Of a DNA stretch of 64,000 bases, positions 1-64,000 are shown in pieces. The stretch comes from Fistulifera solaris (taxonomy: Eukaryota), in the NCBI GenBank assembly GCA_030295235.1, contig AP026144.1:744001-808000 (forward strand). The letters are read 5' to 3'. The position numbers were made by a program, and so were the translations under genes. The notes beneath the pieces are model-generated. The model searched no databases, was not told where the DNA came from, and worked only from the letters and a program-made list of their open reading frames with translations. The stretch's first letter is position 1. Every line of letters begins with the position of its first letter.

Positions 1-58
1 GGAGTTTGTGGAGATCTTGGACATAGTCGGCGATGATCTTCTGAGCTCTTGTCTATGA
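1..58 (+). CDS. 3' end of a small HRRS-motif family gene (copy of the 13966-14355 gene), truncated by the window start
   Basis: Reads EFVEILDIVGDDLLSSCL*, nearly identical to the C-terminus of ORF 13966..14433(-). Confidence 0.75.
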   Translation, partial: EFVEILDIVGDDLLSSCL

Positions 59-575
59 GATACGGACAAGACCCACGTTCACGATGGGGCACTATATCTC
101 TAGAGAATGCAAATAAAAACGTTAATACACAAGATAAAAGCATTTTACTGTAAGTAGATTCGCATTAGTATCAAAAGCTTTAGAGAGAGCACTCACGCTT
201 GACCTCTAGAAATTCATTCGAGGAGAAGTACATTCATTCAAAGCTCTTATCCTCTTGTGGTAATTGAGCATGAAGAAACTTCTTTTGCAGTGAATCTGCC
301 CAGAAGCGAACTATGATGAGTCGAATGACTCGCCGATCCGAAGCAAAGCCCGCACTGGCTTTGCCCAAGACCTTTCCCCCCTTCGTCCACTTCACCTTGG
401 TCATGATTGTCGTCTTGGCTCTCTTTGGATGTCTTGCTAAAGCGCTGCAGCAATTTAGGTCCACCGAGAGATTTCATGCGGTTAAGCCAGATCTGTAAAA
501 CTTCCTTTGAAATGATTCCATCGGACACTATATTTTGTATCGTAAAACCGCCCTGCCTCATAAATGCTAAACTCT
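1..575. repeat. Left arm of an inverted segmental duplication (partner 13450-14023)
   Basis: The reverse complement matches 13450-14023 with only scattered substitutions and a G6/G5 homopolymer difference. Confidence 0.95.
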
Positions 576-1083
576 TTTCAAAGTCAATTTCGTCGGACCC
601 TCTCCCATCATCAGGATAACCAGTCATATCGAAGAAAGCTACTTGCTCGACAACAGCACAGAGGACTACCCCGAATGCGGAGTGAATGTTATACTTCTGT
701 CGAACCTCGTCCATAATTTCGTTTCTTGCTAGCTGAAAATGCCGTCTCCAGAAAGAAGCGCCTTGATCATGACACCATTGTACAAATTCCTCTTCGTGCG
801 TGTCCCAAAACTCTTTGTAAGAAGACATGTCTGCTTTTAACTTTTGTCGCAACCGCACCCTGTCCGACCAAACTTGATCACGGAGATCAGGAGGCCAGGG
901 ACTGTCATCGAGGGCCTTAATTTCCGCGTTCGCTTGATCTGTCTCCAAATCGGTCAAGGCCGTGATGAGATCGGCAGTGCCATTAGGAAGAAAATGCACA
1001 AAACCGCAACAAGCACACGATCCACCGGATACATAATCAAACAAGACACGATCGGTCAACCATTCGTCAGTGTATCGAGGCAT
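234..1083 (-). CDS. Hypothetical protein with a GGSCACCGF Cys motif; 1-nt frameshift at about 376-381
   Basis: Long ORF with ATG at 1083. The probable true C-terminus (FASDRRVIRLIIVRFWADSLQKKF...FE*) is in frame in the duplicate at 13464-13790, which has G5 where this copy has G6. Confidence 0.75.
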
Positions 1084-1655
1084 CACAGAAATTTCTATCG
1101 TTCGCGCTTTCTTATCATTCGTTTCCGGCTGTCTTCTCACTCAAGTGGACTGGAAGGTAGGATATCAAAGATTCGTCGAACAAAGTGAGTTGCTGAGCAA
1201 AGTTGCGCAAAAATTTGCAATTTCTTCGCGCATCTCCATCACTTTGATCTCCGACTCCAACGGCCCGCTGTTTTTGCGGTGACCAAAACGCAACTTGAAA
1301 GAAATTAAAAGGGAGAAAATATGATACTACTTCATAAGTTATAGTTTCGAGGGTTTTCCTTTCACAAAGCCAATTTCCTAATAGTAGTAATTCACTATAG
1401 ACTATGCAGTATAATGAACTTTTCGTGTCTTTTATCTATAAAACGTGAAATCGCGGGGCGTCCTCGTCCACCCTGAAATATATTTTCGAACGGACGGCTC
1501 AACGCGACTTTTACACGTTTGTTTGGAAATATTTCATTTTGCTTCACAAACTCCACCCTCCAACTGCGACAGATCGATGCAATCGCAACGAAGCAACCTC
1601 TGTTCTGACTCATATCGTCTACAATTGTACATTACAGCATCGATACCGCAACACC

Positions 1656-4189
1656 ATGATATCCAGACAAGTAGTCTTGACTGCCGTCATGGCATTTACA
1701 TTCCATCGCGTTGTCGGATTAGAATTTCGGCAAACAGTCCGTGCATGCGACAATTCGCCGGGTACTATTGGGTACAGCCGCATTTCCGACATGAATATTG
1801 ACATTGATCGCGAGTTAGGAGCGATTGCGGGTGGTAAGACGCCTGATGCCACGTATCTATTTATTCTTTGTCCCGACACCCAGTTCGACGTTGAAGACAC
1901 ACCGCTCAATCCGATGCTGGATAATTCCATTTTTGCTTGTGGTGATACTGGTAAAGCGACCGGATGTGTCTTTAAAGGAGGAGCAATTCAAGTGAATGTG
2001 CCGCGCTCCAAGAAAGGAGGCCACAATATGCAGGCCGTTAGCTTCCTGGGAGTGACCTTCCAAGGATTTTCTCAGGCAGCTATTAGCGGGGATGCTGGAT
2101 CCACTACAGAAGTTACATTGTCTCATGTCAAGTTTTCGGTATGTCTCTGGACTTGTTATTGAATTTCGCTTGTCCTTCTCTTGTACTAATCGATTTTATC
2201 AAAGAACTATAACGCCATGTGTGCAGTCCAGCAACAAACTAAAGATGGCACGGAACCATTCGGCTTGATGGGACAGGAGATCACAATAAGTAAAGCAGTT
2301 GGCGGTGTAGGCTTCTTGAACGTTGGAGGCGCTCTTAGTCTGGACGGGCTATATATCTCTAGCTGCGACTTGGTCGGAGCTGTTTCAACTGGGAGCTCCT
2401 CTGGGGGAAGTGTTGGTGTGACTATGGTTAAAAAGGCAGTTGTCACGACAAGTTCGATTCAGGTGAGTCTGCAACAACGATGCGCGCAAACTACTTTGGA
2501 TTTAGACTAAACCATCATCACAATCGCCGTTTCGCATCAGGATGTTTTCTCGGCCGTAGAAGCGTCTAGGATGAACGCAGTTAGCGTGAAAGTCAACAAC
2601 ATGAAAAGGATGGCCAATGTTTTTAATGTAGAAGGAAACAGCATGGCAACGCTAGAAAACATCGACATCGCAAACAACGACTTTCAAAAATCAACCCCAT
2701 TCCTCTTGTGGACTGGTGTTAATGTTCGCGACAACTCCATGGCTTCAGTTGCAAACTTCATCATTCGCGAATCAACCAATGTGCAAAACATGGTGTCTGC
2801 TAAGTCTTACAGTATGGTGAATGTCCAAAACTCCATAGCAAATGATCTCTTTGGAGGGCGTGAAGCGGTATGTGCCTCTTTGTATCGATTGCGAAACAAA
2901 CCTTGAACTCATCTAAACTTCGTCACTTTTACAGGACACAAACGAAATCAGTGCCCTCTTCTTCGCCAGTGAAAATTCCGATCTTATCATCGAAAGAACC
3001 GACACTGAAAATATTGAGCTTTTTACGGTATGTAAATTAATCATGGCCACGACCAGATTTTTGTTTTTTCGAGACTCTGACACTGTGACTATAGTCCATT
3101 GCATTTGCCAGCAAGACAAGCAGCATTCAATATCGTGAATCGTGCGTAGGATCGGGAGCGACCCAAGCAGCGATTTTTGTTGATGCCAACTCTACGTATG
3201 TAACTGCAATGAACTACATTGATCCATCATTTTCGACATCAGATTGCGGGGAAGGAAATACCCGAGTATCTAAGGAAAGGCCCGGGCAAACTTGTTTTCA
3301 GTCTCCATTTCAATCATGTGACGTCAATTGTGAGCCAGGATTTGATCGGCGTACTTGTCTAAGAGCTATTGTTGCCAGGCAAGTGGGCAATGAAACGGAG
3401 ACGTCGCCAACAATCCCGGTAAACGTCACTTCGCCAACGATCCCGGTCAATGTCACTGAACCAACTGCTGCTCCGTCTCTTACTATCGTAAGCGCAGCTC
3501 CATCCGCTGCAACGACCTCAGTACCTTCATCACCTGAGAGTCCAGCACCCACATCCATTGTCACGCCGCCTCCCGTGGTTGCGTCTACTACAGCGCCTAC
3601 GGCAGCCCCAGTTGTCACGGCCACGGGAGCGCCGACCGCTGCCCCTGTGGTTACTGCAACGGGAACGCCAACAGCTGCACCGGTTGCTACGACCACTTCC
3701 ACACCAACAGCTGCCCCGGTTGTAACGGCTACCGGTTCACCGACAGCTGCCCCGATTGTAACGGCTACCGGTTCACCGACAGCTACCTTAACAGCGGCCC
3801 CAACCCCTCGTCGAACACAGCAACCATCGGCTGCTCCTCTACCGCGCCCAACAACACTTTCTCCAACCCAAGAAAGAGAAACAGCCAAACCCACAATTTT
3901 CCCCACACAAAGCTCTAGTAAGGTTTGCATAGAATGGGGAAAGTGGGTAAAACGAGAGCATCGGACGAAAGGGAAAGGGGCACATATATACTACGCATTC
4001 GATGAGAATATTTGTGTTAACTATGAATCATCAGGTGAATTTTTCGGCGAGGCTGTCGTGACTCCCGCGCATCAAAAGTACTTTCCCAGTAAGCTATCAC
4101 GGAGTTCGAAAGGAAAGAAATCCAGCAAGAACTCGAAGAAATCAAATAGCAAAAAGAGCTCCGAGCATAAGAGTTCACGACCACCGTGA
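1656..4189 (+). CDS. Secreted multi-exon protein: Cys-containing LCPDT N-domain, beta-helix-like middle, PT/TA mucin-like stalk, Lys/Ser-rich tail
   Basis: Exons 1656-2138, 2205-2462, 2541-2867, 2935-3027 and 3095-4189, all joined in frame by GT..AG introns. It has an N-terminal hydrophobic signal and is a paralog of 4863-7084. Confidence 0.8.
3593..3800 (+). repeat. Coding tandem repeat, about 36 bp (PTAAPVVTATG[S/T/A]) x5-6
   Basis: Visible in the translation and in the DNA (acagctgccccg..gtaacggctaccggttcaccg). Confidence 0.85.
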
Positions 4190-4862
4190 CAATTACAGGA
4201 GGAGGAAACGACCAACCTCAATATGGATAAAGAATGAGATTTAGATCATTCCATCCGTAGTTGCCGGGCGTCTCGGCCGGCTCTACTTTTTCTGATTAGT
4301 AACGTAGTGTAGCGATAACTTTGGTTTTATTTTTCATACTTCCTATTGCTACACAATTCGCATTACTTCGAAGGTACACTGACAAGAATTCAACATGAAT
4401 TTAGAGACCCGAATCTTTGCTGTTTTCATGTTGGTTTCACTGAATTCAAGGACACAAACAGTAGCTACTAATTTCAGCTCTAAGCTTGGACCAGAGGCCC
4501 GTCGTGGTGTTAGTTTGCTTTGCATTTCGTCATACACCCGTTGAGGAGAATAAGATAGTTAAATGACACAAAATAGATATCAGTGATTAGCCACTGACGT
4601 ATGTATCTTAGCCCCATCCTATTGCTTCCGGTAGGCTAGAGGCTACTGATAACAATTAGCTAGTAGCTAGTGAGCGATGTCTGTCCATCTATCCTTATCT
4701 TGGATGGAAAGTGTTCAAAGTTCAAAGATAACGGTTCCGTTATTTACGTGCGTTGAGGAGATTTTTCGCCATCACATTTTTGTTTCAGAACACAACACAA
4801 CCATCGAGCCGGAAACACAAGAAGAACCTGAATTATAGCACCTTAAAAAGGTTTAGAGCACC

Positions 4863-7084
4863 ATGAGCACGGCAATACATGCCTTGTTGGGCTTTTCTGT
4901 AATCATATCGCGTGCGTATGCACAATCCGCAGCACCATGTCCTCGTGATAGCTCAATCACAGGTTACTCGTCCATAGATGTGCTAAACAGCGACATGGAG
5001 AGCGAATTGCAGAATATACAGGCAGGATCGGCTCCAGCTGAGGAATACATTTTTCTATTATGTCCAGATACTGTATTCGACACGACAACAACGCCTCTAC
5101 GACCAGTTCTAAACAACGCAGTGTTTATTTGCGGGGAAAGCGGAAAAAGATCGGATGGTTGTACTTTTATCGGAGGGTCTGAACAAATAAGATTTGAAGA
5201 TAGCGCAATAGAAGGATATGTTTTGCAATCAATGAGCTTTATGGGGTTATCTTTCGCCGATTTTGAGGGGAATACTGATTTAACGGGGGCGTCGATAGGA
5301 GCATATGCATCAGCTCTATTGACAGCAACTTTTTCGGATGTGGCGTTTACGGTACGTGTCTCTTGTGTACCTCTCGTCCATCACGATAAATTATGCTAAC
5401 GCCATGTATCGCAGGACTTTGAAAGCGACTTTGTGGTTCGACAAACAGCAGGATTCAGCACTGAACCACCTATGAACATCGAGATGCGTGATGTGACAGT
5501 CACTGGCGGAACTGCTGGAGTTCTTTTCGACAATGACGGAGGTGTTTTCAGGCTAGAAGGTGCTTCAGTAACCGATGTTACCAGTGCGGCTCTTATTGCT
5601 ACAGCGAATTCCGGAAGTTCATTTTTGCAGGATAGTTCCGTTTTGGAGAGCTCTCTTAATTCTGTCACCTTTACAACAGCAACGGGATCCACGTCGGTGA
5701 TAAATACTAAAGTGACAGACATGGTGCTGGTTGATGACGCATTCTATGTAGAAGGTGATGGTAGCAGCCTTTCGATGTCCGACGTCGAAGTGAGCGGAAC
5801 GCAGGTAAACGCCCCGTTGTCATGGACTGCCGTCGCGGTCCAGTCACAAGCCACCGCAACCCTAGAAAAGGTGACAATAGCTGGCAACGAAGGGCTCGAA
5901 TTTGGGCTTGGTGCAACACTGGGTGGTGTGATATCAATGAAAGACTCCGTAATCGAAAACAACCAGGGCGTGGTAAGTCATGCATGGATTAGTGCCCATT
6001 CTCTCATGAAGTAACACTGACTTTCGCTCTTTCAGCAGCCCCTCAATCGAACTTCAGCACCCCTTTTCGGCATATCGGATTCAGAGATTACAGTAGAAAG
6101 AAGTCAATTTACGGGAAATGAGGGATTCACGGTAGGCCTTTTCTTGTTGCTCGTTCATCGATCCATGTTTTTTTCGGTCTAACACCTTTCGCCTCACCGG
6201 AACGGACAGGCTGTTGGTGTGTTTTTGCTTCGAAGCAATATTATTCTATCGACCAGCTGTATTCAAAATGGGTCTTCCGAATTTGTTATATCCGTGGACT
6301 CAACATCCACCTTCACTATGGATACGAACTTTTTAGAGAACTACCAGTCCGAACAGTGTGACATTGGTGCTAGGCTTTTTAAAGAAACAGACGGATCTGG
6401 TTGTTTTGTTGGATCGGGTACTTGTGAAGGTACTTGCGAAGTCCTTGCGGATCAAACAGAATGCAGAATCGAAGCCCTGGAACCGACGGCTTCGCCCACG
6501 GCAACTGCGCCGGTAGCAACGACTGTTTCTCCCTCACCTCGTCCGAGTAGTGAACTAACGCAACAACCCACCATGGCACCTCTCGTGGAAAGAACTCTTT
6601 GCCATCAACAGATGCACCGACCTTTATCTCCACGGTGTCTGACGAACCAACCTTCATGGGAAGCGACGAACTCTCATCCGTGCCAACGGAGATAATATTG
6701 ACGTCTCCTCCGTCGATCGAAATGGAAGAAGAAGAAATAAGCGGGAAAAGCAAGAAGAGTAGCAAAAAGGGAAAGAAGGAAAGCAAGGGTAGTAAAAGTG
6801 GCAAGAGTAGCCATAGCGGAAAGGGTAGTGCGAGTGGCAAAGGCAGCAAAAGCGGTAAAAAGAGCAAGAGCGGCAAAGGCGGTAAAGGCTCCGAAGGAAA
6901 ACACACCAAATTACCCGCACTGGCAGTTACGATGAGTCCTACTGGCTTGCCATCAAGTAGTCCATCGACCACTGTCGAACAAGAAAGATCCGCAAATCTG
7001 GGCTTCACCCGACAGGTCGTAGGAAGACGGCAGTGGCGCAAGTTTCTGCAGGACGTGGCACAAAGGGACGAATCCTCCTCATGA
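4863..7084 (+). CDS. Secreted paralog of the 1656-4189 protein with a KxxK/GKS-rich tail; frameshift near 6580-6600
   Basis: Exons 4863-5351, 5415-5972, 6036-6131 and 6210-7084. It has a signal peptide and shares GYS.I..(L/M)N.D...EL..I..G..P...Y.F.LCPDT.FD....PL.P.L.N..F.CG..G and equivalent intron positions with its paralog. Confidence 0.8.
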
Positions 7085-7560
7085 GTACCTGGTATAGTGG
7101 GTTAGAAACATATCTCCAGCACTTGTACGCAATAGAAATTCACAAACTGTAAACATTTATAGCCTCAGTTAATCAGACTAAGAACATCTAGAAAGGATAC
7201 GGGGTTGCCATCCATTTTTTAGCCCTGATTATAGATGATTATGTGAATGGCTGTTATCAAATGACGCCGGTAATTCGTGTCTAAAACGAACAAGCAACAA
7301 GCAGTAAACCATTTAAGTAGTTAGGGATACCGGTACGATTGCAAATAGGTTTTGCAAACTCTTTTCCCAAACGCTGCAAGTGCAAGAGGTGCGCCGCGAA
7401 AAGTGCGCCTTGTTGCATGTTTTTCTTCAACACGCAGCAGTTTTGACAGAACGAGAAACGAACTTTAGTGATAATAAACGATTTACTTCAGGATCATAAA
7501 GAGCAAAGGAGACCAGATCCTTTCATTTTCTTTGCTACAAAGTATTCTGTACGATATACC

Positions 7561-8970
7561 ATGGAGACTAATAATGCCGATGAAAACGATGAATGCAATC
7601 TCGACAACACTCTCATTGAAAGTTTATTCTACAACGAGATGATGCTGATGGAAGAATCACCGTCACTTCTTTTGTCGATATTGTCGGCAGATGGAACTCC
7701 CTCTGTAGATACTAATACGTTGATGGGGACTTCATTATGGGGTCAATTAGGTTCACCGAGTCAGCCGCCCGTGCCGCAGCCAGCGCACGTCCCGCAGTAT
7801 TCTCACCAGCAACAGGCACAACAGGAAGCACCGAAATTGGAAGCAACACTGGCCACTCCGAATCCCTTGGTACCGATCTCAGGGGTGATGAGTTATCAGA
7901 ATGCTGGAGGTGTTGCCGTAGCGCCTCTTTCGGTTTCGGAACCCCTGGTATCGCAGGCGCAAGTACCAGCCTCAACAGCAAAGCCAAGTACGATCGATGA
8001 GGCAGAGAAACGCAAGAAACTGGTTTCTCAGTTCGCCACCATGGCGTCTCGATTGGGTATTCACTTGCCACCACAAGTATTGCGTGCATCTATGGAAGGC
8101 CGACAAGTCGCTGTTCCAGCCGTAGCCACACCCACGGGAGACTCCGCATCGAGGGTTCAACCGGCTTCTCCCTTTCCTGTGACCTCCGGCAACACAGCAT
8201 CATTGCAGCCGATTGTACAGGAACTTCAGTCGACGGCGGAAGCCGCCATTGCTGCGGTATCGAAGAAACACCCTTTAGAAGAGAATGCCTCATCCGCCAA
8301 ACAACCCACGTATTCCAAACGCCGCAAAAAGGCCAGTTTAGGAGAATGCGAGCGCCGATTGGCTTCCTTACAAGCCGAGAACAATTTACTCAAACGTCAC
8401 TTGCACAACATTGCCAACAAATCGGCAGCTCTCCAGACGGAACAGAAAGCCGCGGAAGCCCAAATCCGTCATTTATGGAGAAGTAACGCGACCCAGCAGC
8501 AATTGGATGCGGCTGTGAACAATCTCACCGAACTATATTCGGATTATGGGAAACGTCGACAAGATGAACTTTCGTTTCATTTGGAGCAACTACGACGACT
8601 GGCAAATCCCACCAACGTGACGAAAATGGGTTTATGGGCACTGGGACAGCAGTCCGTTTTGAAAAAGAATCCCATTGCCGGTATGCTGCAAAAGGAACTC
8701 GACATTACCTCACAACAAGGTCGTAAAATAGTCGAGCAGCGGGAAAAGATTCGTCACGTGTCGTCGAACTTGAAAGAATGTTTGGATTTATTGGGTAAGC
8801 TGCAAACGTTATGTGAAAAGAAGACGAACATTTTTCATGATCGCTTGTCGAAGTGCCGGGAAATCTTGACACCACGACAAGTAGTGAAACTGATTCTATG
8901 GATTCATGATCACGCACAAGTCCTCGAGAATGTTTGTCCTGGATGGGGATCCGAGACACTGCATTCCTAA
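7561..8970 (+). CDS. bZIP-like transcription factor
   Basis: Basic region KRRKK followed by the heptad Leu repeat LGECERRLASLQAENNLLKRHL. Q/P-rich N-terminus and a helical C-terminal domain (ILTPRQVVKLILWI). Confidence 0.7.
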   Translation: METNNADENDECNLDNTLIESLFYNEMMLMEESPSLLLSILSADGTPSVDTNTLMGTSLWGQLGSPSQPPVPQPAHVPQYSHQQQAQQEAPKLEATLATPNPLVPISGVMSYQNAGGVAVAPLSVSEPLVSQAQVPASTAKPSTIDEAEKRKKLVSQFATMASRLGIHLPPQVLRASMEGRQVAVPAVATPTGDSASRVQPASPFPVTSGNTASLQPIVQELQSTAEAAIAAVSKKHPLEENASSAKQPTYSKRRKKASLGECERRLASLQAENNLLKRHLHNIANKSAALQTEQKAAEAQIRHLWRSNATQQQLDAAVNNLTELYSDYGKRRQDELSFHLEQLRRLANPTNVTKMGLWALGQQSVLKKNPIAGMLQKELDITSQQGRKIVEQREKIRHVSSNLKECLDLLGKLQTLCEKKTNIFHDRLSKCREILTPRQVVKLILWIHDHAQVLENVCPGWGSETLHS

Positions 8971-9764
8971 AGAAAGATTGACGGGCTTTCCAGCACAAGA
9001 TCGATGGTAATTTTAAGTTTAGTAGTTGCCTCAATAAGTAGTAATTTTGGACATAAATTAAGTCGCCTATGGTTTATTTGCCTAATGCATCCAGTTCCTC
9101 TCCCTAGAGAGCAGCACCATAAACTCATAACTCAGAAAGGGTCGAGGCTGAAAAATGACAAACGCACGCACTTCCAATTTTCCCTCCATTTTCGAAGAAA
9201 AGTGACGCACACTCTATAACGTGTGATTGTCCGTTATCCTGACAAACGCAAGAAAGAAAAGAAAATGCTTTATCCATTGTAATGTACAGAAAAGACTGTT
9301 TTTTCCGTTCATATACGGCACGCTTGCAACGGAAAACGATGTAAGAACCATTTTACAATTTTCCTTATAGAATCAAGGAATACATTCCGCGCGAGCGGAC
9401 TGTGGGCTGAGATTGTCTTCCGTTTGACTTCCTCCACGGTGCAGCAAGTGTGTCTCTTCCGGACCAATAGTATCCAGGCCATTCAAATTCAACTCGTCAA
9501 CTTGTAACACAACAACTCTTTGGATAGACAATAACCATTTGTCAGTTAATCGTTAGATTTCACTGTAACTAGTTGAAGCACCCCTTCTGCTTTGGATAAC
9601 GAATCGCGCGTACGAAGAATTTTCTGATAGTTGCTTGACACCCCAACCGTCAAGAACGTTTTAAAACATCCATCGAAAGACAGCTTGACAGCCAGAACTG
9701 CTAACCGTTTGTTTTCGGTAGTCAAAAACGTTCCTCTTCCCGCCTTACAACAATTCTCATAACG

Positions 9765-11317
9765 ATGAAGTTTTCAGTCTTCGTTTACCTGCTGTGTGCA
9801 CCTATGATGGCGAATGCCTTTCAAACTTCAACTACGAAGCCATCACTGAATCCGGCGTCCTCGTCGGCGTTATTCGGTATCAAGAAGAAGAAGAGCGACC
9901 TTACCACGCAAGTTCCGGCTTTAAATCGTCACGCACCCCGTAAAATCTGTTTAATGGTAGAACCTACTCCCTTTACTCATGTCTCTGGATATGCGAACCG
10001 ATTCAAAGAGATGTTAAAATTTATGAAAAAGGCCGGCGACGATGTCGAAGTCTTGACCGTCGATTCTAAGACTCCGGCAGCCAAGCTGCCCACGGATTTT
10101 AAAGGCTATCCCATTCAACACACGCAAGGGTTCACCTTTCCCTTATACAATCATATTTCCCTCACTGTAGATTTGCCCGAAATGAAGGGTGCTCGCATTT
10201 TGGAAGAAAAGCAAGTCGACTTGATCCACGTCACGTCTCCCGGGTTCATGCTCTTTGCGGCTATTTTCTACGCCCGGGTGATGTGCACCCTCTGGTGATG
10301 AGTTATCACACACATCTTCCGACCTACGGTACGTTACTGTTATGCAATCATGCAAAAAGGCGTTTATACTATTTTCTGACCAAACGCTTTTGCTCAGGTA
10401 AAAACTACCTAGGCTTTATTCCAGGCATTGAGAATCTTTGCTGGGAAGCATTGCGCTGGGCGCATTCGCGAGCTGACTTGACTTTGGTGACGTCCCCACA
10501 AATGCAAGATGAGTTGCGCAAGAACGGCATCCCGCGTGTGGATGTGTGGCGCAAGGGTATTGACACGGAGCGCTTCGATCCAGCATTTAAAAGTCTGGAA
10601 ATGCGTCAGAGAATGTCGAATGGCAATCCCGATGATTTCTTGATGGTGTATGTGGGACGATTGGGGGCCGAAAAGCGACTCAAGGATATCAAAGCGATGC
10701 AAGAAAAGTTGGGACCCAAAGCTCGACTATGCATTGTCGGTACCGGACCGCAGAAGGAGGAGCTAGAAGAGTTCTTTGACGGTACTAACACTGTATTTAT
10801 GGGGCAACTGTCGGGAGATGAATTGTCTCAAGCATTTGCATCAGCGGATGTGTTTGTCATGCCTTCCGATTCCGAGACTCTTGGATTTGTCGTACTCGAA
10901 AGTATGGCCAGTGGTGTTCCAGTTGTGGGTGCTGCAGCTGGTGGTATTCCCGACTTGATCGATAACGAGCAAACAGGATACTTGTGCGAACCTGGCAACA
11001 CCGAAGACTTTGTGAAGCGTTTGCGTGCTCTGCAGGATCCGGAACATCGCACGGCCATGGGCAAGGCGGCTCGCGCGGAAGCCGAGAAATGGGGCTGGGA
11101 GGCAGCAACTTCTTATTTGCGAAATGTTCAGTATGAAAAAGCGCTAATCAACTTTCACAGTCGTGCCTTTGGCGGATTTGGTCGACCTCGTACGGCTGGC
11201 ATGTGGCGATTGTTAGGATGGCGCATCCGGCACATTTTCCGAAGAGCTGTCCGCTCTCCGGTCACCTTATTGTCTTCTCTGCAAAGGCGCTGGTGTCAGT
11301 TGCGTGGAGTGGTTTAA
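9765..11317 (+). CDS. SQD2: Sulfoquinovosyltransferase (SQDG synthase, GT4), plastid-targeted
   Basis: Motifs VEPTPFTHVSGYANRF, SYHTHLP, DVWRKGIDTERF, YVGRLGAEKRL and ADVFVMPSDSETLGFVVLESMASG; ANAF bipartite presequence; intron 10329-10397; 1-nt frameshift at about 10290. Confidence 0.92.
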
Positions 11318-11392
11318 GAGTACCACGACGCAGATCTTTTGTTTGTGATTAATACTCCATATTTATATGCGTTCCACGTATTCATTGTAGAA

Positions 11393-11896
11393 CTATGTGC
11401 ATGTTTTCCACGCCATGAGAACAGACTGCGTCATGGACAACCATGATACTGAATCTGTAATTAGGTTAGGTCGGTTTCCTTCGAGCCACATGTGTCCTAC
11501 GCCGATTTGAATCGTCCACGATAATATCCAAAGAAGAAGAACCCATGCCCGTCGACGATTCTTCATCTTGTCGTCGGCAAACGCGAGCGACGCCACTCCC
11601 ACCGCGATCGAGTAAAGAGCGGCAGCACCAGTAACCCATGTGAAGGGCCCTAATATCCACGTCACTAAAGCAATCGTTCCATGCACTGCGTACCATAAAT
11701 GATGCCAGGAGATGGACGAGAAACGTCGAAGGAGGGCGCTCTGAAGTAAGAACGAAATAAGCAGAATGTATGATCCGTATTCGATAGGAATCAAAGCACA
11801 ATGAAGATATTGATTCCACATATTTTTATGAGCCCTTTCGTACTGCTCCACGTCGATGGCATGTTGCATTCGTAAGGATTCTATCCATGATGGCAT
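11393..11896 (-). CDS. DUF962/Mpo1-like (2-hydroxy fatty acid dioxygenase family) membrane protein
   Basis: Motifs YERAH.N.WNQYLHC..IP and QIGVGH..LEGNRP; several transmembrane segments. Confidence 0.8.
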   Translation of the reverse strand: MPSWIESLRMQHAIDVEQYERAHKNMWNQYLHCALIPIEYGSYILLISFLLQSALLRRFSSISWHHLWYAVHGTIALVTWILGPFTWVTGAAALYSIAVGVASLAFADDKMKNRRRAWVLLLWILSWTIQIGVGHMWLEGNRPNLITDSVSWLSMTQSVLMAWKTCT

Positions 11897-12391
11897 GTTT
11901 TTTCTTTCTCAAATTGCGCAGCAACAAAAGACCTGCTCTCTCCTAACTAATGACTTATTTTCCTCTTTGTGCGTCTTGCCCTTTGGTATCGTGATGATCT
12001 AATATGTATCAGATGTAAAGCAAACGAATAACGATATCGGAGGATTTGATTCAATCGTTTTCGAGGTCGAGGAATGGGTGCTTTGTGCGCACTCCGGGTA
12101 CGGTACCAGTACCCAAACTCCCAGTATTTGGTTTCGTAAACATACCAGGACGGTGCGGGAAATTGTGTACTTTCGCGTAGGCCCCAGTAGAGAAATGTAC
12201 CAAGCAGAGGTGCGTTCCCGTGTCTCCCAGGCACTGCCTTGCTATTCGTGAATGACAAGAAGTACAAGTACTATGGCATATTTTCACTTTAAGATTTTAG
12301 TTCACCTCTTTTTATGAGATTCATTCATTCATTGATGCAGCTGGATATGATGCCACGAAATAGACACAGATTTCAAACACCGGACGTTGCC

Positions 12392-12805
12392 TCAGCAATC
12401 CGCAAGATGCAGCCCATCGCAGGCCCTGGTAACAAGCTCCAAAACCTCGTCCTCCGTCACAGCCAACGAGTGATGGTGTTGCTGATGCATGGTACTACTT
12501 TCTGCAATGTCATCATGAATGATGCAACTCAGTTCACTCCAATCAGTCGCACTGGTTCGTTGAAGCAATTGCGGGCGATTAAACTCGCGCTGTTCTTCAT
12601 TCACCTCAACACTGGACTCATGCGCCTTGTTCTCTATGATCGGTTCCAAAATGGTGAAGAAATCATAGCTTCGAGACTTGGGGACTAGACGATGACGAAG
12701 GATGCATCGGGTCTCTCGGTTGCCGATAATGATCGAAGAATCATCAATAGAGGAGCGATCGCTCTGCTTGTTTGCGCCAATTGCAGAGAGCAGGGGGTAC
12801 ATCAT
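12392..12805 (-). CDS. Small HRRS-motif family protein (paralog)
   Basis: MYPLLSAIGANKQSD..., LQRTSATDW and HHHSLAV align with the 13966-14355 protein. Confidence 0.75.
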   Translation of the reverse strand: MMYPLLSAIGANKQSDRSSIDDSSIIIGNRETRCILRHRLVPKSRSYDFFTILEPIIENKAHESSVEVNEEQREFNRPQLLQRTSATDWSELSCIIHDDIAESSTMHQQHHHSLAVTEDEVLELVTRACDGLHLADC

Positions 12806-13449
12806 GATAGTTTTGAGAGAATGATTGCTTGAAAAGTGATTCAATTTGCTTTTTGTGCGCTTTATATTTGTGATCGTCTTTTTTTCTTTCGTGGAACCCC
12901 CGTGCGGTTTTTGTCCGTTTCCGTGGAGATGCCGAGCGAGGCAGTTTTATTTGCGAGTTTTCGAAGCTCGACCGGCGCGCGGAGCTTCACCTCTCTTCGT
13001 ACAACTAAACAGAAACAGATCGTACAGGTACTTAGAGGCTTACTAATATAACGTGATCCTATAAAACCAAACCGCACAGCGACGTTTCCAACGTTTTCAC
13101 GCAAAACGAAAACAAAATCATCGCCCATGGATGATGACTGACCAAGAGCTCGTTGAACAACGACGAATCTAAGCATTAATTCCCGTTTTCATCTTAGATG
13201 ACATAACAGGAAAGATGCGTGGACGCTGCAGTCTCACACTCAAGTCGGCGACAAAGTTCGACAGGCGAAGGAGAAAATCGGTCCTTACACATAAAAATCT
13301 CGTGGAGTATCTCGGGCTACAAAGTCCGTTCTATCTCAAACCTCATAATATTTCCTTTTAAAGCAAAGTCTACCATCAGGAAGTGCGTTAATAGTGTTCG
13401 ACTTGTTCTGGCTTGTCATAATGCTGTCAATTCGAACATGAGAGCTTTT

Positions 13450-13790
13450 AGAGTATAGCGTTTGTGAGGCAGGGCGGTTTTACGATACAAAATATAGTTT
13501 CCGATGGAATCATTTCAAAGGAAGTTTTACAGATCTGGCTTAACCGCATGAAATCTCTCGGTGGACCTAAATTGCTGCAGCGCTTTAGCAAGACATCCAA
13601 AGAGAGCCAAGACGACAATCATGACCAAGGTGAAGTGGACGAAGGGGGAAAGGTCTTGGGCAAAGCCAGTGCGGGTTTTGCTTCGGATCGGCGAGTCATT
13701 CGACTCATCATAGTTCGCTTCTGGGCAGATTCACTGCAAAAGAAGTTTCTTCATGCTCAATTACCACAACAGGATAAGAGCTTTGAATGA
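13450..13790 (+). pseudogene. 5'-truncated duplicate of the 234-1083 gene (C-terminal third only)
   Basis: Carries the same peptide (RQGGFTIQNIVSDG...DKSFE*) with no upstream homologous sequence. Confidence 0.8.
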
Positions 13791-14023
13791 ATGTACTTCT
13801 CCTCGAATGAATTTCTAGAGGTCAAGCGTGAGTGCTCTCTCTAAAGCTTCCGATACTAATGCGAATCAACTTACAGCAAAATGCTTTTATATTGTTTATT
13901 AACGTTTTTATTTGCATTCTCTAGAGAAATAGTGCCCCATCGTGAACGTGGGTCTTGTCCGTATCTCATAGACAAGAGCTCAGAAGATCATCGCCGACCA
14001 TGTCCAAGATCTCCACAAACTCC
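13450..14023. repeat. Right arm of the inverted duplication (partner 1-575)
   Basis: Near-identical reverse complement of 1-575. Confidence 0.95.
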
Positions 14024-14355
14024 TCCTTTGACATGGCCAAGGAGCGACGGTGTTGAGAAATGCAACTGAGCCCAATCCAGTCGGTGGCATGGGTTCGTCG
14101 ATGAGATTTTTTCTCCATGGGCTTGCCTTTTTCCTCTTCCAAGTAAAGAGCAGCATTGAGCTCAAAGATATTATCTCCTATATTGGTGGACATGACGGTA
14201 GAAAAGTCGTGGCTTTGCTTGCTTGAACTTCGACGATGACGAGAAATCTTGATGCTGTTCTCCTTGTTGTCGATGGTGATCGAAGAGTCTACCAACGAAA
14301 GCTTGTCAGGACTCTGCTTGTTTGCGCCAGCCGAAGAGATCAAGGGGTAAATCAT
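13966..14355 (-). CDS. Small HRRS-motif family protein
   Basis: MIYPLISSAGANKQS...RHRRSSS...HRRTHATDW...QHRRSLAMSKEEF; paralogs lie nearby. Confidence 0.78.
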   Translation of the reverse strand: MIYPLISSAGANKQSPDKLSLVDSSITIDNKENSIKISRHRRSSSKQSHDFSTVMSTNIGDNIFELNAALYLEEEKGKPMEKKSHRRTHATDWIGLSCISQHRRSLAMSKEEFVEILDMVGDDLLSSCL

Positions 14356-14804
14356 GGTGGTTTTAACGAATGTATCGAATATAAAGTGAATCGATTTCTT
14401 TTTGTGAGCTTGAAATTGTGATGAGATGTTCATTTTTTTTTCCTCAGCAGTTTTCTTTCGTGGAAACTGTGCGGTTTTCCTCCGTTTCCGCGGAGACGAG
14501 CGGGACAGTTTTCATTTCCAAGTCTAAGTCTTGTCGTTTTCGAGCGTCAGCCGGCGCGGAGTGTGTCAACTTTTGCAGATAAAGTCTCATGTGGAATCGT
14601 ACTGCTACTCAAGTAAATCGCAATGTATACAAGTACCTGGTACGGTACCGGTACCTAAGGTTTTCATGCAAAACGAAAACAAGGCGCCGCAAATTAAGTC
14701 GTATAAAGTAAATGGACGATGTTATCTGAGAGCTCTCTTTCTAACGATAAGAATACGAAAGTGGTACGCTCTCGTCCTAGATGGCTGTTCATAAGAGAAT
14801 TTGA

Positions 14805-15214
14805 ACGCTGAAATGCACCTCGAAGTTTGGAAATATATTTGAGAAGAACTGCTAATGTAATCAAAGTTGAAGCACTATCATAATCAGGCCGCCTTTTTCA
14901 AAAATCTCGTTTAGTCAGTTGAGCGTTGTCCACTTTTCCAGACCTGAATCAGCTCGCATTGCGCCTTTCGGAAGTGATGGACTACGCTGAAATTCACCTC
15001 AAAGTTTGGAAATATATTTGAGAAGAACAACTAGTGTTATCAAGGTTGAACTACCACATGGTTAAAGCACTATCATAATTAGGCCGCCTTCACTCATTTT
15101 GGGTGACTTTAGTAGCGAGAGACCTTTTCACAAATCTCGTTTAGTCACTGGAGCGTTTTCTACATTTCCAGACCTGAATCAGCTCGCATTGCTCCTTTCG
15201 GACGTGATGGACTA
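14805..15214. repeat. Imperfect tandem duplication, units about 180 and 230 bp
   Basis: acgctgaaat.cacctc.aagtttggaaatatatttgagaagaac occurs at 14805 and 14984; aaatctcgtttagtca...gacctgaatcagctcgcattgc...gtgatggacta occurs at about 14902 and 15131. Confidence 0.9.
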
Positions 15215-15310
15215 TCACTCGTCTAAGAAGAAGCTCATAATTTAAGTTTCGTTTTATTTTTAAGGCATCTTTGCACCGGTTAACCGGAAGCAATGCTAGA
15301 TCAGATGCGA

Positions 15311-15724
15311 TCAGAATGAGTGATTCCAAACAACCGGACTTCGCTTATTAACCCGTGCCTGAGGGTGGTGAAGATCTTCACACACCATGGTAATCTTGGA
15401 AAAATCATCCTCATCCATGGCCTTGGAACGACGATGGTGTCGCTTTGTGCTGATTGCGACTTGGAGGGTAGGAATCGTCTGGACGATGGGATCCTCCTTC
15501 TTGTGTCGCTTTCGAATCGTCACACGAGGTGCGCCAAGAATTTCACCCATATCATGCTCCTCGATCGTATACAAGGCTCTGTTGAGCTTGATAGGGGGTG
15601 CCATTGAATTAAGAAGATGAGGATCCTCCTGGTCAATCGCTTGGATCACCGCATACAATTCGATCGGCGAGCGCTCTTGATGAGGTCGCTTGTGAGGATT
15701 CAACGAGAACAAGTGGAAGACCAT
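15311..15724 (-). CDS. Small protein, distant HRRS-motif family member
   Basis: ATG-initiated 137-aa ORF; HHRRSKAMDEDDF resembles QHRRSLAMSKEEF; same orientation as the neighbouring paralogs. Confidence 0.6.
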   Translation of the reverse strand: MVFHLFSLNPHKRPHQERSPIELYAVIQAIDQEDPHLLNSMAPPIKLNRALYTIEEHDMGEILGAPRVTIRKRHKKEDPIVQTIPTLQVAISTKRHHRRSKAMDEDDFSKITMVCEDLHHPQARVNKRSPVVWNHSF

Positions 15725-16628
15725 GATGCTTGATGAGTTAATGCGAAATGAATCGATTTGATTTTTGTGATCCTGAAATTGTAATCAAAAAGTGGCATGT
15801 TGTTGTTTTGTTTTGTTTTTGTCGCGCAGTTTTCTTTTGTGAGCGAAACGCCGGGAACGGTTTTTCAAAGTGCCGTTTTTTTCTGAGTCACGTTTGTTTC
15901 CTACAACATCGTCTTATAGTGGACCACCAAACCTTTGACCTTAACGCCAAATGAAAAAAACGGACCGCCGTGCCGGTTTTCGCAGCCGCGTTTCTCCCGC
16001 CGCACCATGATGATAACCGTTGTACGATCCTCAAGTGATGGATACATCTCATTCAATGAGCTCACCCATGACGATAACGACTGACGATGATGTAATGTGT
16101 ATGTATTTCGTCAAGAAATGGATGAAAGGGCAGATAATTTACGATGAGTTTTTGCGACGGTAACAACATCTCTCCATGTCTTTCAATAAATGTCGTCGCT
16201 GACATGAATGCGAGATAAATCATGATGAGAAGATGATTGTGTGACTCATTGCGTGATACGCGAAGACGCGAAGACAACAAAGACGACACACGACAATTCT
16301 TTTGCCATGATGTTGCTGCAGTCTCTTCCGCGAGTTCCGAGTTCCGAGTATTCCTCGTTCCGGCAATGCACGAGGTTCTCTACAACCTGAAGTCGTACCG
16401 GTTTAGACTTCATATAGGAGAAGTAGTGCCCCTTGGAGTGTGACGTGGACTGGCTTTTGTTACGACGTGGAAAGGAGAAAACAAGAAAAAAGTGAGGTGG
16501 TTTACTTCTCGTTACCTGGTAATGGTAAGGGCACGCGACGATAACCAACGAAAAAGAAAACAAACAGCCGTATACGTTTCATAATTTTTCCTACCCTACT
16601 AGTGTGATCTATTTGATCGAGCGGTACC

Positions 16629-17615
16629 ATGCACTTCTCAATACTGGTATCGGCATGCGCTTTTGTGTCGGTGCAGAGCTTTACAGTAGCACCATCGGTT
16701 CATCGACGACCTTCCACATTCTCCTTATCATCGGCTACATCCCTTAACCATCAGCAAGAGATTCAAGAAGCATCGGGAGTCACAAGCAAGAAGTCATGGA
16801 AAGATGACGGCTTTGTCTTTGGCTTGAGCGATTCGGGTCTGCAACGACCGAAAGGCAAGGCACCCATCATTGTCGTCGATGGAGATTCTCTCGAAACCAA
16901 GCCCTATCAAGTCGTTTTGGTCCTATCGACACTGCTCGGTCACGCGGCCTTTTTCGTGTGCGCCATGATGGGTATTTGGGCGCAGCAGAATTATCAACTG
17001 GGACCCGCCGCTCTCCAAATGACTAGCTTGACACTTGCGAGTTGGGTTTTGGCCGATTTGGGCAGTGGCATTTTGCATTGGTCTGTGGATAATTATGGGA
17101 ACGGACGAACTCCCATCATGGGAGGGATCATTGCCGCCTTTCAAGGGCATCATTCAGCGCCTTGGACGATTACGCAACGCGGCTTTTGCAACAATGTTTA
17201 CAAATTGTGTTTGCCGTTTGGTCTAGCGCCCGTCACACTCTTGACATTGCTCGGTGCGGGGCCCCAGACGATACTATTTGCCACGACGTTTTGTGTATTG
17301 GAAATATTATCACAAGAATTTCATAAATGGTCGCATATGCTGGGAAGCGAGACGCCGGGTTGGGTAAATCGTCTACAATCCCTAGGACTCACCGTGTCGC
17401 GCAAAACACACGGATTGCACCATTTAGCTCCGTACGAAGGCAATTACTCTATTATTTCAGGCGTCACAAATCGTGTTTTGGATCAGACAGGTTTCTTCCG
17501 AAGACTGGAGCACTTGATATATCGATGGAATGGAGTAGAAGCGAACGCGTGGAAGCTAGATTCCGAGCTGAAGGAGAGGACTTTGCGTGGGGACTATTCA
17601 CTGCGCAAAGGATGA
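16629..17615 (+). CDS. FAD4: Plastid delta3-trans fatty acid desaturase FAD4 (TMEM189/Kua-B domain)
   Basis: Motifs ADLGSGILHWSVDNYG, AAFQGHHSAPWTIT, SQEFHKWSH and HGLHHLAPYEGNYSI; VQSF bipartite presequence. Confidence 0.9.
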   Translation: MHFSILVSACAFVSVQSFTVAPSVHRRPSTFSLSSATSLNHQQEIQEASGVTSKKSWKDDGFVFGLSDSGLQRPKGKAPIIVVDGDSLETKPYQVVLVLSTLLGHAAFFVCAMMGIWAQQNYQLGPAALQMTSLTLASWVLADLGSGILHWSVDNYGNGRTPIMGGIIAAFQGHHSAPWTITQRGFCNNVYKLCLPFGLAPVTLLTLLGAGPQTILFATTFCVLEILSQEFHKWSHMLGSETPGWVNRLQSLGLTVSRKTHGLHHLAPYEGNYSIISGVTNRVLDQTGFFRRLEHLIYRWNGVEANAWKLDSELKERTLRGDYSLRKG

Positions 17616-17817
17616 AAAGACAGTACTGTACCGGTAACGACAAGCATGGCAACACTCTTTTTTCTGTAGTTTGCTATTCTGCGTATGAAGAACCATTGAG
17701 CAGCAACCTAATACATCATAACTAGGCCTAGCTAAGTACTGTTATTCTGCCCACGCAATAAAACCCTCTTGGGAAATGGTACCAAGAAGGACTAAGCGCG
17801 AAGCAGCATCACTAATT

Positions 17818-18616
17818 TTAAATGGTGCGTCTTTTGCCGGAGCCTTTGCCTGATCCTTTACCGGACTTTTTAGAGCCTCCTTTGCCCTTTCCGGACTTGC
17901 TGCCTCCCTTGCCCTTTCCGGATTTGCTGCCTCCCTTGCCCTTTCCGGACTTCTTGGAGCTCTTTTGCCCTTTCCTTTACCAGACTTCTTGGAGCTCTTA
18001 TTTCCCTTTCCTTTTCCGGAGATACTGCTTCCCTTGCCCGGAGCGACTCCCTTTCCGGAGCTGCTACTTCCCTTGCCAGGGGCGACTCCCTTTCCTGAGT
18101 TGCTGCTAGGAGTATCATCGTTACTGCTGACCGGTGCAGCTCCCCTTCCCGGGGTGGCTGATGCGTCCTTTGCCAGGGGCCACTCCTTTTCCGGAGTTGC
18201 TGCTTCCTTTACCTTTTCCAGACTTGCTCATGCCTTTTCCTTTGCCGGATTTCTTGCTCATTCCTTTACCTTTGCCCTTACCTGACTTACTGCTTCCTTT
18301 TCCTTTGCCGGATTTCTTGCTCATTCCCTTGCCGGAGTCGCTCATGCCTTTGCCCGACTTGCTCATTCCCAGACCTTTGCCAGATTTGCTCATGCCCTTT
18401 CCAGATCCACCTTTGCCTTTTCCGGAGCTGGAAGAGCCCATGCCGAGGCGTCGCAAGTTCTAGAAGGGGTGCAACTTTAGTTTAGTTGAAAGATCGCAAC
18501 ATCATGCATCGGGTGCGGGCATTTCTTACCATATGCTCGCTCTCGAATGTTGCATCCTTAGCAATGGTCATCGATGCCATAAGGCAGATGAAAAGAAGAT
18601 TGTAAAGGCCCTTCAT
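17818..18616 (-). CDS. Secreted silaffin-like Gly/Lys/Ser(Met)-rich protein with an RRL motif
   Basis: Exon 1 (18616-18530) encodes MKGLYNLLFICLMASMTIAKDATFESEHM. A GTAAG..TTCTAG intron follows, then exon 2 from 18459 reads NLRRLGMGSSSSGKGKG... and ends GKRRTI*. Several 1-nt shifts fall in the repeats. Confidence 0.8.
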
Positions 18617-19415
18617 ATTGAAATTGGATTAGAGAACTTGATTACACTCTCGAACCTATGATCTCAACGATGCCGATCGTAAAAATTGTGTCATTCCTTC
18701 ACCTGGTTCGAGATCTTAGCCGACGATAGAGTTTTCATTTTTCATGGCATGCCGGCCATGCCGGCAAGTATCATTCTTCTGCCGCCTGCCAAACTCGATG
18801 ATGCACTATGTAAGTTTGTTCTCCTAAACAAACTTTATGCTTCATGGTTGACCGGCGCTACCCTCCTTTTTGAAAATCTACCACAAGTACTCTTTTACGG
18901 ATTGTATAGTAGTGTAGTGGGCCATAATTTGTAGTCGGCGAACAAATACTTTAGTACTATGGAGACTGGAGACGGACGAGAAATGAGAAATTTGAAATAT
19001 TTCTTTGCAAGCAGCGAGCGGGCAGGGGGCAGTCTGCAAGCGCATGCCGCATCAGGCGACGGCGCAGACTTCGGACTGCCGCTAGTAGTTAATCCCTGTA
19101 CTTATTTCAAGCTTCGAGTTTTGAACGATCAGGTTAGTTAGGGGTAGTGTCCGAACAACCACTTGAGGGAGTGCGGCATCACAAAGGAGTATATACGGCT
19201 GAGCCAAAGGAGTATATCTACTCCTTTGGGCATCATGTCGCTAAGGTCACAGAGTTTTCTTTTGATTGTTGCACATCCCACTATTCGGACATGAAGCAAT
19301 CAGGAAAGGTTCAAGTCGACAATTGTAATCAGCCATGGAGTAGTCTAGTCTCTACGATTAATCTTCTCCATGATGAATGTAACGCTCTTTGGTCAGTGAT
19401 TAATGAAACTTTGAA

Positions 19416-20429
19416 TTAGTTGGAACTCGGTTTCAAAGACATGTCCCCAACCCAGGTCTCACCACTGTTCAAAGTAACAGGGTCGAATTTGACACTTTCC
19501 ACGCATACAAAGTTGTTGTACCCCATTGCTTCGTTGCCATATGGACTCCAGATAACGGTATCCGCCCATCCTTTTGTGTTCAGAACCGCCAAGCTCTTAC
19601 CAGTTCCGGCGTCCTTCAAGACGGGGTCGATGACACCTTTATAGACGCGGTCGTACTCTTCCGAAATTGTAATAACCTCTCGGTCTTCCGTCTGCATTTC
19701 ACCGCCATCGCCCACCAGCTTGTTCAAGAATTCCTTACCGGCGAAACTTCCAGAAATCTCCAATTTGTCAAGACTCGACACGGCAAAGTAGCTGTGCAGA
19801 GCAGCCTGGAAATCAAACGAGTCGTCACCTTTGTTTTCTACCCACATTTTGGTATCCAACTGATCTTCTTGCAGAGTAACAGTGAAAGTGCACTTGAATG
19901 GCTTATCCCACATTTCTTTGGTATAATCACTGGGTTCCATCACGAGCTCGACGCTCGAGTCGGTCATGGAGGCCACCGACCAGATGACGTTGCGAGCGAA
20001 TCCGTGTTGCTGGATCGCTCCAGGCCCGAATTGCGGCCAGCAGTGCGAAAGTCCACCACTGATGGGTTTGCTTCCGTCCATCTTGGCATCCGGACGCACG
20101 GCAATGAATTCAGTACCGTCTTGGATGTAGCTGGTGACGCAGGCTCCGTACAAATACACCTTACTCGACGAACCAGACGGATGAACGAGTTGAACGTATT
20201 CCAAGCCGCCCTCGTTGGTTTGGAGACCAGACGCCGATTTGGTAACCGCCTTTTTTTCCACTTGGGCCATGCCACCGCGTTTCTCGATCCAGGAGGAGCG
20301 AGCTGCTACCTTCTGGCGTTGGCGACTGTCGAACAAGGCGGTGGTCGCCGAGGAAGTTGCTGATGGCTGGACGACAAAGCCCGAGACGGCTGAGCTGAGG
20401 AGAAGGAGAGCTTGAATAGTAATTTTCAT
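19416..20429 (-). CDS. Plastid aldose 1-epimerase / glucose-6-phosphate 1-epimerase family protein
   Basis: Motifs KPISGGLSHCWPQFG, QHGFARN, FQAALHSYF and FVCVES; VSGF bipartite presequence. Confidence 0.88.
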   Translation of the reverse strand: MKITIQALLLLSSAVSGFVVQPSATSSATTALFDSRQRQKVAARSSWIEKRGGMAQVEKKAVTKSASGLQTNEGGLEYVQLVHPSGSSSKVYLYGACVTSYIQDGTEFIAVRPDAKMDGSKPISGGLSHCWPQFGPGAIQQHGFARNVIWSVASMTDSSVELVMEPSDYTKEMWDKPFKCTFTVTLQEDQLDTKMWVENKGDDSFDFQAALHSYFAVSSLDKLEISGSFAGKEFLNKLVGDGGEMQTEDREVITISEEYDRVYKGVIDPVLKDAGTGKSLAVLNTKGWADTVIWSPYGNEAMGYNNFVCVESVKFDPVTLNSGETWVGDMSLKPSSN

Positions 20430-20959
20430 GGTGTCAAAGATTGATTGACTGTTTCAAGGCAGCTTTGGAGAAATGATTATGAATTGCAACAAACCGCCTA
20501 TGTCGTGGGCGCTGACACGGTCATTCAAATCGAAGAACACGTACGCGAAAATCCCAATGGAATCTGGAATTTGTGTTTTTCTATTTAATATCCAATAGAA
20601 TGTACGAGGAGTCCATACAAAGTAGAGTCGAGTCCAGAGTCCGGAGTCAAGTCATACCAGGTATAGCCATAAAACAAAGTCTCAAGTTAAACCCGGTACC
20701 AGTGTACCGTACGATTCTACAGAGTGCCATTATAATAACCGTGACTACAGAATAGAGCCCCGGCAAGAAGGGAAAACTTAACAAATCAGAGCTCATACTA
20801 TATTTCTCTTAGTTATCTTACTCCGTATTACGATAGAGCTTGCACGTAGGACTGACTATGGCTAACAACGGACAGGAAAGTAGATTGTGGACCTGAAACG
20901 CGACGCCCACAACTTTTTATACTTATTGTGGCGATCGTGGCAATCACGGGAGTGCTCCC

Positions 20960-21838
20960 TTAAACCGCGCGACGGCTTCCCTTACCCTTGCCTTTTCCCG
21001 AGCTGTTTCCTTTTCCTCCACCTTTTCCTTTTCCAGAGCTGCTTCCACCTTTTCCCTTGCCGGAGCTACTTCCACCTTTTCCCTTGCCGGAGCTACTTCC
21101 ACCTTTTCCCTTGCCGGAGCTACTTCCACCTTTTCCCTTGCCGGAGCTGCTTCCTCCTTTTCCCTTGCCGGAGCTAGTTCCACCTTTGCCCTTGCCCATT
21201 CCTTTCTTACCGCCTTTACCTTTGCCCTTTCCCTTGCCCGAGCTACCACCTTTACCGGAGCTGCCTCCCTTTCCACTTCCTTTACCAGAGTAATCGTCAT
21301 CGTCGTCGAAGATGTTGCCCTTGCCCTTTCCTTTACCAGAGTAAGAATCTTCATCATCAGAGTAATGGTCGTCATCAACAGAGTAATGATCGTCATCACC
21401 AGAGTAATAATCGTCATCCTCGAAGATATTGCCCTTGCCCTTGCCCTTTCCTTTACCAGAGCTGCTTCCTTTGCCCATTCCTTTACCAGAGTCACTGCCC
21501 TTTCCGGATCCACTTCCTTTTCCTGAGCCCTTTCCGGAACTTTTCTTTCCCGAGCCTTTTCCTGAGCCCTTTCCCGAATTGCCTCCCTTTCCGGAACTAC
21601 TTCCCTTTCCAGAGCTTCCTTTTCCGCCCTTTCCTTTTCCACCATTTCCTTTCCCACCTTTTCCTTTGCCCTTCTTGAGGTGACGCAAGTTCTACAGACG
21701 GTAATTGAGCACGAGGTACAAGAAAGGAAATTAAGCAACAGTTAAACTTACCTGCTGCTCAAGACCGGAAGCAGTGTCTCTAGCAATGGTCAACGCGACC
21801 ATCATAGAGATGAGGAGGATGTTGTAGAGACCTTTCAT
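20960..21838 (-). CDS. Secreted silaffin/cingulin-like protein: RHL motif, GKGS repeats and Asp/Tyr-rich inserts
   Basis: Exon 1 (21838-21752) encodes MKGLYNILLISMMVALTIARDTASGLEQQ; the intron is at the same position as in the paralog; exon 2 from 21691 reads NLRHLKKGKG...; it contains (GKGKGGSSS)n and DDDYYSGDDDHYS. Confidence 0.85.
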
Positions 21839-23022
21839 TATTGAAATGGATTTCCAAGTTGAAGAAGTCGGCGTCGTAAACAAAGAATTTTAAGTTGTGA
21901 GAGCAATTGCCAAGTTGTGTTGATACAGATGGCCGCAATTTGAGATGGTAAATTGTTTCGGATGATGAAGGATCAAAAGTGGTTAGCAAGCAGGTTTTTA
22001 CTCTTGCTGTTGTGGCGCGCGTTGATACTGCAATGTGTTGGCAATCCTTTCGCGCGAGCCCGAAGCATATCAATTGATTCTTGACGTCAAGTCATTCGTT
22101 TACTCCGTCTGACGTCTGGTGCGCAGCGTGTGTTGATTTTATTGAATCAAAATTTCAAAAAGCACATCTTAGGGAAATACATTCATGCTTTGCTCTAACT
22201 ATCGACTGGAGTGTAAGGACTGCGCCCATAGATTTTAAGTGGTGTGTACACTTTGCCAAATCGTGCCATATGCTTTTATTTAGCCGAATTCGAAAAGATA
22301 AAAAGCGCGGTCCCATTAATTATCTAAGTATTTTAAACGTTTCTCTAAATACTCCTATTCTTAGAAGAATGAATTATTTACATTTAGATGATGCTCTGTC
22401 ACGCCGAAAACCAAAATACTCAGAATTATCGGAAAGATATTCCCCGTCACGTTGCAAGTGGCACATGTTGGATGTTTGCAGTTGACATGCTGACATCGGA
22501 AGATCATCGATGGACCTCTCGCGTGTCAAATTCGAAGACGATACCGGTACTGGGCAGGCCACCATTCAATCTTGATTCTTATAACGTCTTCTCAAGCTCT
22601 CCAGAGCGCCGTGGCAATCGCATTACCCAATTGTTTGATGCCCATGCCTCATCTCTACAATACTTCAAATTGAAAGCAGGCGAGTCGCAGCACGTGCATT
22701 TTACAATGTGCACAAGGCCAAACAGCACTGTTCCTGGATTCCAGATATGTTGAACAAACCTTCACTTTTCGATTAGTATGGACTGATCTTTCGAGTAATC
22801 GTAAAAGAAGTGCTGTTTCTAAACAAAGTTCCTTTTTCTGTCCAGAGGCGCCCACCATGGTCATTGAAATAACCGACATATTGGTGTTATTACAGCAGAT
22901 GAAATCCTGCCAAGTGATATGAGCGCCGATAGCCAGGTTAATAAAGCTACAAAGTGATCGGTAATCCTCTGATGATCTACGACAATCGATTTTTTCAGGT
23001 GCAGCTGTCCACATCTCATACT

Positions 23023-24264
23023 CTACATGTCGGCTGTGCTCCAGCGATAAGCTACTTCTCTCTGATGCTGAAGCTGGTTGCGTTGAGAGAGTAATTTGTT
23101 CTCAAAGCCGTTCCCCCTATCTACACCGTCCCATCGGAAGCCAGGTCGAACGTTAAATCGGTTCGGCTTTGCGGGTGGGCCTTTGTATACTGGTTTGGTT
23201 GACTGGTCATTTACTCTTCCTTCCGCCTTTGAATCCTTCTTGTTCGATGCATAAGCAGCCATTGGATCTCCTTCTCGAATTTCGTTTTTTCGTAGTGCTT
23301 CCAGCTTTTCATCATCCGCGTATCGCGTAAATGACGTCTTTTGTAAAGCAATGGCTTCTTCCTGTCGTTGAAGCTCACGTTCGCGCTGGGCGCGACTTGT
23401 GTTTAAAAGTACCTGAGTTCGCTGTGCTTCTTCCTTGTCCGGTTGATTCTTTTCGACTTTTCGGCCCGTACTTTTCTCACGATAAACAGTATCGCCGTGT
23501 CCATACTTGTCCACCATTTTGTTTACAGTATCCTGCTTTTCGTGTTGCAGATTCTTCTCCATTTTGGCAAACTTGCTTCCACTTTGTAAGCCAGCAACGT
23601 GCCCTGATGACATTCTCTCTCTATCCTCCTCATTAGAATCCTCAGAAGAGGACGAGTCGTGGCGACGACGTCTGATGCCACGTCTGTCATCATCTGATGA
23701 ATCAGTGTCGTAACGGCGACGTCTTTTGCCATCATTGTCATCATCTGAAGAATGTGAGTCGCGTCGACCTCTTTTATAGCTCTCTGAGTTTTTATTAATC
23801 GAAAAACTATTCGCCGTTTCACTAGAGTGAAAAACAGCCGATCTCGACCCTATCTTCTCTGGTTGTTCGCTTCTGTTGTTTGCTACTTGTCCATTTTCTT
23901 CGCCCGATGATGAATCGTATCGTCGTCGCCGAGGTTTCTCGTCAAATTCCCCACGAACGACATCACTTTTGAGATTAAGGTCGTCTCCGACGGCCTCCCA
24001 CCGTCCCTTGGGTAGCGAAATCGTCGGCGCTATAGAGCTCTCCACGATGACTGGTCCCTCATCGTCGAACTCTCCAGTTTCAGGGTCATCTGCATGATCT
24101 GGAGGGACCGCGAAAACATCTACAGCATGATCAGCGTCTTCAATAAGGGTATTTTCGGTTTTTTCATTCTTTGCACGTTTCCCCTTTTTAGTCTTCTTCG
24201 ACTTTTTCGACTTTTCTTCTTCAAGATATTTGGAAAGATAATCAAGTTTACTTAACGACGGCAT
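23023..24264 (-). CDS. BUD13: Pre-mRNA splicing factor BUD13/CWC26 (RES complex)
   Basis: N-terminal LDYLSKY; RRRHDS repeats; C-terminal GDPMA, YKGPPAKPNRFNVRPGFRWDGVDRGNGFE and YRWSTADM. Confidence 0.93.
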   Translation of the reverse strand: MPSLSKLDYLSKYLEEEKSKKSKKTKKGKRAKNEKTENTLIEDADHAVDVFAVPPDHADDPETGEFDDEGPVIVESSIAPTISLPKGRWEAVGDDLNLKSDVVRGEFDEKPRRRRYDSSSGEENGQVANNRSEQPEKIGSRSAVFHSSETANSFSINKNSESYKRGRRDSHSSDDDNDGKRRRRYDTDSSDDDRRGIRRRRHDSSSSEDSNEEDRERMSSGHVAGLQSGSKFAKMEKNLQHEKQDTVNKMVDKYGHGDTVYREKSTGRKVEKNQPDKEEAQRTQVLLNTSRAQRERELQRQEEAIALQKTSFTRYADDEKLEALRKNEIREGDPMAAYASNKKDSKAEGRVNDQSTKPVYKGPPAKPNRFNVRPGFRWDGVDRGNGFENKLLSQRNQLQHQREVAYRWSTADM

Positions 24265-24585
24265 TTCGGTTTGAACAGCAACTTGTGCCTTTGCTTGTAA
24301 CCAATAATGAATTGCAATTTGCAAATTGCAAACTACAAGCTGCAACCTGCAACCGACGACCGACGACGGTTGTTTTATGAGGGCGTTTTGTTTGTCACGC
24401 CCATCAGCCAGTCACGAGTCCCAATTTTAAAGACAGCGCGATCAATTGAAGAACCAAGCAGCAATCACGCTTCTACAGCGATAGGCTTGATTATTCAAAT
24501 AGAAATATACTATGTATTCCGTACTTACATTCAGTTGCAATCCTATGCTTTCTCCTCTTGGAGCTACAAGGTACCTGCGACTAAT

Positions 24586-25832
24586 TTAGTCAAGAAGGCC
24601 TTGCTCGGAGTCATCATGTCCACTGTTTAGACTTATTCTCTTCAGGTTCCTCGTCGATTTACGTGGAGAATGGGAAAGACTTTTTCCCAACATCGCAAGC
24701 TTGGCAATAGCTTTCATTTTATTCACGAGTTTGCGTCCTTTGTCAGCACTCACTGCATTAGCTTCTGAGGGGTCGAACGCGCTCTCTAACGGTTCCACAT
24801 CAGCTGTATTTTCATTGTGTGTCTCTTTCCCGTGAACGGAATCCGACTCATTGGCAGTCAGTTCCTCTTCATCAATCAGGTCTACAAGTTTGTCTTTACT
24901 TGAACACGTATCATCATCCCGTGTTGACTTGGATGAGGGGTCACCATGCTTAGAATGGCCTTTACTGCTTCGACGCTTCTCTCCATTCGATCTAGAAGAT
25001 TTTTTACTTGTAACAGACTGAGCACTACTTTCACCGCTGGATGTCCGTTGCCTTCTGTCTCCATCGTCTCCATGTTCACTATTCATGATCGACTTCGGCC
25101 GAAGGTGACCGTGGCGACTACTGTTTAGTGATTTTGATCGACGCCGAGGTTTATTTGCTTCATCCGGTTTGTGACTATTACAATGCGAGCGACTCTGCGG
25201 TTTCTTATCTGGGCTTAGTAATCGTCGCGACGAAGGACTTCTATGAGAGCGTAAAGTCGTTTTGCCCAACAGTCGTGATTGAGTTATTTTTTCGCCATCG
25301 TGGCTACTTCGATTCGTCGGACTGTCGTAAGATAATTGGTCAAATGTTTGGTTCACGCCGTCTTTTTCGGCCGGTCCAGCAGTTCTCTCCGAATGGTCTA
25401 CGTCGCCTTCTTTGTGAGCATGTTCCGACTGGTGTTCGCCCTCATCTAAGGATTTAAAAACTCTCATTCTGCTTTGAGTGCGCCGAATACGACGGGGAGA
25501 CGCTATCAGTTTTCTTCCTTCGCTAGCTTCGTCGTCTCCTTTTTGGGACTACGAGCTGCTATGGATGACGTAGAGTGCTTGATGTGATGCAAAACGTTTG
25601 CATCTTCATTGTCTTTGTTATCTCTGCAGCATTCAGTATGACTCTTAACTTTTCCAGAGCAAGATGGACATACTAGCTCTTCTGTCGATAACTTCACGGC
25701 GAGCAATCGCGAGAGGCATCGAAAACAGACAAAATGCTGGCATGGGGAGACCTCAGCAAACTCGACTCCTAATTCATTCTTGCATTCGCTGCATACTTGC
25801 TCGACACCAATTGACTCTGTTAATTTTGGCAT
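24586..25832 (-). CDS. RING-finger protein with a long disordered Ser/Lys/Arg-rich tail; homopolymer frameshift at about 25540
   Basis: C3HC4-like CSEC..PCQHFVCFRC..CPSC. Adding one A to the A5 run joins ORF 25506..25832 to ORF 24586..25467 without stops. Confidence 0.7.
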
Positions 25833-26351
25833 TAATCTATGTGATATGTGTTGCAGATCCTTCTTGCAATGCTCTCTAAAGAATTAAGCGTTGTGATTGT
25901 GATGTTTAATGTCGCGGTTTGGCTCTCAAAGCATCTTACGCATCTTTCGCCTGTCGCTTTCATCTCCTAAAAAGCCGATGGGCCATGGGCCAAGCGGTTT
26001 CGGATTTCGGAGCTTGGGGCAAGACATCGGTACAGTTTTACAATATTGTAGACTGATAGGTACATCAAGATAATATTATTATATTGGTCACAAAAGTACT
26101 GTACTTTATCAGCGATCTCTTTAATAAGTCGTAAGTCGTAAGACATAGCTAACAAAAGAGCACATAGACCATAGACCATAGACCACTGAAGGGACTAAAG
26201 ACTAAAAAGTATTTGGTGAGCTACCATATTTGGTGATTTGGTCATAGTTAAAGGCCTAAGTCGAAAGTCACGATGTCACGAGTCACAAGTCACAACACCA
26301 AGAAATCATCAATCATCATCATCAATCATCAATCATCAAGCATCAAGACGA

Positions 26352-26683
26352 GACCTCTGTCCGTTCTCCGTTTAACAGGGAATTCCCAACTGGGATCCCA
26401 GTTAAATTCCCTTCCTCGTTCATTTTCCAAATTCCCTGTTTAACAGGGAATGAGTGGCTGAACGTCTGACCGGCACTCAGAGGCCTTTATTCATTCTTTT
26501 GTTTGCGCGGTAAATCAACAGAAAATCTCTCATCTAAAGCGTTAAGGATTAGGGACTGACTACCATATATCGTACACGGGACTCTTTAATTCGAACAGGG
26601 AATGCTCCCAGTTCACTCCTTGTTCGATCAAAATCCCTGTTCACTCCCTCCCTGTTGGAGTGAACTGGGAACGGACAGAGGTC
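26352..26683. mobile_element. MITE-like non-autonomous DNA element with 15-bp terminal inverted repeats
   Basis: GACCTCTGTCCGTTC (26352-26366) and GAACGGACAGAGGTC (26669-26683); about 10 subterminal AAC(A/T)GGGA motifs in both orientations; no ORF; no clear target-site duplication. Confidence 0.65.
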
Positions 26684-27042
26684 AAATCAAGACCAGGATG
26701 AATGGGGAACCAAAGGAGTACAAGTTACATATACCATATACTCCCTTGGGGAACTCCAGGTCTCCAGGTCTCCAGGTCGATACAGGATACGGGATAACCG
26801 GATAACCAAATCGTAAACTGGGAAAACTTCATCCTTAGTGGGTTGACAGGTTTACACGTGGCAAGCGCAAACTGGCGTTTCGCAATCGAATGAGAGGATG
26901 ATACCTGGTAGATGGAGCGACGGCGAAACCATGACGAAGATGCGATGAGCAGTGGAATACAGATACCATTATCCCAACCCCTCTGTAACAATCGCGATCG
27001 ACCTTAAAGAAATCAAAGATAATTGAATAAATCGCTGAAATC

Positions 27043-27600
27043 ATGATTAAAGATATAATGGATAAGCAAGTTTATGAGCTCAAAAAGCTCTGGAGCAACA
27101 AGAGGCAGTTAACTTTCCAGGTTCTCAACTTAGCCATGATTGTCTTCTCAGCTCTAATGATTTGGAAGGGCTTGATGTTTGTTACTAAGTCCGAGAGCCC
27201 TGTCGTCGTCGTTTTGTCGGGCAGCATGGAACCCGCATTTCAGCGGGGAGATATCTTGTTCCTCAACAACGCGGTGCATGAGGTCCACGTGGGGGATGTT
27301 GTAGTATTCAAAATCAAGGACAGAGACATTCCTATCGTGCACCGAATTCTGAAAGTTCACTTGGACCAAGAAACAGGAAAAGTGGAGCTTCTAACAAAGG
27401 GCGACAACAATCGAGTTGACGACCGCGGTTTGTATGCCCCAGGCCAGCTTTGGCTAAATCGCGATGACATCTTGGGAAAAGCAGTTGGTACCTTACGGTA
27501 CGTGGGAATGGTAACCATTGCCTTGAATGACTATCCAGTTCTTAAATATGTGCTGGTGGGATTGATGGGATTATTTGTATTAACGAGCAAAGAAGGTTAG
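27043..27600 (+). CDS. SEC11: Signal peptidase complex catalytic subunit SEC11
   Basis: Motifs [28 protein letters not shown] and TKGDNN.VDDRGLY. Confidence 0.96.
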
Positions 27601-27880
27601 CCAGTAGACGTGATAATTTCAAAAAAATTCAAGGCTTTCCTTCCCCTTTCAAATCTCTGTAATGACCTTGTAAAAAGTAATACTCCGTATGAAGAGGGCT
27701 CGACGTATAAGAATGAGGTACGACGTAAGTTGCAACGTTGCGAAGAGATTCTTCCTAATTTATAGCATTACATTATGTGCATTGAGAAGCTAAAGAACTT
27801 TTGCATGTTCTGAGAACTCATAGCGGAAAATAGAGTCACGTTAGAAATCAACGCTCCTCAGTTTCTGCTGTGTCTTGGAC

Positions 27881-28186
27881 TTAAGGAGTAAACTCGCCGT
27901 AACAGTTCCACTCCTTTTTTATGTCGGTAAGATGAGGCTGATGTACTTGCTCTGGTTTCTCGGGAGGATTCGGGTGCAATAGATGCAATGGCTCAGGTTT
28001 TTCGAAGTCACTATAGAGGTGGAAAGCACAAGCGATGGGATCTACGTGATCTCGAGAATCACATGGTAGATCCTTCTTGCCCGATGTGTCGTTGGAGTTG
28101 GACGTTGGCTCGTTCGCGTGTCTCTCCACATGAGGAGGCACTTCTACCTTTGCCAAGTGAAGGCCATATAATGCTGATTCTGACAT
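27881..28186 (-). CDS. Small hypothetical protein
   Basis: ATG-initiated ~100-aa ORF divergent from the p24 gene; no recognised domain. Confidence 0.5.
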   Translation of the reverse strand: MSESALYGLHLAKVEVPPHVERHANEPTSNSNDTSGKKDLPCDSRDHVDPIACAFHLYSDFEKPEPLHLLHPNPPEKPEQVHQPHLTDIKKEWNCYGEFTP

Positions 28187-28636
28187 GGTAAATGCTGTTA
28201 ATGAGAGGTCGTAAAGCCGATTCAATTTATGGGCAAATATTCTCGAGGGAGATGATAATGTCATAATTGATGGCGAGTTCGGATCATGCATTTCACGGAA
28301 CATGGAACTGTTCGCTTTCGAACCGGGTACAATACCGGTACCGGTACTGACAGAAGTCTATCCGAGTACCGGTACTCTGTTGGTAACTGTATGTACAGCC
28401 ACGCATAAATTAGCCGGGTCACGAGGAGTCGTCGTCTGTCGACCTTGCTTTGCGTTACTCGATCCGTGAATGAAATCCTCGACCCTCTTGACCTGCTTTG
28501 CAACGGTGCTCGCCATCACCGCGTTCTCTCGCCGTTGCTTCATTAAGAGTGTAATGCTGTTTACTAACCAAGCCATTGATCACGAACCCTGTCCAATCAA
28601 AATAAACCATAATTGGTTCAAAATATGGTTCGCAAC

Positions 28637-29317
28637 ATGGTGTCGAAAATTCTCAGCGTACTCGGTCTTCTCTTCGTATCAACTTCGCTTGCCCATGGTG
28701 CATGGACGCTGACGATCGAGGCTGACGAGGAATACTGCTTTGTGATACGGACAAACCACAAGCGCTTGATAACAGGAAATTATGAAATGCTGGATAGAGA
28801 GCTTTCATCAGAGCCCATGCTTGTTTACATCATGGAAGGCGAGAAAGTTGTATGGCATTCGCGCTTAAACTCAGCTTTCGACACGTTTCATGCGATCATG
28901 ACGGCGGGTAATAAATACTGGCTGTGTTTACAAAACAGCAGTCAGGGGCCACTGAGCAGTAGCGAAGAGCATGAGAGTAGCTACGAACATCCTGATGGCC
29001 TTGCACGCCGAGTTGGCTTTAATTTTCGCATCGAAGCTGACCCGACCGCTCAACTTGTCCTGGGTCAAGGCATGGACGAAAAGACAAAAGACTGGATGCA
29101 CATATCAAAAGGTGTTAAAGAAAAGCTACAGACCTATCTTGACCATTTTGAGTACGCCAAGCGCCGGGAGGCTGATCATCGCAGTCTTTTGGAAGAGATA
29201 TTCACTTCTATTCTAAAATGGACTGTCCTTGAAGGTGTTGCCGTCATACTAAGCGCGCTAGGCCAAATCTTCTTTTATCGACGGTACCTCGAAAAGAAAA
29301 CACCAGCTTATTACTAA
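28637..29317 (+). CDS. p24/emp24/GOLD family (TMED) cargo receptor
   Basis: Signal peptide, EEYCF...YWLCLQN GOLD cysteines, coiled coil RREADHR, C-terminal TM and GQIFFYRRYLEKK. Confidence 0.88.
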   Translation: MVSKILSVLGLLFVSTSLAHGAWTLTIEADEEYCFVIRTNHKRLITGNYEMLDRELSSEPMLVYIMEGEKVVWHSRLNSAFDTFHAIMTAGNKYWLCLQNSSQGPLSSSEEHESSYEHPDGLARRVGFNFRIEADPTAQLVLGQGMDEKTKDWMHISKGVKEKLQTYLDHFEYAKRREADHRSLLEEIFTSILKWTVLEGVAVILSALGQIFFYRRYLEKKTPAYY

Positions 29318-29349
29318 TAATGAACTTGGTTAACAAATAATTGAAACTA

Positions 29350-29413
29350 ATATTTATTCCTAATTTCCTAACGTCAGAATGTAATCTTGACATTCGACTC
29401 AATTCTTTTCATT
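29350..29413 (-). mobile_element. Short inverted copy of the CRE retrotransposon 3' tail
   Basis: The reverse complement aattgagtcgaatgtcaagattacattctgacgttaggaaattaggaat matches 31422-31470 and 60051-60079. Confidence 0.75.
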
Positions 29414-31257
29414 AAGCACGTATTACACTCGCAAAAGCAAGACGCAAAAGCGCGTATTTAGGAACGGAGCTGAAATATCTTGTCCGAGCTTGAAAAGCCT
29501 GAAAGGTCGCTTCTGAATCAATAAAACCGCGATATGGTTGAACCGTCTCTTATTTGTGCGTGGGCAGTGCTAGACCCTCAACAGAGAGAATTTTAGCACC
29601 TTAGACTTGGATCCATCTAGTTAACTAAGCTAAGCGATTGCAGAATTGTGATCACCGCCGACCACTCCCTAGATTTAATAAAAGCTTTTCGTTCCTGAGG
29701 TCGATCTGAACCCGTCCGTTACAGCAACTTATAGCTGCCTCACTAGGATACGGATTCAGTATTGCACTTTATGAGCATAGAAGCAAGAGCTTACTCAGCC
29801 CGGCGCCAGCTTAAAATGAAAATGGACAACGAAAAATTCAGTCCGAAAGAAGGAAATTTGGATATAAAATTATTAAGTCTTTCACCTAAAAATATATCAG
29901 CTTCATGGTACCCGATGCAAAAAATATCAAACCAAATTTGCTGAGGCGCCTAATCTACCTTTCAGAAAGCATAAACAACAAACTTGAAAACTGAAAGTAA
30001 AATACTTTCAATGAAGAGAGCATGGCTTCGTGTTGAAATTAGCAGAGCCGTTCGCAAAGGCCAAACCCGTTTCTAAGCAAAAGAATTGCTTGGCCTTTTT
30101 ACAGATCTGGACTTGATTATCAGGTTCCCCGGAAGTTATAAATGAGGAGATCTTGAATCAAGTGTTCTGTTTATGGCGTCTGAAAGAGGATCGAATGTCG
30201 CCCATGGGTATGGCTGTCTTCATGTTTGTTGTTTAGGACCCAGGCCTTCAGAGAATCCAAAGGTTGTCAAAGGCGTTGGGTAAAGTAATAAGCGAGAGGA
30301 TATTAAGCGTTTTAACCGGTAAGATTTTTGAAGTTTACTTTTCTTTTTTGGTTGCTTTTTGCTTCCCACAATAAAATGAATATAGGCAAATAATCCTTAT
30401 ATCTGTGTTATGAGAGAACAATTTCATTTTAGACTGCACACAAGATTTGGTTTACCCTATAAATTTTTGAAAATGTTCTATCATATTGCTCAAGTAATTA
30501 AACAGCCTAATTGAAATAATGATGATTTTTGTGATCAAACTATGCATTTATTTATGACAAAAACTTATGCTTGACAGTGATTTGAATAAAATCTGATAGC
30601 AAGCAACAAGCTTAAGGGATCAATACTTTTGCTTGATCAAAAAGTCGAAAACATAGAAAAGGCACTGTATACTAGGTTACTGTTTTCTTATGCTCGATTT
30701 ATTAATAACAGCAGCTTGTACACCTCTATTTGATCGCGGATTGATTTTGATTGTGCTAAAGCGTTTTTAATTGCCTTGTTCTACGTTTTAATCGGCTTAA
30801 TACGTGAAGCTTGAATTTCTGTTCAATAAGGCTATAGCCCGCTATTATTCCTGATTATTTTTTCAGTTGCAAATGCTTTTTTTGGTTTTGATTTTGTAGA
30901 CTTGGTTGAATATACCACTGTTGTTTTGACAACGCAACGTTCATTTTCATATTTTTTCCTTTTTTGGGAAACAAAGATTCATTTTTGGGAAAGACAACAT
31001 CTATTAGAGAACTTCTGCAAATGAGCTTATAATGCTCTATTGACCTTGGTTTTGGTTTCCAAATGATTGCTTTAGTATTAACGCAAAAGGATTTTGTCGT
31101 TTGAAAATAAAATGGACAACGTTATAATAAGTTTGAATTTAAAAATGGAATTGTGCTTGTCGGAAACAAGGGAATTCATTTGTTACATTCATCAATTGCT
31201 TAGCTTGGATTGTTCGTTTATCCTCTTAGCAAAGTTTGACAGAAAAGGGTTGCTTCT

Positions 31258-31470
31258 GCAGAGGAAACGAAGCAATTCTTCATCCGGGCGCGCATGAGTC
31301 TTTTCCTGGTCAGGTCAGTTAGTAGGCTTCTGCGAAATCCAAGTGAAACGGGCTCGGGACTGGCCCTCTACTAGCGCACTAAGGCTAGAGAGTTAGAACC
31401 AAAGCTTACTCAAAAATGGAAAATTCAGTCGAATGTCAAGATTAGATTCTGACGATTAAAAAATTAGGAA
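31258..31470 (+). mobile_element. 5'-truncated, internally deleted copy of the CRE retrotransposon 3' end
   Basis: gcgcatgagtctt..cctggtcaggtcagttagta, gaaacgggctcgggactggccctctactagcgcactaaggctagagagttagaaccaaagcttactca and ggaaaattcagtcgaatgtcaagattagattct match 59852-60079. Confidence 0.92.
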
Positions 31471-31907
31471 TTTAAGTATAAGTGTTAAAAAAAATCTTTC
31501 TGAAGGGCTCTCATGAGATGTCCCTGGGTTGATCTTTACACTTATTTTTAAATGATTGCCATTCTCGTTGGACTACAAAAAATGTCTTTTGATCGGGAAA
31601 CTGGTTAAGGACTCGCCCTTTACCAGCACTAGCTTGCGGTTAGTAAGCACGGGGCTTGCTTGAACCATTTGTGAGAGAATGAAAATGGACATCGATAAAA
31701 CCAGGACGAATGTCGCAATGCTGGGTCCTATCTCGGCGTTCGTTTTTTTAATACTAAATGAATCGAATCACCGTGGAAACCTTGACCAAAAAGGACCCGG
31801 AGCTTGTCGTCGTACGGTTGATTTGGCAAATGAGTTATTGGTCACAGGGGCTGTTCTGACAAGGGTTTCCAGGCTCCAAGCCAGAGGTTTTCTTGGGAGC
31901 TGACGAG

Positions 31908-33069
31908 ATGAGAGTTGAAATGATCAGCGACGACGGGGACGGATCTTCGCAACAAGCAGAAAAAATCGGAATTCATGCTGAGATGGAATGCACGACAAGA
32001 GAGATGAACGCCAGGTCGAAGGCTCTACAACCCTTCACGAAAGAGGAGCTTCGTGGCTTGCAACAGTCTTTGTTGAATTTAGGGAAAGCATTTGATGAAG
32101 CCAAATTTACGGAATTTTGGTCGTCCGTCGCGCATATTCCTCAGACAAACGACTGGGATGTTACTTTGAAGAATGCAGAAAGGCTCAAAGCTCTTCTAAA
32201 TTTGGGCACCGATCTAACCAGTGAGAAATGGCTCCATCGCGTACTGGATGACGGCCACTGGAAGACAGCATCGCGTATGGAGAGACCTTTGTTGTTCTCG
32301 TGATAGGCTTAAATGGAATAAGAAAGTCCACGGCGTTGTATCAACCTTGGTTTCCAGATGTGCTTCTAGAAGCCTTGGGCTCTAGTATCGTCGACAATTT
32401 AAGCAAAAACATACCCACAGGAAGAAACTCCTTCTTTCGACAGCTCGATTATGTGATGGCCACCGTCTGCAACGAAGAATTTTCTCGACTCTACAAGTTC
32501 GCAACATCAATGGAGGGTATGGGAGTTTCAGCAGAAATATCACTTCGGCGTTATAGCGACTTCAAAGCAGCTATTTTCTCGAGATATCGGACTGTAGCAG
32601 AACTCTTGGGAATCGTCTTGCTTCAGATAGCACAGAATGAATCAAAAAATTGCATACTGGAGACGTCAGGAAGAAGTGAGGCCATGTTTGCATACATTGA
32701 CCGACTTTATCATAATACAAAATACCGAAAAATGGCGCTACATTTCGTAGTTAATGATATTGAGGCGGCCCAAAAAGCGTGGATCGACGAATGCGACGAG
32801 AAATGATTGCAGGTCAGCGCGCGCGAGTTCCAGAGGAGGTTGTGAAAGTGAACCAAGGAGGTCCGTACGGGAGTGACGTGCTACCCAATGTGCAATTTGA
32901 GTCGGAGCATGTGTGGAAACAGGTTGTCAATGGTGCCATAGCAATGGACTGGCTAAAAGGCACCATATATATCGATGCCAAGGATAAAGAGCCATGGACA
33001 GCGCGCGCGCTCCGTCCAGACGGAACACGCGGAAAGGTTTACGCGTATGAACCCGTACATTGTACATAA
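31908..33069 (+). CDS. P-loop (zeta-toxin-like kinase fold) hypothetical protein; two 1-nt frameshifts at about 32295 and 32775
   Basis: Three abutting ORFs; GLNGIRKST Walker-A-like motif, CILETSGR and ALHFVVND strands. Confidence 0.6.
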
Positions 33070-33149
33070 TTACACGGAGATGCATTATCAACTCTCTGTT
33101 AATCCGTATCAGTTTAGCTTGGAGAAACTAAAGAAGCTTTGTAGCTTCA

Positions 33150-34697
33150 TTATGTTACGTAGAGAGAGCCTTGCATGACAGTAACGGCCCATCCAGTCAG
33201 TCTCACTCTTTCGTTTTCTATCAGTTGACACTCCACAACACCGCCTCGCTTGGAAGCCTGCTTCCCAACAAGCTTCTCTTTTGTTTCCTTCCAGAAATGC
33301 GGAGCGAGAACGCAGTGCGCCGAGCCTGTTACAGGATCTTCATCAATCCCTGCTTTAGGCGCGAAGAACCGTGATAAAAAATCAATTCCTTCCTCGTTCG
33401 ACGTTGTACGACAACACACAATAACGCCACGACTGTAACCGCCCCATCGGAGGAAGGCTGAAAAGTCGATCTCAACAGTGTCAAGACTAGCGAAAGCTTC
33501 CGGTGTCAGTTCTATCAAGACGTCGCCCAGTTCCCTCGAGAGACCCATGAAAAGAATGCCTTCAGTGGGTATTTGCGCAGCTGCCATCACCATATTTTTA
33601 ACTGCGTCTTTGTCTTCGTCTGAGCCAAGTTCTGTTGCGGGCTGTATTGGAAACTCCATAGCAATTGAGGTCATGCGAGAATTTGACATATTAATCCAGT
33701 TGCACGTTAAGAATGTACGAGTCTTCGTCTCGAACACAATCGGCGTCTCGCTCATACAAATGTTATTTTGATACAGAACGGCGGCCGAAGCTAACGTAGC
33801 GTGCCCACACAATTCTACCTCCATCGTAGGAGTAAAATACCGGATTCCAAACGTAGCAGAAGCATCATTCAAAGGCAGAATAAACGCTGTCTCGCTCAAA
33901 TTGAATTGAGCCGCTACTTTTTGCATCCATTCCTGTTTTGCCAGGAAAGTCTCCTCTATGATGTTGCTCCCAGCTCTATCTACTGCAGGTAGTATTACTA
34001 CTCCAGCAGGGTTTCCTAATGTCGAACCAGTCCCAAAAGCATTAACGTGGAAGCAGAGGATAGTTGGCAGTGTATATTCACATTCATACCACAGATCTTT
34101 CCCATGTACGATCGGACTCGGTCGTTTCACTGCAAATCCTGCGCGAATATAAAATTCCAGTAAATGACTTTTTGCCAATAAAATAATTTGCTCCATCGGG
34201 AATGGTAAAGTCGAGTTAAGGGCAGTAACCGACTTTAAATAGTCTTGCAACAATGCAGTGGCAACCCCCTGATTTCGATATTCCGGATGTACAGCTACGC
34301 TGTGAAGAGCTAGTTGCGGACCCCAAGGAACATGCGTCGTAAAACTTTCAGCTGATAATCCGCGACACCTAGTGCTGCAAACAAAGCCGATCAAAATAGC
34401 GTCTTCGTGGTCTTCTTCCTCGTCCTTGTGTTGTTCTTTCGACTCAAGCGTAGGATACAGCACGGCGCAGCGGAAATACGGAGCTGCATGATGTTGACGA
34501 TACTGTAGTGTCGACTTTGATGCCTGCTCGTCATCTGGATAAGAATTTGACTCAATTTCAAAACATATAGGAATGTCTGTCGGTCGGACTTCTCGAAAGA
34601 GGATACGATCGAGTAATGTTGTAGGAGAAGAAGGCTCCGCAGCAATACTTTCCGTTGCTGCTGTCGCTATCATGAGCTCACCATTCAGCGGCTTCAT
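33150..34697 (-). CDS. GNAT (AANAT-like) N-acetyltransferase fused to a PhzF/PhzC epimerase domain
   Basis: GNAT motifs IESNSYP and LHSVAVHPEYRNQGVATALL; PhzF motifs GNPAGV, FNLSETAF, RYFTPTMEVELCGHATLA and SRFFAP..GIDEDPVTGSAHC. Confidence 0.9.
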   Translation of the reverse strand: MKPLNGELMIATAATESIAAEPSSPTTLLDRILFREVRPTDIPICFEIESNSYPDDEQASKSTLQYRQHHAAPYFRCAVLYPTLESKEQHKDEEEDHEDAILIGFVCSTRCRGLSAESFTTHVPWGPQLALHSVAVHPEYRNQGVATALLQDYLKSVTALNSTLPFPMEQIILLAKSHLLEFYIRAGFAVKRPSPIVHGKDLWYECEYTLPTILCFHVNAFGTGSTLGNPAGVVILPAVDRAGSNIIEETFLAKQEWMQKVAAQFNLSETAFILPLNDASATFGIRYFTPTMEVELCGHATLASAAVLYQNNICMSETPIVFETKTRTFLTCNWINMSNSRMTSIAMEFPIQPATELGSDEDKDAVKNMVMAAAQIPTEGILFMGLSRELGDVLIELTPEAFASLDTVEIDFSAFLRWGGYSRGVIVCCRTTSNEEGIDFLSRFFAPKAGIDEDPVTGSAHCVLAPHFWKETKEKLVGKQASKRGGVVECQLIENERVRLTGWAVTVMQGSLYVT

Positions 34698-35355
34698 TTT
34701 CGCTAATGAATTATCAGCTAAAGGTAACAAACACGGATTGAAAAGACTTGTTAGTTGACAAGTACGGAGGAGCCTCCTGGTCTACAACAATATTGCATTT
34801 CGTTTGGCTGCGAAAATTCGTGGGGTCACCGTCATCGTCGTCACGGTCGACTTTTGCTTCACATATCAATACCCGTGCGTCACATCGAAACTAAATAGGG
34901 TACCGGTACCGGTACAGATAATAGCTACGGAGTAATCCGGACTAGTTGCTAACTATACTTTGTAGAGACCACCAATCGGTACCGGTACCTGGTACGTAGT
35001 ACTCGTAAGCACGATAAAGCACGAAGAGAAAAAAAGCCAATTAGGAAAGGCCAGGTCGCGCACAAGTTCGCGCGGTATCAGGAGTATCGGAACAGAGATT
35101 TTGATCTTCCGTTGAGCTTTGAATTTTGACTCGTCATCATTATTATTTGTGGAACTTCGATGACTCTCTCTAGAGCTTATGCTGGCACTAGAATACCAAG
35201 GTAAGCAGCAACGATGTCTGATAGGATAAGCTAGTGTCTGATAAACTTTTTATGAGATTAGGGTGTTATGCTTTTATTTTACAGAATTCGCATGATGCTC
35301 AGAAGAGACTGATGTAGGCCGTCCAGAAAGATTCCTCTGGCTGGTACGCAACCGT

Positions 35356-35994
35356 TTAGTCTTTTCTTTTTGTTTCTCTCCGTTCAAAACTCAGACTAGA
35401 GTAGCGCCGAGGATCTTTTATTCGATCAATTGTAGCTTGTGACAAAAATGGTACTCTTGGACCAAGCCGTGTCAAATTGTCATATGTAGGTGCAACGAGC
35501 GATGTCTGCTGCGGTAATTCGACGCCATTTCTTTCATTTTGCTCAGAATTTTGTGCCTCCAATGATATCGAGGCACTACTGTCCGTGGGTATGGATTGTT
35601 TTTCGTTGTCCCGTTCGGAGGGTACGTGCTGCAGGCTTTTTTCTTTTTTAACAACTGTAATGACCGTTGGGGGTTCTATCCAACTTGTACCAATCGTATC
35701 ATTTGCGAAGCTCACCCTCTTTCCTTCCCATTTGATCTCTTCAACGAACCGAATGCATTCTGCTCGATAGGATCCGCTGTAGTCAGTTGAATCGCACGTG
35801 GCAGCTTGAGAATTGTCATCGTCTACTTGTGTTACAGCAGCAGCAACTTTCTTTGATTTCGTTTCCTTCGTGGCAGCCTTCTTGTAGGGCCGAATGAACT
35901 GAAACAGCGCTTTTTTGTGCAACAACCAAAGAGCTAGGCAGAGAAGGAACGAGATGATCTCGTCGGAGGAAAGAAGACTCGTGATGCGTAGCAT
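35356..35994 (-). CDS. Hypothetical protein with an N-terminal TM segment and a KRVSF (RVxF-like) motif
   Basis: 212-aa ORF with hydrophobic IISFLLCLALWLL and KRVSFA. Confidence 0.55.
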   Translation of the reverse strand: MLRITSLLSSDEIISFLLCLALWLLHKKALFQFIRPYKKAATKETKSKKVAAAVTQVDDDNSQAATCDSTDYSGSYRAECIRFVEEIKWEGKRVSFANDTIGTSWIEPPTVITVVKKEKSLQHVPSERDNEKQSIPTDSSASISLEAQNSEQNERNGVELPQQTSLVAPTYDNLTRLGPRVPFLSQATIDRIKDPRRYSSLSFERRETKRKD

Positions 35995-36453
35995 TCTTCT
36001 CAGCGAACTTGCTTGTATGCTTGATTGATGATATTTTGGCTTGAATTGCAATTTTTATGACAAGAGTGAAAGGTAGAAGGGTGTGCTGGAATAAAACATG
36101 GTTCGTGCGGTTTTCTTTGTTGCGAGAGAAAACGGCACCATCGCGATCGGTTTTTCTTTTTCTGTCTTTTCGCGGTGTTGGCGATGAAAACGAATGAATG
36201 CGTTGTTGGCGGGATTCAAATAAATATTGCAACGGTAACGATACAATGACGCATAATACATGACTGAACACATGCATGACTGATCAACCGGTGTGTGCTG
36301 TCGTCTGTCCATTCATCACCTGCGGCAATTGCAACAAACTAACAAGAAAAAGGACTTGAGCTTTTTCGTCGCATCGTTTGAATGAGAAAAGACTTTTAAA
36401 TACTTGATTTCTTCTCGCAGGGCTACCCAAGATTGAAGATAAAATAGGATGAG

Positions 36454-39400
36454 ATGACGTCGATGAATGAGGGTCGGTTGAGCACAAAGAATGAGACTCC
36501 TGTCGACCCATGGGTGGAGATGCTGATGGGTCGTCAATGGGAGATCTATTGGGAACTCAATAGTGATTATGAAGATGATTGGTATGATGCGGTATGTTTT
36601 AATGTATTGAAATTGAAAATGAAAATGTTGTGATGCATCCACCCTAACAGTCTTGACTTTTTCACAGCGCATCGAAGCGTTTCTCCGACAAACTCCCGAA
36701 GGCACATTTTTGTTTCGAGTTTCCTTCGTGGGAGACGATCAGACGTGTGAGATGCTTTTATCACCCAATATAGTTCGTCCGCGAAATGGTGTGACCGACT
36801 TGTCTCCTGCTACAATCGAATGGGCACAAGGACTGGTGGGGACGGATGTTGAAATTGACTGGAGAAAAGACGCGGAAGAAGGGAAAGCCACGGTTCCCGA
36901 CAACGACGAGTCCGATGAAAAGGGATGGTATGTAGCAAACATTCTCGCTTTTGATCAAGAAAGGCGACTCTTTAAAGTCAAATTTGAGGGAGAAATTTAC
37001 CTTTATGACATGCATTTAAAACCGGAGCTTGTCCGGCCTTCTGCTGTAGCTTGGGTCAAGCGGTCGCTGGCGTTGTTGCAGCTCGAGACGGAATCCTTTC
37101 ACGAATGGATACAAGCCCTACCCCCTGATACTAGCATGTTAGAAGACAGCACAAAAATAGTGGAATTAGAGCAGGCCAAGCAGATGATTAATGCGGCTGA
37201 AGAGTCGACATGGATCCGGCAGTGGATTGGTCTGATTCAGGCGCAACTTTATTTAAGAACACGGCTAGCACCTATTGAACGTGAAAAACGGCGTCGAACT
37301 GTAGACGGGATTCCCGCCCCAACGGAGACGTACGTCGACTATCTGGTGCAATGCTTAAAACAGCACAAGGATTGTGCTGCATGGTATTTCGAGTGCGAAC
37401 AATTAATCGAGGCTGCGAATCAGGCGACCACTAAAACGAAATGGTCAAGTGACTTGGTGTTCGATGTTGTTTTAAAGCGTGGATGTGACTGCTTGGAGTT
37501 GCTCAAGACAGTTGATGCATCGGTTTCAGGGTCGAAAAGAAGAAGCAGGTCTTCGCCAAATGAACGGCGGGCGAAACGACGGCGCAAAGCGATCAAAGAC
37601 TTTTGGACACCTGCGGGACAACTGCATGAAGAATTTGACGTGCAAGACCTGATATCATTTTCAACGTTTCAGCGATTTACAGATCAGACAACCGTAATAG
37701 ATCGACGGTGGTACGTCGCGACTTTTGTGGGGATGCTGAAAATGGGTTACACTTCGTTAATTGCACCTCTTCGAGAATGGAAGTGGCGTGTTGAGTATGC
37801 TCTCGGAGAACGAGACGATCCATATGAGCAAGTGACCGCAAGCGATGGGGAAAGTACGGACCAGGAGGACGTTGAGCTTGTGAATGAAAAAGCGACAGTT
37901 TTTGTCAGCTACGATGATGTTCACGCACTGATGGATCAAGCAAAGGTAGATACAGTGCTCAGTAAGTTTGATTTGGATGTAGCTCAACTTTCTTCAAGGA
38001 TGAAGCTTATTCTAGAATTCGAGAAGCGGGGAACGCTATTTGTTTCATCTGTGTTTGATGAACCTGTCACGGTGCTTGACAAAGACCAAGATACTATTTG
38101 CTTGCAACTAAGACAGCTGCAGAAAGAGAGCAGTGAGCCAGAACTCATGCATATTCATCCATTGGGGAGCGTCACATCGTCTCTCTCTCGTTTGGTCATT
38201 CGAGATGCACTGTTATGCAGAGAGTGGTTCTTGGATCTTTGTCATGCAGAAACACAGCGTGAACGCGTCGCTTTCATTGAAAACATCGTATCACGATGGT
38301 CCTACTTGCCTCCCATCAACTTGAAGGAAATCGAGGTACGATCGGATGAAATTTTCCAAAGATTAAAAATGTTGTCTGCCAGATGCACGGATCGATCTAT
38401 GTTGTTCGATAAGATTTCAACGATGCTGAATGATCGAAGTGAAGAAGCACGTCGGGATGGATTGTTGTGTGAATCAGAGGTCGAAAAAGCCTGTAAGGAG
38501 TTCACTGGCGCGGCTGTTCTATCGCTCGCCGAAGAGAAGCTGGCGCTAAGAAGTGATCTGCTGCGCTGGGAACAAAAGGCAAAGTTATTTATGAAAACGG
38601 ACCGCCCATTCTTTACTGATTTGGAATCGCTTTTTCAAGAGCTGGAAGCTTTATTTCTTGGGAACTCCGTCTCGCGGACGGCATTAACGGAAGGACTTCG
38701 ACAAAATGTTTTGGTGGAAAATGAAATTCGTGCTTTCGTAAAGTGTGATGATGAGGCCATTAGCGGGACACTTAGCGCCCGATTGCGTTCTCTTTATCAA
38801 AAGTCGTCGAATTGGAAAGAGCGTACAGAAAATATCATCAGCGCTCTACTAGGCTTTGGAAATGAAAGCTTAGCTGGGTGTCATGTACAGCCGAAGCATG
38901 GATCTATGATTGATATCCGGCGGATCGCAGACCTTCTGGACGAATATGAGGATCTACAAATCGATATTACTCCTTGCAATGATTTGCTACGACGGGTTCA
39001 TGACGACGCGTTGAAATGGTGTGATTCCGTTGCATCTAGCGTAAAGGACCCCTGCCGATCTTTTGAAGCATGTTTACAAGCCGCACATTTTCTTGGCTCC
39101 AATCGACCAAAAGGAATCATTGTTGATCCAACCAAACCAATCTACGAGCTGATCATAGACCTTCTGCAATGGTACATCGCGGTTAAAGCGTTAGTTACAT
39201 CTCCTAATGCTAGCCGTGATGCAGTCGCTTCGGTGCTACTTCAAGGAATAGAGGTTGTGAGGTTTTACGGTGACAACAAGTACACGGAGTCAATATCAAA
39301 AATTACCCCCGACACAGCAAATTTTATCATGAAACAAGTTTCAGCAAGTCGACCGGCCAGGCTCTTATCGCTTAATAAAATCGAGAATTCGGAACTTCTC

Positions 39401-42400
39401 TGCCATCTGTTGAACCGTATGGTGGACGATTGCCAGGACGACCAGGAAAGACATCCATTTTTGTCATTGCTTTACTGGTTGTGGTTACTGCGCGTTGAGG
39501 ACTTTATCAAAGATGCTAATGGAGTAGCGAAAGGAGGCAACGAGGCAACGCTTGCACGAGCCAAAAGTTTACTAGCAGAGCAACCAATACCTGCGACGCA
39601 TATACATGAAGTTTCGATTGTGCATAAAGCAGTTGACGTTGTCGAGCAACTTAGGCAATTGATCACGACTGCTGAGAATGTCGTCAAGACGACAGAAGAA
39701 TGTCTCAACGTTTCACGTAATTTGTTCCGTATCGCGTCTAGCAACGAATCTGCTGTACGATATCATTATCAAGAGCTTAAAGAAATGCTCACAAAATTGA
39801 AATTTCGATATAAGGAAGGTAGCGGCATTGTTCTGGAGCGGTCGCTTGAAACTCAAGTCGAGCTGATGTCGAAAGTATTCTCATGGCTTGTACGTGCGCC
39901 CGTTTATTTGTTTTCGTCATCATCGTATCGTCTCTCACTGTACACATCAGACCAGGACATTTTCTTATCCTATTCTGCATTCGCATGATCCGTCGCTGTG
40001 GCAGGGCGAGCACGTTAAGAACGATCCTCGAATTCCATGGGACGCTCTTGTATCGCTTGCCAATCAGTCACCTAACATTGGGGAAGAACAAGGTGATCTG
40101 GCGTGCATTAAACTAAGAGTAAAGGAACTGCATGACGAAGCACTGAAATGGCAGGAAGAGATATCTAGTCTTACTATGCTTTCGCTCAGAGGGGGGAAAC
40201 GGCGAAGCCCGGGCTCCTTGGAAGACACGAAGGCCTCATGTATCATCGACATGAGCAAAGTGGAAGAACTATGCAAGCATTCGATTCTTCATAAGGTGAG
40301 ATCACGTGGCGACAGTTTACACACCTTCGAGTCTTGCTCACAAATTTTCATTCCAGGTCTCATTCCCCAGGGAGGAGAGTATTAGGGACATGCTGCATAG
40401 GTCAAAAGAGTTCGAGCGGGCTCTATTTGATTTTCTTGGAAAAGACTATGATGGCGCCGATAGATCTGCTCTACCTGAAGGTGGCTCTCTGGTTGCCGCG
40501 GACGGATCTTTTCTTCCGTTGCGACTTACTGGAAGTCCGATGTATCAGGATATGATATCCGCCATCGGAAAAATATCGCACATCGCTGAGAATGTTTTTG
40601 CGCACACACCGGGAAAGGCTGCCTTCGATTGGATATGCTCAGCAGTATCATGGATTGAATCTTTAAACAAAGCGCTGGTGATTTCCGAGCAGGACTTAGA
40701 AGGGGAAAGTGCCAAAAATATTACCATCAGCAGAGATGCTGCTATACAATTGCTGCGTGAAGGGGAAGATGTATTTGTTGATGTACCCGAGGATCTTCGA
40801 AGGACTCTGAGTGAACACAAAATATACATTTCGAGTGCGAAAGAAGGAACGATGACTGTAAAGTCCCGGAAAGGAGGGGCTCATCATGCTCTTGGTGTTG
40901 TCGCGGTTCGTTGGTGCCCACTTCTTTTGAATCTCTTAAGTCAGACGTGAACACCTTGAATGAGTGGGAGTTGGTGTTGATGACCATTGCATTGACTTAT
41001 AATTGTATCCGACCAGCGCTTACTGATAACAGCGATCAGATTCAGAGGCCGGAAGACATTTGTTGGATTATGGACATGCGGGAGGCTTTAACGGATCTGT
41101 TTCATGGCTTAAAAGATCTTGTAATCATGCCCTCGTCAAAAGATATTGAATCTGTAAATAGTCTTTTGATCGATCTCGAAATGAGAGTAATACCGCATCT
41201 GAACGAGCGACTCATAACTTCACATTTGAATTGGAAATATGAGGAAGGACCACTCGTTATCAAGTCAAGATTTGATCATTTAGATGCCTTGGTGACCCGG
41301 CAACGTGTTTGCAAAGAGCGGAGTACGGATTCGCTCAATGGAAAGGGGTCTCACGACTCGGGTGGAAGAGTCGCAGCGAGGCGACTGCTATTCGCAGCAC
41401 TAAGGAAAAGCATGGCGGGTCTCAAGATACCGGATGATGACGAAACATTACATCATTGTTGCTCAGTAGCCTGGGAAATTGAAAATGCCGCTTGCGATGC
41501 GTTTTTGGAAAGTGTTAGCTCCGATACGATAAATTCACAGTACAAGGAAAAAATAAAGACCGTGAAGAGGAGCCTCGAGGACCCACGAAACAAGATACTG
41601 CAAGCTAGAGTGTTGACTGGTGATATTGCGCCCGAGAAATTAGTGACCATGTCTGTCGAAGAACTGGCCAATCCAGTGACGCAAAAGCAACGTGCTGCTG
41701 CAGAGTCTAAACAAAATAATGTTTTAGTTGCTCCACCTACAGCAACACGCAAAACGAGTCTTGAACCGGAAGTCCCCAATTCTTCAAGAAATAGTACGAG
41801 CAGTTCGAGCACAGAGAATACGACATTAGCAAATAAGCCTGCTGAAAAGACCCATGTTTCGATTGAAACCCACAGAACGCTTCCGCCACCCAAAATCTCT
41901 GCTTTTCGCGACTTGGCTCGAGCTGTTGAAGCTGCTACACGAAAACCTCCGCCTCCTCCACCTGCCTCGCTCGTCCCCAATCTCGTCGCCCCAGTCGAAC
42001 CGCAAAGCCACACCGTCACCAACAACACCAATGGAAGTAACATATTCCGTCTCTCCGTCGGCGGTTCCTACCATTTCACGGCAGAATTTCATGCCGAAGG
42101 CCGGATGGATCCGTACGTCTGTCATTTCATACCAGAACTTTTGGTGGAAACGCGTCGATCCCCATGGAAAGTTTTGGATCAATTCCTCCGCGAGAAGTTG
42201 CGTTCCGGCAAATATGAGATTGTTTCCCTGCGTCTGTTACCGTGCTCCGACAAAGACGCTCGCGTCTTGGACTCGTTTGCCAGAGATTACGAGCATCGGG
42301 ACCGTGTCTCGACGTGTCAAGTTCAAAACGAGAAACTGTATTTGATTACGCCACGATTTCAAAGCTTGTTGCGTGATGTAGTGCACTTCAAAATCATTCC

Positions 42401-42434
42401 GGGGACCTATGTCCTTTGGATTCGTTTGTTGTGA
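36454..42434 (+). CDS. Large nuclear protein: tandem Tudor-like N-terminus, PLU-1-like helical region, TFIIS central domain, Pro-rich linker, SPOC-like C-terminus
   Basis: Exons 36454-36591, 36668-39889, 39951-40295 and 40357-42434, with a 1-nt shift at about 40925. Motifs IYW...DWYDARI, IDW...GWYVANI and AWEIENA...YKEKIKTVKRSLEDPRN..L..RVLTGDIAPEKLVTMS.EELA. Confidence 0.75.
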
Positions 42435-42768
42435 ATGACTTTGTACAATAGAAGACAGTTTTGTGACAACCTTGATTATTTTTGCTATTACCTATTACGG
42501 AGTACTCCGTGTTTTTTATTTGACGTTTTACAGAATCGAACCGCGGTTCGCGGTTTCCTTGGAGAGGACGAGCGACGGACAAACTGCTTGTCATTGGTCA
42601 TTGCATTGCCTTGCATTGCTCTGGCCATTTTCACTTTTCTCTTCTCGCACATTACCTGGTAGCACATTTCCATTGCTTCTTTACTTTTCATACCTAAAAA
42701 TCAAAGGTCTCTTGATTCTATTATCCAATTTTCCTTCCTTCCTTCCTTCCTTTTCACACACAACAACC

Positions 42769-43726
42769 ATGCCCCCGTTCTTGATCCCTCTCGGTCGAAA
42801 GTAGACGGTCTCGCGTTTTTGGGCTTGAGTTTAGCACGCTCTTCGGACGTCGGTCATCCCCAGAGTGTGACACAACAAACAGCATTTGATTTGAATGAAA
42901 TTCAAGATCGCGCATACGAATTTGTGTTTAGTACGAATGACGATGGCTGGCTCGTGGGGGCGGTGAACCCTTGGATTCGTATAAATTACCGGCTCCTGAT
43001 AGTGCTCATGTAGAAATTATGCGCATCGGGACGTATCGACCCGAATGGGGTGGTCTTGATCGTGAGAAACTCATTGCGGCTTTACAATCAGGAGATATTT
43101 TGATTCCGCAGATCGAAGTGGTTCCGACGGCCGTCGTTGCGAATGGAGATGTACCTCCGGAGCTCGAAATACGATTCGATATGGACTACGAAGTGGGTTC
43201 CGAGGAAGAATTCATGCACTGCAAGGATGAAAATCTTCCCGTCAATTGGCAGCTGCGATTTTTACACAATCAATTGTTTCACAAATTCCAATTTCCTTCT
43301 CGTTTCTGTCCCGGAGCACATCATTCGACGATACTTCGCAAAGCCGACTTTCGAAGCTTAAAACATCGGGATGCGTATTTCCAAAAATGTGATCAAGTCG
43401 TCAGTCAGTGGAGAACAAAGGGTGTTCAGCCTCTCGTTTGGGATCCCGCCAACGATACACCCGGAATACAACGCCTGGCTTGTCAACATCATCAAGGCCA
43501 AGTCATCAATGATCCGACCCATCAATCCGGTCTATACTTGTTTACCGATCGCACCCGCATTACGCACCACTTTGCTCCCAACTTTTTGCCGCCCTACAAT
43601 ACACCCGAAAAGCGTCAGATTATTTACAAGTTTTTAAAAGAGCAATGGAACGAAACTACGCTATCATGGCAACCCGTTGTTTCGAAGAAACGGCAACTGG
43701 ATGAACAAGATATTGACAATAAATGA
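42769..43726 (+). CDS. Hypothetical protein, possibly 2H-phosphoesterase-like; frameshifts at about 42800 and 42960
   Basis: Three consecutive ORF pieces; two His motifs (AHVEI, HHSTIL). Confidence 0.6.
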
Positions 43727-43834
43727 AGAATATCTCACAGTGACAATTTAAGAATGCACGCGTTCTATTTAGAGTTCAATAAAACACTCTTCATTGTAGT
43801 CATTTTTCTATGTCTGCGACACGTCGGTCATTCT

Positions 43835-45302
43835 TTAGTCAAACCGCACCTTGGCCTTGCCCATGACGGACCACTCTCGTGGTTGTGACGACATGGAAGC
43901 CAAACTTTCCCCCAATCTTTCTTCTCGTGTGGCCGACATGTGACTGTATTGATGATAAGAGGAATTTTGCCAGGTGACGAGCCACGCCAGTAAAAAGATC
44001 ATACAAATTTGCAATGTCGCCGATGCCCAAAATACGGCGGGATATTGCCAATGAAACGGAAGCATCCAATTACATACAAAGGTAATGACGGGGAGTCCTT
44101 GGAACCAGATACATCCCAAGAAACCCAGTACACCATAAAATTGCTTCAATGATGGTACTTTGGTCTGATAGCCTGTTTGCATACACGATCCTAAAAAGAG
44201 CAGACCCAGACCGACACGACTCATCATCAATATTTTGCCCGGTAAATGAGAATAACTGTGATAAGTATCAAAGTCATCATTGTACGTTCGACCCCATTGG
44301 GCGAGTCCCATGTGCCAAACAATGACCAATCCACTGGCAATGCCGGTGGCATTGAGACGCATCACTCCCGACAATGGCTTGGCGACATCCTGCAGTAAAT
44401 GCTGTACCGTACTTCCACTACTCGAAATGACATCCGACGGCAACGTCCATCCATTCCCAATCGATAGCAAAAAAAAGAACAATCAAGGCATCGCAGACGG
44501 CCTCCAACTGCGTCGCGAGACAATCGAGCGCATAATTGCCGTACCCGTTGTAATGATACATTTCCAAATGACCCACTTCACATAGAGAGCTCAAACAATC
44601 CAGTGCCGCCGCCACCGTAATCCACAATGCCGCCGCATGTACCGTGCGTTTGTTTTTCTTGCGCGCGACGCGGAATACGACATTCGACACCAGCCACAAC
44701 AAAATGACCAAGCCCAAAATACAGGACCATTCGTGGACCAATAACAAATGCCCTTCATCGTACGACATTTGGGTGGTTTTCCGGGCCTTGTCATTTCCGT
44801 AATAATTCCACGTCGTAATTTCGTAATACATGTTCGGGACGGCACCATCTTGTAAATATTGTTCCAACGAACAGTCATCGACGACGAAATAATAATACCG
44901 CGGAGTATCAATTTTTGTAGCTTCATCATTCGGATCCGCCAAATTGATCGTCTTGACGGCTTGCCATTTGCCACCTTTCGGAGCCAACGGACCCGTTCCT
45001 TTGACAACAAACGACAAATCGGCTGTCGTCATGGCGTATTTGATCTTATCGGTACAGATGGTCGCTTTTTGAAATTTGCTCCATACTGTATCATTATAGA
45101 TTCGAAATTTGAGGTGTTGATCGTTGGGATACGGATTATCAATGCCGAGACGGACCGTGAGACGTCCTCCTTTTGGGCCGACCACAAAGCTTGATAAGAC
45201 TTTCTCGGTGTTGACGCCACTGAGTCGGAAATAACCGCGTGTGCGTTTGGCGAATGCGGTCAGAAGCCAACAGAATAGTAAAAATAATCGTAATGGATTC
45301 AT
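43835..45302 (-). CDS. GPR180/TMEM145 (intimal thickness-related receptor) 7TM protein; frameshift at the T8 run, about 44470
   Basis: Signal peptide, PRYYYFVVDDC, QMSYDE, HLEMYHYNGYG and LLSIGNGWTL; 7 TM segments. Confidence 0.82.
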
Positions 45303-45942
45303 ATTATTATTTGGAGAACTATATCGACTTTTATAAAGAAAAAAAACGGAGGAAAATGCGACGAGAAAGAGAAATAATAATAGAAGTGGGGCCTACGGTA
45401 CGGTATCCGGTACGAATGAGAATGAGCCACCTACAAGAAGTATAAAAGCAGTCATCGTTATCGGTGGGCACCATTTAACGTTTAACTCGCCGAAAAAGGT
45501 CATTCGAACGAAACGACGCCGATCCGTGTTTCAAATTTACTAGTACTCTCATGGCTAGAAGACTATTATATTCAGTTTTCACAAATAATACTTTAGTACC
45601 GTAAAGACTTCTATGAATGAAGAAGAATCGTGCCATTCCTTAGTCGGCGTGCTAAGGAGATGGCAAATAGTAGGACTCCGTAATGAATTATTCATGATCG
45701 AATGGTAAACACAACAGATATAAGAGACAAATTTCATTGCGCTTGTAAAAGACGACATGGAGTGAACCATGCGTACCAACTGGGCCGAACGAACCTATCC
45801 TTGGTGGCCGATCTTTCATTTTATTTAATACTTCAGAATCATCAACAAAGCAATCTCGTAACAGTCAAATATACCAGTATGCCTTTTTCAGCAATTGGAT
45901 CATGTTGAGCAGCTACTTGCCAAGCAAACAAAAGCAACTGCC

Positions 45943-46341
45943 TTACTTCCAAAAATGATTCTCCTTCCGCGACTCTATTTCTTCTTTTCGTCTCAATTCA
46001 TTTTCTTTTAAAATTTCCCGGCTACGTTGTTCAATCTTTTTCAGAAAGGCGGGTTCCGAATGTCGGCGATTCGGCTGCATGAATCGTTTTTGAGCCTCCA
46101 TCGCATTGTCGAGATTCTCTTGCCAAGTACTGTTGTGGGCATTCTCGATCATGGCTTGCAGTTGGGCCTCTTGGAGAGTACGGGCGTGTTTCGAGTCCCC
46201 TTCTTCTACGACATAGTTGTTTTTGAAGAACGACCAGGAAACCCAGCCAATGGTGAGGGAACCGATCAGTGTTCCAGCGACAAAGAGGGGGAATTTCTGT
46301 TCAAGGAAGACTCGTGCGCTTTGCCGATAGCGATGTCTCAT
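45943..46341 (-). CDS. Small single-TM protein (start uncertain)
   Basis: TM segment PLFVAGTLIGSLTIGWVSW followed by a charged helical tail. Confidence 0.6.
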   Translation of the reverse strand: MRHRYRQSARVFLEQKFPLFVAGTLIGSLTIGWVSWSFFKNNYVVEEGDSKHARTLQEAQLQAMIENAHNSTWQENLDNAMEAQKRFMQPNRRHSEPAFLKKIEQRSREILKENELRRKEEIESRKENHFWK

Positions 46342-46849
46342 CTTGATTGCTTTCAATCGGACAGTGTTTTATTCAACCTTCAAGTATTTACGGAAGCTTG
46401 TATTTTACAACATGATGTATCGCATTGTGTTCGTTCCGAACGAGCGTTTGTCGGGTGCCCTTTTTCTGACTACAAGTGTTCGTCGCTGGTCGTTGTCGAA
46501 GGAAGGAGGAAAACGTGAGTTGGCCAAAAGATGTCGGTGCTTTAAATCAGAAACAAGCTAAAAGGCTGAACTTGTCCGTTGTATACAATTCACCTGTCTG
46601 ACTGGCTCTAGCTGAAATTGAGCATAGGTTTCGTGATTTGAACTCGTGATTGATGATCTGACCATCGTGTCGAACGACGCCCTCGTATTTTATTACGTAC
46701 AAATGGTGGGAAAGCGCTCGACTTGTCATGCTATCCACAATGTTAATTATCCAGTTATACTGATTACCATCCCTTGAATCGAATAACCAATAATAAACTT
46801 GTTGGAAAGACGGGTTGCGCTCACCCCGAGGATACACGTGTCCAAAGTT

Positions 46850-48378
46850 ATGAATTCCACTCGAAAACGAAAATCGCGTTCTCCTCCCAGGGAGCGTCAT
46901 TCGCATCTGACCCCTGAGTTGACGCAACGCCGGGTCCAAAGACAAAACGCGGCAGGCAAGGAAGCATCTGACCATACGTCCGAACAGGCTAGTGCGACAA
47001 ACTCGTCCCAACGCCGGAGCCTAAGAACTACTACAAAATCAAACGCTGAAGCTACGAAAATAGATAAACTACCAGAAAGCACCCCTATTTCGTCCGAAGA
47101 CAATGAACAGACGTCTTCTTCATCGAAAACACACAACACGAGGCTGCGGAATGGAATACACAAAGCTCGACAGAAGGTAAGCCAGCGTTGCTAGATTATT
47201 CTCTACGTACTTCGCTTGAAAATTCATCACGAAGCTTACAGTTTATGATCTTGCTTTCGTCTTCGCTTATCTGCTCTTTTGTTTCTAAAAAGATTGAAAT
47301 AAAATACGATAGCCCTAAGGATGAAATGGACGAGAAAGAGAAAGAAACAACGGCTTTCATAGACAGTTGTTCTCGAGAATTAGCGGAATTGGATAATGAC
47401 TCTTTTCAAAGCGCGTTCTTTCAAGATGCCAATAAAATCTTCGAGCAGCTACTTCTACCGATGCATTTTCCCTGGAATCATAAAGCACAGCGAAGAGAGC
47501 AAGTGCTTCGAGGGTTGCCTTGTGATATTGACGAACTGCTCGCTAATCAAACTCCAGATGATGATTCCGTCAGTGATGATAATGAAGAAGATAAGATTGA
47601 TAAGAATGGCAAAACGATTTGCAATAGATCTCCTCAAGACAAAGGTTTAATCGAAATAAAGAATCAACCCAGCTCCAGAAAGCAACGCTCGCGCATCAAA
47701 ACCAGCCCTCGAAATTCGGTGACACGTGTCGACGACGTTGCGTTTAGAATGTACCAGGAAGTACAGTCGCGGAAACTACACCGACAAACAAGCGGAGCAA
47801 AAGCATCATGCTCTCTCGTGTCGATTCAATGCAATGGTGTCAGCAGTGAAGCATCCATATTCACGGATGTTCCAGATGGTAAAACCCCTGTTTTGCTGCC
47901 AGCAATTCAACCTCGCGATGTTGCCAACGGAAAACGAATGTCCGTTACGAAGGCCAAAGAGCTATCGAAACAGCTAGGGTCGTACGATTGTCGCTACGGT
48001 TTGCCCGATATTTCAGACGAAAGAGAGCAAAGTGGAAGACGGCGAAGAGTGTTTGCCGGAAGAACACGAACGATTTGGACCCGAAGAGAGGACGCTGCTG
48101 GAAAACCTACTTCTCCTTCGGCGCAGCCAACGTACACTTCTATCATTACAGGAGAGACGTTGCCAGCTGGATCACACAAAAGACCACTGCCAGTCAAGGT
48201 CGGTCTTAAAGTCAACGGCAAGATTGTGACGGTGGACAGAAATGAGAAGTTTAGCGCTGATTCCCTTGACAAAATTGATGAAATAAATAAAGCTGTTGAG
48301 AGCGGATCAACGAAGAAATTGAGCAATCCTAAGCAGTCAAAACAACACCAAAATGGCAGTCGTAAAAAAGCACGCTGA
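46850..48378 (+). CDS. Hypothetical basic, probably nuclear protein (2 exons)
   Basis: Exon 46850-47176, intron GTAAGC..AAAAG, then exon from 47293 in frame. Confidence 0.6.
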
Positions 48379-48803
48379 TAGACGTTCATTTTCAGTCGGA
48401 TTTCAACGTCCCCAACTTGTACACGGCATTTTCCTCTTTTTTACAGAGATCGATGGAAAACAAAGGGTATGAGCTTCTTAATCCTAAACTCGTGCTATAC
48501 ATTCTCTTTGAATCAGCGTACTTCAAAGACAGCTGCAGTCTATTCTAGGATCTGAAATCACGTTGTTACATTGATAAGTCGAGGTACATCAACGGTTCCT
48601 ACCATAGAAAATATGAATAATATTGACCTTGCTGATCGCTTACAAACTCGCTTCACACTCTTAACAGTGTTAAGCCTGACATGGATTCAAATCAAGCCTA
48701 ACTAAATGCTCTGCCGATACAATGCAGTTTGCAGGATAACAGCCTACTACTCTAGATGAGTGAATGATTACATTATTATGAATAGTAAATCGGGTTCAAT
48801 CCG

Positions 48804-48834
48804 TGACTCATGACGGGTTCATGGATTGACGTCA
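48804..48834. promoter_or_regulatory. Clustered bZIP-type sites (TGACTCA, TGACG, TGACGTCA) upstream of the selenoprotein gene
   Basis: TGACTCA at 48804, TGACG at 48811 and TGACGTCA at 48827, about 145-170 bp before the ATG. Confidence 0.4.
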
Positions 48835-48976
48835 TCGCAGCCCTTGCTCGAAAGAACGTCAAACCACATCATCGGACGCCGCGAAATCAAGGAGACAATA
48901 ACAGAAGTCCAAGCAACTACAAGTAGTGCTTCAAATTTTCCTACTTGTGTTGTTCCAATCAACAAGAAGACGAACG

Positions 48977-49816
48977 ATGCGAGTCGCTGTTGCTACTGCC
49001 GCTTTGGCGGCTTTGGCAGTCGGTGCTACTGCATTCCAACCTCACAAATCGTCATCGAGAAGCGTGTTTGTGCCTTCAACCAGCATCTTGGCTAGTTCGA
49101 CAGTCGATAATACAAATGATGCCCCTTGCGCTATGCCTGACAATGTGGGAGTACCCCCTGGAGTCACGGCTAAAACACTGAGATCGGCTGTTCTCACGAA
49201 TGCCGACGGCGAATCCGTTCGATTGGGTGACAAAATGGGCCCCGGCACGTCGATAGTGATTTTCCTACGTCACATGGGATGACTATACTGCTGGGGTTAT
49301 GCCAAATCATGGTGTGAACTCCAGCAAAAGGAAGGATCGAATGATATTGCTGGTCCTATCTTTGTCAGTATCGGTGACAAGGAAAAGCTCGAACTCTTCT
49401 TGAAAAAGAACCCGTATGTTTCGCGTGAGCAGATTTTGGTCGATAACTTCAACGACTTTGCCGCCTACAAAGCGGCAGGATTCGGACGCTTTGATGAACA
49501 AAGCAAAGAAACGATCAAGGCCGCAAAAGATAACATGGCCTCACCAGACCTAGGTGGCTGGAAGGGCGCGATGACTTACCTATCAAGTGTAGGGAAATTA
49601 TCTCCCATTCCTGCCGACATAAAATTCGGTCAAATTCCGGAAGGAGTATTGCGCCTTGGTGGAACCTTTGTCGTTTCTGGAAATGACATTGTATACCAAT
49701 GGAGTGATCGACTTCCAGGCGACCACCCTGACATTGAGAAAGTGTGGAGCATCGCGAAGGAGGCTTCTCACAAGAAGGGACTCTTTTCGCAAGTCTCGAA
49801 AGTCTTCGGTCTATAA
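48977..49816 (+). CDS. Plastid-targeted AhpC/TSA-like (PRXL2/SelU family) selenoprotein; Sec codon TGA at 49280-49282
   Basis: A single frame from ATG 48977 to TAA 49816 with one internal TGA in IVIFLRHMG-U-LYC (UxxC). C-terminal LRLGGTFVV...DHPDI; ATAF bipartite presequence; no GT donor that could remove the TGA. Confidence 0.88.
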
Positions 49817-49861
49817 TATATTAAGAGTAGCCGCATGGGGTTATTGGTATGTCTCGGAGGT

Positions 49862-49920
49862 TTTGAACTGTACATGACGCTGTGACAATATCGATCGTTA
49901 CAGCTGAAGAAACAAGTGAA
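49862..49920 (+). promoter_or_regulatory. Candidate SECIS element
   Basis: ATGAC-GCTGTGAC-AA-tatcgatc-GTTACAGC-TGAA: non-Watson-Crick core (AUGA/GA), an 8-bp stem with one GU pair, and apical AA, about 57 nt after the stop. The helix is shorter than the canonical 11-12 nt. Confidence 0.65.
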
Positions 49921-50137
49921 CGCACAGCATACTGCAATCAAAGATTATACACTGTATTAATATTGATAATCTTTTTAGCCGCTATTTGCTTTTCGAGTTG
50001 CATTTCGCTTGCAAAGAAATGACACAAGAGCTCTGCTAAAAAACCAAAGGAAACTATAAGCTTGTTAAATCTAGTACCGGTAGGATTCTCTTTTCGGGTT
50101 GAACCGTTAAATACTGAGTAATTCTGTTCCTACAGAT

Positions 50138-52493
50138 ATGGCTAGTTGTGTGGGCTTTAGTCCGAAGGAGACATCGGAAATTAATTATGAAACGTCACTA
50201 GCACGCCTGTCGACGTCTCTTTTTTCTCAGCGAGCGAGAACACGATTACTATTACGTACAAATACTTGCAGAGCTGCTTTGCATCTATTTTATTCCCCAT
50301 TCTCTCTTTTTCTGCATAGGACAAACAATGTGTTCATTAAGCGATCAAATATCACAAAACTCTTCACAGATTCCCGTTTCAGTTCGCACCGTTTTGCGCG
50401 TGCGGCCGTTTTGAAGAGAGAGCGCGATGATGCTGAAGTTTTGAAACCGATCGACACATCGACAGTCGTCATGGGGCCGCAGCCAGCAGTTCAAATGCTT
50501 TCGCCTTCCTCTGCTCTTGTGAAGCAAACTATAGACCCTGAGAACAATCATGATGAAGACTTCTCCTTTGATCTTGTCCTGAGGTCGACCTCCACGCAAG
50601 AAGACATGTACTTCGCGTTTGGATCCAACATGGCGCAACAAGCCATGGAGCCTTTGAAGGCTTCAAAGGACCATGACAATATCCAAACTTCCTTAATTAT
50701 TAGCATGGGGCTTTCTAACTCGGGAAAAACCTTTTCTTGCTGGGGTGATCATTGTCTGGGTACTCAAAAGCTGCCCCAAGACGGCATGTTGCCTCGCATT
50801 TTGGATTCATTATTTGCTCAGTCAGCACACTTTGTCGAAAAGAAGCAAGGGCTTTCTTTTGGAGTTGAAATATCGGTGGTTCAAGTGGGGAACCGTGATG
50901 GTGTTATCAATGATCTGCTCAAGTCGTCGTCTCGCCGCTCGATTCGCTCGACAATATCATCTTTTTCTCGTAATCGAAATGTCGATAGCCCCTTTCAAAG
51001 TCACAATTCCGTCATGATTGAACAGGACCCGATATCACTGGAATGTCGGCTGAAAAATCAGCAACGCAAGCTTTGTCTTTCATGGGAAGATGCACGACTG
51101 GCATTGAAGAAAGCTGTCAAAATCCGACACAATAATGCCAGACCTGGCCACGTGCTAGTACAAACTCGCCCCGTAATGGTGAATCGATCGCTCAAAGTAG
51201 TTGAAAAGGGAGGAATGATAGCCATTCTGGAAATGGAGAGCCTCATTAATGGGAAGAAAATAAAGGCCGGAAGAATTAAAGATACTATTCCCAACCGGAC
51301 CGATGCTTATGGGTCCGTGATGCAATGTCTTCGGGTGGCACTTGACAACCAAAATGACCCAAACAATGCAAAGAACGTACCGTTTGTCCAACACAAAGTA
51401 ACTATGCTACTGCAGTCCATTTTTCTGCCAGAAAATACTGATTCCATTGACGTGACTGTTCTTGTGACGGCATATCCTGGAGATCGCGATTACATAGAGA
51501 AAAAAAGAACTCCTCAGGGACATGCAGCTACTTCGCCAAAAAGTTCGAACGAATTATGTGATTACTGAAATGGCTTCGAGCAAAAGCATGAAAAGTGATT
51601 TCGAAGCTAACTGCGCCTACGATTGCACTAGTCGGAATCAGACGAGTCGTCTACGAAAACACAGCAATGACTTCTCTGACGGGGGTGGAAGAAAAACCGA
51701 AAAGGAAAAGGCGCTTAACGAGCGAAAAAGTCCCGAAAAACTATCATCCAATGTTGGTGCCACCAAGAGTAAGAAGACTCCTGATCTTGATGTAATGTTT
51801 AAGCGATGCGATAGGTCGGGCGAAGATATTGTACCTCTTCCACCGCCACCTGTTGCCCCTGGATATCGGCCTCGTTCGGCTTTGTTTCAACAAAATAGGT
51901 CCGAACCACGACTTTTGTCTCCCCGTCGAATGTCTGTGTGCAAAGCGTCGGCCCCTGTGGAAGAGACGATTTCTTTTTCCGAGGCAAATCTCGCTCTTGT
52001 TGACTTCCCAGGGGTGGTAGTTCCGAAGAGTCTTATGCCGACGAAAAATCTCAAAGAAGAACAAGAGGCTGGAGATGATGAGGGTTACATCAGTTTCGTG
52101 GAGGACCACGGTGATGGATATCAGGTCAGAGAGATGGCGCCAATCGCCTTTTCGACATGTGATTCGGTGCAAATTTCTGGTCGCGCTTTCAAATCTCGGG
52201 ATACTTTATTAGGAAAACGCGTGGAATTTTTGAGCAAAGAAAATGAATACCTAAGAGCTGAGAATGAAAGTATCAAACGTGAGCTGGTGTACTTGAAGCA
52301 AGAACTTGAAAATAGATTTTCCATGGAGTCGCGTTGGAAAGCGTCGAATAGCTTACGAAAGGCACATGCAGAGGAAAATCATACGTTTGGCCGCTATAAG
52401 CAACCTTCTTATTTGATTCCTTTTGGTTCAGGATCAACCCGAAGTCACACGAAAGAGCCCTCCGTCTCCGATATTTCCAATAGATACCCCTAG
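50138..52493 (+). CDS. Divergent kinesin-like protein; frameshift at the A7 run, about 51500; probable short intron ending at 50319
   Basis: FSFDLV, STQEDMY, P-loop GLSNSGKTFS, DGMLPRILDSLF and VPF..HKVTMLLQ; C-terminal coiled coil. Confidence 0.75.
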
Positions 52494-52849
52494 AACAAGT
52501 CTTTAGTACAGCTTCTATGAAACTATTTCCCTATTAACTACGGAGTATATTATGTCGCTCATGGTTCACGGCCGAGCCCGATTTGTTTCGTGCGTAGAAT
52601 AGAGCACATAGACATCTTCCTTTCACGACAAACTTCACCATGTCGAAGTGAATCGTTTTGTCGATCGATCTAAGTCGTCGTATCCAATGACATTGTCGCC
52701 AAAAGATGAGTTGATGTATGACGCGAAACTGCTCATCAATAACTGCAATTGTGAGGCGCGGAGAATCACATCGGTCCCGGTTAAGGCAGGGAACCAATAT
52801 TACTTGGTCCTACCGTTGTCCCGGCTACTTAGAGGAAAATCGCCCTCGA

Positions 52850-53310
52850 ACGAACTTCCTCTCAAGCCGTTTGTCGGACCGGTTGGAGGTAGAGCGCCGG
52901 AACTCATATATGCATTTAAACCGTTGGCCGGACCACGAGCAGGAAAATCGTCGTTGATTGAACTTCCTCCCATACCGTTTGTCGAACCAGTCGGAGACAG
53001 AGCGCCGAAAATCGTATATCTGTCAACACCGTTGGCCGGTTGCGTCGTTAATTGAAGTTCCTCCCATACCGTTTGTCGAACCAGTCGGAGGCAGAGTGCC
53101 GGGATCCACATATCCTTCAACAAAATAAGCCTGGCTATTTGAAGGCAAAGAGCCGTTAATATAGCTTCCTCTCATACCGCTTGTAGAACCTGTGAAAGAC
53201 AGAGCGCTGGTCCTTGTATATCCTCCTACACCGCTGTCGCTTGGCTGCCAAGCGCCGTCAAATGAGATCCCTAATATACCGCTTGTTGAAGAAATTGAAG
53301 CCAAAGCACG
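52850..53310. repeat. About five degenerate tandem repeats of ~95-108 bp
   Basis: The core ttcctc.cataccg.ttgt.gaacc....gg.g.cagag.gccg recurs at about 52852, 52960, 53054, 53163 and 53263; on the minus strand it encodes GALPPTGSTNGMGGSSIN-like units. Confidence 0.85.
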
Positions 53311-53478
53311 AGAATTTGCGAAGCTTCCAACACCGTTAGCCGAACCAACGAGAGGCAGAGTACTGACTTTAGCACTTTCTGTTACACTTTCAGTCGCCTC
53401 AGTTGAGGGCAGGATTACTCGTTCAGCGCCGTTGACAATAAGTGAATTCTTTGTTGGTCCTTCGCTTACGTGCTCAGG

Positions 53479-55734
53479 TCATGAATTATCAGCAGAAGGT
53501 CGAGTACTCGGGGTATTTGGCTTTTTCATACTTTATGTTCCATATTGCGAACCAAAAAGCAAGCATTAGAGCCGGTCACCATTACCTCGACCGTTTAGCG
53601 ATTGCGTACCTTTGGATCCATCGTCGAATCGTAACAACCCTCCATCCATTTTGACTCGCCATTCTAAATAACGGCAAAACGTCTCGCAAGAGAAGCCCAA
53701 CACAATTATATCCGTCAATTGCAACTATCTCGTCTCCAGGTCGAAACAAGTTATAAAATTCAGCGAATCCTTTCTTGCCATTTTTCTCACTATACCCTTC
53801 TATTTTACACACGCCTCGTTTTTCGCCTAACCTAAGACAAAAACCCTCTGGCACAAGAGGTAGCAAGAAAGTAAGATAACGCGAGTCTGTTTCTTGAGTA
53901 GGATGCGCCATTGGAAGATGAAAAGGTGGTTGTTGCCCCGCAATGACTTTTCGCGTTACACGCATGACTTTGGCCCCAAACCCATTCGGCGCAACCATAA
54001 GATCCATAGCTTTTCGAATGTCCTTCTTACATGGCTCTCCGTCGACATGCGTAATTACATCACCAGGATGAATCAATTTGCAGACTTCAGCGTATCCTTT
54101 ATCCCCTTTTTCACCACGAGAGAACTCAACGAATGCTACACTTCCGTCTCGCTTTTCTCCGATCTTCATTCGGAAGCCCTCGGAACATACCGGAAGAATA
54201 ACCTCGATTGACTTAGATGAGCTTGCGACAGAGTCTGTTACCTTGAGACAACGCCTCTTCTTAGGGGTGTAGTCAGAGTCGGAATCTTCTTTTGTTGAAT
54301 CGTCGAGCTCTGGTGGACTCTCATTGTATTTCCGCTCATTCTCATCGTCATAATCCGAATACAAATCACCGTGGTCCTGTATTGAAGCGGGCGATGCATC
54401 CATCATTTGGTGATTGTTTGGAAGCGTCTTCAATGTCGAAGTCACGTGGGCGTTTGTCAGCAAAGAAAGTTCCTTATGTGCCGCCTTCAGTTGTTGTAGC
54501 CTAACATCCATTCGAGGCTTGGAGACAGGACTTGGCGATTGCTCTTCAAAATCAAGTCGAATGGCAGACAGAATGTTGAGATTCTGTTCAGGCGATCTAC
54601 GTAATCGCGTAGGAGAATGGTTTGTGCACAAAGTGCAGTACCAGTCACCGTCGGGAACGCCCTTCAGTGGTGGCTGAAGACATAATAAATGAAATGCTCG
54701 ACAACATGAATTGCAAACAATAAGCAGACCTCCGTCTTTGCAAAAGCAACATTGATCCGGTTCTCGACGTCGCTTATTCTTCAGCAGATTGTACGCCGCG
54801 CGGTTCCTTCCCTTCCATTTGTAGTATTGCACCAACACTGTTTCCATTGGTCGGTTCATCAGTCGAGCAGCTTCCCGAAAATTCTTTCCTTGGCCTATGA
54901 CGGAATTACGGCAAAGGGTATCGAATTTTTAGATTCTGCCTGACTAAATTCGACTGATAAACCCGGACGCTGTGCAAATATCCTGTAAAACATTCGTGTT
55001 GCTCTTTCTAAATCATAATTCGCGCAATGCAATGCTTCCAACAGTACCATTCTTATGTTAAAGTCGTCTGATTGATTAAGATATTGCTCTGAAGGAAAAC
55101 GGCGTTCCACGAAGTCAACCCGTTAGATGATGGGAAGTGAATCGAACTACAATTAAGTACAAGCAAATGAGTTCTTACCGAGTTCGTGCGCCAATAATGC
55201 GGCAGCTCTCTGTGAATCCCAGATTTGATCAGTACCTAGATCAGCTGAAGTAAAGTCATCACCTTCAATGCGCGAATGAACATCTGCTTGATACATGGCA
55301 CCAATTCGAATAGACTTTTTTCCCCCCTCATTTCCTGACGACACCTTTCTCGCCGACTCATTTTCTCCTTTCTCAGAACGTTTCCGCTTTTCAAACCTAG
55401 CATCAATTTCGTCTTGTAGTGCTGCTGCGGGAATCTCCGTAATATCGTAATATGTGAGACGCATTTCCTCCGAACGTTTCTTTATCGAAAGATCTTTCGA
55501 TACCAATTTTGTTGCTGAGGGCAATGACAGATCGATGAAAACTTCGTCAAAACCTGATTTGAGCGGCAGCTGCTTTTTTCTTTCTTCTAGTTTTTCGTCC
55601 TGTTGCGGTACATGCGCAACAGGAGACAGCGCTATACATTGTCGATCTTCGAGGCGACGATTTTCATTAAAAGTGGTATCGTAAGCCACATCAGAAAATA
55701 GTCGCGACGAACGTCTATTAGTAGCACCATTCAT
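53479..55734 (-). CDS. Chromatin protein: ELM2-SANT, PHD finger and two PDZ-like domains
   Basis: IRIGAMYQA (ELM2), LEALHCANYD, LVQYYKWK (SANT), CCFCKDGGLLIVCNSCCRAFHLLCLQPPL..VPDGDWYC (PHD), and PGDVITHVDG and PGDEIVAIDG (PDZ-like). Introns 55178-55089 and 53609-53531; 1-nt shift at about 54928. Confidence 0.82.
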
Positions 55735-56162
55735 GCTTCATCCGTGCTTTCAGCTGAAGACTCGAACTTTACCTAAATAATGGCTTGTTAGGCTTATTGT
55801 GCCACACTGAAACTCCTCAAGTAGATCAGTCCTCGTGTCTCCATTGTCTTTTCTATAAATGAATGAGTGAAAAATGTTTTCAATGTTTTGTTGTTGTCGT
55901 CGAAGGTTAGTGCCAGCAGTTTTTACGTCTAAACGTTTCTCTTCAACACGCATATACTCGGCGTGTATCGCACCGGTAACTATGGCTTAAACAGCGTTGT
56001 AATAACCTGTTGCAAATATATGGTAATCTGGGTTAGGGTTAAAGTAACTATTCCTGAGTCCTTTGTTAACTTCACAATAGCTGTTTGGGTCAATTCGACT
56101 ACGCAGAATTCAATTTTCGACTCCAAAAGTTCATCAGATCAACCGATCATTTGCTTTTCAGC

Positions 56163-59100
56163 ATGGATAATCATGGTCCAAACGCCGAAGAGCCTCGGAA
56201 TCGGCGATCGGTGAGGTTTGGCGAAGATCAAATTCACTACGTCGAACGTCTCGAACCGAGTACAGAAGAAGAGACAGTACCGGCTATTCGTACTGGTCAC
56301 AGTGAATCTCAAAGTACTAAGAACGCTAATCACTTAGGGACAAACGGTACTGCACCACGATGCTGTGACTGCAGTCGGCGCTCTCACTGTCTACAACGGA
56401 AAAAATGCGCATGTAAACGTAATGGAGTCCATTGTACCAACTGTATCTGCGCTGACTGCCATAACAAAGAAACTGCTACGGATACCACAACCACAACTCA
56501 CAACGTTAACGGACGAGATCTTGTTGTAGACTTCGTTGCCCCAACGGCACCAACGGAAACCAACGACACCTCCGTTCACAACATCAACGGACGAGAAATT
56601 GTCGTCGAGGTCGTTCAACCAACAACTGCTCAAGTGCCTTGGCACCATCGCACTAGACTCACGGACAAAAAACAGACAAAGGGACAATACTCGAAACACC
56701 AATCAGGCCCAGGACACTATTGCACTTCAATTCAATAATGGGGAACCAGCACTAAACCAAGAAGCCGAACCACGCGAAACAACTATGCCCCGTATTGAGA
56801 TTGATGATGGTAGACTACTAAACGAAGACAAGGATGATGACTCTGAGGCAGAAAGGGGAGAAAGCTTTACACCGCACAACAATTATGAACCTTTCCTCAC
56901 CCCTGAACCCGATGCGGACCTTCCGGATTTCGTTGAAGAAGAGGCACACAGAAAAATCAAAGAAGTCTACGGAGACCATCCCCATAACAATGATGGCACC
57001 CATCTCACGGGAGGAATACCAGCGGACATTGATGCAAAATGGCAAGAATGGTACTACAAATTGGTATCTTACCCATCCCGTAGCTACATGCTGTCTAAAT
57101 GTGCGACATCAAAAGATTCCTAAACCTCCTAGTTGAAGAAATGAAGAATGTCCGAGTGCATAGAACAGCCAACTTTGAACGAGTAATTGTCTTCTGCATT
57201 GTCATCCTGGAACGATGCCCAACAGTCAAGGGACATAAGAACATCACGAACAGGCTCAATGACCGAATGGACATGTGGGCAAACGAACATTTCGAAGCAC
57301 TGTTTACGGACACTTTGTACACAAAGGCACATCGCGCTTCCCGGAAGCGCAAAGAATCGATGGAAGAGCTGGCACGACAATTCGACCTCACATTAAAGTC
57401 AGGAAGAACAAAAGAAGCAATGCAACAGCTCAAAACTACCCATCAAAAAGGCGGTGTACTTGACCCTGATGAAATCGATGAAAAAACAGGACGCCAAAGT
57501 CATAGACGTGTTAGAAGAAAAACACCCTGAGATGCGAGTCCCTGACCTTGATCGACCCGGGGGGCACAGTGCTTTTGAACACCATGACAACCTCCCACCA
57601 GTGATACCGCTTCGAATCTCATCAGATGCCATTGAAACAACAGCTACCAAGCTACACGGAAGTGGAGGACCAAGCGGGATTGATTCTGTCACATTCAAGA
57701 ATTGGCTTCTTGCTCATGGCAAAGCATCCTACAGCTCTCAGAAAAGAAATGGCAGAATGGACGGAATGGATTTCTAATGGTAATCCACCATATGCAGCTA
57801 TTCGGGCTCTGATGAATGCTAGATTGATTGCTCTAGACAAAAAGCCAGGAATTCGGCCTGTTGCGGTTGGCGAAATCTTCCGAAGACTTATGGGTAAACG
57901 GTTCTTAAAGTCACAGGATACACCGCGACCGTTGTTTGTGGAAATCTTAATCTTTGCGTGGGGTTACCATCCGGAATGGAAGGCGGTTCATGCAATGCAC
58001 CAGAAATACATCAAGGCGCGCCAAGCAACAGCAGAAAAACAAATCACTCACTTTGAAGGCCACGATATATACCCTACAGCACTAGAAGTTCAAATGGAAG
58101 TTGAAGATACAGAAGAGATTTATGATTATGATGATTTCCTTGATGACGATCTAATTGAAGAATTTGTATCCGACCCCCGAATTAATGCTTTTGGTTGATG
58201 CACGAAATGCATTTAATGAAATCAGCCGACTTTCACTTCTCTGGACTGTCCGCCATCTTTGGCCACAAGGATCTCGATTTGCATTTAATTGCTATCGCCA
58301 TGCTTCAACTCTCTTCATTCGGAAACAAAATGAATTTGCCATGACGATCCAAAGCAGAGAAGGAGTTGCTCAAGGAGACCCCTTGAGCATGATCCTTTAT
58401 GGACTAGCTCTTGCTCCAATTACCCAAACCATTCGCGACGGAAGTCGATGACATTGTATCACCTTTCATCATGACGATGCAGCATTTGCAGGTAAAGCGT
58501 CCAGTATTGACAAGGCAATGCAAATTCTTATGCAACTTGGTCCAGATCGCGGTTACTTCCCAGAACCCGAAAAGAGTATTGTTGTATGCCGTGAAATCCG
58601 ACGAACAAAGCTGCAAGCTCATTCTCGAGAAATATGGGTTTCAGTACACACGCGGACATCGATACTTGGGAGGATTTATTGGCTCATCAGTCGAGCGACA
58701 AGTGGGTTATGGCAAAAATCAACGAATGGGTAAGCACTCTGACGACACTTTCCGAAGTCGCCAAAAGATACCCCCAAGCCGCCCTATTCAGGATTTTGTC
58801 GGTCACTCCAAATGGAATGGCAATACGTCCAACGAGTCATTCCTGGAATATCTCATCTCTTTGCACCCCTTGAGAAATGCATCCAGAAGAAATTCCTCCC
58901 GGCACTACTTGGCGAAGATCAGCCGATCACAGGTGACTTGCGGGAAATTCTCTCTCTCAGCACAAAAGCAGCGGGGATTGGCATTTGGAACCCGGTAAAG
59001 ACATGCGAACACAACTTCTCTACCTCACAAGAAATCACGAAACTCATCTCAAACAGTTTATACAGCAACACAGAATTAAACGTTGGAGAGCATCTTTCAC

Positions 59101-60079
59101 ATGCCACAGTAGAGAAAAACAGTGCCGCAAAAATCCGATTTCAAAACGAAATTCAAACGCTTGACGAAATCTGTATTGGAAGACCAGATGAAGAGAAGAC
59201 TTCTTCGAGCAAAATCAACAGGAATTTGGCTCTCGGTGCGTCCACAGACATTCACGGACACCGAACTCTCAAAAGACGAATTCCGTGACAGTCTACGAAT
59301 TCGCTCGGGACTCCCAATTCTTGATCTCCCCAAGAAGTGTGATGGATGCAATAAACCTTTTACAGTCGAACATGCACAACAATGCAAAAACGGTGGACTT
59401 GTTATCCAGAGACACGACGATCTGAAAGCGGAATTCATGTCTCTTTGCACGCAAGCCTTTGGACCCAAATCTGTTCGCGATGAGCCTACCATTCACACAT
59501 TTGGCAACAGCAACAACAGTACACAGGTTCAAGAGCTTCGAGGGAGATGTTTCGGCCTATGGCTTTTGGAATGAGAGACGAACGACCATTTTCGATGTCC
59601 GAGTTACTGATACCGACGCACCGTCATACAGAAACCGTGACCCGATTAAGGTTCTGGCTTCTCAAGAGCGTGAAAAGCGTAGCATGTACGGACCCCCTTG
59701 CCACGAACGCAGACGAGACTTCACTCCCCTGGTCTTTTCCATTGACGGAATGATGGGACAACAGGCTATTTCAGCATCGAGACAGCTTGCAAGAAAACTT
59801 CAGCCGGAAGTGGAACAAGCCATACTCCGAGATCTGTGGCTTCATCCGGTAGCGCATGAGTCTTTCCCTGGTCAGGTCAGTTAGTATGCTTCTCGCGAAA
59901 TCCAAGAGAAGGAATGCCAAAACGGAATCCCCCCTCATTGGGAAACGGGCTCGGGACTGGCCCTCTACTAGCGCACTAAGGCTAGAGAGTTAGAACCAAA
60001 GCTTACTCAGGGAAGTGTCAGACTGAAATATATGTGAATGAAAAGTGGAAAATTCAGTCGAATGTCAAGATTAGATTCT
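56163..60079 (+). mobile_element. CRE-clade non-LTR retrotransposon (single ORF: CXC-like domain, RT, CCHC finger, restriction-like endonuclease) with 3' UTR; many 1-nt frameshifts
   Basis: RT motifs LIALDKKPGIRPVAVGEIFRRL, VDARNAFN, GVAQGDPLS, HDDAAF and RYLGGFIG; CDGC..FTVEHAQQC..GG..IQRHD; RLE motifs GDV..GFW..TIFDVRVTD..EREK..Y..FTPLVFSIDG. The ORF ends LALY* at 59971. Confidence 0.92.
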
Positions 60080-61531
60080 ACAAAACAGCAGTGCTTCATT
60101 GCCAAAGTTCCAAGTTCAGCTTGGAGAAAGATCCAAAGACATCCAATTCAACGTTGCGTCAACACAAAGAATAAATGTGTGGACAGAATTGGACCCTCCA
60201 GAGGTTAAAGAAGCGGTATCCAACTCCCATTTCCGAACTTCATGCCAAAGAGAGTCAAAAGATCTTCTTCAGCATTGCAAAAATGCATGAAAAGTTTGTA
60301 CACTGTCCATTTTTTGCAGAAAAAGGAACCCAAATAACAACTTATGTGGTTGTTCCAACAATCTCATTACAACGTTGGAAAGGTCCTACAGAAGTCAACA
60401 AGCAAACTGGCTTTACAAGTAACACATTAATAACAAATCAAGAGTTTCAACCTGGCAGTGAACACCCAATGTTCCAGGACGTGTAATCTAAATATGTATG
60501 GAGTAGTAAACCATTTTGTAACAATAATCCAAAGCTGCAAAATATTCTGCTTTTGGCTAAATGTCAAGCTGTTCCTGCGACTGTGAAGACCTTGCCACTC
60601 TTCATTCTACTACCTCAAGGCATCACCTTGGTTAGTTCTTTTAGTTATTTGTAGTTCAGTCTTCTATTGCAACACTTGCGATGGCATTGTATCAGTTTGA
60701 TTTGTCATTGATAGACAAGTCATTGCATCCACCCATCATATTACATTCATGTTCAAACCCACTTGGATTCTTCACGCGTAGAACACCTGATGGACTTTCC
60801 TATTGAAGAGCCCTTGTGCTGGCAAAGAGAGTTGAGTTTCGTTGCATACAAAGATCTTCTACTCTTGCTTGTATTTCTCCTTTTATTAATCATTTATAGT
60901 TTTTACTACCGCTAGTCAAAAATTAATGACCCTAGCTCTTTGCACCATTGAGTACATTTTGAATGATACTAAAAACAATGTCGCAGGGGTGTATTTTTTA
61001 TTTGATTTGTAGCGGCTCAAAGCAGCAATTATCCATAGTTGATTTGGCTTTCAAAATGAGGCCAGAAGAACTGAGTAAATGGTACAAACAATTCAGTTAT
61101 GTCACTGGTTCCATTTAGTAATGCAATTTTTGCTTTCAAACTTGCTGAAGAAGGAAGGACAAGATATAGTACCTTCAGAATCTTATCATAATCAGACCTT
61201 TTTGATTTTGTGAGCAAACAGCAGTACAGCTACTAAACAAAGACTAACGCGTCCATCAAGTCATGGGTGAGAGTGTCAACGACATAATGACGAAGGGCTA
61301 GAGTCCAGAAAGATAAAATATTGGAGTACATAAGGTACTTGAGGGAAGCTACCTTAGGACTTGGGAGTGAATGTTTGACCCAAGCGCTTGTAAATTGCAG
61401 TGGCTTTTGTTTTCATCAGTAATAGGTCCCAGCTGATCAGACACTAGGTAAGGATAGTATAAATTCAATCATCCTGCTATATACTGTCTCAAGTTCAGGA
61501 CTATTCAACGTGAAATCGGAAGGATCATCAT

Positions 61532-62661
<1,130 letters not shown>

Positions 62662-63331
62662 TTATTTTTTGTGAGCGCAGTTTCGTTTTTTCGCTTCTCG
62701 TGCCCAAAGATCCAAAAATGCGAAGCGTCAAACCTTCCACTTCCACGCGACGAAGAACGTCCAAGGAAAATCTGGCAAATGCGCGAAAGATTTTCGTGAC
62801 ACAAAAACGCACCGTTGACGCTTCTCATTTTTGACACCACACTTCATCCTATACAATCCGAAGAGTATACACGTAGTAAGTACAGGGACGGAATGACGAC
62901 ACGACGTTGAGACGAACAAAGCGAAGATCGAGCGGCCATACAAAATTCCAAATTCCGTATGCTTTGTTTTACTGTCGATAAGGTTAAGGTTGTAAGGCGA
63001 CTGGGCTCGAATCTCGACTGCGAGGTGCGAGGTTGATCGTAAAACGCCTCTCAACTCTCAATCAAAACAACATGCACCTTCAATCGCAATCGATTGGATA
63101 GGATTGTGTGTAACAATATTCACAAGAAACGTAAACGAAGAAAGTAGAAGTAGCCAGTTGTCAGAGCTGACGAGAATGTCGGCTTTCAAGAGAGCCTACA
63201 CTTTCATTACACCGTGCTTCTTGCCAGGGTAGATATTACACAATTGAGAAAAAATACGCTCATTTATATGATTTACTTCTGTGGTGCAACTAATACAATC
63301 AATGCTTTTAAGTGCGCATCATTTCGTCACT

Positions 63332-63646
63332 TTAAGGGCAACCACCACATTCGAGGCGACCCAGAATGCGGAGTGAGTTCGCAACGGCGTTGCGGATGGG
63401 GGTGTTTCTCCAGCAGCGTTCTTGAGGCTCGGAGATATAGGGAACACCGTAGTAGCAAACACGGTATTCGTCATCATTGAATCCGCAAGTGAAGCTTTCA
63501 CAGTTCTCCAAGACGACTCCCAGATCACGGGCGGGGCCGACCGCCGATAGATGCGACTTGTCTTCTTCGTTAGCGGTAACAGTGTGGCTGCTGAAGCCAA
63601 CCACAGCGAGAATCAAGGCGTAGCGGATGAAAGAGAAAGACTTCAT
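63332..63646 (-). CDS. Small secreted Cys-rich protein with an RDL (RXL) pro-peptide motif
   Basis: Signal peptide MKSFSFIRYALILAVVGFSSHTVTA, then RDL, then a ~62-aa region with 6 Cys ending CGGCP. Confidence 0.7.
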   Translation of the reverse strand: MKSFSFIRYALILAVVGFSSHTVTANEEDKSHLSAVGPARDLGVVLENCESFTCGFNDDEYRVCYYGVPYISEPQERCWRNTPIRNAVANSLRILGRLECGGCP

Positions 63647-64000
63647 GATAATCTTTTGTAGGAGTAAAGAGACTGTGTGAGCTGGTTTCGAAACGATTTG
63701 GAAGCGCTGTAAATAATTGTCTCGAACGATAATTTGTGTCAACCTCGGTCGACGTTTTCACAGGAAAAAGACCATTGGCCGCCGGGATGACGCATTACCC
63801 AAGACGCATGACCTTGTGGGCGTAAAAAAGTTGGCGGAGTTGTTAAAAGTTGATAGTGAACGTTCTTTACTACTGTAGAATTCAGGTAGTAAAACATGCT
63901 ACTCGGAGTACGTGAAAATATACTGAAATACGAAAACCTACTCTATTGAGATGACGCAGGTTAAAGGCCCAAACAGATACATACCCAACTTACTACGTGG

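What the first reader, a model, noticed from the sequence alone, without database searches (positions are those of the whole stretch)
48977..49920. Hidden plastid-targeted selenoprotein: UGA recoding in a UxxC peroxiredoxin-like protein, with a compact SECIS
Seen in sequence: the ORF track splits this gene (48926..49282 and 49400..49816), but both halves are in the same frame and are joined by a stop-free stretch after one TGA, giving FLRHMG-TGA-LYC. The TGA sits exactly at the first Cys of the CxxC motif of PRXL2/SelU (AhpC-TSA_2) proteins. The 3' UTR has an AUGA...AA...GA hairpin (49874-49908). The N-terminus is a signal peptide plus ATAF plus a Ser/Thr-rich transit peptide. Established knowledge: eukaryotic Sec insertion needs a 3' UTR SECIS, and ASAF-type presequences target diatom plastids. 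Inference: this is a Sec-dependent redox enzyme made on ER-bound ribosomes and imported into the complex plastid. Automated annotation would likely mis-call it as two fragments or a pseudogene. The SECIS upper helix is atypically short (9 nt between AUGA and AA).
Basis: partly seen in the sequence, partly recalled or inferred. Interest (0 to 1): 0.88.

Follow-up and report, generated by a model that had tools for sequence, protein, structure and literature searches.

The report
Plastid-type selenoprotein gene in a diatom
This is a real gene for a selenium-containing redox enzyme of a diatom, probably sent to the chloroplast, which the public annotation mis-models but which belongs to a selenoprotein family already known from diatoms.

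Summary
One frame runs from ATG 48977 to TAA 49816 with a single in-frame TGA (49280-49282), giving a 279-aa protein with a U-x-x-C motif.

- **Conservation:** the TGA is at the same column in 77 of 80 related metagenome loci. One locus has TGC and two were not placed.
- **SECIS:** a covariance model built only from the relatives' 3' UTR elements puts its best hit in the 64-kb window at 49860-49921 (20.3 bits, E 0.0047; E 2.3e-5 within the 3' UTR). The single Cys-form locus has no such element.
- **Fold:** the predicted fold is closest to human prostamide/PGF synthase (PRXL2B). The Sec column aligns with its catalytic C44.
- **Targeting:** the N-terminus is a hydrophobic signal peptide ending in ATA|F, followed by a Ser/Thr-rich stretch. 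65 of 72 distinct relatives share this layout.
- **Annotation:** the window matches Fistulifera solaris FisN_7Lh351, whose public model lacks the 23 codons that hold the TGA.

SelU-type selenoproteins are already described in diatoms (PMC2375036, PMC7539508). This is a correct but largely ordinary finding. The conserved plastid presequence is the only modestly new aspect.

The parts
48977..49816 (+). Complete intron-less coding sequence of a 279-aa selenoprotein (stop TAA 49814-49816)
   Evidence: Translation with TGA=U. It is collinear with full-length relatives. The relatives also start with MR/MK.
48977..49033 (+). Signal peptide, residues 1-19, ending ATA with F at +1
   Evidence: Hydrophobic stretch (mean Kyte-Doolittle 2.6 over 8 residues) followed by ATA|FQP. 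65 of 72 distinct relatives show the same layout.
49034..49120 (+). Transit-peptide-like stretch, about residues 20-48. It is Ser/Thr-rich and has no acidic residue in its first 20 residues.
   Evidence: 7 S/T, 2 basic and 0 acidic residues in the 20 residues after the F. pLDDT is below 50 for residues 1-57. Alignment conservation starts near 'PC..P'.
49148..49813 (+). Mature thioredoxin-fold domain (residues 58-279), PRXL2 / AhpC-TSA_2 type
   Evidence: AlphaFold2 block pLDDT is mostly 87-96 from residue 61. Foldseek's top hits are human prostamide/PGF synthase 9usa/9us9 (E 1.9e-7, TM on target 0.73-0.79). PF13911 is hit by 16 of 28 family members.
49280..49282 (+). In-frame TGA = Sec codon (U102)
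   Evidence: TGA at this column in 77 of 80 related loci and TGC in 1. It aligns with C44 of human PGFS.
49280..49291 (+). U-L-Y-C redox motif (U102, C105) at the N-terminal end of helix 103-119, after strand 91-99
   Evidence: Secondary structure of the model. Profile alignment to the CxxC (C44/C47) of 9us9.
49860..49921 (+). SECIS element. Helix I 49867-49871 with 49912-49917; AUGA 49874-49877; helix II 49879-49886 with 49897-49904; loop 49887-49896 starting with AA; UGA 49905-49907.
   Evidence: MFE fold. Hit of model R1, built from 32 relatives without the window: 20.3 bits, E 0.0047 in the window and 2.3e-5 in the 3' UTR.
49256..49324 (+). 69-nt GT..AG stretch that the public gene model evidently treats as an intron, removing the TGA and the redox motif. 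Most likely an annotation artefact.
   Evidence: P0002 is identical to P0001 where aligned but lacks 23 residues here. GT at 49256 and AG at 49323-49324. Relatives keep this stretch.

Best explanation
This is a nuclear gene of the diatom Fistulifera solaris for a selenocysteine-containing thiol/selenol oxidoreductase of the PRXL2 / AhpC-TSA_2 (SelU-type) family.

**Shown**
- One uninterrupted frame with a single UGA at codon 102.
- That UGA is conserved across the family and alternates with Cys.
- The 3' UTR carries a stem-loop with the AUGA / AA / GA signature that the family's other UGA-containing genes share at the same place.
- The predicted domain is a thioredoxin fold with U102-x-x-C105 at the start of the first helix, matching the catalytic CxxC of human prostamide/PGF synthase.

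**Inferred**
- The SECIS recruits the Sec insertion machinery, so UGA102 is read as Sec.
- The protein is made on ER-bound ribosomes. Its signal peptide is cut after ATA. The exposed Phe plus the Ser/Thr-rich transit part carry it through the outer membranes of the complex plastid into the stroma.
- There the selenolate of U102 attacks a peroxide, endoperoxide or disulfide substrate. C105 resolves the selenenyl intermediate, and a thioredoxin-type reductant recycles the enzyme.

My odds are about 0.93 for a true selenoprotein with SECIS, about 0.75 for plastid location, and 0.5 or less for any particular substrate.
For: **Frame and TGA**
- Frame and TGA.
- The TGA is confirmed in a read-derived contig.
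- TGA at the column in 77 of 80 related loci, TGC in 1, 2 not placed.
- Among 27 aligned database proteins: C in 15, W in 8, gap in 4.
- Most database relatives are C-terminal fragments. About 95 of the 120 listed are 153-175 aa and cover about 50-58% of the query. 122 of the 150 listed start at profile position 100 or later, by my count. This is what gene callers produce when they stop at a Sec codon.

**SECIS**
- Family elements share 'AUGAC-G ... C-UGA' with flanking helix I.
- In 32 relatives, helix II is 82% paired, 10 of 10 pairs show changes on both sides, and 0 of 500 shuffles reach the observed score.
- Model R1 without the window finds 49860-49921 as the best hit of 128 kb searched (E 0.0047), and E 2.3e-5 in the 3' UTR.
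- R1 hits 65 of 80 loci at E<=1, all on the + strand. The ones I checked lie downstream of the coding sequence. It does not hit the Cys-form locus L028.

**Fold and family**
-. The Atlas neighbours of the Cys homologue P0007 are all PF13911 clusters.

**Presequence**
-. The 'ASAFAP' motif for diatom plastid proteins appears in the abstract of PMC4329603 (listing).
Against: - Rfam's SECIS families do not hit the element. They also miss all 20 related loci tested, so this says little.
- The hairpin's free energy is no better than that of shuffles (z = 0.02).
- The elements used for the model were picked by a helix score, so the pairing percentage is partly by construction.
- Pfam gives no hit for the window's own protein at E<=0.1. 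The profile match to PRXL2B in the PDB is weak by sequence (E 0.0093).
- No RNA data for this organism could be found, so neither the absence of splicing nor the transcript's 3' end is shown.
- No genome was held, so the Sec machinery (tRNA-Sec, eEFSec, SBP2, PSTK, SepSecS, SPS) could not be checked. The window has no tRNA gene.
- Plastid targeting rests on my own heuristic, not on SignalP, ASAFind or localisation data.
Confidence: 0.8

Rival explanations
1. It is the same selenoprotein, but it is not a stromal plastid protein. The signal peptide sends it to the ER or secretory pathway, or it stops in the periplastidial compartment.
For: Only a heuristic was run. A hydrophobic N-terminus alone is equally compatible with secretion. 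Many known selenoproteins are ER-resident (recalled).
Against: Phe sits directly after a small-x-small site in the window and in 65 of 72 distinct relatives. It is followed by a Ser/Thr-rich, acid-poor stretch of about 30 residues that is not conserved in sequence and is predicted disordered. This is the bipartite layout described for diatom plastid proteins (abstract of PMC4329603). Atlas neighbours of a Cys homologue are plant PF13911 proteins of 250-270 aa. I recall plant members being annotated as chloroplastic.
Confidence: 0.12
2. The public gene model is right. A 69-nt intron (49256-49324) removes the TGA, and the product is a 256-aa protein without Sec.
For: The stretch starts with GT, ends with AG and is a multiple of three. 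The deposited protein P0002 lacks exactly these residues.
Against: The removed stretch is the most conserved part of the N-terminal half and holds the catalytic motif. 77 of 80 related loci keep it in frame with the TGA. Without it the strand-helix unit that carries the active site would be lost. The gene has a SECIS, which a Sec-less gene does not need. Other public models (P0026, P0108, P0109) show similar gaps at the same place, a typical gene-caller response to an in-frame stop.
Confidence: 0.03
3. The TGA is a true stop: a pseudogene, a sequencing error, or a 101-aa truncated product.
For: By the standard code the frame ends at 49282.
Against: The TGA is present in a read-derived contig. 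The downstream 177 codons are open and 57-78% identical to the closest relatives. The same TGA is in 77 of 80 loci.
Confidence: 0.03

Closest known systems
SelU / SELENOU-type selenoproteins of algae and diatoms (PF13911 family)
   Same: Thioredoxin-fold protein with UxxC in place of CxxC, UGA plus a 3' UTR SECIS, and Sec/Cys alternation among relatives. Two SelU genes are reported in Thalassiosira pseudonana (PMC2375036, passages read). SELENOU is reported among the most widespread Sec proteins in 36 algal genomes, in a survey that mentions F. solaris (PMC7539508, passages read).
   Different: Neither paper's main text holds the words plastid, chloroplast or signal peptide in connection with it (0 occurrences of 'plastid', 'signal peptide', 'subcellular' in PMC7539508). 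Orthology to vertebrate SelU (PRXL2A type; name recalled) was not tested.
Human prostamide/prostaglandin F synthase (PRXL2B, PDB 9us9/9usa)
   Same: Best structural match (Foldseek E 1.9e-7, TM on target 0.73-0.79) and the only PDB sequence-profile match (E 0.0093). The Sec column equals C44, and C105 equals C47 of its CxxC.
   Different: Only 18-22% identity. The human enzyme uses Cys, is cytosolic (recalled) and is about 198 aa. The diatom protein has a roughly 57-residue presequence and extra helices around residues 177-208.
Plant AhpC-TSA_2 proteins and animal peroxiredoxin-like 2C (AAED1)
   Same: Nearest ESM-Atlas clusters of the Cys homologue P0007 (score 0.91-0.93, 173-177 of 256 features shared, all PF13911, lengths 245-271 aa).
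   Different: These are Cys proteins. The Atlas comparison is a lead without an alignment, and it was run on a homologue, not on the window's protein. The chloroplast annotation of the plant members is recalled, not tested.
Canonical eukaryotic SECIS (type 1)
   Same: Helix I, an internal loop, an AUGA...GA quartet, helix II, and AA at the start of the apical loop.
   Different: It is very compact. At 34 nt core to core it is the shortest of 47 distinct family elements (median 52). It has 9 nt between AUGA and AA, against a family mode of 10. It is not recognised by the Rfam SECIS models.

Membership tests
Eukaryotic selenoprotein gene | In-frame UGA flanked on both sides by conserved coding sequence | tested here: met
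Eukaryotic selenoprotein gene | UGA column aligned with Cys in some homologues | tested here: met
   TGC in L028. C in 15 of 27 aligned database proteins.
Eukaryotic selenoprotein gene | SECIS stem-loop (AUGA, AA, GA, two helices) in the 3' UTR | tested here: met
   The Rfam SECIS models give no hit, but they also miss 20 of 20 relatives. SECISearch3 was not available.
Eukaryotic selenoprotein gene | Sec machinery in the same genome (tRNA-Sec, eEFSec, SBP2, PSTK, SepSecS, SPS) | not testable with these tools
   No genome is held for the window. There is no tRNA in the window.
Eukaryotic selenoprotein gene | Selenium actually incorporated | not testable with these tools
   Needs 75Se labelling or mass spectrometry.
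PRXL2 / SelU (Pfam PF13911 AhpC-TSA_2) | Match to the Pfam model | tested here: inconclusive
   The window's protein has no hit at E<=0.1. 16 of 28 aligned family members hit PF13911, best E 9.9e-10.
PRXL2 / SelU (Pfam PF13911 AhpC-TSA_2) | Thioredoxin fold with CxxC/UxxC at the N-terminus of the first helix | tested here: met
PRXL2 / SelU (Pfam PF13911 AhpC-TSA_2) | Orthology to a named subfamily (PRXL2A/SelU, PRXL2B, PRXL2C/AAED1) | not tested
   No reference sequences were on hand for a tree. There are leads only: PRXL2B by structure, and PRXL2C and plant clusters by Atlas features of a homologue.
Diatom plastid-targeted protein (bipartite presequence) | N-terminal hydrophobic signal peptide | tested here: met
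   Own hydropathy heuristic. SignalP was not available.
Diatom plastid-targeted protein (bipartite presequence) | ASAFAP-like cleavage motif with Phe at +1 | tested here: met
   ATA|FQP at residues 17-22. Present in 65 of 72 distinct relatives.
Diatom plastid-targeted protein (bipartite presequence) | Transit-peptide-like region after the motif | tested here: met
   7 S/T, 2 basic and 0 acidic in 20 residues. Predicted disordered.
Diatom plastid-targeted protein (bipartite presequence) | ASAFind/HECTAR score or experimental localisation | not testable with these tools
   No such predictor is available here. GFP fusion is proposed.

The most novel reading that the evidence does not exclude
The family may be a distinct clade of PRXL2C/AAED1-like reductases that is almost always Sec-containing and is specific to complex plastids. 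It is conserved across diatoms and is also seen in a chrysophyte and in Euglena transcripts. That would make it a conserved selenoenzyme of secondary plastids. It has probably stayed out of plastid-proteome predictions because gene callers truncate or mis-splice it at the UGA.
Probability: 0.35. Interest if true: 0.5.

Novelty: new member of a known kind. Interest (0 to 1): 0.27.

Why it matters
The finding corrects a public gene model. FisN_7Lh351 of Fistulifera solaris loses its catalytic motif to a spurious 69-nt intron. It adds one well-supported selenoprotein with its SECIS to this oil-producing diatom.

More broadly, nearly all close relatives carry a plastid-type presequence, yet most appear in protein databases only as C-terminal fragments. 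Selenium dependence of plastid redox protection in diatoms may therefore be under-counted. The selenoprotein family itself is already known from diatoms, so the advance is incremental.

Tried and rejected
- **Rfam:** searching 48500-50500 at E<=10 gave no SECIS family, only three chance-level hits. The same search on 20 related loci gave none either, so Rfam is insensitive here.
- **MFE fold:** the z-score against shuffles is 0.02, so thermodynamic stability alone does not mark the element.
- **First SECIS scans:** my first two rigid scans (perfect helix, or an enforced closing pair) found an element in only 32 of 80 UTRs. A scan allowing two defects found the shared layout.
- **Other R1 hits in the window:** 42421-42480 (E 0.52), 42923-43013 (E 0.66) and 12238-12268 (E 2.4). 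Helix II is not aligned in them, and the first overlaps the stop codon of the upstream ORF. I rejected them as SECIS candidates.
- **Pfam and PDB sequence searches** with the single protein gave nothing.
- **RNA evidence:** no RNA holder was listed. The one run that holds the stretch covers genes and intergenic DNA evenly and looks like DNA.
- **Whole genome:** none is held. ARAGORN finds no tRNA in the window.
- **Poly(A) tails:** I looked for tails at the ends of related contigs to show that they are transcripts. Only 3 of 80 have them, so I make no claim.
- **Earlier notes of this scan:** none exist for this genome.
- **Names for ten full-length distant representatives:** only 'hypothetical protein' and 'AhpC/TSA antioxidant enzyme' came back.

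Full report
**Observation**

One search lists the two ORFs 48926..49282 and 49400..49816 in the same frame. With TGA read as Sec, the frame from ATG 48977 to TAA 49814-49816 is open and gives 279 residues. The local sequence is FLRHMG-U-LYC, with U102 at codon 49280-49282. A contig of a public run that holds 99% of the sampled words of the stretch covers 49165-49336 without a difference. That run covers coding and intergenic DNA evenly. It is probably genomic DNA of the same organism, so it excludes an assembly slip but is not independent.

**Organism and public annotation**

The best database hit is Fistulifera solaris FisN_7Lh351 (P0002, 256 aa). It is identical to the window's protein wherever the two align. 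It lacks 23 residues that include the TGA and the redox motif. At the DNA level this corresponds to a 69-nt stretch, 49256-49324, that starts with GT and ends with AG.

Three other public or transcriptome-derived models show gaps at the same place (P0026 Attheya, P0108 Pseudo-nitzschia, P0109). I read these as gene callers avoiding an in-frame stop.

**Is the TGA a Sec codon?**

In the alignment of 27 database relatives the column holds C in 15, W in 8 and a gap in 4. I take W to be TGA translated as Trp by a caller using another code.

Protein databases are biased against Sec forms:
- About 95 of the 120 hits listed are 153-175-aa pieces covering only the C-terminal 50-58% of the query.
- 122 of the 150 best representatives in the exhaustive search begin at profile position 100 or later (my count from the table).

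I therefore went to DNA. Of 204 confirmed metagenome stretches the best 80 were fetched. A script located the motif and read the codon. It found TGA in 77 loci and TGC in one (L028). Two were not placed: L014 starts after the site, and L053 has a variant motif. Coding conservation continues for 155-192 codons after the TGA in these loci. A nonsense mutation, an error or a true stop cannot explain this.

**SECIS**

The window's 3' UTR (49817 to the next gene's ATG at 50138) has one AUGA-type candidate. Its parts are:
- helix I, 49867-49871 with 49912-49917;
- AUGA, 49874-49877;
- helix II, 8 bp, 49879-49886 with 49897-49904;
- a 10-nt loop beginning with AA;
- UGA, 49905-49907.

Its folding energy is unremarkable (z = 0.02). 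Rfam's SECIS families do not hit it, but they also miss all 20 related loci tested.

The relatives' 3' UTRs carry a strikingly similar element 25-243 nt (median 83) after the stop codon. Its layout is helix I, (G/A)GA-AUGAC-G, helix II, often AA about 10 nt after AUGA, then C-UGA-N and the return strand of helix I.

I aligned 32 such elements without the window (32 of the 40 distinct elements that passed my filter, the eight longest dropped). On this alignment helix II is 82% paired. All 10 pairs show changes on both sides, and 0 of 500 shuffles reach the observed score. Slid registers score far lower. Helix I is only 48% paired in fixed columns because its register varies. Because I chose the elements by a helix score, the pairing percentage is partly by construction.

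The stronger test is the covariance model R1 built from this alignment.
- Over the whole 64-kb window, both strands, its best hit is 49860-49921 (+), at 20.3 bits and E 0.0047. The next hits have E 0.52 or more.
- Restricted to the 3' UTR, E is 2.3e-5.
- On the 80 loci it hits 65 at E<=1, all on the coding strand. The Cys-form locus L028 has no hit and no candidate in any of my scans.

The window's element is the most compact of 47 distinct family elements, at 34 nt core to core against a median of 52. Its 9-nt AUGA-to-AA spacing lies within the family's 6-14 range, whose mode is 10. It is compact, not aberrant.

**Protein family**

- Pfam does not hit the window's protein at E<=0.1. 16 of the 28 aligned sequences hit PF13911 AhpC-TSA_2, with best E 9.9e-10.
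- A profile of the alignment finds one relevant solved structure, human prostamide/prostaglandin F synthase 9us9 (E 0.0093). The Sec column lies on C44 and C105 on C47 of its CxxC. The title of 9usa names the C44S/C47S mutant.
- The AlphaFold2 model (mean pLDDT 78; residues 1-57 below 50; the domain mostly 87-96) puts U102 between strand 91-99 and helix 103-119. This is the classical active-site position of the thioredoxin fold (established knowledge).
- Foldseek ranks 9usa/9us9 first (E 1.9e-7, TM on target 0.73-0.79). Thiol peroxidases, AhpE and Bcp peroxiredoxins follow.
- The ESM Atlas would not take the recoded protein. For the natural Cys homologue P0007 its nearest clusters are all PF13911: plant proteins of 250-271 aa, a haptophyte-rich cluster, and 'peroxiredoxin-like 2C' of chordates. 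This is a lead only.
- Names of distant full-length representatives are 'hypothetical protein' (Nitzschia inconspicua, Ochromonadaceae sp.), a Euglena gracilis transcript, and 'AhpC/TSA antioxidant enzyme'.

**Targeting**

Residues 1-19 are hydrophobic and end in ATA. F20 follows. The next 20 residues hold 7 Ser/Thr, 2 basic and no acidic residues. Of 72 distinct N-termini of relatives with at least 85 residues before the Sec, 65 pass the same home-made test: a hydrophobic stretch, then [AGSC]|F. Several of the seven misses show xxA|F by eye but fall below my thresholds.

This layout is what the abstract of PMC4329603 (listing) describes as the bipartite presequence with the 'ASAFAP' motif. 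The importance of Phe at +1 for stromal import is recalled. No predictor or experiment backs this here, so I put plastid location at about 0.75.

**Mechanism**

- Shown: the frame, the conserved UGA, the family-wide 3' UTR element, the fold, the active-site position and the presequence layout.
- Inferred: SECIS-dependent Sec insertion at U102; co-translational ER entry; cleavage after A19; import into the plastid; and a selenolate-based reduction of a peroxide, endoperoxide or disulfide, resolved by C105 and recycled by a thioredoxin-type reductant.

The substrate is unknown. The likeness to an endoperoxide reductase suggests lipid hydroperoxides or oxylipin-type substrates, but that is speculation.

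**What is known**

- PMC2375036 (passages read) reports 16 selenoproteins in Thalassiosira pseudonana, including two SelU. [quoted passage not shown]
- PMC7539508 (passages read) surveys algal selenoproteomes. It gives 20-44 selenoprotein genes per diatom and names SELENOU among the four most widespread Sec proteins in 36 genomes. It mentions Fistulifera solaris once.
- Its main text has no occurrence of 'plastid', 'signal peptide' or 'subcellular'. Its supplements could not be opened, so the locus may already be listed there.
- Searches for selenoprotein + plastid + diatom (30 papers), selenoprotein + plastid + diatom + ASAFind, Fistulifera + selenoprotein (2 papers), 'selenoprotein U' + chloroplast (6 papers) and AAED1 + chloroplast (3 papers) showed no title or abstract about a plastid-targeted SelU-type protein. 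I saw the listings only.

**Verdict**

This is a correct and well-supported call of a selenoprotein gene with its SECIS, mis-modelled in the public record. It belongs to a family long known to be Sec-containing in diatoms. The conserved plastid-type presequence and the systematic truncation of the family in protein databases are the only modestly new points. Interest is low to moderate.

Noticed in passing
window 49312-49447: The public run X1 holds two contig versions of this stretch at similar depth (23 and 21.8). One is identical to the window and one has 5 differences (49342, 49351, 49379, 49403, 49417). This suggests two alleles or homoeologous copies in the source organism.
   Followed up: no
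window 42421-42480 and 42923-43013 (+): These are weak hits of the family SECIS model (E 0.52 and 0.66) with GAAUGAC...UGA cores but no aligned helix II. The first overlaps the TGA that ends the long ORF 40635-42433. They are probably chance.
   Followed up: partly
P0003 (database protein, 226 aa, from a 1303-nt contig): It is 78% identical to the window's protein over 226 residues, with W at the Sec column, i.e. TGA. It may be the second subgenome copy of F. solaris or a sister species.
   Followed up: partly
P0002 name line: One source labels the F. solaris protein's UniRef entry 'Chalcone isomerase domain-contain...'. Nothing in the fold or family results supports this.
   Followed up: no
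window 50138-52493 (+): The downstream neighbours are two long ORFs (476 and 323 aa) on the same strand, overlapping by 47 nt in different frames. They may be one gene with an intron or frame change. Not examined.
   Followed up: no
L028 and proteins P0008, P0010, P0013, P0014, P0016, P0018: A Cys-containing sub-group of the family has 'LACPYCW' instead of 'LGUPYCW' and keeps the xxS|F presequence. The one locus seen has TGC and no SECIS-like element.
   Followed up: partly
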